Below are positions 1-64,000 of a stretch of DNA of 64,000 nucleotides, piece by piece (position 1 is the stretch's first letter; each line of letters starts with the position of its first letter). A program made the position numbers and the translations under genes. Below the pieces are notes generated by a model, which was given only the letters and a program-made list of their open reading frames with translations, did no database searches and was not told where the DNA came from. Source of the DNA: Podarcis cretensis (lineage: Eukaryota); the NCBI GenBank assembly GCA_951804945.1, contig OX638153.1, positions 35,836,001-35,900,000 on the forward strand. Direction: 5' to 3'.

Positions 1-1612
1 CACGCTCATAAAAGAATCCCATGGACTTGGGAAGCTGCCTTCTACAGCAAGAGCCACTAGCCGTTGTTTGTTGCAGCAATGTGGGGCACACACGTGACAT
101 CACACATGCACCATGAACCGTGTGCTTGTGACGTCACATCACACAGCCTTGTCAGGGGAGGAGTGCCTTTGGGAGGAGGCCTTGCAGCCATTGAAGCTGT
201 GTGGCGCTGGGTGACTCCTCCTGTCTCATGCTCAAGAGCAGCCTGCCTTTGATGCTGTGCCGCACTAAGCTCAGTGGTTCATCTTTCTCCACCCACTCAA
301 TATTGTGGGGGCCGGCGACACCTCTGCCCCCTAGAGTTGACACATCTGTTGTGTATTTTGTGTTCTCATTTTGTATTTTTATGTTGTGAACTGCCCTGGG
401 ACCTTCGGCTGAAGGGCAGTATGCAAGTTGTCTGTCTGTCTATCCATCTATTGTCGCCAGCTATGATGACTGCTTTTTAGAAGTTTGTCTGTAGCAGCTT
501 AGACCCGTGGATTCCCTGCTTTCTCCTTGATGTAGCTGAGAAGAGATGCAAGTGCAACATGCTAGACATGTGACTAGTCGGAGCATACCTAAAACTATTA
601 AAAAGCATTACTGAGGAGGCAGTAAGGGAGGCGAGAGAAGCTTATGCTCTTAATAAGTTTGATTTTGTTTTTTAATGAACCATTTCTGGGAGGTAAAATG
701 AATCGATCCTCTGTTAGCGGATTTAAAAGCTAGTTGTGGGGATGAGGACAATTGTGGACAAATTGACCTGGTTGCTGAAGAAATACATGACTTCAGTTTA
801 CATGTAAAATCCATGACTTATCCCTCTGCCTAAGTTTACTTCTAGTAAAGAGGAGGATGCATGGGCTCTTGATGGTGCCTGGATGCAGGACTTCTCATGC
901 ATGGAGAGGCACACCCACTACCCCTTTGCACACCGGCCTCCAAGTGCAAATAAAAGGGCAAGGGTGATTCACTTTTTCCGTACTCTCTGGTGATGTCTAG
1001 AAACAAGTTATAAACACATAACAAAGGACAGATGATGGCACCACCACCTACTCATCACCACACTTGCTTTTTCGTGTCATGCTTTGATGGCACTTAGCAC
1101 ATTAATAAATCATAGCCATCTGTAAAACTGTTCTTGGGAAAGGAGGCTGCAGTTTTGTTCTAAGTTCAGTTTTGTTCTAAGGTTTCTCTCTTGGGTTGGC
1201 AGGGCTGCAACTTCCTTTCTTCTTCCTGTTGCAGCACGCAACTCACCTGAGAAATATGCCTTTTTTGTGTTGGTTTTAAAAGTACTGTTCCTTCTCCAGC
1301 CTAGGAGTAGAGACTAGCAGCAGAAGCCGCCAAGAGAAGCCTGCTTTTCAGGTGTAGCAAAAGTAGAAGTTTCCAAGGGGAAAGTGCCTTGGGTTCTCCC
1401 TTTAGAATATAAGATGGGTTACATCTCAAAGCTGCAGGCCTGACTACAATTAGCAAGTCCATTCTCTAGGCTGGTGGTTTTGCCAGCCCTTTCTTAAGGA
1501 AGCCCTGAAACTCATTGTGATACCCTACAAAACCGCAGCCCTCTCTCCCTGTCCTGGTCCCACCCCACAAGGTAAAAATGGATAACAAGTAATCTGATTA
1601 ACAACTGGATCA

Positions 1613-1795
1613 AAGGAACATCGGAAGTGGCCTATACTGAGATAGGCCACTGGTTTGCCAACATCAGTATTGTCTACAAGGACTGGCAGCGGTTCTCCAG
1701 GGCTGCAAGTCAACGGTCTCTCCCAGCCCGATGTGGAGATGCCAGAGACTGAACATGCAAAGCGGATGCTCAGCCACTGAGCCACGTGGCAGTTC
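1613..1795 (-). mobile_element. Second-family tRNA-derived SINE (tail ..AGTATAAGGCAGCTTCCTATGTTCC)
   Basis: Aligns by eye with the copies at 11003, 13485, 30664 and 60481; GCTCAGTGG A box. Confidence 0.75.
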
Positions 1796-2843
1796 CCCAG
1801 AGCAATTTGCATAATGCAAAGACAACATCAATAATTATATCTTGGGTATGCTTCCAATATCATAAACCAAACGTAAACTCAAGGCATGGTGGGCACTAAC
1901 ATTTTGGCCACTCCTGGGGGATGCTAGTGGAGCCCAGAAGCATAGCTGGAAAACATTGCTCTAGGCATAGAGAATACCTTGCTGGAAAAGTTGCCACATA
2001 TACCAGTGTGGCTGGCAAGTCTTTGTGACTCCCCCTTTCAAATCCCCATTACCAGGCCATTACAGTATATAAACCATTAGACTAATGTATGCTGCCGTCA
2101 TTGCCGTTCATGGAAAGTGAGAAAGGGCTCTTTATTGTATAGTTTTACTCAAGAAGGCTGCTGGATTGCTGGCATTTAAATTTGAGGAGAGAGAGAGAGA
2201 GATTGGGATAGGGAACAATGAAGCTTTTTACAGAGTCAAGATTTATATGAATACAAGTAGACATTTAAGAAGTGCTCCAGATACGGGGTCTGGCTCGCTA
2301 CCTCCTCCAACTGCATTTCTAGGCTGTTATCACACACATGTCACTTAAGAGCCTTGCGGACAATAGAAATTAACCCAAAAATAAACCTCCAATGTGGCAG
2401 AGTTAAGGTTGCTCTCTGCATTATCTTTCAGAACTGAGATGGTTGATAAACAAAATAAACCCAAGTTAAGTAAGGGGGAATGATTTGCATGCTCATCCTT
2501 GCCACGGGTTGGAGACATTCTTGTAAGTTTAATGCATGCTGTTTGGCCTCCGAGCACAGTGTCACTTGGGGTCTGCAACAGAGGCATAACAATTTAAGAT
2601 GTGTTGAGATGGCAGCTTCTTGAGTTTGCTGCTTGGCGGTGCCAAATCAATAATTAGGCTAGGTATGCTGTGGTGTGGTGCAGTAATGGTTCAGTCCCTA
2701 ATAAGGTAGAACTTCCTATGAGTGTAGCTACATAGCAGTTTCCCATGTTCTCAGTTCATGGGAGAATTTGTATAAAGCTACTCATACCCTGAAAAAGGAG
2801 GCACATTTCACAAACAGTCCACAAAGTTGTTGTCATCTGTACC

Positions 2844-3359
2844 TGTTGGGTCTCAGGGACTGGACTAAAAGATTGAGGAATGGTGGAAGTTGCCCCCCCC
2901 TTCTCCTGGAGCTTCCAGAGGAGATGAAGACAGCCTTGAACTACAGCAGTGGTTTGAGGAAGGTCACAGCTCAGAGACAGGTGAACAGAAGAGTTGGGAG
3001 GTGTTGGAAGAAGGGAGGGGGGAAGACAGAGACAGGGGAGACAGAGACAGAGCAGCCAGCTTACACGTTATCACTGGAGAGTATTTCTGATCCCCCTTCT
3101 CCCAGAACTCGGCGTTCATTGGGGGTGCAAGAGCAAAGGTCTCAGAGATAATTAGCCTCTGACAGACACCATAAACGGAAGTGTTGTTGGTAGGAAGGGA
3201 GGCTGGAGGAACTCCGTTGGAGCAACAACATCAAGGGAGGCAGCCTGTGCTCTTTGTCTCCTGCTGTGATGATTGAATAAACTCATTAGTAAGAACTCTT
3301 TGTTTTTATCTGCTTCTTGCGGCCACCAGGGGAGGGAGAGAATTCCCCAGAGTCTGACA
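2844..3359 (+). mobile_element. Older solo LTR (Gypsy-like), about 516 bp
   Basis: TGTTGG...CTGACA termini, AATAAA at 3276-3281, and a purine-rich U3 with a decayed acidic/basic frame. No TSD recognised. Confidence 0.65.
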
Positions 3360-3495
3360 CATGTTTTAGGGGGTAAAGCAACAAGACAACCATCAAGGTA
3401 TTAGGGGCATCGGCACTGTTTGCAATGCAGTTAGTTAGTGCAATCCTAGCTTTTGATAGCTAATGCTGAGCCAATGTATCTATTTCACTTGATAA

Positions 3496-4070
3496 CAGCA
3501 GTGTAGCGTGGGTTGTCAGCACCCGGGGCAAGGCAAGTAATTTGCGCCCCCTAACCCGGGGCAAGGCAAGTAATTTGCGCCCTTAACCCCTAACCTGCCG
3601 CCGCTGCCAGCTTCTTCTTGCTGCTGTCTGGGCTGGGGTATTTACGGTAAGGTAGCCACGGCGGTGGCGGCGGGTCCGTGTCAGGTGATCTGAGGTGAGT
3701 TGCCGCTGGCGCTGTCGCCCAAACGATGCTGCTTGCCCGGAGGAGGAGGAGGGCAGAGAGGTGAGGAAAATGCAACATGGCCCAGCAGCTGCAGTAGCAG
3801 CGGCGGCGGCGGCGGCAGGGCTGTGAGGAGGGGCTGCCTGGCGCACCCTCCGCGGCCCTGACGTGCGGGGACCACGTCGAGCGCTGAGAGCCGCTGCCTG
3901 CCGGACGCCTTCAGCCCTGACGCGTGCACAGTTCGTCGGTTCCGTGAGACATGGGGCTCTGCTACAGCCTGCGCCCGAGGCTCTTCGGCGACTCCGGAGG
4001 CGGCGAGCGCCCCCCCAGATGTTGCGCCTGGTGCGGCCGGCCCCCCCTGCACCCCCACGCTACGCCGCTG
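3496..4070. mobile_element. Non-autonomous hAT element carrying GC-rich cargo
   Basis: TIR CAG(C/T)(A/G)G(T/C)GTAGCGTGGG...CCCACGCTACGCCGCTG; perfect 8-bp TSD CTTGATAA (3488-3495, 4071-4078). Confidence 0.9.
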
Positions 4071-4391
4071 CTTGATAAATATTAGAAAATATGCTTTATT
4101 TTCCTACTCATCACTAAATACGTTTATCCTCTTACCAGCCCACTGTTACCACATACTCCTAATGAAGCCCTTTATCCTGGAACCTGTCATTTAAATGGCA
4201 GGTGCGTTTTGTTTCGGTACTCTTCGACTTCCTAGAATGCACAGAGCAAGTTCTCTCTGTCCCTTCTTCTTTATTCTGCAGGTCTATTCTTGTTCCGCCC
4301 ACTTTCCTCCCCATCGCATCTCTCCCACTCTCTTCACAGGTTGGGAGCTGGCACTCCAATGGCAGCCACAGTTTAAATCTGTGGTGCTAGA

Positions 4392-4423
4392 TCTTCCACC
4401 TAGCGGCATCTGACAAACTGCAG
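4392..4423 (-). promoter_or_regulatory. Candidate CTCF site with upstream module
   Basis: Minus strand CTGCAGTTTGTCAGATGCCGCTAGGTGGAAGA: core GCCGCTAGGTGG plus TGCAGT at the canonical upstream spacing. Confidence 0.5.
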
Positions 4424-4781
4424 AGATGCCTGCGACACGGGAGCAATTATCACACAAAAATACCCATCTCTGCAGCGTCCACCCCTCTAGGCAAGTCTAG
4501 GCAAGACTGTTAATCAGCAAAGTTTTGGTAAATGTTAATTTGGCATTTTTATCCTAATTGCAATGTTGTACCGATAAATAATGCAACATCTGAAGCCTCT
4601 GTGGCACTTGAGGAGCGCCCATCAACCCAACACCGCTTTTCACTCGGTTTTATTACAGCAGCTTGAGTCACCATCTGTCATCATGGCTGTTGGAAGTGTA
4701 TATGTTGCTGTACTAACACAACCTGCTTATATACACAAATCGAGACCTGTGAAAATCTTTCCACCATTTGTGTGTTTTGTC

Positions 4782-4785
<4 letters not shown>

Positions 4786-4827
<42 letters not shown>
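4786..4827 (+). repeat. (CT)n microsatellite
   Basis: Directly visible. Confidence 0.95.
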
Positions 4828-4830
<3 letters not shown>

Positions 4831-5292
4831 GTTTACATTTTACCCACCCTCTTGTCTTTTCTTTCTTTTGCAGTATTAATTACAAAGAACACTCTTTTGA
4901 TTTTCAAAATCGCTTCTCTGCTTTTCAGCAAAGGCTCCTTTTCTTTGAAAATAAAGACAACATCCTTCTGGTTTTTTAAAAATTGCTTTTCAATTTTTTA
5001 AAATAAAAAAGTAAATACATACATCATGGTAAGCATGTTCCTATAAGAATCTACTTCTTCATATGTGATTCACTTCTAAAAACATCCTTTCTGACTGTAA
5101 GAAGTATCAACAATTGCTAATCAGTTTGATTTCTTTTCCATTTTTAAAGCTTTTCTCTGGTTTCTACCTTTGGGCAGAGCAGGGCAGCTGGAGGAGAGGG
5201 AAGTTGAAGGACAGAGCTGTGTGCATGCCAGGCAACCTGTTATGTGCCCCCAAAGCTCACCTGTTGCCCTCAGGTGCTGTGTAGGCAGCCAC

Positions 5293-5965
5293 TGTTGAAG
5301 TCTGATTCAATATCAGCCTGGTTGGCTCCTGCATGTAGAATTGGGGGTGGGTGACATCTTATCAGCAAATGTCTTCGGCGCAGCTCTGTGAACTGTTGCT
5401 GCAGCCCTTCTGTTCAATCTGGAACCACTCATATGATGGTGAACAGCAACTCTGGAGTGCCTTTTCAGACATGGGTCTATTGCGCCAGCATGAAAGATAC
5501 CTGATACCGCTGCACATCTTCTGATTGTTGGCTTGAGCAGAGGGGCAATTGGGGAAGGAGGCGTGTTCCCGGCACCCGACTCTAGGACGATTCGCAGCAC
5601 AGAGATGGAAGGATCTGTCCGTTTCAGTTCCATGCCAAGGCCCCATGACCCGCAGTTCCCTAGTAGTTAATAAACACATGGACCTGAGTATTTAGGTTTA
5701 TGGGTTCAAATAGGCCACAACTTAATTGGTTACAGATGTGAGCAGTTTGGCTTAGGCATTGGGTCAAGCCAGGCTATATCTCGACTCCCACCAATCTGTA
5801 GGGAGTCCAACTAAGGGTAAACCACCAATGGGGGAGCCCTATGACTTGCATCAAATAGGGGCACCCCAATGGGTCCCCATTGGGGTCGTGGCAACCACAA
5901 ACTGAGTGCAGCTCAGCACTGTCTGTGCCGAATGGCAGCGACCACAAACTGAGTGTAGCTCAATA
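5293..5965 (-). mobile_element. Possible terminal-repeat remnant of an LTR or DIRS-like retroelement
   Basis: CpG-retaining block. The minus strand has TGTAACCAATTAAGTTGTGGCC, resembling AATAAAGTTGTGGCC retroelement ends. Internal 25-bp direct repeat at 5891/5937. Class uncertain. Confidence 0.3.
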
Positions 5966-6871
5966 TTATCTACACAGAGGGGCAGGACACCCCAAAAGTT
6001 GTTGAGCTTTTTTTTAGACCAACCCCAAAGTTGTTTTTACAAAAATGCCCAAATTGAAGTGATATTTTGATTGACTTGCCTAAGATCCAGAACAAAGTAC
6101 CGCCTTTCGGAAATTCCCCCTGGATGTCAATTCCGCCTTTGAAAGTCCTAGGTAAGGCTGGCCTTTGTAATCTTAGGAGATAGTTTTTCTCTCCACTAGG
6201 ATCGGAACCCATCAAATATGAACCTAGCCTTTAAACTTTTGAACAGAGGCCATCAAATCAGTTTTTTAAAAATCATAAATCACATCCAATCAGTCTGGGA
6301 GATGTTTCTTTAAACCGTTTCTTTAAAAGAGATACACAAAGAGGAGGCATGTCAGTGCTCTTTGCAGTAAGCGAGAATATCTGAGTTGAACTCGTATCAC
6401 TTGAGCCTTTAGTCTCTGTCCCAATCATTTTCATCGAAACCAAATTAAAGGCAAGAGCATTGGCAGGGGGCCAGAAGGACAGAATTTGCAAGAAAGTGAA
6501 AAGCTATTCCTGAAAGATTAGGCGACTATCAATCATTTCCTGCAACAATTTCCCCAAGACACTTAATGTTAATTCATACACGAAGCAGCAACATCAAGCA
6601 ACAGAGCCTCAAGGAAAGTCTTTGCACGATGTCATTTGCACATCTGCAATAAGCAACTGATCCCCCCCCCACTCCCTCGCTTCATAGTCATTTTCTCTTT
6701 CTTTCGTTCCAAAGGGTAATGCTGGATAATGGTCAACTGTTCACCTTTTGCAAAATGAGAGCCTGGGCTCCCATTTGTCAAATGAAAAGAATAAAACTTG
6801 TGGATGCATTTTAATGAGGTGTATAAATAGCAACTAACAATCTATTATGCCTGTAAGGCTGAAGTACATTG

Positions 6872-6873
<2 letters not shown>

Positions 6874-6903
<30 letters not shown>
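6874..6903 (+). repeat. (CA)n microsatellite
   Basis: Directly visible. Confidence 0.95.
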
Positions 6904-6907
<4 letters not shown>

Positions 6908-7632
6908 GCATGGATGAACTCTGAGTCTTCTGCTAGTAATGGCCAATTGGGAATAAGAGTTATTTCTCTATAACAGATGTGGAGATTAAAGTTCACTGGA
7001 AGAGCATTCTCACAGCGAGCTCAGCATGTATTATTCTGTAAGAAGACCAAGACTAGTCCTTCAAGAGACTGTGGAACAACTAATTTCATTATTCAGAGGA
7101 AATGAGAGGGAGGGGGAACAGGGAAAGGAGGGGATTAACTCTTTCATATTCATTTTTTTCCTTTTTTTGTTTCTCTCTGTTTCCCTCCTTTTTGAGATCT
7201 GCTGTACATGTTTCTCATTAGAGGCAAGAAAGAGTGTGGTGTTCATATGGACACAACACACATGTAGGGGTCTGCTCATCAACTTTTGTCATCAGCATAA
7301 AAATTCATTTCAAACAGATGTTCTTTCTAAAATTACCAGTTTTACTGGGCACAAAGCTTGGCTTCCCGGGGATTGAATCCTGTGGGCCGATAATAAATCA
7401 AGCCATGCCACTTGGGTTGCTGTCTGTAAACAATTACCGCCAATCCCATCCTGCTATTTCTCCCAACCTTTTGAGCAATAGAATAGACAGCAGTCACAGG
7501 GGCTGCAAGACCTTTTCTTTTTTTCTTTTTGCTAACGGGTGATGAGGGAAATGATGCAGATTTGAAGAAAGGGGGATATATAAAGATTTTAAGTAAGCTG
7601 TTTGCCCCAAAGGGCCAAACTAGAGGTGAAGG

Positions 7633-7811
7633 CAGTGGCGTAGCGTGGGTTATCAGCACCCGGGGCAAGGCAAGTAATTTGCGCCCCCTAACCCATGGAT
7701 TTGCGCCCCCTAACCCGTGGATTTGCGCCCCCTAACCCGTGGATTTCCCTAACCCCCAGATGTTGCGCCCGGTGCGCCTGGCCCCCCTGCACCCCCCACG
7801 CTACGCCACTG
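7633..7811. mobile_element. hAT MITE, same family as 3496-4070 but without cargo
   Basis: TIR CAGTGGCGTAGCGTGGG; 8-bp TSD GGTGAAGG; internal 22-bp tandem units containing CCCTAACCC. Confidence 0.92.
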
Positions 7812-8239
7812 GGTGAAGGTTTGTCATAAAGCTTTCCTTTGTGCAGCTTTCTTCAAAACTAGAAATAGTGCAATTTTCTATCCCCCCAAATTCTAACTGG
7901 AACCATGGAAAGAGTCAATGGTTAATGGTTCTGACCCAATTCTGCCCCCCGCTCCCCGGCTATTTTAAAAATCAGCTGTGTGAGGGCAAACATTTTGGTC
8001 TTCAGTTTAATTCTGTACTTGGCCAGGGAACTCTGAAGCATCAGTTTAAAAGCGGGTCTCTGTTAAAGCCAGCTCTTAAAACACCAACAACATGGTTATC
8101 TTTTCTATTCAGCTGCTTCCCATATCACATGGACAACATGAGGAATGGGCAAACCGCATAGAAGTTGGCACAGCTACCCATGCCAAATGCCATGACTTTT
8201 TGAGGAGGGGTGGCACTGGTGCAGGAAGTAAAACCACTC

Positions 8240-8960
8240 TTATTTATTAACTCAAATGTGCATATCTAATCTTTCAGTTGCAGATACCCACCCAAGGTGG
8301 CCCACAACACAATGTTTAGGAATATCCTGCAACACCTTGATATTCAACTACAAAAAGCAGAAGAAACCATTTATTTATTTAAAATATTCATCAGAAAATC
8401 TCAAAGTGATCAAAAAACAGATAGCACTGTGCGTGATCAAAAGTGATAAAAAAAACAGATAGCACAACTGTTCTGGAGAGCCTGGGCATTCCAGTGGGGA
8501 AATCCCTCTCCCATGTCCCTGCCAACTGAGTGTTTTTTGGATCACAATGGGATCTGGAGGCCTCCTTGGATGGCCTGCATGGATAGCCCTTTAAGTAACC
8601 TGGCCCCAAGCCATTTAAAATAATAGCCAGTATTTTGAACTGAACCTGAACATGGACTGGAAGCCAGTATACTTTGACCAACAACAGATTACATGCTCTA
8701 ACTCCCCATGCTCAGCTCTGGTCAACTGAAAGTTTTCAAACACTTTTCAAAGCCAGTTCCAGAATAATAATAATAAAATGGCATGCATCCAATTATGATT
8801 TGACTAAGGCATGTGTTGTTGCCATGACCAAGGCTGTGTTCCATATGGCTTCAGAGTATGGGTCACAGCAATATGGAAATGTCAACCAAACTACACAAGT
8901 GCCTCTTATTTTGAGAATCTAACAATATCTTTGGAGATGGACCATAGGGTGATAATACTC
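8240..8960 (-). mobile_element. Degraded L2 LINE fragment
   Basis: YWLPVHVQVQFKILAIILNGLGPGYLK resembles the L2 ORF2 C-terminus. Boundaries approximate. Confidence 0.7.
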
Positions 8961-10329
8961 GAATACTCAAGCCTAGGATTCAGTTACATTTGCTGGCTTC
9001 CAAATGAGCACATAGCAGTACGAACAGCAGTTTTACCTATCCTTTTCAATGTCATGGAAAGCTCCATATGTGACTTGAGTTCTGAATCATGGCCTTTCTG
9101 TTCTAAAGGGACATCAACTAGCATCTCTTTAATATTTCTGGTTTACACTTGCATTTGGTTTTCTGGCACTTGATGACCAGCAGCTGAAGGTGTGTCTGAA
9201 CTGACTTAGTTGGAAAGTGATAGAAACATTTTCTGGGTATAGTATTTTGACTTACCTGAACATGCATGACATCACTTGGTACATCTGTTCTCAAGTGTTG
9301 AACATACATGCATGAATCAGCCCTAGGACTTAAAGGAGAACTCAGCCCTGTTGACCAACATCATTGCCAGTCAAACTCAGGGTTCAAGAGATTTTTCTGC
9401 TTGCTAGCTTTCTAAATTGATTTTTGTTTTGAAATTAAAAGCTAAAAAATAAAATAAAAAATAAATCACTGGTTTAATCCAAAATGAAGGGAATAATGGA
9501 TGAACTGATGGTACTGCTCTGTGTCAGAAAACCACCTTGCTATCAATAGTGCCACATAGCATCAGCAAGTGACTAAGGTATTGACATTACTAGTGACAGT
9601 TCATTGTCTGAATGCAGGTCCAACTAGTTTTTTCTGGTGGAAGCACAGCCTGAAAGGAAGTCACCCTTATCCTTTACAGTAAAAAAGTCCCAGGGGTGCC
9701 CAATACACACATACATCATCTACAGATGTTCAAAGAAACTTTTGCCCCTGTCCTTCCCCCTCTCTTGCTCTCTATGTCTTTGCACATGAGAAAAGTGTAG
9801 GAATTATCTGGATGCAAAATGCATACATTGCAGTTAGATGTACTATTAATCTCTTGCTGGTGGATGGAGGGGAGGAGTCCTCATCTCCTCCTTTCATCAG
9901 TGGAGTCTACTAGATTTGCTTTGATTTGCTGTATGGAGCACATTTTCTCAAATGCATGAAATAATTAGAGGGGAAAGGTGTTGCTATGGCAGCTGTATGC
10001 TTTTCTGCTGGGAGAGAACCCATGAGAAATTCTAACTGAGTCAGCAGCAAGAATTCTTCCCTCCTGGGGCTTCTGAAGCTGCAGACGGCCTCCTACTTCC
10101 TGTTTTCTGCTTGTTGAGAACGTGCCACTTGTGGCTGTTTCTGAAATGTCCCAGCGTTTCCCAGCCTTCCAGGTTACTGACTTCCAATTACATTCCTTTT
10201 ATTTCCCTTTTGCCGCTGCTGCAATTGTAATCGCCGTTGCTGAAACTGTGGTGAGGGGTCCCAACTTTGGCAACAAAAGGCGTTTCAAAATGACATGCGA
10301 AACTGTGTGCAGCTCAGCAATAGGAATAG

Positions 10330-10680
10330 TAAAGGTAAAGGGACCCCTGACCATTAGGTCCAGTCATGACCGACTCTGGGGTTGTGGCGCTCATCTCGCT
10401 TTATTGGCCGAGGGAGCCGGCATACAGCTTCCGGGTCATGTGGTCAGCATGACTAAGCCGCTTCTGGCGAACCAGAGCAGTGCACGGAACGCTGTTTACC
10501 TTCCCATCGGAGTGGTACCTATTGATCTACTTGCACTTTGACGTGCTTTCAAACTGCTAGGTTGGCAGAAGCAGGGACAGAACAACAGGAGCTCACCCCG
10601 TCGCAGGGATTCGAACTGCCAACCTTCTGATCGGCAAATCCTAGGCTCTGTGATTTAACCCACAGTGCCACCCGTGTCTC
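10330..10680 (-). mobile_element. Sauria (Squam1-type) SINE, full length
   Basis: tRNA-like head with A/B boxes and an ACCTTT tail; TSD CAATAGGAATAG at 10318-10329 and 10683-10694. Confidence 0.93.
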
Positions 10681-11001
10681 TTCAATAGGAATAGAAATGG
10701 GAGTAAATTCCAAAATGGTAACTTTGTTATTCTGTCATATTAGAAAGAACAATGAGGCCTGATCTCTACTACACATTCAAAGCAATATCATACCATGTTA
10801 AGCAGTCATAGTGGGATTGCTAAACCGCCTTGGGCATTTTAGCTCTGTGAGGGAAACAGGGGTCTCTAACTATTGCTAACTATCATGTCTGTAGCAGTAT
10901 TAACCATGGTTAGCACACACAAACAATGGTCACCACTTAACTCAGGATGTGAAACTTTGGCTTGTTTCAGATCCTGCTTTGAGAAGGATCCTAATCTATC
11001 T

Positions 11002-11200
11002 TAGGAACATAGCTTATGCTGAGTCAGACCCTTGGTTTATGCCCCCCCCCCATTTTTATTTGCACTGAGTGGTAGGGGCTCTCTGGGTTTTCAGGTAGGG
11101 GTCTCTCCTAACCCCGTTCTATTCACCTTAACTCTAGAGATGTGAGGGACTGAACTTTGGACTTTTGCAAATGCAAAGCATGTTAAAGATACAGCCCTCT
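11002..11200 (-). mobile_element. Second-family tRNA-derived SINE (degraded)
   Basis: aggaacatagcttatgctgagtcagacc tail and gggactgaac B-box region. Confidence 0.7.
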
Positions 11201-13484
11201 CTTTAAACAAAGTGTAGCACTAGCTACAACAAATGTCTTTGTGGATATAATAGTTATAGTGCATGGTTTATTGTGGTGTTAATGGTTAAACCTTGTTGGG
11301 GCAATTCATGTTCCAGAAGTGAAGGAGGCTGGGTGTAATCTTCCTTAATTATGTTTATATAATTAGAAATGTCACATCATCTACACCGAGTATTGCAGCA
11401 TAGAAACACTGGAAGTGTATTCACAGTGGAGGTCAGTAAATATGTTTGTTTTATACCCAGCAACTTCCCCCCAATTTAAGGACGTGGTATTATCATTCCA
11501 GCTCTTGCTCTGTTAATTCTGTTGGACTTACGTTTGGTCGCAACTGGACTTACCTCCAAGTGTGTGGCATCAACTACAGCTTCTCTTATCAGGCCATATT
11601 GCCATTTCAAATCAGTGTGTGTGAGAGTACTGATTCAAAACTGCAAGTGGGGTAGGGAGATTTAACACCCCTTCTGCTACTATTTGAATTTTAGAAACGC
11701 ACAACAGATCGGTGAGATGCAACGACACGTTTCAGGTACAGCCTTGTTTAGCCTTGAGCACCACCTGCAGAAATGGCCCCTCAGCCCTTGCTAAATTCAG
11801 AATGTGGCCCCTGATCAAAATGAGTTCCTGAGCAGCGGTTTCACCACCTGAGCATACACTTGAAATTTGTGTGCAATGTGTGTGTATGTGGACAGCAACG
11901 AAGAGAAAAACAACAGGGCTTTCTTATCTTGCGACCCTGCCAAGGGGTGGTGGGTTCATTAGGGCTGATCCTCAGCTCCCATAAAGCTGTGCATTATTTG
12001 TCCTCTCCCACCCAGGGAAGGAGTCAGTCCAGCCTCTGAGCCAAAGCAGTGGGAGTCGAAGAGATACGTGGAATATGTCAGCTGCACAGCGACGTGGTGG
12101 GAATTTACAGAACACTCATGCTCGGCTAACAAAAATAACAGACAGCTTCTTCCCAGACGTTATGAAAACAACAAGAATAGCAATAATTGAGAGCCCTAGG
12201 AGTGAGGAATGACATCACTCGGCTGCAGTTGGAGAAATGCACGCAGGAGCAGGTTGTACTGCCGGGATGTCTGCTCCACAGCTGTAATTTTAGGAGCAGC
12301 TTCAAATCTGGGTTATGTGACTGTTTACTGATACCCAAAGCCTGCATTTTCTCTTATTAAGAACCAGCATTGCTGGCTTGCGCTGCTAGCCTGGGGTGGG
12401 GTGTGGGGAGAGAGAGAGACAGGGACCCAATGACTGCCCCCCACCCCACTTATTTGGTCAGGGTTTCCTGCAGCCTCGGCGACGATTCAACTCATTGTGG
12501 GGCAAGCACTCGTCTTTTTCTTTTCCTTAAATGACTTGAAAAGGTTGGCTCCGCTGTGGTTAACCCATCCGAGGCCTCTTCCTGTAAACTCAGAGGACAG
12601 CAAGATTCAACATGTGCTGGCCGTTTGAAGAACAGATTTGTGCTGAAACTGATACAGCCGTTTGGAAGGCTAGGAAGGGTGTGTCTCCGCCCCCCTTTAA
12701 AAAGGCGAGCGTCTGAAAACAGTGCAGCATTTGATTGTTTCAGATTGACACATAGGGACAACCCCCCCCCCCACATTAGTGAAATTTGAGGCAACCTGGA
12801 TTAAAGGACATAAACTGGCTGGGTTCAATAGAAGGCAATATCTCAGTGCTGTAAAGTTGGCTTTTACTGGATCAGGTGAATGTTCTATGTGCCTATGGTA
12901 ACTTTCCAGATTTCAGTAGTAGGGGATATGCGAGGCCAGCCCTACCATTAGGCATGCTGGGTGTGCATAAGATAGCCCAGGCTGCACACTCTAGCAGGTG
13001 CGTGATGATCTGCTCATGTGACAAATGCTGGCTACATTTCTGCATTTGTCTTGAGTGCAGGGCCTGCACGAGAAATATTGCAGCCTGAGACGAAAGACAA
13101 GATGGTGCCTCTCCTTGCCATGTACGTAAGTTGACCAAACTAGAAGCTGAATGTTACATGGACTCTGGTGGTGTCCTGCTCTGCAACAGAAGGCAGCAGG
13201 CTAATTTGGGGGGCACCACGCCACATCTCCCAGCAACTGCCGCCTGAGGTGCCTCTCTCACTCTGCCTCATGGTAGGGCCAGTCCTGCTTGAGTGGATAG
13301 TGAACAGGTATTGGGCAGAGCAGTGAGCGAGCCGCAGCAAGGCACTGGAGGACGGAGCTGCATAAGCCACATGATCTGTCCTGCACCCCCAAATACAGTC
13401 CACTGCCCTCAGGTGTAGGGGAGGACCCTGCAGGTGCAACGGAAAGGGTAACAAAAACATTGGCATGGGTAACAAAAACATTGG

Positions 13485-13682
13485 GGGACGGCTATAGCTC
13501 ATCTTTGTGTGTAGCATCTGCTTTGTGTGTCAGAAAGTCCCAGGTTCCATCCACAGCATCTCTGGGCAGATGTGGGAATGTCCCCCATCTGAAACCATGG
13601 AAAGCTGTTGCTGGTCAAATGTAGGCAGCCCTGAGCTGTATGGACCAATGGCCTGACTTGGTATAAAGCAGATGCCTATGAA
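13485..13682 (+). mobile_element. Second-family tRNA-derived SINE
   Basis: tagctca..agcatctgctttg..cccaggttcc..tggaccaatggcctgacttggtataaagcagatgcctatg. Confidence 0.75.
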
Positions 13683-15036
13683 AGCTGGCCTAGAAGGATT
13701 AGTTCTTTTACGGTTCTGCAATTGGTTAAGGAAGCAAAGACAAGGAATAATCGGGCTGTTCTTACAGTGCAGGAGGTGGGGGAGCAAGCGGCAGGCTCAC
13801 CCAAGGGCACTGGGGCCAGTGCTTTCCAATTCTGCCATAGACAGCCTTAGCCCTTACACACAATTGCACTCTCAAAGGAACCCCCGAGAGCTAAACGTTT
13901 CAAAGCTGCAGTTTGTCCGTGCCCATGCATGCAGGGTTGTCTCTGATTCTGCAGAGCTGTACTCCCTCCCCTGGGATAGCCAGAGCCGTGCACGACTGAA
14001 GGACATATCATTATTATTTTTTGCTGAATTGTATTTCTTTGTACTGTAGTTTTGTAGACTGTCTCTAACTTCCCTCTGCTCTTTTAAAACTTCTTGTCCC
14101 CTCTGAATTTCTGCTTTTGACGTTGCCAATGACAATATGCATCACCACATCCTCTGACTGCAGCATACAGTGACACCGACTCTGCCTTCAAAAGTTTGGT
14201 TATTGTGCGTGTATAGAGACTCCACATACATCCTCTGCAATTTAACCCATATTTTCACCATATGTCATTGGCAAATAAAGACACTCCCTATGCAGTAGAA
14301 GGGTCTGATTCGCTTGACTTCCCTCCCTTCCCCATCACATCTCTCCATTCTCACCTTTTCAGGGATGTAGGTTTCCCGGAATTTTACAGGCACACCCAAT
14401 TTTCATCTTCCTGGCCAGTTTCCAGAATAAGAAAGAAATTTTTTTGCTGAGCTGTTTTTGCTGTCGTAACTATATGCACGCACCGTGTAGGAATGTTGCC
14501 TCAGACTGCAATGTGAATTCTGTATGCTGTGCAACGTAAAATCTCTAGAAATATCTGGATAAGGATTCTGCGCATGCTCAGGAGTTATCTGTCAAAGATG
14601 CCAACGTTTTTGTTCCCCTTTCTTTCTGCTCTCCTGGCCAAGTTGCAGCAGCAGTAGTACTAACCACATGAAGCTGTTCCCTACTTCAGTAAAGACCGGT
14701 GTGCCGAACTATTTCAGAACAGGTAGGCAGGCATTTGCTTGCCCAGTGAATATTGCCTCCCATCCTATGGTAGTGAATATGTGAACAGTACTGTTAGCAA
14801 GTCGGTAGTTAATATGTAGAAGAGGAGTTGTCTATCTTCTAAGTAGTGTGTAAAGAAGAAGCTGTTTTTTGTTGTTGTAGCTGTTTTTTGTTGTTGTAGT
14901 TGTTAAGATGGCTGTTAAGATGCTAGTTAGTGGTTCTTGGCCTTGCTCATTTCACCTTCAAAAATAAGAAGTGCAAGGCTTTTTTTGTGCCCCTCTTGCA
15001 ATTCATATGTCCTGGCACATGGTTGTGTTGAAAGTA

Positions 15037-15399
15037 AGGTAAAAGGTAAAGGTACCCCTGCCCGTACGGGCCAGTCTTGACAGACTCTGGGGTTGTGCGC
15101 CCATCTCACTTAAGAGGCCAGGGGCCAGCGCTATCCGGAGACACTTCCGGGTCATGTGGCCAGCGTGACATCGCTGCTCTGGCGAGCCAGAGCCGCACAC
15201 GGAAACGCCGTTTACCTTCCCGCTGGTAAGCGGTCCCTATTTATCTACTTGCACCTGGAGGTGCTTTCGAACTGCTAGGTTGGCAGGCGCTGGGACCGAG
15301 CAGCGGGAGCGCACCCCGCCGCAGGGATTCGAACCGCCGACCTTTCGATCGGCAAGCCCTAGGCGCTGAGGCTTTAACCCACAGCGCCACCTGCGTCCC
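15037..15399 (-). mobile_element. Sauria SINE, second (young, CpG-rich) subfamily
   Basis: Diagnostic CTGGCCCGTACGGGCAGGGGTACCTTT 3' end; TSD TGTGTTGAAAGTA at 15024-15036 and 15400-15412. Confidence 0.93.
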
Positions 15400-18300
15400 T
15401 GTGTTGAAAGTAGAGATGGGCAAAATTGACAATTTCAGTGTCTCTCAGTTCCTCATTTTTCTAACCTGAAATTCAGTTCTCCTCATTTCCAACAATGGTC
15501 TATGGCTCCCCTCCCCTGTAGTCCTCATGAAAACATACCAGCATTTCTGTGCGAATTTCTTGTTACAAGTTTTTCCATGCACTTTAGCCTAGTTTACATG
15601 TTTAAGCAAAACGATTTCCCCTGCTATAATGCATTTCCCCCCATATCCTTTTCACTAATATATGCATTTCTGAACACATTACTTGGCCGTATAAGTGCAT
15701 TGCAAAATTTTCGAGAAGTGCCAAGTTTGAAGGATGGCTGCAGTTCAGTTCAAGTACTGTTCTGAAAAATGCAAATTGGGTGGGGTGGGGGGGTTTGCCT
15801 TTAAGTGTGAACTGACTCAATTCCCCCCCCCCCCCATTCCCTGGTTGAAAGGGAATATGACATAGCGTGTGAGTGCTATGCTTGATTCAGGACGTGTGCT
15901 TCCGACATGCAAATAGTTCTGTTCTGCCTTGCTTTTTTAGGTGGGAATCCTATGCACATTTGCATGGGAGGAACTCTGATTGAACTCCCATAGTTGAAGA
16001 CAGAGGCATAGGAACTAGGCTGGAAGTACTCATGTGTTTTTGTGAAGCTCTCATTCTTGTAAGAGGGATTTCTGGTGGATCGTGTCCTCTGCCAATTAGT
16101 TTTTATGGCCCATTTCGGTTTTCCAATTCAAGCTCCAAAGTGACATGGACTGGACGGATCTGAGCAGTTTTAATTTATGCGAATTAGTTCTCCTTTTACC
16201 ATCATGTTTAGAATCTAAGCAGATTTAGAGCCAGTCATTATAAGCTCACTTACTGAGGGCCAAACAAGATGTGACACTATTTGAACAATTGGAGCCGGCC
16301 CTACCACTGGGCAGAGTGAGCTAGCTGCCTCAGGCAACAGATTGTGGGCAGTAAATTGTTAGTTATTATTTTTATATTCCCTACTCCCTGGGGGATTTTC
16401 TGCCTCAAGTGTCCAAATAACCCAGCCAGCCATAACTTGACCACAATCAGCAAATTGACCCTGCAAGCAATTAGCAGTATCATGAAAGCATTTTTTTTAA
16501 AAAAGAAGTAAATAATAGGGGTCCCTAGTCCAGATGGAGACTCTGGTGGGGGTGTTTAAAGGGACTTCATCCCTTTGACCATAACCCACTGTGGTCCTGA
16601 TCCAGATATGGGACCTCGTGCCTCATCTTTAATTTTATTTTTAATGTAATTGCTAATTGTGCGAATGGTGTCACATCTAGTTTGGTCCTTGGAAGCAACT
16701 GGACATGGAGATATGTCAAAGATTCGGATGTTAGTTACATTATGACAAATTCAACTTCATGCTATTATGTTTGTGCCATAAGCTCAAGTGTTTGAGCTTG
16801 CCAGGTGGAATGATCTCCCCTCTCCCCCACCCATGGCCATTCTCAGGGCTCTCCTTCCCAGAAACTTGTTTTGTTGGATCTGGGCCATAAACCACAGACC
16901 CAAGCATTTGGGGTGCAGATTGGGTTGTACAGCTTTGTTCTGGGGCTAGCCCTACAAGGCAGAGGACTCCAGCAAAAGCTGACCTATATATTCTGTAAGG
17001 CATGTTAAGAGAGCTAAGCATTGCATTGCATTGCATTAAGTTGGTTAAGCTGGAAATGGAGGAGTATAGCCGGCTTTGTACAGCCGGCTTGTCTCTATCC
17101 TGGATGAGCAGTGCTTTGCATCAGCAGAGCATGTAACAGCATAAAGTAATGCTAGGAGAAAAGCTCTAAGATGCTCATATCTAATATCACAATTTGTTTT
17201 TGTATGCAATTTTGGCTAATGTACATATTTTTGCAAAGCAATTTCCCCTGGTGTAATGGCTCACCCAGTGAACTTACAGTGAAACCCTCCTGGCAGTGGC
17301 ATCCCTGTTGTTTACTGGGAGTGGGCAGTGAGGTCAGTGTTGTGGGGGTGCACCAGCAGAGCCAATCCAGTACTCCTGCTGGTGCATCTGTGCAGCCCCA
17401 GCCTTGCCATCACCTCACATAAGCAGCAGTGGGACTTCTGCCCCATTGAGGGAGCTGCCCCGGTCCTGGGAGAGGGTTGTGTCCTAGAGGGAGTTTTGAG
17501 GTCCCAATAGGAGATGACCGAGTGGGCTGTATTTGGATTCTAGGCCTGAAATTTCCCACCTATACAGTATCATAAAATCATAACATACACCTGTACATTT
17601 TTATCTTATTTTTTCATGCGCACCAAATTCTTAATTTGTGAATCCCTATTATTTTAATTCATTACTACTTGCATTACCCTCATTTATTTATTTACAGCAG
17701 CATTGTTATATCTGAACATAAGCATTTTGTGTAGTTTACATGGTAAGATCTTGCAAGAGCTGAGAAATCATGTATCTAAGTCTTGTTTGTTTGGATGCTC
17801 TTGTGTGATGCTGTTGCTTAAATCCTACTCAACTTGCAACACCGTTTTCCTCTTTAATCAGCGTCCTGTATTTTTGTTTTCAAACCTTCCATTCTCGTTA
17901 GTTAAGCTACAGATTGTGTACTTGGCTGCACACGACAACGAACCCAACTGAGAAGCTATCGGTCTGCTAATCAGACAAAGATTTGATGTGTGTTTGTTGT
18001 AATGGTGTTATCAAGGAGTATGCAACCATGTTCAGAAAAGATAAAAGATGAGGAAGGAAGGCCATCTTGGTGCAGGAGCAAGGTGATGCAAGAGGTACCA
18101 TCCAGTCCTACCGGAACTATGTTCTAAAAAAGATCTCTGAAGCTTAGCTGTGGTTTACCACAATGCTCTACTGATCAGCTGAGTGGTCAGATGCATAAGG
18201 CGACTGAAAGCAAGTTCATTTTCCCACAGTAAGAGAAATGCAGACATGTGCACATATGGGCGTGCCCATGCACAAAACCTCTTTGCATGCATGCAGAGGT

Positions 18301-19074
18301 CATTTGTGCATTACAGATGCTGGCTGCAGCAAGGCTTAAGACATCCCCCCCCAACCCTTGTGACTTAGGCTTAAGCAGAACATTCACAATACAAACAAAC
18401 TTCTGTCCTTTAATTGCATCAGCTTAACCCATTCTTTCTTTAAAATTTTCACTTATAAACAAAACAGCCTTTTGAGTGCATTATGGATGTACGTGCTCCC
18501 ACAGTTCAAGAAAGCATGAGAGTCAAGCACGATCTCTTTCTCTATAAAAGAACGGAGGCCAGAAATGAACAAAGACTCTTCCATCTCCAGGTCTAAGGAC
18601 AATGGAACATTTTCGTCTCTCAATACTTGAGGAAGCCAGATCCTTATATAATCATAGGAATCAAAGAAGCTCTGTTGATGTCCTGTTAGTGGTTCCTTGC
18701 CCTCACGGTTGGTTGATGTGTACCTAAAACGAAGCCTTCTCAGTAGTGGCACCAAAACTCCAGGGTTCTCTTTTTCTGGGCATGTGGCAGAATGCATTCC
18801 TGTATAGCTGTAGACACTTCATTAAATACTTGCATAGCCCTAGTCTTTTGTTACTTACCATTCTCCTTATCCTTCGTATGTTAAGGTTGCTTTTAGTGTG
18901 TGCGAGTATATGCTCAGCTGCCTATATGGCTGGTTGTGTTCGTGCATTAGGATTATAATATTATTATTGTTGGAATGACTTTTATTGATTTATTGTACAC
19001 CACTTTTTAATCTATCAGTTGGACTTATGCCCTACCTTTCCTTCAATATGGAGTCTAAGGCACCATACAAAAAA

Positions 19075-19150
19075 GGAGGAGGAGGAGGAGTTTGGATTTG
19101 ATATCCCGCTTTATCACTACCCGAAGGAGTCTCAAAGCGGCTCACATTCT
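19075..19150 (-). mobile_element. 3' end of an L2-tailed SINE/LINE with a (CTC)n tail
   Basis: tttgatatcccgctttatcactacccgaaggagtctcaaagcggctcac stem-loop next to (GAG)n. Confidence 0.55.
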
Positions 19151-21679
19151 TGTGTCTATAGTTATCTCTCTCTGTGTGTACACACACACACACACACACG
19201 TGCGCGTGCACACACACAAATAAAGCCACAATTAAAACATCATAAGCTACAGAGATACTTTGTGCACCGCTTGTAAAACAAAAATAACCTTATAAACCAG
19301 TAAATAAATCTAAAATGGCAATTTAAGATGCCATGTGAGGACTACACACTATTTCTCTGGTGTATTCTGTGAATCACTGGCAAGAACAGGAGGATGTTTA
19401 AAATGTGTGGGATGCACGTAGTGTACAAAGGGTTAAGATATCGTCTGTGATTGCAGAAATGGCTTTTAGCACTAATCCTCCCAGACTGAAGGCTGGGTGG
19501 GGGTGGTTGGATGGGTCGTTTTAATGCAGTTCAATTTTCTTTTATGATTATATGCACTCTCGTCGTTCCACTTGTAATTTAATGATAACCCTGAATGGCT
19601 TATCAAACGGGACAGTTATCTCCTCTCCCCCAATAAGATGTTTGTAGATGGCGAACACAGCAGGGAGCTCAAAATATAATGTCGGGAATGTTTAATTTTT
19701 TTGCAGGCTTTACTCTGGCATGAGATGGATAGCACCAGCCTTACTCAGCAGATAACCTTTTCTTCAGAGCCCTTGCCTATTTTTTTTTTTTTTACATAGT
19801 GGCTGCAAGCCTGCTTGTTCTTGCATGTCCTGCTACCCAAATCTCACTTATCTAAACTTGAGGAATTAGGACCCAAACCTCACTATACACACTGCAGATT
19901 CAGATATCCAAACAACTGGACCTGTGTGCAGTACTGTACACAAAGAAGCAACCTTAAACAAGCCTTACTTTTTGTGTTTTGTTGGTCCGTGATAGTCGTT
20001 TTGCCAGAAACCATGGAGAGAAAGAGGGAGGAGGTACGAAGGGGGAGGGAATGGTCATATTAGATAATTTTTCATTTCCACATTTGCCTTTTGCAAGGTT
20101 TCAAGGGTTTTCTTGTCCCCACCCCCTTTCCAGAGTCAAAATTCTGTGATCAGGAACGCATTAGAAATTTCCCCAAAGAGATCAATGGAAAATGTTGCCT
20201 CGTCATGCAAATGCTTGCCTAAAAATATCCTGTGAATGCATTGTTTTCGATAGTGAGACCTTCATGTATACCATTTCAGAAAGACTCACACATATTGTCA
20301 AGGAGCCAAGATGTCAAATTTGACCATTAGTACCTTTGGTACCACCTAGGCGAGCGTGTTTGTGTGTGTGAGTCATACTGAAACAGTGTGTTCATAGGCA
20401 TGCAGGATTGCAACGGCTGCATCAGGAAAATAGTCAAGAACTCAGGAGGGATAGGAAACAGGTGATAGCAGATCATAACACTTGACTTCTCTGTGTTGTC
20501 AACCATTCATCTGAGCTTGCCTGTGGCTAGATTTCTGAAGCTGCACTGCAGGGCCTCCCTATCAATTTCTAACAACAGCAAAGAATTATGCATTTCTAGC
20601 ACCAAATTTCAATCTCTAGTGGTCCAGACTAAAATTATAATAAGCATTTATCTCCCTGTGTGGTCATCAACCAACCTCGCTGGCTCAGGGACTATATAAC
20701 TATTCCAAAGCTGGCACTGGGCAGTGTGATGTAGGGCTGCTTTATCAACCAGTTTAATATCAGCTACTTTCCCAAATAGTATACTGGTACCATTCTGGAT
20801 ACAGATTGATTTGACTGAAAGTGCAACCCATAACAAACCGCTATTATCCAACTAATACAATGCCTGGGGCAGTGGCTGAAGGTGACATCATCAATGTCTC
20901 TGGATTTTAGCAAAGCAGCTTACCAACTGCACATCAGAACCAGGATTAGAAAGGGGGGTGGGGAGGAAATCACATCCCCCCCGATTTCTCCTGAATGTCT
21001 GCTCGCCAGCTCAAGAGTAAACAGGCTCAGGAAGAAGATCCCTTATTCTCTCTCAAACAGATCATCTGATCTGCCAGACACAATCACTGTTGTCTAGCCC
21101 ACTCATAACTGCGCCTTAATGATAGGCATTTGAGCCTCACTCTTCATTATTTCACTTCTGGTTTGTGAAGTTAAATCTGGTGGGTGGGAGGGAGCATGTA
21201 GTTCTACGATGCGACGAGCAAAACCTAATGCCACAGAGCTGTGCCGCATCAGCCTTCTAGTTCTGCATTTTTCAAACAGGAACTTGCCAGTTTGTAACCA
21301 GCTGCAATTTTAGGAACAACTGTTACAAAATCTGTGTGCTTCTGCTAACCGAGGTTGAGCTAATGTTTAAGAAAGGTATTGTCCCTGAAATTTCACCTAA
21401 AGCAGAAGAAAAAATGGGGTGGCCCTCCTTAGGTGAAACATTAGAATAATTTCAAGGGAAACCAAAAGGATTACACTAAGAGTAGTGAAATGGCTCAGTG
21501 TGTCAATTCTATCCTCACATCCTTGACTGGAGCAACCACCACACAGATATGCTTTAATTCGCTTCCACCTGGCCAGGTATAGACCGTTCTCAGGCTGGGA
21601 ATAGTAACTTTGTGAGGAATAAATTAGAGTGCCTGGAATTCTTTGAGGGAAATAATGTATTTTGAATGAGCTTTACAGG

Positions 21680-21822
21680 CAGTGCTCCCCCCCCCCAAAG
21701 TACTTAAGGGTATGCAGTACTGGTACCTCCTTTTGTTGTTGTTGTTAAAATGTGTGGTGGCACTTACTGTAACAACTTCTTGGTGAGTAGCTGCACCTCT
21801 TTTTCTAGAAAAAAAAGCACTG
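21680..21822. mobile_element. hAT MITE
   Basis: CAGTGCT...AGCACTG termini; perfect 8-bp TSD TTTACAGG. Confidence 0.85.
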
Positions 21823-22063
21823 TTTACAGGTATAGTGTGTACACAGCCTAAGTGAGTGGTGGGGGGCTAGCTTGAAGTTTGGTGGCTTGCTTACACAATG
21901 TACATCACTTAATTTTTCTTTGCTTGAGGACTAGGAGCTGAGTGTGTGACTTGACTCCTTTGAAAAACATTGCTTTTGAGTCTATGCAAGGTGTTAAGGA
22001 GATTCCATATGTGGTGTATAGTATTTCTGTTATGATGATGCAATATACTGAACTGAGGGTATA

Positions 22064-22305
22064 CAGTAGTATCTCGGGTTAAGTACTTAATTCGTTCCGG
22101 AGGTCTGTATTTAACCTGAAACTGTTCTTAATCTGAAGCACCACTTTAGCTAATGGGGCCTCCTGCTGCCGCTGTGCTGCCAGAGCCCAATTTCTGTTCT
22201 TATCCTGAAGCAAAGTTCTTAACCTGAAGCACTATTTCTAGGTTAGCGGAGTGTGTAACCTGAAGCATATGTAACCTGAAGCGTATGTAACCCAAGGTAC
22301 CACTG
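22064..22305. mobile_element. Tc1/mariner (Tigger/pogo-like) MITE
   Basis: CAGTAGTATCTCGGGTTA...TAACCCAAGGTACCACTG; TA TSD; internal TAACCTGAAGC repeats. Confidence 0.85.
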
Positions 22306-22589
22306 TACATATATGTGAACCAGTGGTATATATAACCCAAGTTGCCTGCAAAAGACTATAGTCTGTTGCAGGCAATTTGGAATAATTTATTAGCTTAAAT
22401 GGAGAGGACATACCAGGAAGTTGTACCTAGTAAAGAGAGGTAAGGCAGTGAACAGAAGAAGACAGTGTGGATGAGCACTGCTTTTAAATACATAATTAAA
22501 CCACATCCGTAGATAGAGACTGTAAGCTTGATGGAACCCTAAGCTTGATTTTTTAAGCTTCTTTTTTATACTAGAAACCCACTTAAAAC

Positions 22590-22800
22590 ATTTATTATTA
22601 CTACATTTATATTCTACCTTTGATACAAGGAGCTTAAGGTGGTTTTACATACTTCTTCTCTCCCTCTTCATTTTATCCTCACGACCACCTGTGAGGTTAG
22701 GTGAGGTTGAGAGAGACTGGCTGGTCCAAGGTCACACAGCAGACTTTATGGCTGAATAGGGCTTTGAACCCCAGCAGTCTAGCCACGACACCCCAGTGGC
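22590..22800 (-). mobile_element. MIR/Ther1-like (Squam3-type) SINE
   Basis: ttttatcctcacgaccacctgtgagg..ggtccaaggtcacacagc..tttgaaccc; similar to 58895-59105. Confidence 0.7.
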
Positions 22801-24464
22801 TCTATTCAGTGATGCTGGTTACCACATGTAACACATTTGAGATGCTGTGAAATGTCTCAAGTTTCAAGGCTGGAGTAGAATTCACAGGCCTGCTCAAGAC
22901 ACCACATATGTAAACTAGACACACATGACATGCACCCTCAACCTGGATGAAGCTAGTAAGTCACTGTGTACACATTGTGTGCTTCAAGGGCCTCTTCTTG
23001 CTTGCCCTTTTTTTAGAAGAAAAAGAAAGGCAGCAAGGGAAGATTTCTCTTCAACAAGACTTTAGGGAACAAGATTTTCAGTGGCCAAATCCATTGTGAG
23101 GCCTATGTTGGTTTTCATCTCCCCTCACAAAGCCTTGTTTAGGACCTAAAAACCAACTATCTTTCATCTTTTTTCGTCTTCTATTTTTACCCTCTCTGAC
23201 ATTTCTCATCTTTCCCAGTTGGTTTCTCTGAACATTTTTGAAAGTTGGGCAGATTTATGATGACAAGTTGATGCAGCTCTGATGCACAACTGATAAACAC
23301 CCCTCTATAATAGTGAATATGAGCTTTTGCATCCCTCCAAAATACATTGCGAATGGCCTTAGCAGAAAAGAAGCCTACAGTCCATACATTACAGCTTTCC
23401 TTGTTCATTTGCAGAATAACAAACATCCACAGCTTATTTTCCCCCCCTCTAATAGCTAGATGAAACTCCTATGTCACAGTGTAGAGATGGTAAATCCATC
23501 TATATTTTCAACAATTAAGAGTAAACAAATAATATGAAAGTTAACAAATAATAAGAGCAGAGGTAATTTTAGACACTGGATTTCAAAGTCTTACCTGGGT
23601 GGCTTTTTAGATGGTTCTGAGTATTATTTCACTTACTTTAAAATGTATTAAGCTAGCCTTGCTGTTTTTCGGAACCTGTAGCTCATTCAGCTGAGTGGGG
23701 CCCTGGACTTCTGCTCTGAAGTCATGACTGATGACACCAGTGAATTTGATCTTCCACAAATATCTTGGAAGCGAATCTATGCTAGGATGTTAGTTAAGAC
23801 CACAAGTTTCTGGATCTGTGGAAATTCTATTCCTCTGCTTTGATCTTATATGTGTACCACACCAAGAACCATATTTTTTCCTTCTACCACCCTGATTTTT
23901 TTTGGGTAATCTCTTTTTTAACCCTCCCAAACCCAAATTCTTTGAAGTTTCATAGCTCAAATATATTAGATTACATACAAACAGAACTAAACATACAAAC
24001 CATCACCTAAATACATGCAAATAAAACAAAACACAAAATTACAAAAACAAATAAAGTATCTTTCCTTAAAATAATAATAATAATAATAATAATATGCACC
24101 TTATCTGTAGAAGTATATCTTACCTATCTATAATCTGAAACTACACAGCCTTCATCAGGTCAGAAAGCAACTTGCAACCTTTAAGGAATATATATTTAAT
24201 ATTTGAACAGGTGCTTAAATATCAGTAGAAGATTCTGGAAATTTTATGAGGCACAGATGAATCTTGGTCTTCTTCAATGCAGATTTTTATATACATCAAA
24301 TCCAGCTTCAAACTTTTTGTCTTATTCTCTGAACCTTATGTCACATTCTAGTGTGTCCAAGGAGCAGAATCTAAGACTGGGCTATCTAAATGGGAGCAGG
24401 CTTCCTTAAGAAGAAGAGTATAAGGAGAGCTCTGCTAGATCACAAAAAAGCTCCAGCATAAAAT

Positions 24465-25270
24465 TTTTATGTCAACAACATAAAATCAAACAAAACAATA
24501 TCCAATGTCCATAAATTAACATGACAGCAATGTTTAACCCATAGCTTAACAATACTTATTTCCTTACAAAGTCTTGGACAAATAAAAATGTCTTCAAATT
24601 TCTGTTGAATGTGGACAGGGAAGAGGACAGTCTTACATCCCATGGAAAGGAATTCCAGAGTTGGGGATGCTCCCACAGTGAAAGATCTCTGCTGCATTCC
24701 TGTCCTCCTTGCCACCCACAGGGGTGACACTGAGAGAAGTCCGCCTTCCCTAAATCTGGGCATATGGAGGAAGGCTCTCCTTGGGTTCCAAGTCATTTAG
24801 GGCTTTGTACACTAGTACCAAGGGACGCGGGCGGCGCTGTGGGTTAAACCAGAGCCTAGGACTTGCCGATCAGAAGGTCAGCGGTTCAAATCCCCATGAC
24901 GGGGTGAGCTCCCGTTGCTCGGTCCCTGCTCCTGCCAACCTAGCAGTTCGAAAGCATGTCAAAGTGCAAGTAAATAAATTGGTACCACTCCAGCGGGAAG
25001 GTAAACGGCATTTGCGTGCGCTGCTCTGGTTCGCCAGAAGCGGCTCAGTCATGCTGGCCACATAACCTGGAAGCTGTATGCCGGCTCCCTCGGCCAATAA
25101 AGCGAGATGAGCGCCGCAACCCCAGCGTCAGTCACGCCTGGACCTAATGGTCAGGGGTTCCTTTACCTTTACCCTAGTACCAATGCCTGAAAGGGGACCT
25201 GAAAGGTCACTGGCAGCCAACACAGACCTCTCAAAATTCGAGTGATGTGCTCTTCTCTAACAGCTCCACT
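24465..25270 (-). mobile_element. Degraded L2 fragment interrupted by a Sauria SINE
   Basis: L2-like 3' sequence on both sides of the SINE at 24822-25173. Boundaries approximate. Confidence 0.6.
24822..25173 (+). mobile_element. Sauria SINE, full length
   Basis: GGGACGCGGGCGGCGCTGTGGG head; TSD CTAGTACCAA at 24812-24821 and 25174-25183. Confidence 0.93.
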
Positions 25271-27874
25271 CCACATGTAATATCTTCATGTAAATGCAGA
25301 TGAGTAGATTAATTTTCCTTTCCCTGTGAGGATCACCCCCGCCCCCAAATTCTCTGATCAAAATGTCAATGCTGGTCTCAACAACACATTTATTTTTCAA
25401 AGTATTTTAACAATGTTAAAATAGCTTCTCTACACCCCCCCCTCTTTTTTTTGGCAAGGTAATTTCCTGCTTGCAGAAAACATTCAAGGTGGAAAAAAAT
25501 TACTGCTCACTTGTGATCATTTGTCATCCTCAGCTCCTGAACAGGACATGTGGGCTGACAGTTTGTTAATTAAGCTTTTCCAACACAGCATCGTAAAGTT
25601 TTATTTCAGCAAAGGCTGTGCTTACTAGCCAACATGCATTATATCATGCAGCTACTAACCCCGTTTCCAAGCTGAACACACATATGCTTAAAAATAAAAA
25701 TAAAAATGATTAGCTTCTGTCAATTTCCTAAAGTTTTTTTTTTTTTTTTTAAGGAAATGGGCTGACGGGTTCTCAATAAAAGACAAATACACACTTATAA
25801 GTGTTTCTGGGAAGGGCCAGAGAAGTGCTTAATGGGGCCAAACTCAAATGGTCTCCAAATTCTGAATTTCTGTTCACTAGTGATAAATTTGGCGGACAAT
25901 TTTTTCAAGGTTTAATGTCAAGATTGTGTGTTATGTGTCAGTCACAGTGGGAATCCTTCACCTCTCTTCTGAACACAGTGTGTGGAAGAGGCGGCTATCA
26001 TGGCTGCCATTTTTTCCTCACAACGCACTGGACGCAAGGAACTGTGTTCTTCCTACCCTACCTCACTGGTCAGATTACCGAGGAGAACCAGGCACATGGC
26101 CTGAAGTTTTATTGAGGTTTCTGTTGTAGCCACTTGTGCTGCTGCAGAGTCAAGCTGCTTTTCAACTTCACATTTTCAACACCATCAACAACAAAACTAA
26201 TTGTTTTTCCCCCACCATACAAGCAGATACCATATTTCAAATAACCTGCTGGCTTTTCAGCATTTCCCTCTATTTCCATTGTGATCTTAGAGGCAACCTC
26301 CAAGTTGCCCTGGACTGTGCAACAGTTTAAGAATCACAGACTCATCTAGCATTGTCTCCTGGTTTTGTTTTTGTCTGCTACACTGAAAGTTGCAGCAGCC
26401 CAAATGCGAGCGAGTATATGTTAGCGGACACTTCAAGATAACAATTTGAGTAAAATGTGATTGCTGGAAGAAACATAAATCGACTTAAGTTTCTTTCAAA
26501 TCCTCTTAATTCTTTCCTTATTGTGCACGGTTAGATTGTTTGTTAGCCAGACAACATACAGGATAAGAAAAAGCAAAGCATTTTCATTCACTATCAAAGA
26601 GGAAATGGGGTAACAATGCTCTACTCTTCATGTCTATGATTGAGTAAGTCCCACTAAGTTTAATGGACTCACTCCCAGGTAAATGGGTATAGAATTGCCG
26701 CCTGAATAGCTCTGCCATTCTAGTAGATTCCTTAGATACTGTGCACACAAAGCTACTGCCTGTATACGACAAAGAACTGTGGTAAATAAGTCAGGGTAAT
26801 GGCTTTTAAAAAATCACAAACTGTTAATTGTTTTAGGACACACTATTATAATCTCATTCAGTGATTCTCAAACTATATTCCAGCAAGCAATACGTTGAGG
26901 GAAATAATTGGTGAAGTTTGCAATGAAATCTCAAGCCACAAAATATTCTGATATATGCTCTTCAGTGAAACCATGCAATTCCACAATTCTCTCAGTGATT
27001 TTAGGTGGCCATTTTAGGCAATAGTGATTTTAGGTGGCCATTTTAAAAGGTGGAATAATCCCCATGAGGTGACATTCCTTTGCATTCACATGGTAAAACG
27101 GTTCTGTAAAAAAGTGAAAGGCCATGAGGTACTATGAGAGACTTTGGGTGCTACCTTGCTGCACAGGAAAAGATTTCATCAGTTTCCCTGCACTTCCTGT
27201 TCTGTCACCACACCACCTTCCCATTTTGCATTGACATCACTGCGTAGAGAACTGGTTCATGTCATTTCTGTGCAACAGAGAAACATCCAAAGCATGTTTT
27301 GAAATAGAAGCTGTGTCATGATATTGGCTTCCCCAGGATTTGGCAACTTGAACATTTTGCAAGACCGTTTTAGCGTGTGAACATGGGCAGGAAAGCCACA
27401 CCACCATGGCTTGTATATCCCAACTTTGTTCCATTGTGGAACTCAATCTGGTGTCCACTGGTTTTCCAGGCAGCCTCCCATCTAGGCCCTCACTGCATCC
27501 AGCATAGTGGTTGCATCATGTGACTTCATAAGATGCTAAAACTGGTGAATACAGATGACTGATCCCAGTTAGACTCACACAACTACCCATTTACCACACT
27601 GGCTTGCTGTTCTTTGGTGGTTGGTCCCTATAATAATTCAGGAGGTAGTCTAAGGTTTCTTCCCCCTTACCCATCTAAAACTGGTGGAAATGTTTTGCCC
27701 AGAGCTGGGGAATTTGGGTGAAGACAGAAGGCATACAACCATTTTGATGTATGTCTGACACTCTCTGAAGCCAGAAAAGTTATCACAGCGAGTGTCTTCA
27801 AGGCAGAGCAAATAAATAAGCAACATTTCCAGCTATTGCAATAAATCTGTGAAACGTCTGAAGACTTCTCATGA

Positions 27875-27880
27875 TTTATT
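27875..27880 (-). terminator. Candidate RNLS polyadenylation signal (AATAAA)
   Basis: First AATAAA on the minus strand after the stop (about 110 nt downstream), followed by U/GU-rich sequence. Confidence 0.5.
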
Positions 27881-27988
27881 TCCTTAAAATAGAGGTCAAG
27901 TAGGTCAAGTATATCAAGCTTTAGTATACTGTATAATTCGTCATAGAAATAAGATGGCAGGAAACAAACAAACAAATGATGAAAAATC

Positions 27989-28183
<195 letters not shown>

Positions 28184-28712
28184 CTATTCATTATATTGCA
28201 TGACATATGAGTAACTCATATCTCAAGGAAAGACGTGTGTTAATTGGAAGAAACCGTCCCTTCGTTTTAATAATAATTGACACCTATCACAACAAACATG
28301 CTTAGTGCTCTTTCATTCTATAGTAAAATGCTTTATGACATGAGAAGGGAAAAGGAACTGAAACCTCTATAAAATTCATGAAGACCATCTGCCTAAAATA
28401 CATTTGCACTACTGACGTTGCCGAGTTTTGGAACATCGGCAATACGAATCTTAGCAGCACACAATACTTGTCTCAAAGAAAATACAAAGTACCGAAGCCT
28501 GCTTTTTCTGGTTCCAAAGCCATTTCCACTCACTCGTAAATTTACGTTCCTCGCTGGATCTCATGGGGAAATCGAAGGAGGTCTTTCATTCTCCTCTCTT
28601 GCACATGGCATGCTGCCGCACACGTGAGCAAACTGCACTGGGAAAAGTATTTTCCCCAGTATGGCACCTGCCAAGCCAAGTTGGCTTGGTGTGCCTCCCC
28701 TGCACCCGCCAA

Positions 28713-28889
28713 CATGGGTGCCAACTTGAATAAAATATTGGGGGGAGGGAAGGTAAGTCCCATTCGATCAAATGACATGGCATACCATTTGAATGGGAAT
28801 TCCCTTCAACTTTTGGGGAGAGTGGCCCCTTCAAATATTTTATGAGGTGGGGACGAAGGGACCTCAGCTCCTAGGAGTTGGCTTCTACG
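28713..28889. mobile_element. hAT MITE in RNLS intron 6
   Basis: CATGGGTGCCAACT...AGTTGGCTTCTACG imperfect TIR; 8-bp TSD CCCGCCAA/CCCACCAA. Confidence 0.75.
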
Positions 28890-30663
28890 CCCACCAATTT
28901 CAGCATAGTCTGAAGCTGCATGATACAACACCCATGACTGCTAGAGTTAAGCAGGTCTGGGTGCAAAAAGATTCTGGATGGGAGTCCCCCTGGGAAAATC
29001 AATCAACGCTGCCTTGAGTTTCAGGTTGGAACAAAGGTGGGATATAAATGTAAATAAATGGATGCATGACTAGAGAGATAAATAAATAAATAAATAAATA
29101 AATTTAAACTTGGAAAGATTGAATTCCCATGTCTTATATAGGCTACGACTCCAATTAAGAGATTTCTTACGACAGCTAGTACTACAACAACACCATCATC
29201 ATTTAATATAGCTACCCACCAAAAATATCCCTTGTTTGACTTGTAACAAAATAAAGTTAAAAAGACAAAATATAGCAATTAAAAGCAACCACAACAATAA
29301 GAGGCAGCAAAAACCTCCTTACAACTGAGAGCGAATGAATCAAGTTAAGAGTCTGGATTTTAAGAGTCTGGATTTTAAGTACAATTTGCAAGTCTGGGTA
29401 AATAAAAAGGTTTTCAGCTGGCTCCAAAAAGATGATAAAGAAGCCATCCAGGTAGGCCTCTCTGGACAGAGCATGCCTAAGCCTCTGCCCACAAGCCATT
29501 TTATCACTGTGCAGGCTTGCATTATGGCTGTGAATGCCCCTAATCTGATTCAGGGCCTCATTTGGCCCTTTTGAGTGGCCCTAATCTGTTCCTGACCTTG
29601 ATCCAGGGCCCGAAATGGATTGTGGCCTTGCAGAGTTTTTAATTAGGGCTTAAAACCACAATTGAACGTTGGATGGGTAGGTAGGTAGGGGAGGGAGAAG
29701 GAGTCAGTGTGCATGTGTTTCCTTCTACTCCTTCCTCACCTCACCTCCTGACCGACCCTTTAAACAAGCACAGGTTGATCTGGGAGACCTGGGGCTGCCT
29801 CAACCCACTCTGGCTAAATCCTGGGTCAACCAGAATCAGTTCAGGATTTGGGATTTGGCTGGAGCAATGGTTTGCCTATATTCAGCATTATTAAAATGAA
29901 ACACCTCTCAATTTGAAGAGAGCACAGAAGCAGTGGTCTGAATCCAGTACATTAAAACACAATGTATGTTGAGCCTATGATATTGCTAATGGTCAAGGAA
30001 TTCTCTAAACAGTGAGAAACGGCATTACATTTCTCTGGGCAAAGTAAACACTGCATGCGTGGTCCCCCACCCCCCTTGACTTTGTTAGGAGAGGAGTGGA
30101 ATAGATTCCTTTTAGCATCAATAGACCTGTTTACAGAAAGAGAGTACAATATAAATAAAAAGGAACATAGACTGTGATTACTGCTGATGCAAATGGAAAT
30201 AGCTGTTTATATGTTTACAGATATGGAATTTGCCTGGGCTTTATAAAAGGGACACACCCACAGATTAATGTCAACAGGGCAAAACAGCAACTACTGCTTA
30301 TCGAAACCTCTGACTCAGATGAAAGAAGTGATACGGAAATACTTTATCTTGAATTAAAGCGATGCCTGCCATATGGCCGTATGGCTATAAAGATGAGCCA
30401 CAGCTGAGTCAGCAAGCTAATGTCAGCCCCTTCTTCCTTCCTCTTGGCCTCGCTTTCTGTCCTCCTGCACTCTTAGCCTTCTCCTGCTTCCCGCCTTTTC
30501 CTTCACATCTTGCTTCATCCGTCCTGTTCATCCCCATCCCTTCTCCATTTGGCTATCACTTCTACCATATGCCTTTTCCTAGGCTACCTACTGCCTCCCT
30601 CTTTTAACCCCCATGTTTACCTTCTTGCCTACTCATCTGACCTTTCTGCATTTGCCCCCTCTT

Positions 30664-30815
30664 CCATAGCTCAGTGGTAAAGCATCTGCTTTATATAGAA
30701 GGTCCCAGGTTTAACCCCCAGCCTGACACCATGGAGAGCTCCTGACAGGCAGTGTGGACAGCACTGAGCCTGATGGAGGAAGGGTCTGCTTCAGTACAAG
30801 ATATCTTCCTATGCT
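30664..30815 (+). mobile_element. Second-family tRNA-derived SINE with an internal deletion
   Basis: ccatagctcagtggtaaagcatctgcttt..aaggtcccaggtt..cttcctatg. Confidence 0.75.
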
Positions 30816-30907
30816 GCCTTGTTTCCCTATATATAACTCATAGCAAAGTTCACCCTTGAGATGGCTGAATCCTTCTAACAACAAGCAGAATTTATTATTA
30901 TTATTAT

Positions 30908-31257
30908 TAAAGGTAAAGGGACCCCTGACCATTAGGTCCAGTCATGGCCGACTCTGGGGTTGTGGCGCTCATCTCGCTTTATTGGCCGAGGGAGCTGGTG
31001 TACAGCTTCCGGGTCATGTGGCCAGCATGACTAAACTGCTTCTGGCGAACTAGAGCAGCACATGGAAATGCCGTTTACCTTCCCGCCAGAGCGGTACCTA
31101 TTTATCTATTTGCACTTTGACGTGCTTTCGAACTGCTAGGTTGGCAGGAGCATGGACCGAGCAATGGGAGCTCACCCCGTCGTGGGGATTCGAACCGCCA
31201 ACCTTCTGATTGGCAAGTCCTAGGCTCTGTGGTTTAACCCACAGCGCTATCCGCGTC
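30908..31257 (-). mobile_element. Sauria SINE inserted in a (TTA)n microsatellite, RNLS intron 6
   Basis: Same consensus as the other copies; (TTA)n on both flanks. Confidence 0.93.
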
Positions 31258-31288
<31 letters not shown>

Positions 31289-32058
31289 CTCCCGCTAAAG
31301 TAAGGCAGGCAAAACATTACTAACAACTCTTAAAGCAAATCTAACATCAAGTCTTAAACCTCAGGATTCTTGTTTCGTATTCAAATTAACAGCTAAAGAC
31401 ATTCACAGGAACATAATGCTCAGCCTGACTGATGGAGACATTCCTCCTTTATCAGTTTTATTTTACTCATTTATTGCTTTATCTTATACATGTTTATCAC
31501 CAAGCGTTGCAACACCAACTTTTGCAAAACTTTTATTTAGAAGGCAGTTGTTAACAAAGAGCATCAGCCTTTGTATCATAATAATTGACAAGATGTGTGA
31601 ACTGAAACATCCCAAGTGGCTTTTGCTGAAGTCTGCTGAAAATCTCAAGGGAATGGATAACGTGGGTGATGCTAATGGCTGCATCTGATGACAAAGCAAT
31701 CAACATGGCTGAAAAAAGGTCCAGTTTTACGCTCTCCCTGGTTAAGTTTTTCACTACGATGGATGCCAATATTTATGAATGTTGCTGTCTAATATTTATT
31801 GAATCAGAGATACGCTTGTAATATTGACTGAAATGTCCATCTTCTGGCAAGACTAAGAGAAGGGATTGTGCATCATGTTAACTGAGATCAATGAATAATT
31901 TAGAGTGGCCTGCATTTTCATTTTCCTTTATGCATGTAATATAAAGCCCAATATCTATCCTCACCATTGACAGAGCCATGTAAAGCCAGGGCTTTACATT
32001 ACATGCACTTCATGCCAAGTAGCATGGTTGGCTATTGACACCAATTGCAACATCCACT

Positions 32059-32087
32059 GGTGTGTGTGTGTGTGCGCGCGCGCGCGT
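32059..32087 (+). repeat. (GT)n(GC)n alternating purine-pyrimidine tract
   Basis: Directly visible. Confidence 0.9.
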
Positions 32088-33814
32088 TGAGTGTTGATGG
32101 AGTTAGGGAACAGACAGAACCCAGGCCCTTTTCTTTCCTCTGGAGAAAGGTGGGGTGTTAGGGCTCACCATGATATTTGACTGAGGGAACTTCCAAGCTG
32201 TCAACAATCTATGGGAAGGGCTGAAGTGCATACTGGGAAATTGAGCCTTGCATAGCTGAAGTGGGTTAAAGCACTCCGCCATCCTAGCACAACAAATACA
32301 CTTTTAAAAAAATAAACAGGCTTTTTGCAGTTAGGAAGGTGATGGGGGAAATGCACTGAAAAGCGTGGAATGAATGAATGATTAACCAGAAGTACAAATG
32401 CCCTGAAAGCATATCAGAATGCTCATTGTTCTATCCAGGCAGAGACTGAGTACAATCCAACCTCCTTGTAAGCTTAATGCAAGCAAATCAGGATGCTCAA
32501 TTGACTGTCTGGAGGAGCCATGAAACTGAAAATACAGTGAGAGAAGGCTGAGCTTCTCTTACCCTGCTGCTCCATGAGCATAGTTTAAAAACCATCTAAG
32601 TATACAGTGCCTTGAACTTTCTAAATTTAAAATTGGATTTTGTTTTTAGATACTTTTGTCCAATACTTCTGTCCAATTTTCCTTCCATTCTGGGGGTGGG
32701 GGGAGCAGCCCCTTGGAAATTCCCAACTGACCCATTACAGAGAACAAATAGCTGAGCCTGCAGGATGAGAGAAAGAAAGGGAAAGAAATTATTTTGTACA
32801 AGGAGGAAAAGGGGAAGATAGGGTGTGAAAACAAAGTGGAGCAGGGCCCAACAGGAAAGTGATGTGACCAAATTAAGCCATGGCCGAAGAAGAGCCCAGC
32901 AGGCCCATCTAATCCAACATCCTGTTATCAGGGGCCAGACACATTCCTATGGGAAAGAGGACTTTTGGATCTCTCTCTCTCTTTCTCTCCTCGCCTCCTG
33001 CATCAGCCTTTCCAACTCAGTCAATGGATATTCCCCCTACACATTCTACCACTGTGGTTAAGGATCTGCAGCCAAGAACCAACTGTGCAGTAAACCCAGC
33101 AAAGTTTCTCCTTCCCATGTGTATCAGCTCCCTTTAACATTTAGCATGCCCAGTGGCCTTTTTTTGTTTAAAAGGTGGTGGGGGGGGGAGAGGAAAGAAC
33201 TGTCTCCAGCCAGCTGTCATATGTGGGCCACTGAGCTTTCTTTAATAATGGAAGGGATGTGCTTTTAGGAAGCAGTTCGAGACTTGACAGCTCGTGGTGG
33301 CCTGTTTGGCCTGCCTGATTCCACCTTTTGCAAACGAGCCCATATAAAAAAAGCAGGGCTCTCTAGAGAGTGCAGAGTACAGTAGATGAGTCATGCAGAG
33401 CACTACTGTGACATCTGCTACCACGGCTATCGTTATGGATCCGTAAGCCTGCCTGTTCAGGCTGACGGTGTGTGTGTGTGGGAGGAGTTAATGGGAGAGA
33501 GGGAGAGGGAGAGAGAGAATTTCTCTTTCCTGAACTCTGTAACGCAGTGCCAGACTGCTGTTTTCAAAGCTGCAGCTTCTCAAGGGACATGCAGAGGGGC
33601 ACGGCATCTATGGCAGTGCCTAGGAGCAATCTGTCTGCAGAGAACATACGTGCAGGAGGAATCCAGGCGCACGCTTCTGGGACCGGCTTTCGCCGCTCCA
33701 CATTGTCACGGAAAGGAGGGCAGGGGCAGGGCATGCCCCAGTGAAATGACAGTTGTATCCAGGAATGAATACAACAAGGGGGAAGGAAGGAAAGGAAAAG
33801 AATGACCAAACTCA

Positions 33815-34580
33815 GTGGGGCCTTGTAGACATCTAGTGCAACCCCCTCCTTGGTACAAGAAACCCATAGCTAGATGATTTGACTCTGCTTAAAGACCTCC
33901 ACCTCTCCCTTAGATAATTGGTTCGACTATAGGCTTGTTCTTACTAAGATGTTTCTCCAGCTGAAATCCACCCTCCTATACCGATTTAAGCCCAGTAGTT
34001 TTCGTCCTATCCTCTGGGGCAGCAGAGAACAAATCTTTGCTGTCTTCTGTGTGAGAATCTTTGGGTATCTGAGTGCTGTTGCAATCTGCCTCAGAATTCA
34101 CCAGACCCAAATCGCCCATTTTTTTCCAAGCTTTCCTCATAGGCCTTATTTTCCAGATTCTCAATCATCTTTGTTGCCTTTCTCTGAACCTGTTTTGGTT
34201 TGTCTATTTGTCTTTTGTTGCCTTTCTCTGAACCTGTTTTGGTTTGTCTATTTCCTTCTTAAAGTGTGAAGGCAGAACTGTGCACAGTGCTTCCAGATGA
34301 GCTCTGAACTGTGCAGAATAAAGTGGTGCCTTTACTTCTTACGTATTGGAAACCATGGCTCTATTAACTGCAGGCTAAAACTGCATTAGCCTGTATTGAT
34401 GCTGTATCACACAGCTGACTCATGTTCACGTTGTGCAGGACTGTGATCCAGACATCACAGCCAGGTATTCCCCCCAAATCCTATACTTGTACAATTGATT
34501 TCCTTCCCTCTAACTGAAGAACTCTGCAATTTTCTCTGTTGAATTCGGTTTCTTTTTGTTTCAGACCAGTTTTCTATTCC
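33815..34580 (-). mobile_element. Degraded CR1 LINE 3' fragment
   Basis: CR1-type 3' tail (catctagtgcaacccc) and decayed RT C-terminal sequence; internal ~41-bp tandem duplication at 34169-34252. Confidence 0.75.
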
Positions 34581-34873
34581 TTTTCATTTTGCCAGAAATA
34601 TTGATCAACAATGGGAAAACATCCAGAAATTTAAAACGCTATGAAAATTGTATTATATTTATCAGGACACCTAATGTCCATTATTACTTCCATTATTATG
34701 TGGCCTACATTATTAAGATTCACTTGTAATTATCACTCTTTTTAGAGAAGCTAATCAGTGCCATGCTCTACTCAAATCCTGTATTGTGATGTATAGTTGC
34801 TTCTGAAGAGTTCTTGTGAACAATTAGTACTAAATGTGGCCACCAAACTGCAGGATGGACCACAGAGAATATA

Positions 34874-35105
34874 CAGCCGTACCTTGGAATTCAAACAGAA
34901 TCTGTTCTGGAAGTCCGTTTGGCTTCCAAAACATTCAAAAACCAAATCATGGCTTCTGAAGCTCCTGCAGCCAATCAGAAGCCGCAGAAGCCCCATCGGA
35001 TGTTCGGCTTCCAAAAGAACATTCGCAAAGTGGAACAATCACTTCCAGGTTTGCAGCATTTGGGAGTCAAAATGTCCAGGGCATTCGGGATCCAAGGTAT
35101 GACTG
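34874..35105. mobile_element. Tc1/mariner MITE (CAGTGGTACCTTGG family)
   Basis: CAGCCGTACCTTGGA...TCCAAGGTATGACTG; TA TSD. Confidence 0.85.
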
Positions 35106-37459
35106 TATGTTAATTCTGATGAAATCTAGTGGTTCCCAGTTCATTTTCTGGGCCCAATTCATTAATCTTTGACTGCCATTCAGAGTAGTTAAAGGACCAT
35201 CTTCTCCACTATAAACCTACCTATTCTTCAAAATATTCCTTGGAGGCCTGCTTTCACTTCATGTATGGGAGAGAATTGCCCTGGGCAGGGTCTCTACTGT
35301 GGTGGCTTTAAGGCTTTGGAACTCCGAGACAAACAGTGTGTTTGCAAGGCACCTTTTGCTGTCTATGGTACTGAGCTTTTTGTTCTGCTGCTTTTTTGCT
35401 TTTGTTGTTGCTGTTTCAAATAACTGTATTTGGTTTTGATGCTGTTTAGCTGCCTTAGAGTGTCAGTGTTGTGAAATGTGAAAGGGAAAAAGATAGAGTT
35501 TTTAAAACTAGATGAAATAGAATAGGGTGGCAACTGAAATGACAACTGGACCAAAAGTCATCTGAACAACCAAACCCCATTTTAACACACAGTAGAAATG
35601 AACATTATTAATGTTTTTGGTGGTGGTGGTGGGGAATGGGACATAGATCTACGCTTGGTTCAGAGTAAAGGTTCTTTTAGGTAGATCAAAAGATGTACAT
35701 CCCTCTGGCAGTGAGACCAAAGGATATACTGTAGAAATGAAAGACAACAAAACAAATGAGAAGGTTTTAAAAAATAATAAACAACAGCTTAAGAAGAAGA
35801 ATGCAACCCCCCCTTCAAATCTTCCCAGTAAAATTTCCCACTTGACTCTTCCTTGGAATCTGTTGTTGTTTAGTTTGGATTTGCTTCTTCTGGATCAAAG
35901 ATTTGTTTAGAAGTGCAGCTGAACTACAAATGTCAAGTTTACTGCTCTACTTCCCTTGTGTTATTGTATGCCACTAGGTACAGGGCAGCACAAAGCATCA
36001 ACCTTAGTAAGAAACCGATGGTACCGAGCAACAACAGCTCCGATCATTCGAAAGAAAAATAATTGTCTACAAGATAATAAATCTCATTTGCCTCAGGTGT
36101 TTAACTGGGACTTGGAAAATCCAGCCCCTCTGCTGTTAATAATTTAACTGGCACTCTAAGCCAGTTAAAACTAGGGAGCCTAGCTCACCTGTTCCTGGAC
36201 TGTAATGGGGAGGAGAATGGACAAAGCAAAAGAGGGCCACCTGAAAGGGAGCAGGGCGCAACAGGAGTGAACAACGGTGTGCAGAAGCAACTGGGCAAGA
36301 CACAAGCCTGTGGACCTACAATTCTTGATTCAAACAATGGACAGATGAGAACCCTATCCTATGGAGGGGAAGAGAGTTAAAAGAGGTCTTCTGTCCTTTG
36401 GCCACATTGGATCTTCTAGTCAGTGTGTACATAGAATAATAGCATTGTAGAGTTGGATAAGATGCTGAGGGTAATCTAGTCCAACCCCACTGTAATCCAG
36501 CAATCACGCAAGTATGCATACATATACACGCACACAGGGAAGAAATGCCCATGTAGGATTATTATTAGCTGACAGTGCTGTACTTCCAAATTCAAAATCC
36601 ACTTCCATAGGGTCGTTTGGGCTGTACGATACCTGTGGCAGAGATGCCCTTCCAATTCAGCAGGAGAGACCAAGCCAACGTGCCTCTTGACCCTTTGAGC
36701 TTGGGAATGGGAGGCAGGTCTGCTTTTAAATGGCGCTACCTCTTTGCTTTAGGAATGTGGGCTCCTTTAACATATAATTTCAATGATACAGCAAATGCGC
36801 TGCTTATAAAAAAGTATGAAATGGCCATATTGCTAAGGCTATGCTCCCCCCCCCCCGCCCGAGTCCTACCACAATGCAACATGATGGCTGAAAAGACTTT
36901 CTGGCTCAGGAATCCTTGATTGCTGATGCTAATGTTGTCTTATCATAATTAAACCATGGGATAGAGCACGGCAGCTGTGCTGCTAAGTAGTATCAATAGA
37001 AGTTTGGGAGGACTAATCCCACATCTTCCATGGATAATTGTAATGTCTGCATTTTAATCCTGGGATTGTATTTGGCCCATATGAAGGGCATAATGGCTGT
37101 ACTGAATTAACAAAAAGAATAAATCCCGCTTGAAAGCCTCGGGGGGTTGGGGGGACCATGTCCACCCTTCATTTTCTCCTTTTGCTGCTGTGTCAATAGT
37201 TGATTGGAATGTTAAAGCAGAAATAGCTGTAAGGTAATTAGCGAGCACCACTGTATAGCACTTAAGCGTAGTCAGTTCTTGCAGGGAGCTTCCTTTCTGA
37301 GAATGCATTCTTCAATTACATTCACTTAATGCCATCTACGGGGACAGATCTATGGCTGACAAATAAGCTTCTTATGAATCAGCCACATCTAATATATAAG
37401 CATGTGTGAATTAATGGGGCAGGCAAAGACCTCTTTGTCACCATCACCACCACCACCAC

Positions 37460-38555
37460 CATTGTTATTTATTAAATTTCTATACCACCTTTTACTTGAA
37501 GATTACAGGGTGGTTTACAATATAAAAACAGAAGAAATACATACCATAATAACAAACCAAAACAATAGAGTGGTACCTTGGTTCTCAAATGTAATCCATT
37601 CCGGAAGTACGTTCGACTTCCGAAACATTCAAAATCCAAGCCGCGTTGGATGTTTGGCTTCCGAAAAACATTCAAAACCCGGAACACTTACTTCCGGGTT
37701 TTCAGCATTCAGGAGCAGATTTGTTCGTCAACTATGCTGTTTGAGAACCAAGGTTCCACTGTATCTCTTTCCCCCTCCCCAGATTAAAAGGTCACAGTTT
37801 AATTATCTTAAGGCCTGGGAAAAGAGGTATGGTTTAGCCAGACACCTAAAGATATGCAAGACTCCCCAGGGATAGAATTCCACAAATGGGGAGTCACTGC
37901 AGAAAAGGCCCATTCTCATGTTGCAGTCCTTGAGGTACTGCAGTCCTAAGCTGTTTAAGGTTTTATAGGTCAAAACCAGCAGTCTGAAATGGGCCCAGAA
38001 ACTAATTGGCAGCCTGTGCAGTTGGGCCAAGATTGGCATTATATGCTCAAAGCGTCTTGCCTCAGAGAGCAACCTGGCCACTAAATTCTGCACCAGTTAA
38101 AGTTTCCGAACTGTCATCAGAGGCTGCTCCACGTATGACGCATTGTTGTAATCTAACCTAGAAGTTACCAGAGCATACACAACAGCAGTTAAACTGTCCC
38201 TGTCCTGATATGGGTGCAGCTGGGCCACCAGCCAAACTAATGGAAGGAACTCCACGGCACCGAGGCCACGTGAACCTCAAGTGACAGCAAAGTACCCCTG
38301 AGCTATGTACCTGCTCCTTCAGAAGAAGTGTAACCCCATCAAGAGCATACCACCTCCCAGCCATTCAGCCTAGGGAACCACTCACTAACAATGCCTCATT
38401 CTTATATGGATTGAGCTTCAGTTTATTAGCTCTCATGCAGTCCATTACCAAAGCAAGAAAATGGTCCAGCACATACACTGCCTCACCTGTAAATGTAAAG
38501 GAGAAGTGGAGCTATGTGCCATCAGCATATTGCTGACAATGTTCTCCAAAACACT
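37460..38555 (-). mobile_element. Older degraded L2 LINE fragment interrupted by a Tc1/mariner MITE
   Basis: Decayed L2 ORF2 peptides (QNLVARLL..HIMPILAQLHRLPISFWAHFRLLVLTYKTLN, LDGVTLLLKEQVHS, QYAD) and an L2-like tail. Confidence 0.8.
37568..37761. mobile_element. Tc1/mariner MITE nested in L2
   Basis: GAGTGGTACCTTGGTTCTCAAA...TTTGAGAACCAAGGTTCCACTG; TA TSD. Confidence 0.88.
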
Positions 38556-38757
38556 AGGTGATTTATGATTTCACGTGCAGAGGACATTATCTGGCATGTA
38601 GGTTATTATGTGCATTATAAGGTTTGCATAAATGTTAAATGCAAAGATTCATGTCCCATTTACTTTGGCCCTGAGCCCCATATGCCTAGCCCTAAAGTAC
38701 CATGCCACACAACCCTATGCTTGGTTCTTGGCTAACCTGTAGTGGACACAGAAGGCC

Positions 38758-39069
38758 ACCTCCATCATTCTGCCCGGACTCTGAGGTCCAGCGCCGAGGG
38801 CCTTCTGGCGGTTCCCTTGCTGCGAGAAGCCAAGTTACAGGGAACCAGGCAGAGGGCCTTCTTGGCAGTGGCACCCGCCCTCCCACCAAATGTCAAAGAG
38901 AAAAATAACTACCAAACTTTTAGAAGACATCAGAAGGCAGCCCTGTTTAGGGAAGCTTTTAACGTTTAATAAGTTATTGTATTTTAGTGTTTTGTTGGAA
39001 GCCGCCCAGAGCGGCTGGGGAAACCTAGCCAGATGGGAGAGGGAAAATAATAAACTATTATTATTATTA
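38758..39069 (+). mobile_element. 3' fragment of the same L2 family
   Basis: Translates HHSARTLRSSAEGLLAVPLLREAKLQGTRQRAF, near-identical to the C-terminus of the 60.9-62.2 kb copy; same stem-loop and (TTA)n tail. Confidence 0.9.
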
Positions 39070-41261
39070 GTGGCTAGAGAATATCTAGGTCCATGGAAAG
39101 ATCTGTTCAAAGCACCCTTATTATTTTTAATGTAGACAAGTGGTGTAATCTTGCTACATTTATAGTACTGAAATGTTGTTGTCTTTTGCATGCTCTTATG
39201 TTCCTTGTATGTTGCTGTTTTATTATTGCTGTTGGTGTGAAATTATTCTTACAATTGTTGATTACGTGATGTATTGTTATTCTTGTTGTGGACAACACAA
39301 CATCTTTTTTGTGTGGAAAGGCGGTGTACGCTGTGATGACGCTGATGATGTTTGTTAGGGAAGCTAACTCCTAGGGTAAGGGTGCATAGGATTGAAACCT
39401 TAGATGCCTACCTAAAAGATGAAATGTGGCAAACAGATAATTGCAAACACATTTACAAGACACACACTTGTCAAGCCCTGGCTGCCTCAGTGGTGCCCTC
39501 TGTTTTTGCTCTATGGCAGCCCTAAGATCCATGAATCGTGTTCAGAGTTGTGCATCTCTCTTCCTCTCTCTGGGCTCCAGGAATTAAATACCATGTCCCT
39601 AATTTCAACCAGCTATTACAGTGCAGGCATTGTGGGCATTACAGTAGCACGAGTGATGAATTATAATAACCACAATAAACCTAATTAACAACCTGGTGTT
39701 TTTATCTTTGTAATTAAATCTAGCTGCCATAATGATAACCACTCTGGAAATCCTGCTGCTGCTGCTATTATATTATGATCAAAACAGATTACCTTATGGT
39801 AGTATTTTTAACCTCTGGTCCTCAGACGGCCTCTTGCTGGTTCAGAGGCTGCTTCCTGCCACTCTGGAGCAAGAGTGGCATTTGAGCCTCCTGCTGCTGA
39901 GGCAGAAGCTCAATTTGCCCCTTCCTTCAACAGAAAGGGAGTCCCAGAGCCACTCTGCAGCTAGATGAAAGTGGGGAGATGAGCGAGTGATAAAACTCAA
40001 GTTTCAGCGCAGGCTATGCTCACCTCCTAAGAGGCTGTTGCACATGTGTTGTGGTCGCAACGTTTAAGAACAAGGGACAAACCCACGCTACAAGATGAGT
40101 ATGAATCATGTGCATTGGCCAAAAACCGTGGCTTCAAATTTACTTTTCTTCTTTTAATTTCAAAAACACAGGCTCCAGAGCCATGGCAGAAATGGAAAGG
40201 TGACAGACTATTCAGCGGCTAAGTTTATATGGCTTCTTTCTACCAATGCATACAAGATGATTGGCGATTTAAAATAATGGCTTATAAGGCACAGTACAAA
40301 ATGAAAACAAAGCAGAGAAATAAGAAAACAAGCAAATGGAGTTATCAAAGATACTCACTGTTTCCAGGGGAATTTATTTTTCATGTTCATCATAGTTTTG
40401 ATTTTTAAAGCTGAGCAGCCTAAGGCCAGGGTGTGTAAAGGACCACCACTTTCAACATGAACTTATCTTCAGAGTCCCTTCAGTCTTCTGGGGGCAGGGA
40501 GGTGCTTGCAAGCAAGGGGGTCCTTTTAGTGGTGGTGCCAAATTATGGAATCCTGTTCCTAGATATGCTTTCTGGGATCTTTCCTTAGTTATATTTTGGG
40601 TGCAAGGGAAAGATTATACTGTTCTTTCATGCTTTTAATGTCTCTAAGATCCCCTCTTTGTCTTTTTTTTGTTTTTTTAAGCCGCTGTTTAATTTGCTGG
40701 CCTTGATATTTTTATCATGCAGTTTGATTGTTGTTTACTTTGCTGTTTGGTATTGTTTATTCTTCTACTGGTTACTTGAGGGTATTGTCTTTAAAAAATG
40801 GACTTTTTATAAAACAAACAAACAAAATAGTTTCTTAACTTAGTTCAGGGGCAGTGTGATGAACATACCTAATAGCAAACAGCGTACTGTGAGTGTTAAC
40901 AGGTCTATCTCCATGTCTGGTCCTGTCCTGTAACATCTTGTGAAATTCATTGTGTGATGTGATGTCCTCTGTCGAAAACCTTGGTTATGGGGCATCATGG
41001 AAGAACCATAACTAACTGCTAACTATATCTATATCTATATCTATCTATACTCATACACACACACCATTTTGAGTTGCACTAAGTGGTTAGGCTGCTAAAT
41101 TTCATTTAGAAAGGAAAAAAAGAATTTTGAAAAGCCTGGCCTGAATTAGACACTTCAGATATGTGTCCATCTTTATTTTTACAACTGGTAATTATCAGCA
41201 TCTTCTGGTAATTATCTGCACACACATACAGTATATACACACATTACAGTTGCTTAATATA

Positions 41262-41574
41262 CCATATTTTTCGTTCTATAAGATGCACTTTTCCCCTCCT
41301 AAAAAGTAAGGGGAAATGTGTGTGCGTCTTATGGAGCAAATGCAGGATGCTGCGCAGTTATCTCTCTTGCTGTTCTGGCTTCTGGGATAGCCGAGCGAAG
41401 CCTCTTCAGGGCAGGGGGAGCGTTCCTCCCGCTGCCCTGAAGAGGCTTTGCGTTGCTGCAATCCCTCTTGCTGTTCTGGCATCTGGGATTCAGAATATAT
41501 TTTTTCTTGTTTTCCTCCTCCAAAAACTAGGTGCGTCTTATGGTCCTGTGCGTCTTATAGAGTGAAAAATACGG
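41262..41574. mobile_element. Tc1/mariner (Tc2-like) non-autonomous element
   Basis: TIR CCATATTTTTCGTTCTATAAGATGCAC / GTGCGTCTTATAGAGTGAAAAATACGG; TA TSD. Confidence 0.88.
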
Positions 41575-42638
41575 TATATATATTTCATTCTCCTTCTACA
41601 AATGTTATGGCTCCATTTGCTTATGTGAAGGCATAGAAGAAGAGAAGGAGCTATGCCAAAAGAGAAACGTGTATGAAGAAAACGGCCATTTCAGCCACCA
41701 GAGCAAGGTGTCTCATATTTGACAGTCAGCTGTATACTATTTCCCTTTATCTTTTATCCAGAGATAGGAAAACAGCTAACCAGGATTGCATCAGAGGCAC
41801 CATTTTTTTGTTCCCAGCATCTGGCTAGCTGGAGGCCCAGCCTGGGATGGGGGGCATGTATCTCCAGAAGGGACTCACACGGGGAACCAAGATAGCAATA
41901 GCTTCTCTGCTCCATTTCACACATTTGATAAGTAACTGTCCTGCAACACTCAGTTGTCCTGTAGCAAGATCAAAGAACTAACAGGGTCAGAAAGAATATA
42001 GCAGAATAAAGAATAGACTTCAGGCCCTCTGTGTGACCAGGTTTTCACACCACAGTGGTGCATGGATATAGTATCTCTCTCTGTGATACGCTTGACCACC
42101 ATGATTGCTGCTGATGCCATTGCAGCACGGAATCCCAGCCATGCAGGGTGGTTTTCTAAAAAAGGTTGGTATGAACCTACCTTAGAATGGGTCAACCTCA
42201 CGGAATGCTTAGCCCAATTCTGCACATTTTCCATAGTTGGCGGCAGGCATACTTCTTAACTGGAGATGCCAATAATTCAACTAAACCCACACATACAGAA
42301 CTCAAAGTGCTGTAAATGGTGTTGGTAGGTGGTCTCCCTTCTGTCTGGATCTAGACCTGCTTAGCTTCAATGAGGTGACTGCATCATGTGCCCTCACAAC
42401 AAAGCCCTGGCTCTTTGTGTTCTACCACAGAGCTTCAGCAAGGGGCCACATCCTGATACAATTGAGCTATGTAGGTGGCTTGCATTCAAATGTCTCACAA
42501 AATGCTGAACAAACTACAGCGAGTCAGTGTTCAGAAGCCAGTGCAATGCTTGAATAAAAATCCTGTGCGCCTCTCACATTCCTGAACAAGCTCTCATTGG
42601 ACTTGAGCATTTTGCTATCATCCTTTATTATAGATTAC

Positions 42639-42814
42639 CTGAGAATACCTCCACCTATGGCACTTGATGCTGGCTGGTTCAGGCAAACTAGGTACAACAT
42701 CTTTCAGCTGGTCTAGGATCAACTGCTGAACCTTTTCCTTGTCTGACTCCAAGTGGCTAGTTCCAAAGGGAACGCTGGTGTGAACAACAACAGATGGAGC
42801 GACATCAGGTGATT
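42639..42814 (-). CDS. RNLS: Renalase internal coding exon (equivalent to human exon 6)
   Basis: Translates ESPDVAPSVVVHTSVPFGTSHLESDKEKVQQLILDQLKDVVPSLPEPASIKCHRWRYSQ. Acceptor TGTGTCTCTTGCAG| and donor CAG|GTAATC; 176 nt, phase 1 to phase 0, in frame with the upstream exon (G+AA = Glu). Confidence 0.97.
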
Positions 42815-42971
42815 CTGCAAGAGACACAAAGAAATATATATATTATTTGGCGTACAAATAATTATGTTCAAGATTCAGCACTGTTTTGTACCTTAAATGC
42901 AGCTTCAATTGGAATCCAAAAGCAACTAACGGCATAGTAGCTCCCTAAGAGTTAATATGGGATAGTTAATA

Positions 42972-43077
42972 TGTCTTTAAAAAATGGACTTTTTATAAAA
43001 CAAACAAACAAAATAGTTTCTTAACTTAGTTCAGGGGCAGTGTGATGAACATACCTAATAGCAAACAGCGTACTGTG
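42972..43077 (+). repeat. 106-bp exact direct copy of 40786-40891
   Basis: Base-by-base identical by eye (TGTCTTTAAAAAATGG...CAGCGTACTGTG). Confidence 0.95.
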
Positions 43078-43111
43078 TAACGGCATAGTAGCTCCCTAAG
43101 AGTTAATATAT

Positions 43112-43472
43112 GGGACGCAGGTGGCGCTGTGGGTTAAAGCCTCAGCACCTAGGGCTTGCCGATCGAAAGGTCGGCGGTTCGAATCCCTGCGGCGGGGTGC
43201 GCTCCCGCTGCTCGGTCCCAGCGCCTGCCAACCTAGCAGTTCGAAAGCACCTCCGGGTGCAAGTAGATAAACAGGGACCGCTTACCAGCGGGAAGGTAAA
43301 CGGCGTTTCCGTGTGCGGCTCTGGCTCTGGCCAGAGCAGCGATGTCACGCTGGCCACGTGACCCGGAAGTGTTTCCGGACAGCGCTGGCCCCTGGCCTCT
43401 TAAGTGAGATGGGCGCACAACCCCAGAGTCTGTCAAGACTGGCCCGTATGGGCAGGGGTACCTTTACCTTTA
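43112..43472 (+). mobile_element. Sauria SINE, second subfamily, RNLS intron 5
   Basis: Near-identical to the reverse complement of 15037-15399; TSD CCTAAGAGTTAATAT at 43095-43109 and 43473-43487. Confidence 0.93.
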
Positions 43473-43842
43473 CCTAAGAGTTAATATGGATAGCACAAAG
43501 TAAGCATTATAATCTGTTTTCTCTCTGAACAACATTTAATTCAGGGGTGGGGAACCTTTTTCAGCCTGAAGACTGCATCCCCTTCTGAGGGCCACATGCC
43601 AGAGGGAATAAATGTATTTTTTACTTTTGTACAATGGGCTAGTATCTTTACATATTCACAAGCCCCTCTCTGTCATCTATCTGTGCAAGCAGGAGGCATT
43701 ATTGGAGTTCAAGGACACAATATAAGTGGGCAAAAACACTAAAGTTGTGGCTTGGGGACAGGGGGTATAGCTTGGAGAGAGAGTCCTGAGGACCATATAG
43801 AGAGGAATGTACCACCTAGTAACTAAAGTATATAAAAGCTAA

Positions 43843-44190
43843 AAAGTAAATGACCCCTGGATGGTTAAGTCCAGTCAAAGGTGACTATGGGGTTGCAGTG
43901 CTCATCTCGCTTTCAGGCCGAGGGAGCAGGTGTTTGTCCACAGACAGCTTTCCGGGTCACGTGGCCAGTATGACTAAACCACTTCTGGCACAACGGAAGA
44001 CCGTGACAGAAACCAGAGCGCACAGAAACGCCGTTTACCTTCATGCCGCAGCAGTACCTATTTATCCACTTGCACTGGCATGCTTTCAAACTGCTAGGTT
44101 GGCAGGAGCTGGGACAGAGCAACGGGAGCTCACCCCGTCGTGGGGATTCGAACCGCTGACCTTCTGATTGGCAAGCCGAAGAGGCTCAGC
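43843..44190 (-). mobile_element. Sauria SINE, third/older variant, 5' end missing
   Basis: Shares the B box and core with the other copies but has a different central and 3' segment (TTTGTCCACAGACAGCTTTCC); no clear TSD. Confidence 0.85.
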
Positions 44191-46141
44191 ACTAGGCACA
44201 CAGTGTGCCAAGGATGCAGAACCTGTGGTCCTCCAGATGTTGCTGAACTCCATTTCCCATCAACCCCACCTAATATGATCAATGGTCAGTGATGAAGGAA
44301 GTTGTAGTCCAGCAATATGCAATATGTTGTAGTAGGTAAAGGGTTAGACTAGGACCAGTGCGTTCCAGGTTTAAATGCCTACTCAGCCACAAAGCTCATT
44401 GGTAAACACTTGTACTGGTCATATTCACTTAACCTATTTTCCAGAGTTGGCGTGAGGCTAAAACAGGTTAGCGGACAGCCATGTGCACCACACTGAGTTG
44501 ATTGGAGAAATAATTGTAGTAAGACAATAAATCAAAGTGTGCTGCCACCAGTGAGATGGTGGTAGATCCTGCTGCCTGGTCCTGTCAGCTGCTTTCTCCC
44601 TTCCCTCACTATTCAGACAAACCATGTCCCTACTAACCACATTGGGTGAATGCATTAGCAGGATGAATTAGGGATGTTTTACAGTGGAAAATTTAATGCC
44701 ATGAATCTGAGTGCAAGGTGGCAACCCTGAGATACTTCCAGGGGTTGAGGCAGTTCTTACTAGACCTCCTTCAAGTCTCTGTCTAGCTTCAGATATTCTT
44801 TCTTTCTTACATCTTTTGCAGGTCACACCTAAAATCCTCCCAAGCCACCTGAGGCTGCTTTGGGCCTAACTTTGTGCAATGTGTAAATGATTTATCTGCC
44901 AACACAAGCTCTTCTCAGCTCGTCCCCAAAGGGGTGCTGTGAGGGTTGTGTTGCCCAGGAGCAATGAACCACAGAGGAGATGGGAAGCTTCCTAGTAAAA
45001 GTAGAGAGGGACGCTGTGCTCACTCAGCAATAAGAAACGGCAACCGAGAAGCTGGTTTTTTGTTGGGATGGCAGCAGAGAACTGTGTGTGACTGAGGCTG
45101 AAACCCAAACTGCAATGGATTTAATGCTGAGGTTACTGGAGCAAGATCGTTCTTAAAATTAAGGGTTTTTCTTAGAAGCTGACATTCGAAAACACACGAA
45201 GCGAAATCGGATTCTGAAGTGACGGGCTATGTTTTTATGGGGGCGGGGGGCGCGGGGGAATCACAGTTAAGTTCCATGAAAACAGTGGTGTGGTGAAATG
45301 CAGAAGCTGACCAAAACTAAAAGTGATACAATAGGAGTGCATCTTCCTGTATTTTGCGTATTTGCTGCTCTTCCTACACTTTGCTCAGCATGTGCCTCAT
45401 CTGATTTCAGGCACAGAACTCATTTATCACTCAGAAATGTCAAACATGCTTGTGTTTGGAGCCAAAATGTAAACAGGGCTCAAGCACTTGGTACAGCCCC
45501 AGTTCTGTTGCGTATGACCACCAGGATAGTCTCGAAACAAACCTAAAAAACTTGTTACCGCTCAAAGCCTAGGGGAGGATTATTTATTGGGAACTAGAAG
45601 CTTGCTACGGTGAAGTATCACTGCCCACTCCAAAAAGATGGCCGATACCTCATAGAAAATAAACAAATAGCAGTGGCGAGTCTAACTCAGAGAAACAAGA
45701 TATCACAACAGTGAAGAAAGAGAGGGAGAGAAAGAGAGAGAGGCCATTAAGAAGAAAGTACCATATTTGTGATTTTAACTATGGGAAAGATCTTGGTACC
45801 AATGGCCCTCCGGCTTATTGCCAACTACCATTCATTCACTCATTATTGCCAACTAAGGAATGAATCAGTAACATTCTAGGAACCTGACTAACACAACTAA
45901 ATTTGGTTAGATGCTTCCAAAACAAGTTAGGGAGCAATCGTAACCCTACCTACCTGGGAATAAGCCCCACTTAACTCAATAGGACTTACTACTCAGTTAG
46001 GATTGCCAACTACATGCAAAGGCATTTGGGTCATATTGATGCTCCTGTTCATCCTTCTCTCCCACTGCGTCTTTTTTCATGACTCTCCTGCATATGTTTA
46101 TAGGCATACATTTCCTGCTTTGTCTCCTGTTAATTTGATAC

Positions 46142-46967
46142 TGTCAGAGCTGCCTCTAGGTCCCAGCTCACAGAGGACCAACGCTAGGCTGTAGTAATGT
46201 ACAAAAGTCTTTATTGAAGTTCAGTTTCCATTTCAAAGCCACAGCGTGCAGCCCTACGTCTTAAACCCTAGATCGGCGAAGTCCCGTCTGAGTCCCCTCC
46301 CCTATGACACCAGTTTAAGATCCTAGCCCTGCTCCACCTTTTACGCTGCTCTCTCCTCCTCTGGGTCCTCCTGCCCGCTGGGGCATTGCCCTTTCTGGAC
46401 TCTTCCGACGCTGAGTCGCTTAGCTCCTCCCCCTCCCTCCGGCGGGCTTTAGGACCCGGTTCCCAATCCTCATTCTCTGCTGTCCCGCGCTCCTGTACAT
46501 TTGAACTTGCCTCTCGCGCCAGCCCAGTGACCTTTCTCCTAACCGTTACACTACTTCGGTCACTGCTTCCCTCTTCCGGGACACTGGCCGGATCTGACCT
46601 CTCCTCCGTTGTCCGACTTTCTGATGGAGGCATGGTCAGCCCTGCCTTATCTTCTCTCCCTGGTGGGGAATGCACTGGCCCCGATCCTTGGGACTCTTCC
46701 CCCCCACTCTGCTCTGGTGGGGAAGCTGGTCCTGATTTCCAGCTACTGCTCTGGGAGTCCCTGCTGCCCCCTTGCTCCTGGGGAGTTCCCCTTGGGAACC
46801 CCCTACCCCTGGCCACTGGCGCCCCCTTCTGTGAATCTTCCGATTCGCTGGATAGGCTCATGGAATCCCTCGGTCCACTATCCTCTTCTCCTACGCTCCC
46901 CTCGGATTCTTCCCCTTCGCTCTCCATCTCCTCTCTTCCCTGTGCCTCTGCTCCTGAGCCCCTGACA
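46142..46967 (-). mobile_element. Solo LTR (Gypsy-like), 826 bp, in RNLS intron 5, sense orientation
   Basis: TGTCAG...CTGACA termini; 5-bp TSD GATAC/GATTC (1 mismatch); AATAAA on the minus strand at 46215-46210 near the 3' end; CpGs retained. Confidence 0.85.
46268..46927 (-). CDS. 219-aa Ser/Glu-rich, C-terminally Arg-rich ORF inside the solo LTR (function unknown)
   Basis: ORF track. The frame is also open for 13 codons upstream of the ATG, back to LTR base 2. The stop lies about 50 nt before the LTR AATAAA. Confidence 0.45.
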   Translation of the reverse strand: MESEGEESEGSVGEEDSGPRDSMSLSSESEDSQKGAPVARGRGFPRGTPQEQGGSRDSQSSSWKSGPASPPEQSGGEESQGSGPVHSPPGREDKAGLTMPPSESRTTEERSDPASVPEEGSSDRSSVTVRRKVTGLAREASSNVQERGTAENEDWEPGPKARRREGEELSDSASEESRKGNAPAGRRTQRRREQRKRWSRARILNWCHRGGDSDGTSPI

Positions 46968-49258
46968 GATTCTTTCCCTTTTCGTGACTGAATTATCTGG
47001 AGCTATTTCTTCTTCTTTCCCATGGTATACCTGCACTCCAGTGGAGGAACATTATGATTTGAGGTGTATGAGTTGATTGGTTTCGGCTGTAATTATTGAT
47101 TGTTATTGTATGCTAATGTTTTATCATTGTAGATGGCTAGAGAACATTGCTATGGGGAAACAGATAAATATTGTAAAAAGAAAAAGTCTGCTCTTCCTTT
47201 CCTCCTTTTCCTTCAGCAGTTACCATATTCACCCCATGGGTTGTGAGCAGTAGATATCTTTGATGTTTTCTAGCCCTGCTGTACCCATGCTAGGCTGTTT
47301 CCCCACACCCCTCTTCTTGGTATAGTTAAAATGTAAGAGAATAAGGCATTCTTTTTCCCCTTTTGATTTTAAAAAGAGTCCTTTCATCCCTTCTTCAGAA
47401 AACAGAAAATAACCTAAGGAGAAAAACTGCAGTTGATCCCCCAATTTCTGATGCAAATTATTCAGAGTGTTAGAGATTTTGCAGAAGTCTTTCCCCTGTA
47501 ACTATCAAACAAACAGCCCTTTCACTGCATTTATAGTCGTCTTTCTGCCAGGGGACCATCATACTACTTGCATTCTGCATAGAGGAAAGTTCTTGGGATA
47601 ATGAAACCTCATGAAGATTTTGCACTGGACTGTTCTAAGTATTTCTGCTCGTGCCCCTGCCATCCGCTTCCTTCCCAGCCCATAGTATCCTTATCTGTTT
47701 GCCTTTCTATCTAGTCAATTCCTTAAACTAGACCTGCTCGAGACAGGTTTCTCAGATTGCACCCTGACTTGCAGGTGATTATTCCATATGAACCTTCCTG
47801 CGGGTTTGTTTCAAGAGCTCCATTGCAATTCTGATCCCAGTTCTACTAGAGCTCACCTTTCAAATAATTGACAGCCTATGGGACCGATGCTGGTGGAAAG
47901 GCAAACAGAAATAAGCAAGTCAGAATTTGCTCAGGAAATAATACCAGAACATGCTGAGTCACTATATGGAAATATATATCAAGAAGCACTGTGCTGTGGC
48001 TCCTCGCTCCATACACAATGACACTGGGAAAAGTCAACTTTGTTGACTTCCAGCACATAAAAAGGACTTCTCCAATCTGGCTGTCACTACTCCATAATAA
48101 AGCTGGGGAGGTGGAGCCTGTAGTGCCTGGGTGCTACTCTGTCCTCAAAGCTGATGTCATCACGAATATTGGCAACAGAGTTTTAGGTTGTCCCTAAAAC
48201 AATCACCTGTTAGCTTGTATTGACTGCTGCTTGCATAGCCAACATGGGCAAGAAGACTGCAAGCCCTTTTGTGACAGTTTACAAATACTGTCACTTGATT
48301 CTAACCAGAAATCCCTCTGGTCAGAAGTCCAGGGTGTATTTAGTAGGGTTGTAGCATTTGGTTAATTAATTGTTTCAGTTGGTATATTCATGTTTTGACT
48401 GGCTAGAAACTTGCTACCCGATGAATTGGGAGGCTGATATTTTAAAATAACTTACAAAAAACTGTTGGTATTAGCTGCTATCTTAGTAGAGAAATTCCCT
48501 CTTGAGCAAAGGATATGTTTTTTTCTACATGGCTTCTGCTGTGACAAATGCTTGCATTGTCCAAAAACAAAACATGTTTTCTATTCTATGATTGGTTTTA
48601 TTCACACAAAAAACCATGCAGATTTGATCAATCAACTAACCATTCAGCTAAAACTCATATAGTTAATCAGCTAGGGTTTATCATTTTTATTGTGTTTTAT
48701 TGTATTTAGGACTCATGTGCTGAAATAAAAAAAAGCAAAGAGACAGGTCAAATAAATTTGAAGAAAGATACAAGGCAAAACAACAACAACAAGTTGGTTT
48801 CCCAAAAGTTCTGATTCTAGCACTTTTGTAGCTACACTGACTGTTTTCAAACCATCCCATTCAAAAATTGTTTCTATGAATTGGCCCACATCTGATATTC
48901 TGTAATGGGGGCTATGAATCTTAAGTTAGGGAAAAATATATTAGCACTGTTGATGTCATACATCTTAAAATATTAATTGCTTTCCATTTTCATTTTATCA
49001 GCTGAAACACAGAAGGATTACAGCACATCAATGAAATCATTTAATCTAATCTCAGTTGAACAGTATTTTTGTTCTGTGCTAATTCACATTTAGAGGTGAA
49101 CCCACCTAATTTACACTTTCTGAAACAATACATGAACCAACAAAACATGCCTATTTCTTTAAAATTCACACTTCTCCAAATTTTCAAGTGCAGTTCTTTG
49201 CCGCAGTGATGTGTACTTAACAATGTACATATTAGTGAAAATGATATAAAAAAGGTTA

Positions 49259-49464
49259 TAGTGGTTCCATGGTTGTCAAACTCCCTGGAACTCAGACGTT
49301 TTGGCTCCCAAACATTTGAAACCCAGAAGTGACTTTTCCAGTCCAATGGGGCTTCCGTGGCTTCCAATTGGCTGCAGGAGCTTCCTGCAGCCAATCAGAA
49401 GCCGCTATTTGGAAGTCGAACAGACTTCCGGAACAGATTCTGTTTGACTTCCAAGGTATGACTG
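49259..49464. mobile_element. Tc1/mariner MITE (same family)
   Basis: TAGTGGTTCCATGG...CCAAGGTATGACTG; TA TSD; internal cctgcagccaatcagaagc shared with 34874 and 62471. Confidence 0.8.
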
Positions 49465-50378
49465 TATCTTAGGGAATTTATATTATATTTGCTTTGCAAA
49501 TATGGCAGCACTGAATTAAAAATGTGTATATTATGAGAAACTTGCATTAAACGCTGAATTTTCATGAACACCTTTTTGAAAATTGCAAACTGATCTGGAA
49601 ATGTAGAGAACTGAAGGCTAGAAAAATGGGGAACTGGGATAAACTGAAAGTGATAACATAGCTAACAAGTAGCTATGTTATTGCTACTTGTTTCTGATAA
49701 AAGAAGGACTTTGGGACGGACAGATATGGATATTGCATGCTTTCCCACATATTTTCAAGAAACAATTTTGTTCACATGTATTTTGCCTATGGGAAAATGG
49801 ATTTTAAAAAAAAGAATTAAAGAAAAATAAGGAGTTTAAGATAACTAACTGCCAGAAAGGGGTCTGGGAGTATCACGATAAAGAAAAGTTCATGTTAAAG
49901 AGACATTAAATGTTTAAGAAGTTATAGTGATTTAACTTTTTAATCTTAATGATTAAAAGTGCTCATGACATCCATGAAGTTTGAAGGAAAGAAGTATCAG
50001 TGAAAATGGTTCTACAGTATTCTTAGCTAAACTACAAACCTGCGCTCAGTAATGTCTAAGCTATCTTAGCAGATTGTAAATCATGAAGAATTAAAGGTTT
50101 TGCTTGAGTAAATGTCTCTCTCAATACACTTCACAACGTGAGAACTCTTCCCGTGGAGACTGGAGAAGGTAGAAATTATACATAGTCTATGAAAGTGGGA
50201 AACAATACAGCAATTCAGGAAGGTTTTAGAAAGTGGTGAGGTCTGAAAACAACAGTTTAAAGTCAAGCAGGCAGGGATGCCTGGTCTGTTCAACCAAGAA
50301 ACTTCTTTTTGCAAAATTCACTGTGTTTGCCAGCTACCTTTTCATTTACATTACAGTATTTCTTATACATGTGAAATA

Positions 50379-50731
50379 AAGGTAAAGGTAAAGGGACCCC
50401 TGACCATTGGGTCCAGTTGTGACCAACTCTGGGGTTGCGGCGCTCATCTCGCTTTATTGGCCAAGGGAGCTGGCGTACAGCTTCCGGGTCATGTGGCCAG
50501 CATGACTAAGCTGCTTCTGGCGAACCAGAGCAGTGCACGGAAATGCCGTTTACCTTCCTGCCGGAGCGGTACCTATTTATCTACTTGCACTTTGACATGC
50601 TTCCGAACTGCTAGGTGGGCAGGAGCAGGGACTGAGCAACAGCTCACCCCATCACGGGGATTCGAACTGCCAACCTTCTGATCAGCAAGTCCTAGGCTTG
50701 GTGGTTTAACCCACAGCGCCACCTGCCTCCC
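50379..50731 (-). mobile_element. Sauria SINE, full length
   Basis: TSD ACATGTGAAATA at 50367-50378 and 50734-50745. Confidence 0.93.
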
Positions 50732-52229
50732 ACACATGTGAAATAGGGAAGGAATAAACCACTGACAGCCAATGTGACATTTTCCCGGTGCTGTGGGACT
50801 CTTATTCCTATCAGCCCAAGTTAGCATTAGACAACGGTCAGGGATGATGCAGCTTTTGAAGGGCCCCACATACCATACCCCCATAAATAAGTGGTCTCTG
50901 CTCTTATTCATTTTTTTGACAACCCCACAGAAAGCCACAGAATTAGAATAATTCTGCCGTTGTTTTAAAATGCTGTTTTGACAAGTTATCAAGCAAGTTC
51001 TCACAGAAACTGACATTTCTTATAATAAAAAAGAAAGCTCTAAAATCTTTGATTTTTCTTTAATATAAAAAACACAAACAAACTGTATTTGCCCAAGTAT
51101 AATCGCATTCTGTGCAAATTGAATCGCTGATTGTTACCCAGTTCTGAACTTAAAAAAGGATTTGATGCCAAAAGTCCCTACCACAATCAACACTTTTGTT
51201 CATGGTCTCCACAGGGATACAGAGAACAGAATGTGCTGAGAAACTAAACCACATTTGCTTTTAGAAGTGGTAGTTCCTCCCGTTTGTGAATGAAGTGGTA
51301 TTTCTAGGGCAAACTGAGGAAGCATGTGCTAGTTTCCATATGCATCTCTGCCCCGTGGTTCATAGTGTTTTATTTTATTGATGTGTAAGAGAGAGAAAAA
51401 AGGAGAACAGTATGACTATAAAAAGCCCCTTTTTAAAAGAACCATAGGTATTTGTTTCAGGCCTGGTTGTGATGGTCAGTCCATAAGATGACCTAGAATC
51501 AGAGCTTGGTCACTTTGTGAAAGGTCGATATAAAAATGTTGGGTGTAAACATGCAAATAAATCAATAATCTCCCTTTAAAGCCATCTGAACTCACGTGAG
51601 AGACGGGAGGTTGCATGTAATGTATGTGCAATGTGCCTAACCCTTCTCCCTCCCAAAACAGCCCTTCCCCCAACACCATAATCCTGGGCAATTAGGTTTC
51701 TCAAGTCTCATCCTTATTCTCACCATATGAATGCTGTTGCCCAAGGGCAAAATGACCAAACCACATCCTCAGGCTTCCTTTAAAAATATATTTCAGTTAG
51801 CCACTTGATTTTATGGTACAGTAGACATTTTATGGTATGGTGTACACATAGCATATGTTCAGTACTTTTAAGTGGTAAGAGGCAACACTCTGTCTTTTAG
51901 CGTAGATAGAATCCGCTGTGCCACGCATGTTTTGCCCTGAAATATTGCTAAAACAACGGCAATTAGTCTGCCTACTGAAGCGGCGTTTGTGCTCACTATT
52001 TTTTAAATGTTGCATTTGTGTCCTGATCTAACGATCCTTTCCAGGTGCGCAAATTCTGACGCATGCCATTCCTTGCAATGGTTTTGCCATTCGTGTCCTG
52101 TTTAATGGGAAGTTAAGACCTGCTTGTTCAGGAAGATCGCTGGCTTGCCTTTTCTTTTTTTTAGTTTTAATTAATACTGTTTATTTTATTGTGTTTTTTT
52201 AATCTTGTTTTATTATACAGGATCGATTT

Positions 52230-52510
52230 GGCTCAATCAGCAAAATCTCTAAGTGGTTTACATAAAATGCACATTAAAATTACCAATAAAATCAGATGCT
52301 AAAGAAAGTTAGTCTGAACTTTTTCAAAATAAACCCAGCATGTTAAAATACATATCAAATGTGTAAGTCTAGGTAAGCTTGCATAAACAAAAACGTTTTT
52401 AGCAGGCATCAAAAGCAGTACAGTCTCAATGGGCAGGGAGTTCCACAGTGTAGGTGCTGCCATGGTGAAGGACTGATTCCTTGCAAGTGCTGAACGAATA
52501 TTATGTGGCA
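52230..52510 (-). mobile_element. Degraded L2 3' end
   Basis: SFTMAAPTLWNSLPIE matches the L2 ORF2 C-terminal APxLWNSLP motif. Confidence 0.65.
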
Positions 52511-52707
52511 CTTTGTATTTTTATAAGCTATTAGCTTTCACAGTCCACTGTGCTGAGACTGCATGATTAGAATTTTTGAAATAAATAAGAAAGCATTTAT
52601 ATAAGAGGCTAGCCTCCAGTGCAATTTATTTTAATTATGTAGAGAGAATGGCAGGGAAAAAATGCCATTTCTGACCACTCCCCTTTCCTTTCCCCTAAAC
52701 AACAAAG

Positions 52708-53257
52708 CAGAGGTCTCCAACTCAGTGCCCATAGGCACCATTGGGCAAGTTCCCTAGACCCCAAGTGTTCATTTAAAAAATAAATAAAATCTCTAGCTCT
52801 CCTATAAAGGAAGTTGCAGGGCAAATATGTGGGAAACTTTTATGCATTTTCTGTGAAATGAGACTGGTGGTGTGGCTACCTTGTATATTTTTTNNNNNNN
52901 NNNNNNNNNNNNNNNNNNNNNNNNNNNNNNNNNNNNNNNNNNNNNNNNNNNNNNNNNNNNNNNNNNNNNNNNNNNNNNNNNNNNNNNNNNNNNNNNNNNN
53001 NNNNNNNNNNNNNNNNNNNNNNNNNNNNNNNNNNNNNNNNNNNNNNNNNNNNNNNNNNNNNNAGGACATAGCTAACTTCCCATGGAAAGCATAAGGATGT
53101 CAGGGGTGCCCTTCTCTCTAATTTTGAATTTTGCCATGCTCCCTGTGGCAGCCATTTTGTGATATTCCATGCCTCCTCCATGGTAGCCATTTTGTGACTG
53201 GGACTTCCAGCCCTCTTTCAGAATTTGAAATGCTCCCCAAAGGGCTGGCAACCCCTG
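52708..53257. mobile_element. Probable hAT (Charlie-like) non-autonomous element spanning an assembly gap
   Basis: CAGAGGTCTCCAA...CTGGCAACCCCTG termini; degenerate TSD. Confidence 0.5.
52894..53062. other. Assembly gap (169 N)
   Basis: Run of N. Confidence 1.
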
Positions 53258-54394
53258 AATTAAAGTCTGAATGGCAATTTGTAAGGGAAAATGACACACA
53301 CAAATAGAGATCTAATGACAAGCAGAGTGAGAAGAAAAAAACCTGGAAAGTAGGTAATCCGTTATTTGAGCGGACTGGGTGCCTCTAAAATATCTATCGA
53401 GAAAAATCATTTTGGATTTAATAAGATGTATCTAGCTATGAATAATGAATAAAAATAAATTCCTTCGAATCTAAAAATAAACTTGGAATTTCCTCTGAAA
53501 TGTCAGTACTGACGTTAACGTACTACTTTGCAAACGGATGGGTTGTTCTTGGTTTTTCTATTAAAAATTCACATGGCTTGTTGAGTTTCTTCTATTCCTC
53601 CTGGAATCACCTTAATGTATAGAGCACATATCAGAGGGAGTCCTGCAAAGAGAATGCTGGATAACCTATTCCGTCTTTCGTTATCTTCGTGAATAATTTC
53701 TTAGTGGCCTTGAAAGGAGCTACGAAAGGGGCTATAAAGCAAACCGATAAAGCAAAGAGGAGTCAAATGTATTGGTGGAGTGACCTGCTGATGGAGGCAA
53801 AGTAAATAAAGGCCTTTTTGCAACAGGAGGAGGAGAAGAAACTGTATATGCGGAGGCTAGAGCAAGCTTAAAAAAGCTGAAAACGTTTTCCTGCAAATTT
53901 CTTAACTGCAAAGCAAGCCACAAGAGAGGCAGTATGCAGCATGTCTAGTGGTTAAGGATGATGATCACTGTAGTTCAATAACTTCTGGAGGGCCACAGGT
54001 TCCCCATCCCTGATCTACTGAGTCTCACCAGGCGAGAATGAGCCTTGCAAGGAACACTGTTTTCTGCTCTGTCTGATGCATATTGGCATGACACAACTGG
54101 CACCATGCCAAGAAGCCTACACGAAGCTTGTAGGCAGGACAAAGAAGAATGACACCTTCTGTCTGCACCCTATGGCTTGCTTCTTCTTTCGGCAAAGCCC
54201 ACTCTTTGTGGGTTTCGTGCACCAGAGTTGGCCAAACATGTTATGCACTGCACACTGAGAACAATGTGTATGAGTTCAGTTTTAAGCACTTATTTATACC
54301 CTCGTACTTATCTTCCTTCCAATGGGAGCACAGGGCAGCTAACATGCCTGTGCATGTGAAGCATCTATAATATCTATGCAATGACTGTGAGCAT

Positions 54395-54530
54395 NNNNNN
54401 NNNNNNNNNNNNNNNNNNNNNNNNNNNNNNNNNNNNNNNNNNNNNNNNNNNNNNNNNNNNNNNNNNNNNNNNNNNNNNNNNNNNNNNNNNNNNNNNNNNN
54501 NNNNNNNNNNNNNNNNNNNNNNNNNNNNNN
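54395..54530. other. Assembly gap (136 N)
   Basis: Run of N; the right flank is TCTA-repeat-like. Confidence 1.
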
Positions 54531-57500
54531 TCTATGTATCATCTATCTATTCCTGGCTAGATAGTCTTCATCATAAGCATCCTGGCTTGCAGGAATGCTC
54601 ATTAAACATGGCAAAAGACGTATGTCCTTAAGGACAAAAATCCCCTCACTCTTACTGTTCTCATTCAGCTATTTCATTGCTATTTTTTAAAATTAAAGAA
54701 AACCCAGAGAATATGGAACCATCTCATAAAACCCCTGAGATTAAATAGAGCCCTTGCCATCACAACTATTTCTATTTTGCTGCTAATAAGCACATTGTCC
54801 TACTACTACTTTTCTTGGAACGGAGTTGCAATTTGCAAAATTCAACCGAGTTAACAAGGGGCAACAGAGTACAAAAGAGAAGGAGGACCATATGTCATAA
54901 TGAGGTCTTGTGGGAAGAAATTCATCTGCAACTGCTTTTTTTTTAAATAAAGCTTATAACAGTTATATAGTTCACTCCCTCTGAGAAAGCTGGTTATCTT
55001 AGACAAATTACTGCCAACAAATATTTCTCCCCCACCCCCACCTCACTCCCAACTCTCAATTTATAAATCTGTGTCATGAAGGATGAGCATGCTTTGATAC
55101 ACTGTGGCTTTCTCTTAATCCATCAGGAGCAGCTGGTTAAATCAGGCTTACATGTATACAGGCACAATGGCATGATAGTTCAATCAATGGAGGCTGACAT
55201 TTTATTCCCCCTTCCCTTCTTGTTTTGTTTATTATTAATTAAACACAATAGAAACAATAATGGAGTTGGCACTTCATTGGGCAATACAAGTTTCCTAACA
55301 GGCACCTGCCCATCCCATTACCGTAGCTATTAGCCCCAAATATTTCTCCCCAATGTTCCAGAAGTGGCTAGCAGCTTCTGTTGTGCATTTTCTCAGTTTG
55401 CAGAAGAGAAATATCCATTTGCAGGTGTGGTCTGAATCCAAAGTGCACCTGCAAGAACGCTGTCAGGTGGGTGGGGCTGTCCACCTGCCAACGTTGGCCA
55501 CAGGAGGTGGGCCCTTGCAGGATTATGGTTGATCTGGGCAAGCACAGCTGCCACAATCGCAGGACCACAAGTTGGTTGATGGCAAGATGGCAATGGATGA
55601 GAAAAAGAAGAAGAGAAGATGAGGGAAAGAAGCCAAGCCAGATTCCCTGACAAACCATGCAGAGAATTCAGGTGAAAAGTTACGTCTTTCCCCTCTGCTA
55701 AAAAAAAAAGAAATGCCCTTAAATATCAATTCTTAACCAATACTTTAATATAACTAATATATTTTCATGTTTCAGATGTTTTAAATGTGAGAATCCTCAC
55801 AGCACACATGATTTTGTACTAAATGCAGAATATAATAGATGGAAGGTTAAAATTCCTCTCCCACATCACAAACATAAACCGTAAGCCAACTGGGAGAGCA
55901 GAGCAAGATTTGGGGAACAGTCCAAGGGATGCTGATTGAAGTGAAAACTGGGAAGATGCCCTGGGAATTTTATGGAAAGGTACGATATGAATCTCTAAAA
56001 TAAATAAAACAAAGACAGTATGACTGTTGTTGACAATGAGGACAGATAAAAGTAGTTATTAATAACTGTATTTTTCTGGTTATAAATTGAGGTGTGGGGG
56101 TGTTATTGGCTTGTTTTAGTTTGTCCTTGTTTTTATAATATATTTAGTGCTTTTATCTTGCATTTTTATGCTGTGAACCACCCTGAGATCTACAGATGAA
56201 GGGTGGGATACAAATTTATAAATACTACTACTAATTTTTTTAAAAAAGTATGTCTTCTATATGGTTCTTACACTGTTGGAAGTCAGGGCTTGCCTAATAA
56301 TAATAATAATAATAATAATATCCTGCACAACCAAACTAAATCTGTGCAATTTTTATTTAGTGATCTGAGCAGAGAAATGAAGGCTGGGCATCTATATCTA
56401 GATCTATACATAGACATAGATGGCCATGTATATATAACCATCTTTGAATGAAGACCAACTTAGAAAGCCATCTAGGAAACAGCAGGCTGCAACTGAAAGC
56501 ACATCACTCTAATACTTCTCATGCTTCATTGCCCTGTGTTCAATATTGGATTTAGGCCAAGGTCCAGATCTTGACCTTCTATGCCCTTGGTGGGCTGCAC
56601 CTCCCATGGCCTCCTGATATGACCTACATGACAGCTGCATTCATTAGGGATGCTGCAGTTACAGGGACAAGGGTGAAACGAGTAGGAGCAGAGGGCAGCC
56701 TTTCCTGGCAGATGGCCCACAGCAGTGCCCTTAAAGAGCAGAGGCTCGAATGTCTGCAGATTCTACCCAATTGGTGCAAATTGCCACTGCACTTGCACCT
56801 TTGCAACAGCACCTCTGCAGAAAGAGCTTGGAACAGTTTCCCCTGAAAGAATACAGTCTTAAGACACAACATGCGGACTGTGTGCGTTCCTGCCTTGGAA
56901 AAAGGCAAGACTCACTTCATTTCGAGAAGACACCTTTGGAAATATACAATCTAAAGGGACTTCTAAGGAAATAGGACTTCACTTTCAGGGGCCCATGCCA
57001 CAGATAGATGATGACAACCATTTGCACATCATTAGAACCTGTGGCAAAATGCAGAATTCTGGAGACTTTAGAGCCAAAGTACACATTAAATGTGTGGTTT
57101 GTTAACTGCGTCTTGGAAACTGCAATGTAGGAGCAGCTGAAGTTCGGGGGAAGCACATCCTAACTGCGACAGGAGAAACGAGGTGGAAGGTGGGTGGGTG
57201 TTAAAACCTTTCTTTCCATGCCACAGTCCTGATGAAAATCTCTCCTCCTCCAAAGAAGACATTTGCCTTAGAAGGGGGGAAAATAAAAGTGGCACCCAAT
57301 GCCTTTTCCACAGCCATTTTCAACAACGTATCCCGAAACACTGATAAAAGCAGCACTTTGGGGGGGGGGAAAGGTCTTCTTGAATAATATATGGAATTAA
57401 GGAAATGTCATGGTCCTTCCATGCTAACACCCCCCCCCCCCAGCACTGCCACAGGACTGGGCTCAGCAGCCATGCCTACACATTTCATTTCTGGAGCCAA

Positions 57501-57916
57501 GCATACTCAGCGGGGAAGAGTGATGAAGGGTAGTAAAATTCTGGATGGACGGTAAAATAAATTGTGCAAAAATCAAAGCTTTAAACAGCAGAACCAGGGC
57601 ATTTCTTGGAATAGCCAGGTTTTGATGTTTTCCTTTGTTCTTCCTCTTTCTCTTTTTAACCCATCTCTGACACTGCTTTCATAAAATGCTATAGTATAAA
57701 CCATGTGTCGGGTGATGATGATGATGATTTTTAAAAATCCTTCTTAATTTCATTGTGCATTTTATTACAGGCCAAATGTGACATTACTTTTTTTTTTGTT
57801 GTTAATCCCCTACGGCATGGAGTTAAATACTTGCTCTGTTCAGAATAGCAACACTCAATTAAGTCGCTTCTCCCCCCGCCCTTCATGATCTACACCCTCC
57901 TTTGTTACTGTGCTTA

Positions 57917-58144
<228 letters not shown>

Positions 58145-58634
58145 TTAGACAATTACTTTTCTCTCAGAGCATTAAACCTGCAAATAATGCTATAGTTAAG
58201 CCGCTTAGACTTTTCCTAAAACAGCACTCATATGTGCCTAGAAATAAAAGGAAGGGGGGTTGCGGGCGGCAGAAGTCATGCGCCGTTGCATAGTTTCAAA
58301 TGACAGAACACGAATGTAGTCCTGGGTCTTTGTTACTGTCACACAGAGGGTCATCAGACAGTTTTAAGGATACTTAAGAAGCCACGTTTTATGAAACATG
58401 GGATATATCCTTGTGCATAAAATGGAAAAGGTAGATGCGAGCGGAGGTGAAACAGAGCAAAGGGTGGGGAGGCGATATAAGCCACTTGCACACACAAAAA
58501 AAAGGGGGGTGGAGAGCTTTGCCACAACAGAATCTTGAGAACACATTACGGCTAAGAGGAAAGTCCTGCAAGATAAAATCGTATCACCCACAAAATATAT
58601 GTAATCGGATTACTAGCTAATGGCTATAACGAGG

Positions 58635-58683
58635 AGAAGAGGAAGAAGAAGAAGAAGAAGAAGAAGAAGAAGAAGAAGAAGAA
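58635..58683 (+). repeat. (GAA)n microsatellite
   Basis: Directly visible. Confidence 0.95.
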
Positions 58684-58894
58684 TTACATCTCACAAAGGG
58701 TATCGTATCACATATTAATACATTTAATTTGAGACATTTCATAACTTACAGTAAATTCTAAAAGCCCACTCAAGAACAGAGACGTGGTACTCCATTCAGA
58801 AACCCGTTCCAAAAATGTTATTAGGCAAATAGGAATCCATTTCCTCCCAAGGAATAAAACTCAAAGGAAGTCCCTGAGTGTACTTTCAAATTTT

Positions 58895-59105
58895 TGTTAT
58901 TATTGCTATTACATTTCTACCCCACCTTCCCTTCAAGGACCTCAAGGTGGCATATGTGGTTCTCTATTATATCCTCACAACAATCCTGTGGGGTAGGTTA
59001 GGATGCGCGATAGTGGCTGGCCCAAGGTTGCCCAACGGCTGAGTGGGCTTTCGAACCAGGGTTTCCCCAGTCCTACTCTGACACTGACCACTACAACACC
59101 GTGTG
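58895..59105 (-). mobile_element. MIR/Ther1-like (Squam3-type) SINE
   Basis: atcctcacaacaatcctgtggggtagg..ggcccaaggttgccc..ttcgaacc. Confidence 0.7.
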
Positions 59106-59173
59106 TTAACCGTGAGGAGCCTACATTATTATTCATGCTCTAAGAACTAATTTCAGATTTGCTGGTAGAAGTA

Positions 59174-59283
59174 CAGTGGTACCTCAGGTTACAGACGCTT
59201 CAGGTTACAGACTCCAGAAACAGTACTATTGCTGGGTTAGCGGAGTCTGTAACCTGAAGCGTCTGTAACCCGAGGTACCACTG
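59174..59283. mobile_element. Tc1/mariner MITE, 110-bp deletion derivative that is mostly TIR
   Basis: About 42-bp near-perfect inverted repeats CAGTGGTACCTCAGGTTACAGACGCTTCAGGTTACAGACTCC; TA TSD; related to 22064-22305. Confidence 0.9.
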
Positions 59284-59927
59284 TATCCCCCTACTGTGGT
59301 GGGCCGCTGTGGTGGTCTGGGCTGGTGACCTTGTCCTCTTATTATAATGCAGACATGAATTCAAGAATGTGAGTCTTATTTTAGTCTCTTTCTCTTTAAA
59401 AGTAGTCAAGGAGAATACTTCCAAGCTTCCATAATAAATAACAATACATACGTAATATTGTACTCAGTAGAATTACCCGCAAGATTTCCTTTGCGTGCAA
59501 AAAATTACCAGAAAGTCATGCAACCACACGTGTGCATCTGCATGTTTGGAATTTAGAACAAGGACTCCAGAAAATATCAATCTTAAATACCAAATAATCT
59601 TTTCATTACTAATCAGCAACATTCTTGACAATGCAGACTCAGTTCTTGGTGACCTCTAGATCTGGGAGTTCATGAGTACAAAAATATATATGTCTATGCT
59701 GCTGTGAGTATAGATAAGATTGTGAGTCGTGGACAAGAACCAGTGCATTCATGATTAGAGATTAAAAGTGCTGTTTCATTTCAACATGGCTCCAGAGTAA
59801 TTTCCCTGGACTAAACACACATGGAGACATTCATTCATTTATTTATTCCACTTTCACGCCTGCTAAGGACCCTCAAAGCAGTTGGTACCATAGAACTAAC
59901 CCCCCCCCCGAAACATGCTTATATATA

Positions 59928-60458
59928 CCGTATTTTTCGCCCTATAAGACGCACTTTCCCCCCTCCAAAAATGAAGGGGAAATGTGTGTGCGTCTTATGG
60001 GGTGAATGCAGGCTCCTTGGCTTCAGCGATAGCAACACAAAGCCTCCGAAGCCTGCGCTCCAGAGGCTTCGCGTTGCTTCCGCTGAAGCCAGGAGAGTCT
60101 GCTCTTTGAGGCTGGTGGTGGGGGAAAGCAGCGCTTCCCCCATCGCCAGCCCCAGAGGATGAAGGGCAGCAGGAAGGTGCGTGATGCCTTCCCGCTATTC
60201 TCCAACCCGGCTTTGAGACTGGCGGTGGGGGAAAGCAGGCTTTTCCCCAAGGAAAGAGAAGGGACGGACTGTCTGAGTCCGTCCCTTCTCCCTCCTGTGG
60301 GCTTTTGTGGGAGATGGGGGAATTCCCCCACCTCCCGCAAAAGCAGGCAAAAGCCGTACGCTCTTTAAAGGGGCTGTGCGGCTTCTGCTGGCTTTTTTTA
60401 AAGAGCGCGCCGCTCTTGGGGGCTTTTCCCCAAGGAGGGAGAAGGGACTGACTGGCCA
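59928..60458. mobile_element. Tc2-like element of the same family, right TIR missing
   Basis: CCGTATTTTTCGCCCTATAAGACGCAC left TIR and about 80 bp shared with 41262; GC-rich interior ends abruptly at a 19-bp duplication. Confidence 0.8.
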
Positions 60459-60480
60459 TTTAGGCTCAGTGGTGGGGCTT

Positions 60481-60635
60481 TAGGCTCAGTGGTGGGGTAC
60501 CTGCTTTGCATGCAGAAGGTCACAGGTTCAATCTCTAGCTAGGGTTGGGAGGTACCCTGTTTGGAAACCACAGAGAGGCACCGCTAATCAGTGTAGACAG
60601 TCCTGAGTCTGATGCAGCAATGATCTGATGGGTAC
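60481..60635 (+). mobile_element. Second-family tRNA-derived SINE lacking its tail (a tail occurs at about 62188-62215)
   Basis: gctcagtggt..ctgctttgcatgcagaaggtcacaggttcaatc..cagtgtagacag..tgatctga. Confidence 0.75.
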
Positions 60636-60659
60636 TAAATTGAAAACAACAGCAACAAC

Positions 60660-60750
60660 AGCTGAAGCCTGTAGATCTAATTCTGCCCTCTATGGCAGCA
60701 GAGAACATGTTCTTTCCCTCTTCTCTGGTAACCCTTCAGTGCTTTTGAAT
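60660..60750 (-). mobile_element. Small old CR1 fragment
   Basis: ttctgccctctatggcagcagagaacatgttctttccctcttc aligns by eye with the CR1 at about 34010-34060. Confidence 0.55.
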
Positions 60751-60806
60751 CTTCAAAGCCTTTCAAATGTGCTATTTCATTATTTCAAGAAACAACCCTT
60801 ACTGAA

Positions 60807-60807
<1 letters not shown>

Positions 60808-60848
<41 letters not shown>

Positions 60849-62165
60849 TTATTATTTGTACCCCGCCCATCTGGCTGGGTTTCCCCAGCCACTCTGGGCG
60901 GCTTCCAACAGAGATGTAAAATACACTAAAATGTCACATATTAAAAACTTCCCTGAACAGGGCTGCCTTCAGATGTTTTCTGAATGTCAGGTAGTTGTCC
61001 ATCGCCTTGACATCCGATGGGAGGGCATTCCACAGGGCGGGCGCCACCACCGAGAAGGCCCTCTGCCTGGTTCCCTGCAACTTGGCCTCTCGCAGTGAGG
61101 GAACCGCCAGAAGGCCCTCGGAGCTGGACCTCAGTGTCCGGGCAGAACGATGGGGGAGGAGACGCTCCTTCAGATATACTGGACCGAGGCCATTTAGGGC
61201 TTTAAAGGTCAGCACCAACACTTTGAATTGTGCTCGGAAACGTACTGGGAGCCAATGTAGGTCTTTCAAGACCGGTGTTATATGGTCTCGGCGGCCGCTC
61301 CCAGTCACCAGTCTAGCTGCCGCATTCTGGATTAGTTGTAGTTTCCGGGTCACCTTCAAAGGTAGCCCCACGTAGAGCGCATTGCAGTAGTCCAAGCGGG
61401 AGATAACCAGAGCATGTACCACTCTGGCGAGACAGTCTGCAGGCAGATAGGGTCTCAGCCTACGTACCAGATGGAGCTGGTAAACAGCTGCCCTGGATAC
61501 AGATTTGACCTGTGCCTCCATGGACAGCTGTGAGTCCAAAATGACTCCCAGGCTGCGCACCTGGTCCTTCAGGGGCACAGTTACCCCATTCAGGACCAGG
61601 GAATCCTCCACACCTGCCCGCCTCCTGTCCCCCAAAAACAGTACTTCTGTCTTGTCAGGATTCAACCTCAATCTGTTAGCCGCCATCCATCCTCCAACCG
61701 CTTCCAGACACTCACACAGGACCTTTACCGCCTTCACTGGTTCTGATTTAAAAGAGAGGTAGAGCTGGGTATCATCTGCATACTGATGAACACCCAGCCC
61801 AAACCTCCTGATGATCCCTCCCAGCGGCTGCATGTAGATGTTGAAAAGCATGGGGGAGAGGACAGAACCCTGAGGCACCCCACAAGTGAGAGCCCAGGGG
61901 TCTGAACACTCATCCCCCACCACCACTTTCTGAACACGGCCCAGGAGGAAGGAGCGGAACCACTGTATGACAGTGCCCCCAGCTCCCAGCCCCTCAAGAC
62001 GGTCCAGAAGGATGTTATGGTCGATGGTATCAAACGCCGCTGAGAGATCCAGCAGAACTAGGAAACAGCTCTCACCTTTGTCCCTAGCCCGCCGGAGATC
62101 ATCAACCAGTGCGACCAAGGCAGTTTCAGTCCCATGATGAGGCCTGAATCCCGACTGGAAGGGAT
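60808..62165 (-). mobile_element. Young, 5'-truncated L2-clade LINE (RT domain to 3' end)
   Basis: Uninterrupted ORF with PFQSGFR..HGTETAL, LLDLSAAFDTIDH, GVPQGSVLSP, YADDTQLY and LHWLPVRFR motifs. 3' UTR has a TGGCTGGG-GAAA-CCCAGCCA stem-loop, AATAAA and a (TTA)n tail. Confidence 0.95.
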
Positions 62166-62172
62166 AAGGCAT
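60934..62172 (-). CDS. L2 ORF2 fragment: reverse transcriptase plus C-terminal domain (412 aa from a junction-derived ATG), no endonuclease
   Basis: ORF track 60934..62199. The RT YADD motif is intact and there are no stops. The N-terminal residues come from junction repeats. Confidence 0.8.
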   Translation of the reverse strand: MPYPFQSGFRPHHGTETALVALVDDLRRARDKGESCFLVLLDLSAAFDTIDHNILLDRLEGLGAGGTVIQWFRSFLLGRVQKVVVGDECSDPWALTCGVPQGSVLSPMLFNIYMQPLGGIIRRFGLGVHQYADDTQLYLSFKSEPVKAVKVLCECLEAVGGWMAANRLRLNPDKTEVLFLGDRRRAGVEDSLVLNGVTVPLKDQVRSLGVILDSQLSMEAQVKSVSRAAVYQLHLVRRLRPYLPADCLARVVHALVISRLDYCNALYVGLPLKVTRKLQLIQNAAARLVTGSGRRDHITPVLKDLHWLPVRFRAQFKVLVLTFKALNGLGPVYLKERLLPHRSARTLRSSSEGLLAVPSLREAKLQGTRQRAFSVVAPALWNALPSDVKAMDNYLTFRKHLKAALFREVFNM

Positions 62173-62470
62173 AAGGGATAAGGGATAAGTATAAGGCAAC
62201 TTCCCATGTTCTTAATGGTGGCAGCCAAAGTTTTATAAGTCCATTATTCTCTTAAGGTCCTCTGAAATATGGCCAGTATTCTGAAGAGTGCTATTCATTG
62301 GGCAGTCAATATTTTCACATGTCTTCTGTGAAAAGGAAAATTAGAGTGCTCTGGCCTGAAAAAGAATGCCATGGTATGTGATATTATATTTAAAAAAGTC
62401 ATTAGGAAAAATGAAGGAGCATCAGGGGGGAAAGGATCCACCAGAACGTTGTGAAAGACAAAGACAAATA

Positions 62471-62719
62471 CAGTGGTGCCTCAGAAGTCAAATGGAATCC
62501 ATTCCAGAAGTCCGTTCGACTTCCAAAATGTTTGGAAACCAAGGCGCAGCTTCTGATTGGCTGCAGGAAGCTCTTGCAGCCAACTGGAAGCAGTGGAAGC
62601 CCCGTCGGACGTTTGGCTTCTAAAGAACGATCGCAAACAGAACACTCACTTGCGGGCTTGCAGCGTTCGGGAGCCAAAATGGACAAGTACCAAGGCGTTT
62701 GACAACCAAGGTACGACTG
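62471..62719. mobile_element. Tc1/mariner MITE (same family)
   Basis: CAGTGGTGCCTC...CAAGGTACGACTG; TA TSD. Confidence 0.85.
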
Positions 62720-63498
62720 TATGTTCTAAATGAAGGTGATGCTTCCTTGAAACTGCAGAAATCACCAGTGCCATCTGCAGGTAGTCACAGCTGTCACTGC
62801 TTCGCGTCACCCAGCAGTGGTTGTGAAGCAAACTCCAGAGCCGCAAGCCCCACAGGGCAATAGGAAGGGCTGCTAATCCATAGCTGTCATGCACTTCAAC
62901 TGTATTCACAGCCTCCGCCCTGACTACTTGACTCACCCTTTCATCGGTGCCTCGTTCACCCCACGGGCATTGAAGTTTAATGACTCTTTAAAACACTTTA
63001 TATACACCAATGAAGTGGGAGGCGACACAACCCAGTCTGCCCTTCCCACCCCCATTTCATTCAGCTGAATGCAAGAAATCTGTAGCTAAAGCATCCCCAA
63101 CAGTTATTAATTTTATTATAGAGGTGAGGAAACCTCCCCCCCCCACCCCAAGTCTGAGGGAAGTATTCCCTCATGAGAAACCTACATGGCAATGATGGGC
63201 AGGGCCCGTTGTGAAAGCTGGTGAAGCAACGGCTGTGATTCGTATATTTGCACAGCAGGATGCATTCAAGCTATGCAAACGTCACAAGGTTTCCATACAG
63301 ACATCTGTCTATCCTCCATCCATTATTGCAGTTCAATAACACATTTTAGCCAGGCAAAAGCAATAAGAGAGGGTGTAGGTATGTGGCTTTGTGTGTGTCT
63401 TTTATTGGGGGGGGGGGGCAGATTGGAGAACAGCTAGGCAAGGCCAGGAGGCCTGAGGTCCTGGGCCCTATGTTTTATTATAATGCAGGGGTGGTGAA

Positions 63499-64000
63499 GG
63501 GATGCGGGTGGCGCTGTGGGTTAAACCACAGAGCCTAGGACTTGCCGATCAGAAGGTTGGCGGTTTGATGAGCCTGGATAGCTCAGTTGGTTAGGCCATG
63601 GTGCTGATAATGCCAAGGTTGCAGGTTTGATCCCTGTATGGACCAGCTGGATATTCCTGCATTGCAGGGGGTTGGACTAGATGATCCTCAGGGTCCCTTC
63701 CAACTCTACAGTGCTATGTGCTATGTGCTATGAATCCCCACGACGGGGTGAGCCTCTGTTGTTCGGTCCCTGCTCCTGCCAACCTAGCAGTTTGAAAGCA
63801 CATCAAAGTGCAAGTAGATAAATAGGTACCGCTCCGGTGGGAAGGTAAACGGCATTTCCGTGTGCTGTTCTGGTTCACCAGAAGCGGCTTAGTCATGCTG
63901 GCCACGTGACCCAGAAGCTGTACGCCGGCTCCCTCGGCTAATAAAGCGAGATGAGCGCCACAACCCCAGAGTCGGTCACAACTGGACCTAACGGTTAGGG
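63499..64000 (+). mobile_element. Sauria SINE interrupted by a nested SINE; runs off the window end
   Basis: Head 63499-63568; the body resumes at 63731 (TGAATCCCC). Confidence 0.92.
63569..63730 (+). mobile_element. tRNA-Ile-derived SINE with CR1-type 3' tail, nested in the Sauria SINE
   Basis: Head TAGCTCAGTTGGTTAG..GTGCTGATAATGCCAAGGTTGCAGGTTTGATCCC resembles tRNA-Ile; tail GGGTTGGACTAGATGATC..CCCTTCCAACTCTAC plus (GTGCTAT)n is CR1-like. Confidence 0.85.

Follow-up and report, generated by a model that had tools for sequence, protein, structure and literature searches.

The open frame of a lizard solo LTR belongs to an integrase tail read through the purine tract

A solo LTR of Podarcis cretensis carries a long open frame that, in full-length copies of the same family, forms the last 232 codons of the integrase tail encoded by pol; we regard this identification as practically certain. 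The LTR lies in a window of 64,000 nucleotides (assembly GCA_951804945.1, contig OX638153.1, positions 35,836,001 to 35,900,000), which is the whole stretch of DNA analyzed here, and positions are counted from its first letter. Judging from comparisons between subfamilies, it is very probable that the LTR-encoded protein is under constraint. We further propose, with somewhat more confidence than doubt, that the tail, read through the purine tract (PPT) and selected, is a predicted nuclear-import and chromatin-tethering arm that would steer insertion toward chromosome ends. The features of the LTR and its flanks are as follows.

46142..46967, minus strand: solo LTR (826 bp) of subfamily A of a Tf1/Sushi-type chromovirus, full element about 6.7 kb (genomic matches)
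46268..46966, minus strand: open frame of 232 codons and its TAG, encoding the C-terminal portion of the pol integrase tail; in full-length copies, the frame continues that of RT-RNase H-integrase through the PPT (..GGG ATG GAT GTC AGG..)
46270-46268, minus strand: TAG stop of the LTR frame (sequence)
46925..46927, minus strand: in-frame ATG, codon 14, kept only within subfamilies A-C (sequence and subfamily comparison)
46307..46372, minus strand: Arg-rich patch ending I/L-L-N-W-C, where constraint on the LTR frame is strongest (omega 0.33-0.40, selection counts)
46314..46319, minus strand: TATA-like CTTAAA in the L-N codons, 30 nt 5′ of the self-primer; putative promoter element (AT-rich word at equal spacing in families E and F)
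46279..46289, minus strand: self-primer AGACGGGACTT, LTR nt 679-689, complementary to the 11 nt after the 5′ LTR of full-length copies, with compensatory changes; likely U3/R border and transcript start
46210..46215, minus strand: polyadenylation signal AATAAA, 53 nt past the stop (sequence)
46968..46972, minus strand: left target-site copy GAATC (flank comparison)
46137..46141, minus strand: right target-site copy GTATC, match 4/5 (flank comparison)
46308..46991, plus strand: antisense open frame, 227 codons stop to stop; likely a by-product of the sense frame (closed or shorter in several related groups)

An earlier reading made from the letters alone (the sequence-only reading) had described an 826-bp TG..CA solo LTR with a long open frame, and this was borne out when coordinates, ends and frame were read again: the element occupies 46142-46967 on the minus strand, with the ends TGTCAG...CTGACA. 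All of its landmarks for the frame were found again in the sequence (open from LTR nt 2, the ATG, the TAG, 219 aa from the ATG, and AATAAA), and the product is rich in Ser, Glu, Gly and Arg with the C-terminal end that had been described. The same reading claimed a 5-bp target-site duplication, which stands for the element but not as a perfect duplication, since this copy matches at 4/5 positions (GAATC / GTATC); a perfect 5-bp duplication was found in 22 of the 31 LTR rows examined. The LTR family of subfamily A is young and abundant. The best 40 of 1910 candidate genomic matches to the 826-bp LTR are 99-100% identical, and the assembly contains 3725 occurrences of an exact A-C end motif. A DNA transposon or MITE is ruled out by the existence of full-length elements.

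We searched for such elements with the purine tract that precedes an LTR start, using GGGGGGGATGGA followed by TGTCAG as the pattern, and extracted 20 stretches around such sites. The elements recovered are about 6.7 kb long and flanked by 5-bp duplications. The gag gene has 377 codons and encodes Retrotrans_gag and a CCHC zinc knuckle. The pol gene follows in the -1 frame relative to gag, with Pfam matches to protease, RT, RNase H, integrase and a Tf2-type SH3 domain; in subfamily D, the gag/pol overlap contains a GGGAAAC site. The Gypsy-type affiliation suggested from the window alone is therefore confirmed by gag and a pol of the order PR-RT-RH-IN between direct TG..CA LTRs, a PPT and a 5-bp target duplication. 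Beyond SH3, pol continues into a degenerate chromodomain and then a tail of about 390 aa, the last 232 residues of which are the LTR frame, joined across the PPT via ..GGG ATG GAT GTC AGG...

Natural copies in which pol is open from integrase to the LTR stop exist (L064, L071, L079, L147, L148 and L149). At the junction itself, 36 A-C cases were examined, 5/36 of which were without an anchor. Only 13 of the 31 measurable junctions are in frame; in the other 18, G-runs are 1-2 bases shorter or longer, in different runs and subfamilies. Short-read contigs across the PPT G-runs showed no indel at 3% or more, which gives a weak hint that the A-C slips are scattered or are assembly errors. Continuity of pol is settled, despite these slips, by subfamily D, the youngest sister: 43 of the 150 rows examined fall within open frames of 1550-1556 aa, and 18/18 extracted D elements have frames of 1550-1558 aa with pol open to the LTR stop; in the six D elements that were mapped, 218 codons lie in a 784-bp LTR. 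UniRef proteins from Podarcis muralis have the same GGMDVRGSG junction and tail, with 55-65% identity; the named relatives returned by homolog searches are Podarcis proteins, which is weak evidence on taxonomic range. The sequence-only reading had left a choice between an accessory protein and a C-terminal extension of pol through the PPT into the 3′ LTR. The extension is what the natural copies and the D elements contain, and the separate accessory protein was not supported.

A protein search with the tail extended to P0020 and P0022, in which the match is limited to the region of the chromodomain. Their relatives in the genome form families E and F, with LTRs of 405-435 bp and a pol of 1333-1354 aa. 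In these distant families, too, pol crosses the PPT, at a D-V-R junction, and intact copies have 100-109 LTR codons; the tails end in a similar Arg-rich, basic patch and L-L-C-W over an AT-rich word, and the stop lies just past the self-primer. The pol-into-LTR layout is clade-wide.

No chromo match was returned by Pfam for A-D. Yet their region after SH3 aligns column by column with E/F proteins carrying PF00385 and also with P0021, which matches HP1 at E=2.6e-8, showing that A-D have the C-terminal integrase chromodomain of chromoviruses in degenerate form. Scored at what we take to be the cage positions of HP1, A-D have 0/3 aromatics and E/F the middle Trp alone. Neither set therefore has the three cage aromatics of group I, as the chromovirus chromodomain groups are defined in the accessible part of one source (PMC3605345). 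By eye, we found two F-W-E-E-x-F..acidic..F-x-G-F motifs right after the chromodomain in E/F and, in A-D, one helix-linker-FxGF motif with a Ser/Thr linker upstream of the LTR. The TND-interacting motif (TIM, or LEDGF IBM) consists of a short helix, an acidic or Ser/Thr linker of 8-16 residues and FxGF, and is bound by LEDGF and HRP2, according to the portion of PMC9987994 available to us. The E/F and A-D motifs, all outside the LTR, fit this description and are candidate TND-interacting motifs.

No tRNA primer site was found after the 5′ LTR. The 11 nt at that place (AAGTCCCGTCT) pair with LTR nt 679-689. Among 15 elements whose 5′ LTR is proper, 11 show an exact match, and the two sides of the pairing covary through compensatory changes in B, D, E and F. 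The self-primer stem is present in both predicted folds, and the z-scores of the whole folds are not significant. In Tf1, the RNA begins with the primer, which makes up its first 11 nt. By this analogy, the transcript likely starts at LTR nt ~679, 20 nt before the stop and 30 nt after CTTAAA, and the frame would fill all of U3 and end 7 codons into R; indeed, the stop sits 7 codons past the self-primer in A-F whatever the length of the LTR. Self-priming is given as a mark of the Tf1/Sushi group in the consulted part of PMC6317226, and the corresponding signature, 11-nt complementarity and no tRNA match, is seen in the sequences of A, B, D, E and F.

This layout bears on the suggestion that solo LTRs scatter ATG-to-polyA mini-genes, which our results do not support, as the frame lies upstream of the start inferred within the LTR. 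Because the start would be at the self-primer, a solo LTR would begin transcription at the end of the frame rather than before it, and solo LTRs probably do not express the frame from their own promoter. Four presumed-RNA contig sets cover the LTR and internal parts and are silent on start, strand and level. In HIV and MMTV, the coding sequences of nef and sag overlap U3 of the 3′ LTR, and both are separate accessory genes with their own RNAs; the LTR frame here, by contrast, is fused to integrase. That it might in addition yield a separate protein of the nef/sag kind, via the codon-14 ATG, the PPT ATG or splicing, with solo LTRs as mini-genes, we consider very improbable. The codon-14 ATG does have a strong Kozak context (G at -3 and +4) and is retained in 122/126 A-C copies, but it is replaced by Thr, Leu or Ile in D and in the Podarcis proteins, so that no conserved start codon of its own, such as LTR genes of this type have, was found. 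Similarly, the PPT ATG is retained in A-D but is missing from E/F and from solo LTRs. A polyadenylation signal 53 nt past the stop and GTAAGT, a splice-donor-like word directly after the 5′ LTR, would suit an accessory gene, yet the inferred start site lies 3′ of the frame and the frame is continuous with pol.

A long open frame could also be a matter of chance, favored by a T-poor strand and the youth of the copies. The T content of LTR nt 1-700 is indeed 12%, the median longest open stretch in dinucleotide shuffles of this segment reaches 104 codons, and the antisense frame is likewise long in A, B and C. In 2000 such shuffles, however, 230 or more open codons in any sense frame occurred in 0.35% (P=0.0035) and 200 or more in 0.9%. 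A DNA search recovered 52 copies of subfamily A and 31 of subfamily B; 37 of the former and 23 of the latter keep 209 or more codons of the frame open. Moreover, the excess of synonymous changes described below is confined to the coding frame, and continuity with pol is also found in families whose integrase cores are far apart. We give chance almost no credence as an explanation; it had already been largely refuted by the selection counts between groups and by pairwise omega. As for the antisense frame, it is open as the sequence-only reading said and longer than the 201 aa given there: it has 220 codons inside the LTR and 227 from stop to stop. It is closed in three related groups (median ~117 codons), and no stop-free run is longer than 155 codons in D or 78 codons in E. 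Since it is not conserved across subfamilies, it is likely a by-product of the sense frame, and a functional antisense gene is excluded on the same ground. A Pfam search with the LTR protein and the antisense frame gave no match.

To measure selection on the LTR frame, we grouped 126 LTR copies and counted changes between nine groups of at least two copies, comparing them with 2000 permutations in which base, derived base and CpG context were matched (p floor 0.0005). Synonymous changes made up 95 of the 214 between-group changes, against 57±6 expected, giving an omega of 0.46 at the floor p of 0.0005; as the groups are related on a tree, the p-values are approximate. Omega is 0.45 without CpG sites and 0.48 with the DNA-selected groups alone, a relevant comparison given that a protein search supplied the C groups, with a bias toward open frames. 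The other frames gave 1.50 (+1) and 1.18 (+2). For comparison, omega is 0.11 in integrase, 0.13 in the chromodomain and 0.47 in the tail before the LTR. Pairwise, the LTR parts of A and D differ by a dN of 0.43 and a dS of 1.34, and the LTR tails of E/F have omega values of 0.16-0.47. Short blocks of the tail (SxSESEDSQ, WxSxPxxP, RKV and the Arg-rich helix) survive at dS >1.3. Indels fixed between subfamilies are multiples of 3 inside the frame (-3 and -63) and not after the stop (-1 and -1). Thus, the checks proposed at the outset came out in favor of a coding frame: omega, at about 0.45, is not near 1, and stops are rarer than in shuffles.

The controls are imperfect and mixed. The matched permutations took the place of an initial neutral control based on within-group singletons, in which transition bias acted as a confounder. 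Differences private to one LTR of a 5′/3′ pair have an omega of 1.27 (n=39), as expected for neutral change, and strict singletons 0.76 (p=0.13). When all 5′/3′ LTR differences are pooled, omega is 0.61 (p=0.0085), driven by variants also present in other copies. Noncoding triplets after the stop gave 0.53 (p=0.045), or 0.68 (p=0.23) without CpG sites, and a first McDonald-Kreitman-type contingency table was not significant (p=0.116). In addition, part of the conservation of the L-N/C-W codons may be at the DNA level, because these codons overlie the TATA-like box. We conclude from the counts that constraint at the protein level is moderate, as is typical of a linker with short motifs. Other approaches to the tail gave little: a search of solved structures with the chromodomain and tail (P0016) returned only one chance match (E=5.6), the ESM Atlas had no match at 0.9 or above, and AlphaFold on a five-sequence alignment gave a mean pLDDT of 37 with the chromodomain itself unmodeled, which makes it uninformative on disorder.

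Insertion sites set subfamily D apart. Its matches cluster at contig ends, and the sequence between copies is (TTAGGG)n. Internal sequence follows 366 of the 733 D LTR ends, leaving 367 insertion ends; 226 of the latter lie in telomeric repeats, 118 into TTAGGG and 108 into CCCTAA, and the remaining 141 (~38%) are not followed by perfect telomeric repeats. At left junctions, 107 telomeric matches were found in the one orientation tested. Telomeric repeats amount to ~61,800 units, or 0.025% of the assembly, corresponding to a D enrichment of ~2500-fold. Among the 200 D rows listed, 198 have GTTAG, or CTAAC on the complementary strand, as target duplication. Scored by the target preference that 63 A-C solo LTRs display, this register is the best of six (74%); as that preference already favors it, the location, and not the register, needs a special explanation. 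The sequence-only reading, which was confined to the window, made no mention of the telomere-repeat insertions of this sister subfamily.

The telomeric junctions fall on 17 of the 19 large contigs (C1-C19; 110/226), including interstitial arrays on C2, C3 and C9, and the others lie on small contigs, which may duplicate chromosome ends. We extracted 12 of the 19 telomeric D elements in five regions; one of the rest was cut by a contig end, one had an unfetched base and five missed the exact patterns. The 12 differ by 6-41 SNPs, their private variants are mostly in both LTRs, and they intermix with six nontelomeric copies on a tree, as expected for independent insertions. Telomeric D copies are present in both orientations. 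No TTAGGG occurs within the D sequence, and homology-driven insertion into telomeres is excluded on this account.

Telomeric preference is much weaker in the other subfamilies. Only ~2 of 3725 A-C ends are at telomeric repeats, and none of 1773 E/F ends is at TTAGGG in the one orientation tested. The initial 0.34 Mb of contig C1 holds 24 of that contig's first 100 A-C ends but none of its first 100 E/F ends. Within 0.5 Mb of a contig end, we found 43/218 A-C and 5/150 E/F search matches (p=1e-6), in a count that left out C18, C19, small contigs and partner LTRs. The near-end A-C matches come mainly from subfamily C (36/140); for subfamily A, the enrichment is mild (3/40, p=0.012). Some subtelomeric copies may be segmental duplicates, as one right flank occurs twice. 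Insertion into telomeric repeats in a fixed register was thus seen in D only and not in subfamily A, to which the LTR of the window belongs. A telomere bias may be common to the long-tail clade, older array insertions having been lost by telomere turnover, or else strict targeting of arrays may be new in D.

How a tail encoded in this way might act can be outlined as follows. The full-length RNA would start at the self-primer in the 5′ LTR, so that U3 would be translated only from the copy at the RNA's 3′ end and would double as promoter and coding sequence. Processing by the protease would leave on integrase a long, likely disordered tail with an NLS-like basic end and short binding motifs. 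These motifs, namely, the helix-linker-FxGF upstream of the LTR and, within it, the Ser/acidic blocks and the terminal Arg-rich helix, may bind host chromatin or telomere proteins and may substitute for a chromodomain that has no aromatic cage. A solo LTR would keep the frame as a mere passenger. Whether the tail steers insertion is, in our estimate, evenly balanced, and it is rather doubtful that the LTR-coded part itself does so. Equally tentative is the boldest version of the model, in which the whole U3 promoter would be the coding sequence of a targeting arm that binds telomeric chromatin (e.g., a shelterin protein), D would be the first integrase-using retroelement known to prefer (TTAGGG)n, and mixed arrays of elements and repeats would stand at most chromosome ends.

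Targeting by the tail has to be weighed against other accounts: the role could fall instead to the integrase core, to the chromodomain or to the pre-LTR tail, and only ~2/3725 A-C ends are telomeric, with A mildly enriched near ends. The tail might be translated but act as an NLS-bearing linker, kept open because a stop near the polyadenylation signal avoids a long 3′ UTR and hence nonsense-mediated decay, while the core, the chromodomain or a pre-LTR motif does the targeting. The moderate constraint (omega ~0.45), the tolerance of in-frame indels and the constant distance of the stop from the self-primer in A-F would all agree with a linker, as would the fact that A-C share the tail yet seldom sit in telomeric repeats. 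What speaks against it is that amino acid changes, and not stops alone, are depleted, that short blocks persist at high dS, and that enrichment near ends tracks the long-tail clade; on balance, we think the linker unlikely, though it deserves to be taken seriously.

Amplification or retention after insertion, through recombination of ends, tolerated insertions or assembly duplication, seems improbable as the reason why D abounds in telomeric arrays. It could explain why small unplaced contigs hold over half of the telomeric junctions and why seven copies in the same direction stand in a row at the start of contig C3. It accounts poorly for nearly equal orientations (118:108), for exact GTTAG/CTAAC duplications, for copy-specific SNPs common to both LTRs, for the mixing of telomeric and nontelomeric copies on the tree (12/19 elements) and for the spread of junctions over 17 large contigs out of 19 and into interstitial arrays; furthermore, D has no TTAGGG for homologous pairing, and E/F have 0/1773 such ends in the orientation tested. 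We retain the tethering tail as the preferred model, at the strength stated above.

The elements share with the Tf1/Sushi chromoviruses (in vertebrates, the V-clade with Sushi-ichi and Amn-ichi/ni/san) the CCHC gag, the -1 overlap with GGGAAAC, the PR-RT-RH-IN order, the Tf2-type SH3, the chromodomain, the 5-bp duplication and self-priming; our tree contains this clade only. Unlike them, they have a tail of ~390 aa after the chromodomain, with 210-232 codons filling U3, A-D have a chromodomain without cage aromatics, and D resides in telomeric repeats. A pol frame that runs into the 3′ LTR is also found in plant CRM group A and in Beetle7 and Bingo1-4 and 7 of Beta. In CRM group A, the LTR-coded CR motif is a putative centromere-targeting domain, according to the available parts of two papers (PMC3059260; PMC3605345). 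The present elements differ from CRM in having an animal host, self-priming instead of tRNA-Met, a chromodomain upstream of the PPT, no Pfam match to the CR motif and a bias to telomeres instead of centromeres; on sequence, they appear CRM-like in layout and not members of CRM group A. Plant chromoviruses offer a precedent for pol reading into the 3′ LTR; what is new here is that it does so in an animal, in a self-priming clade and with all of U3 coding.

The role proposed for the tail shares a tethering logic with CRM group A and with Ty5 of yeast, in which a phosphorylation-regulated C-terminal motif of integrase tethers the element to telomeric heterochromatin via Sir4; the accessible text of that source does not describe the targeting domain as LTR coded (PMC4700185). 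Ty5, a Ty1/copia element, inserts into silent chromatin near telomeres, whereas D enters the (TTAGGG)n array itself. Retroelements of telomere repeats, such as TRAS/SART, MoTeR, Zepp, GilM/GilT, Athena and Tx1_Acar of the Anolis lizard, are LINE-type or Penelope-like, and Retand and Ty5 are listed as subtelomeric LTR elements, as far as the consulted sections of two sources go (PMC10088271; PMC12477314). Insertion into telomeric repeats is common to these elements and D, but D uses LTRs and an integrase, inserts in both orientations and has ~38% of its ends elsewhere; unlike telomere-specific retrotransposons, it is neither exclusively telomeric nor a non-LTR element. In the literature as covered by listings and the opening parts of abstracts, with Repbase reports and subscription journals lying outside, we found no LTR element in TTAGGG arrays and no prior description of this family, and an earlier one may exist.

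These results explain the thousands of protein-like frames in lizard solo LTRs, predicted as hypothetical proteins, as integrase tails. They also provide a vertebrate parallel to the centromeric retrotransposons of plants, with promoter and, as we propose, targeting domain in one sequence. Close subfamilies with and without a telomere preference make a change of integrase target directly testable. Finally, the telomeric arrays are interrupted by more than 200 young LTR insertions, with junctions on 17 large contigs out of 19, a finding relevant to the structure and stability of telomeres in these lizards.

At the chromosome ends of the assembly (stretches L211, L212 and L243-L262), stretches of (TTAGGG)n, from about 12 to >700 units long, alternate with 6.5-kb elements of subfamily D, forming mixed arrays in which the elements lie in both orientations. 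Examples of these arrays are as follows:

C3:1-53000, chromosome end
C1:28000-75000, chromosome end
C1:141597000-141635579, chromosome end
C14:15000-30000, chromosome end
C4 end, chromosome end

D insertions are also present inside large, degenerate interstitial telomeric arrays (stretches L279-L284):

C2:4.616-4.648 Mb
C3:121.83-121.95 Mb
C9:78.83-78.86 Mb

These interstitial arrays also contain one or more older solo LTRs of the C type, which share the register GTTAG with the D insertions there.

A shorter form recurs among the D copies, with LTR ends 3528-3530 bp apart versus about 5745, and likely represents a non-autonomous deletion lineage. Examples are the following:

C1:3704629-3708177
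C2:126614561-126618108
C3:66198984-66202531

In subfamilies A-D, the first bases past the 5' LTR, CA|GTAAGT, resemble a splice donor and overlap the self-priming site (copies L061-L077 and L193-L198). In older copies (L010-type A copies), recurrent slips of 1-2 nt in G-runs, at LTR nt ~310-330 and in the PPT, disrupt the frame; such slips are almost missing from D copies, and nearly none occur in short-read contigs at 3%. Besides the solo LTR at 46142..46967, the 64-kb window contains no further pieces of these chromovirus families. It includes two N stretches:

52894-53062
54395-54530

Several stand-alone hypothetical proteins in public Podarcis annotations are tail frames of these elements (P0004, P0005, P0017, P0023 and P0037). 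A Podarcis muralis phospholipid-transporting ATPase in UniRef (P0043), a host gene model, carries a segment that matches part of the E-family query at 85% identity, reflecting either exonisation or a gene-prediction artefact.

The LTRs examined from the distant families E and F (405-435 bp) lack both AATAAA and ATTAAA, in contrast to those of A-D. Directly after the chromodomain, E/F proteins carry two tandem helix-acidic-FxGF motifs (L200, L229, L230, L237 and P0020-P0022), which by eye resemble LEDGF/TND-binding motifs. E/F may be an LEDGF-tethered retrotransposon, which would parallel the tethering of lentiviruses.
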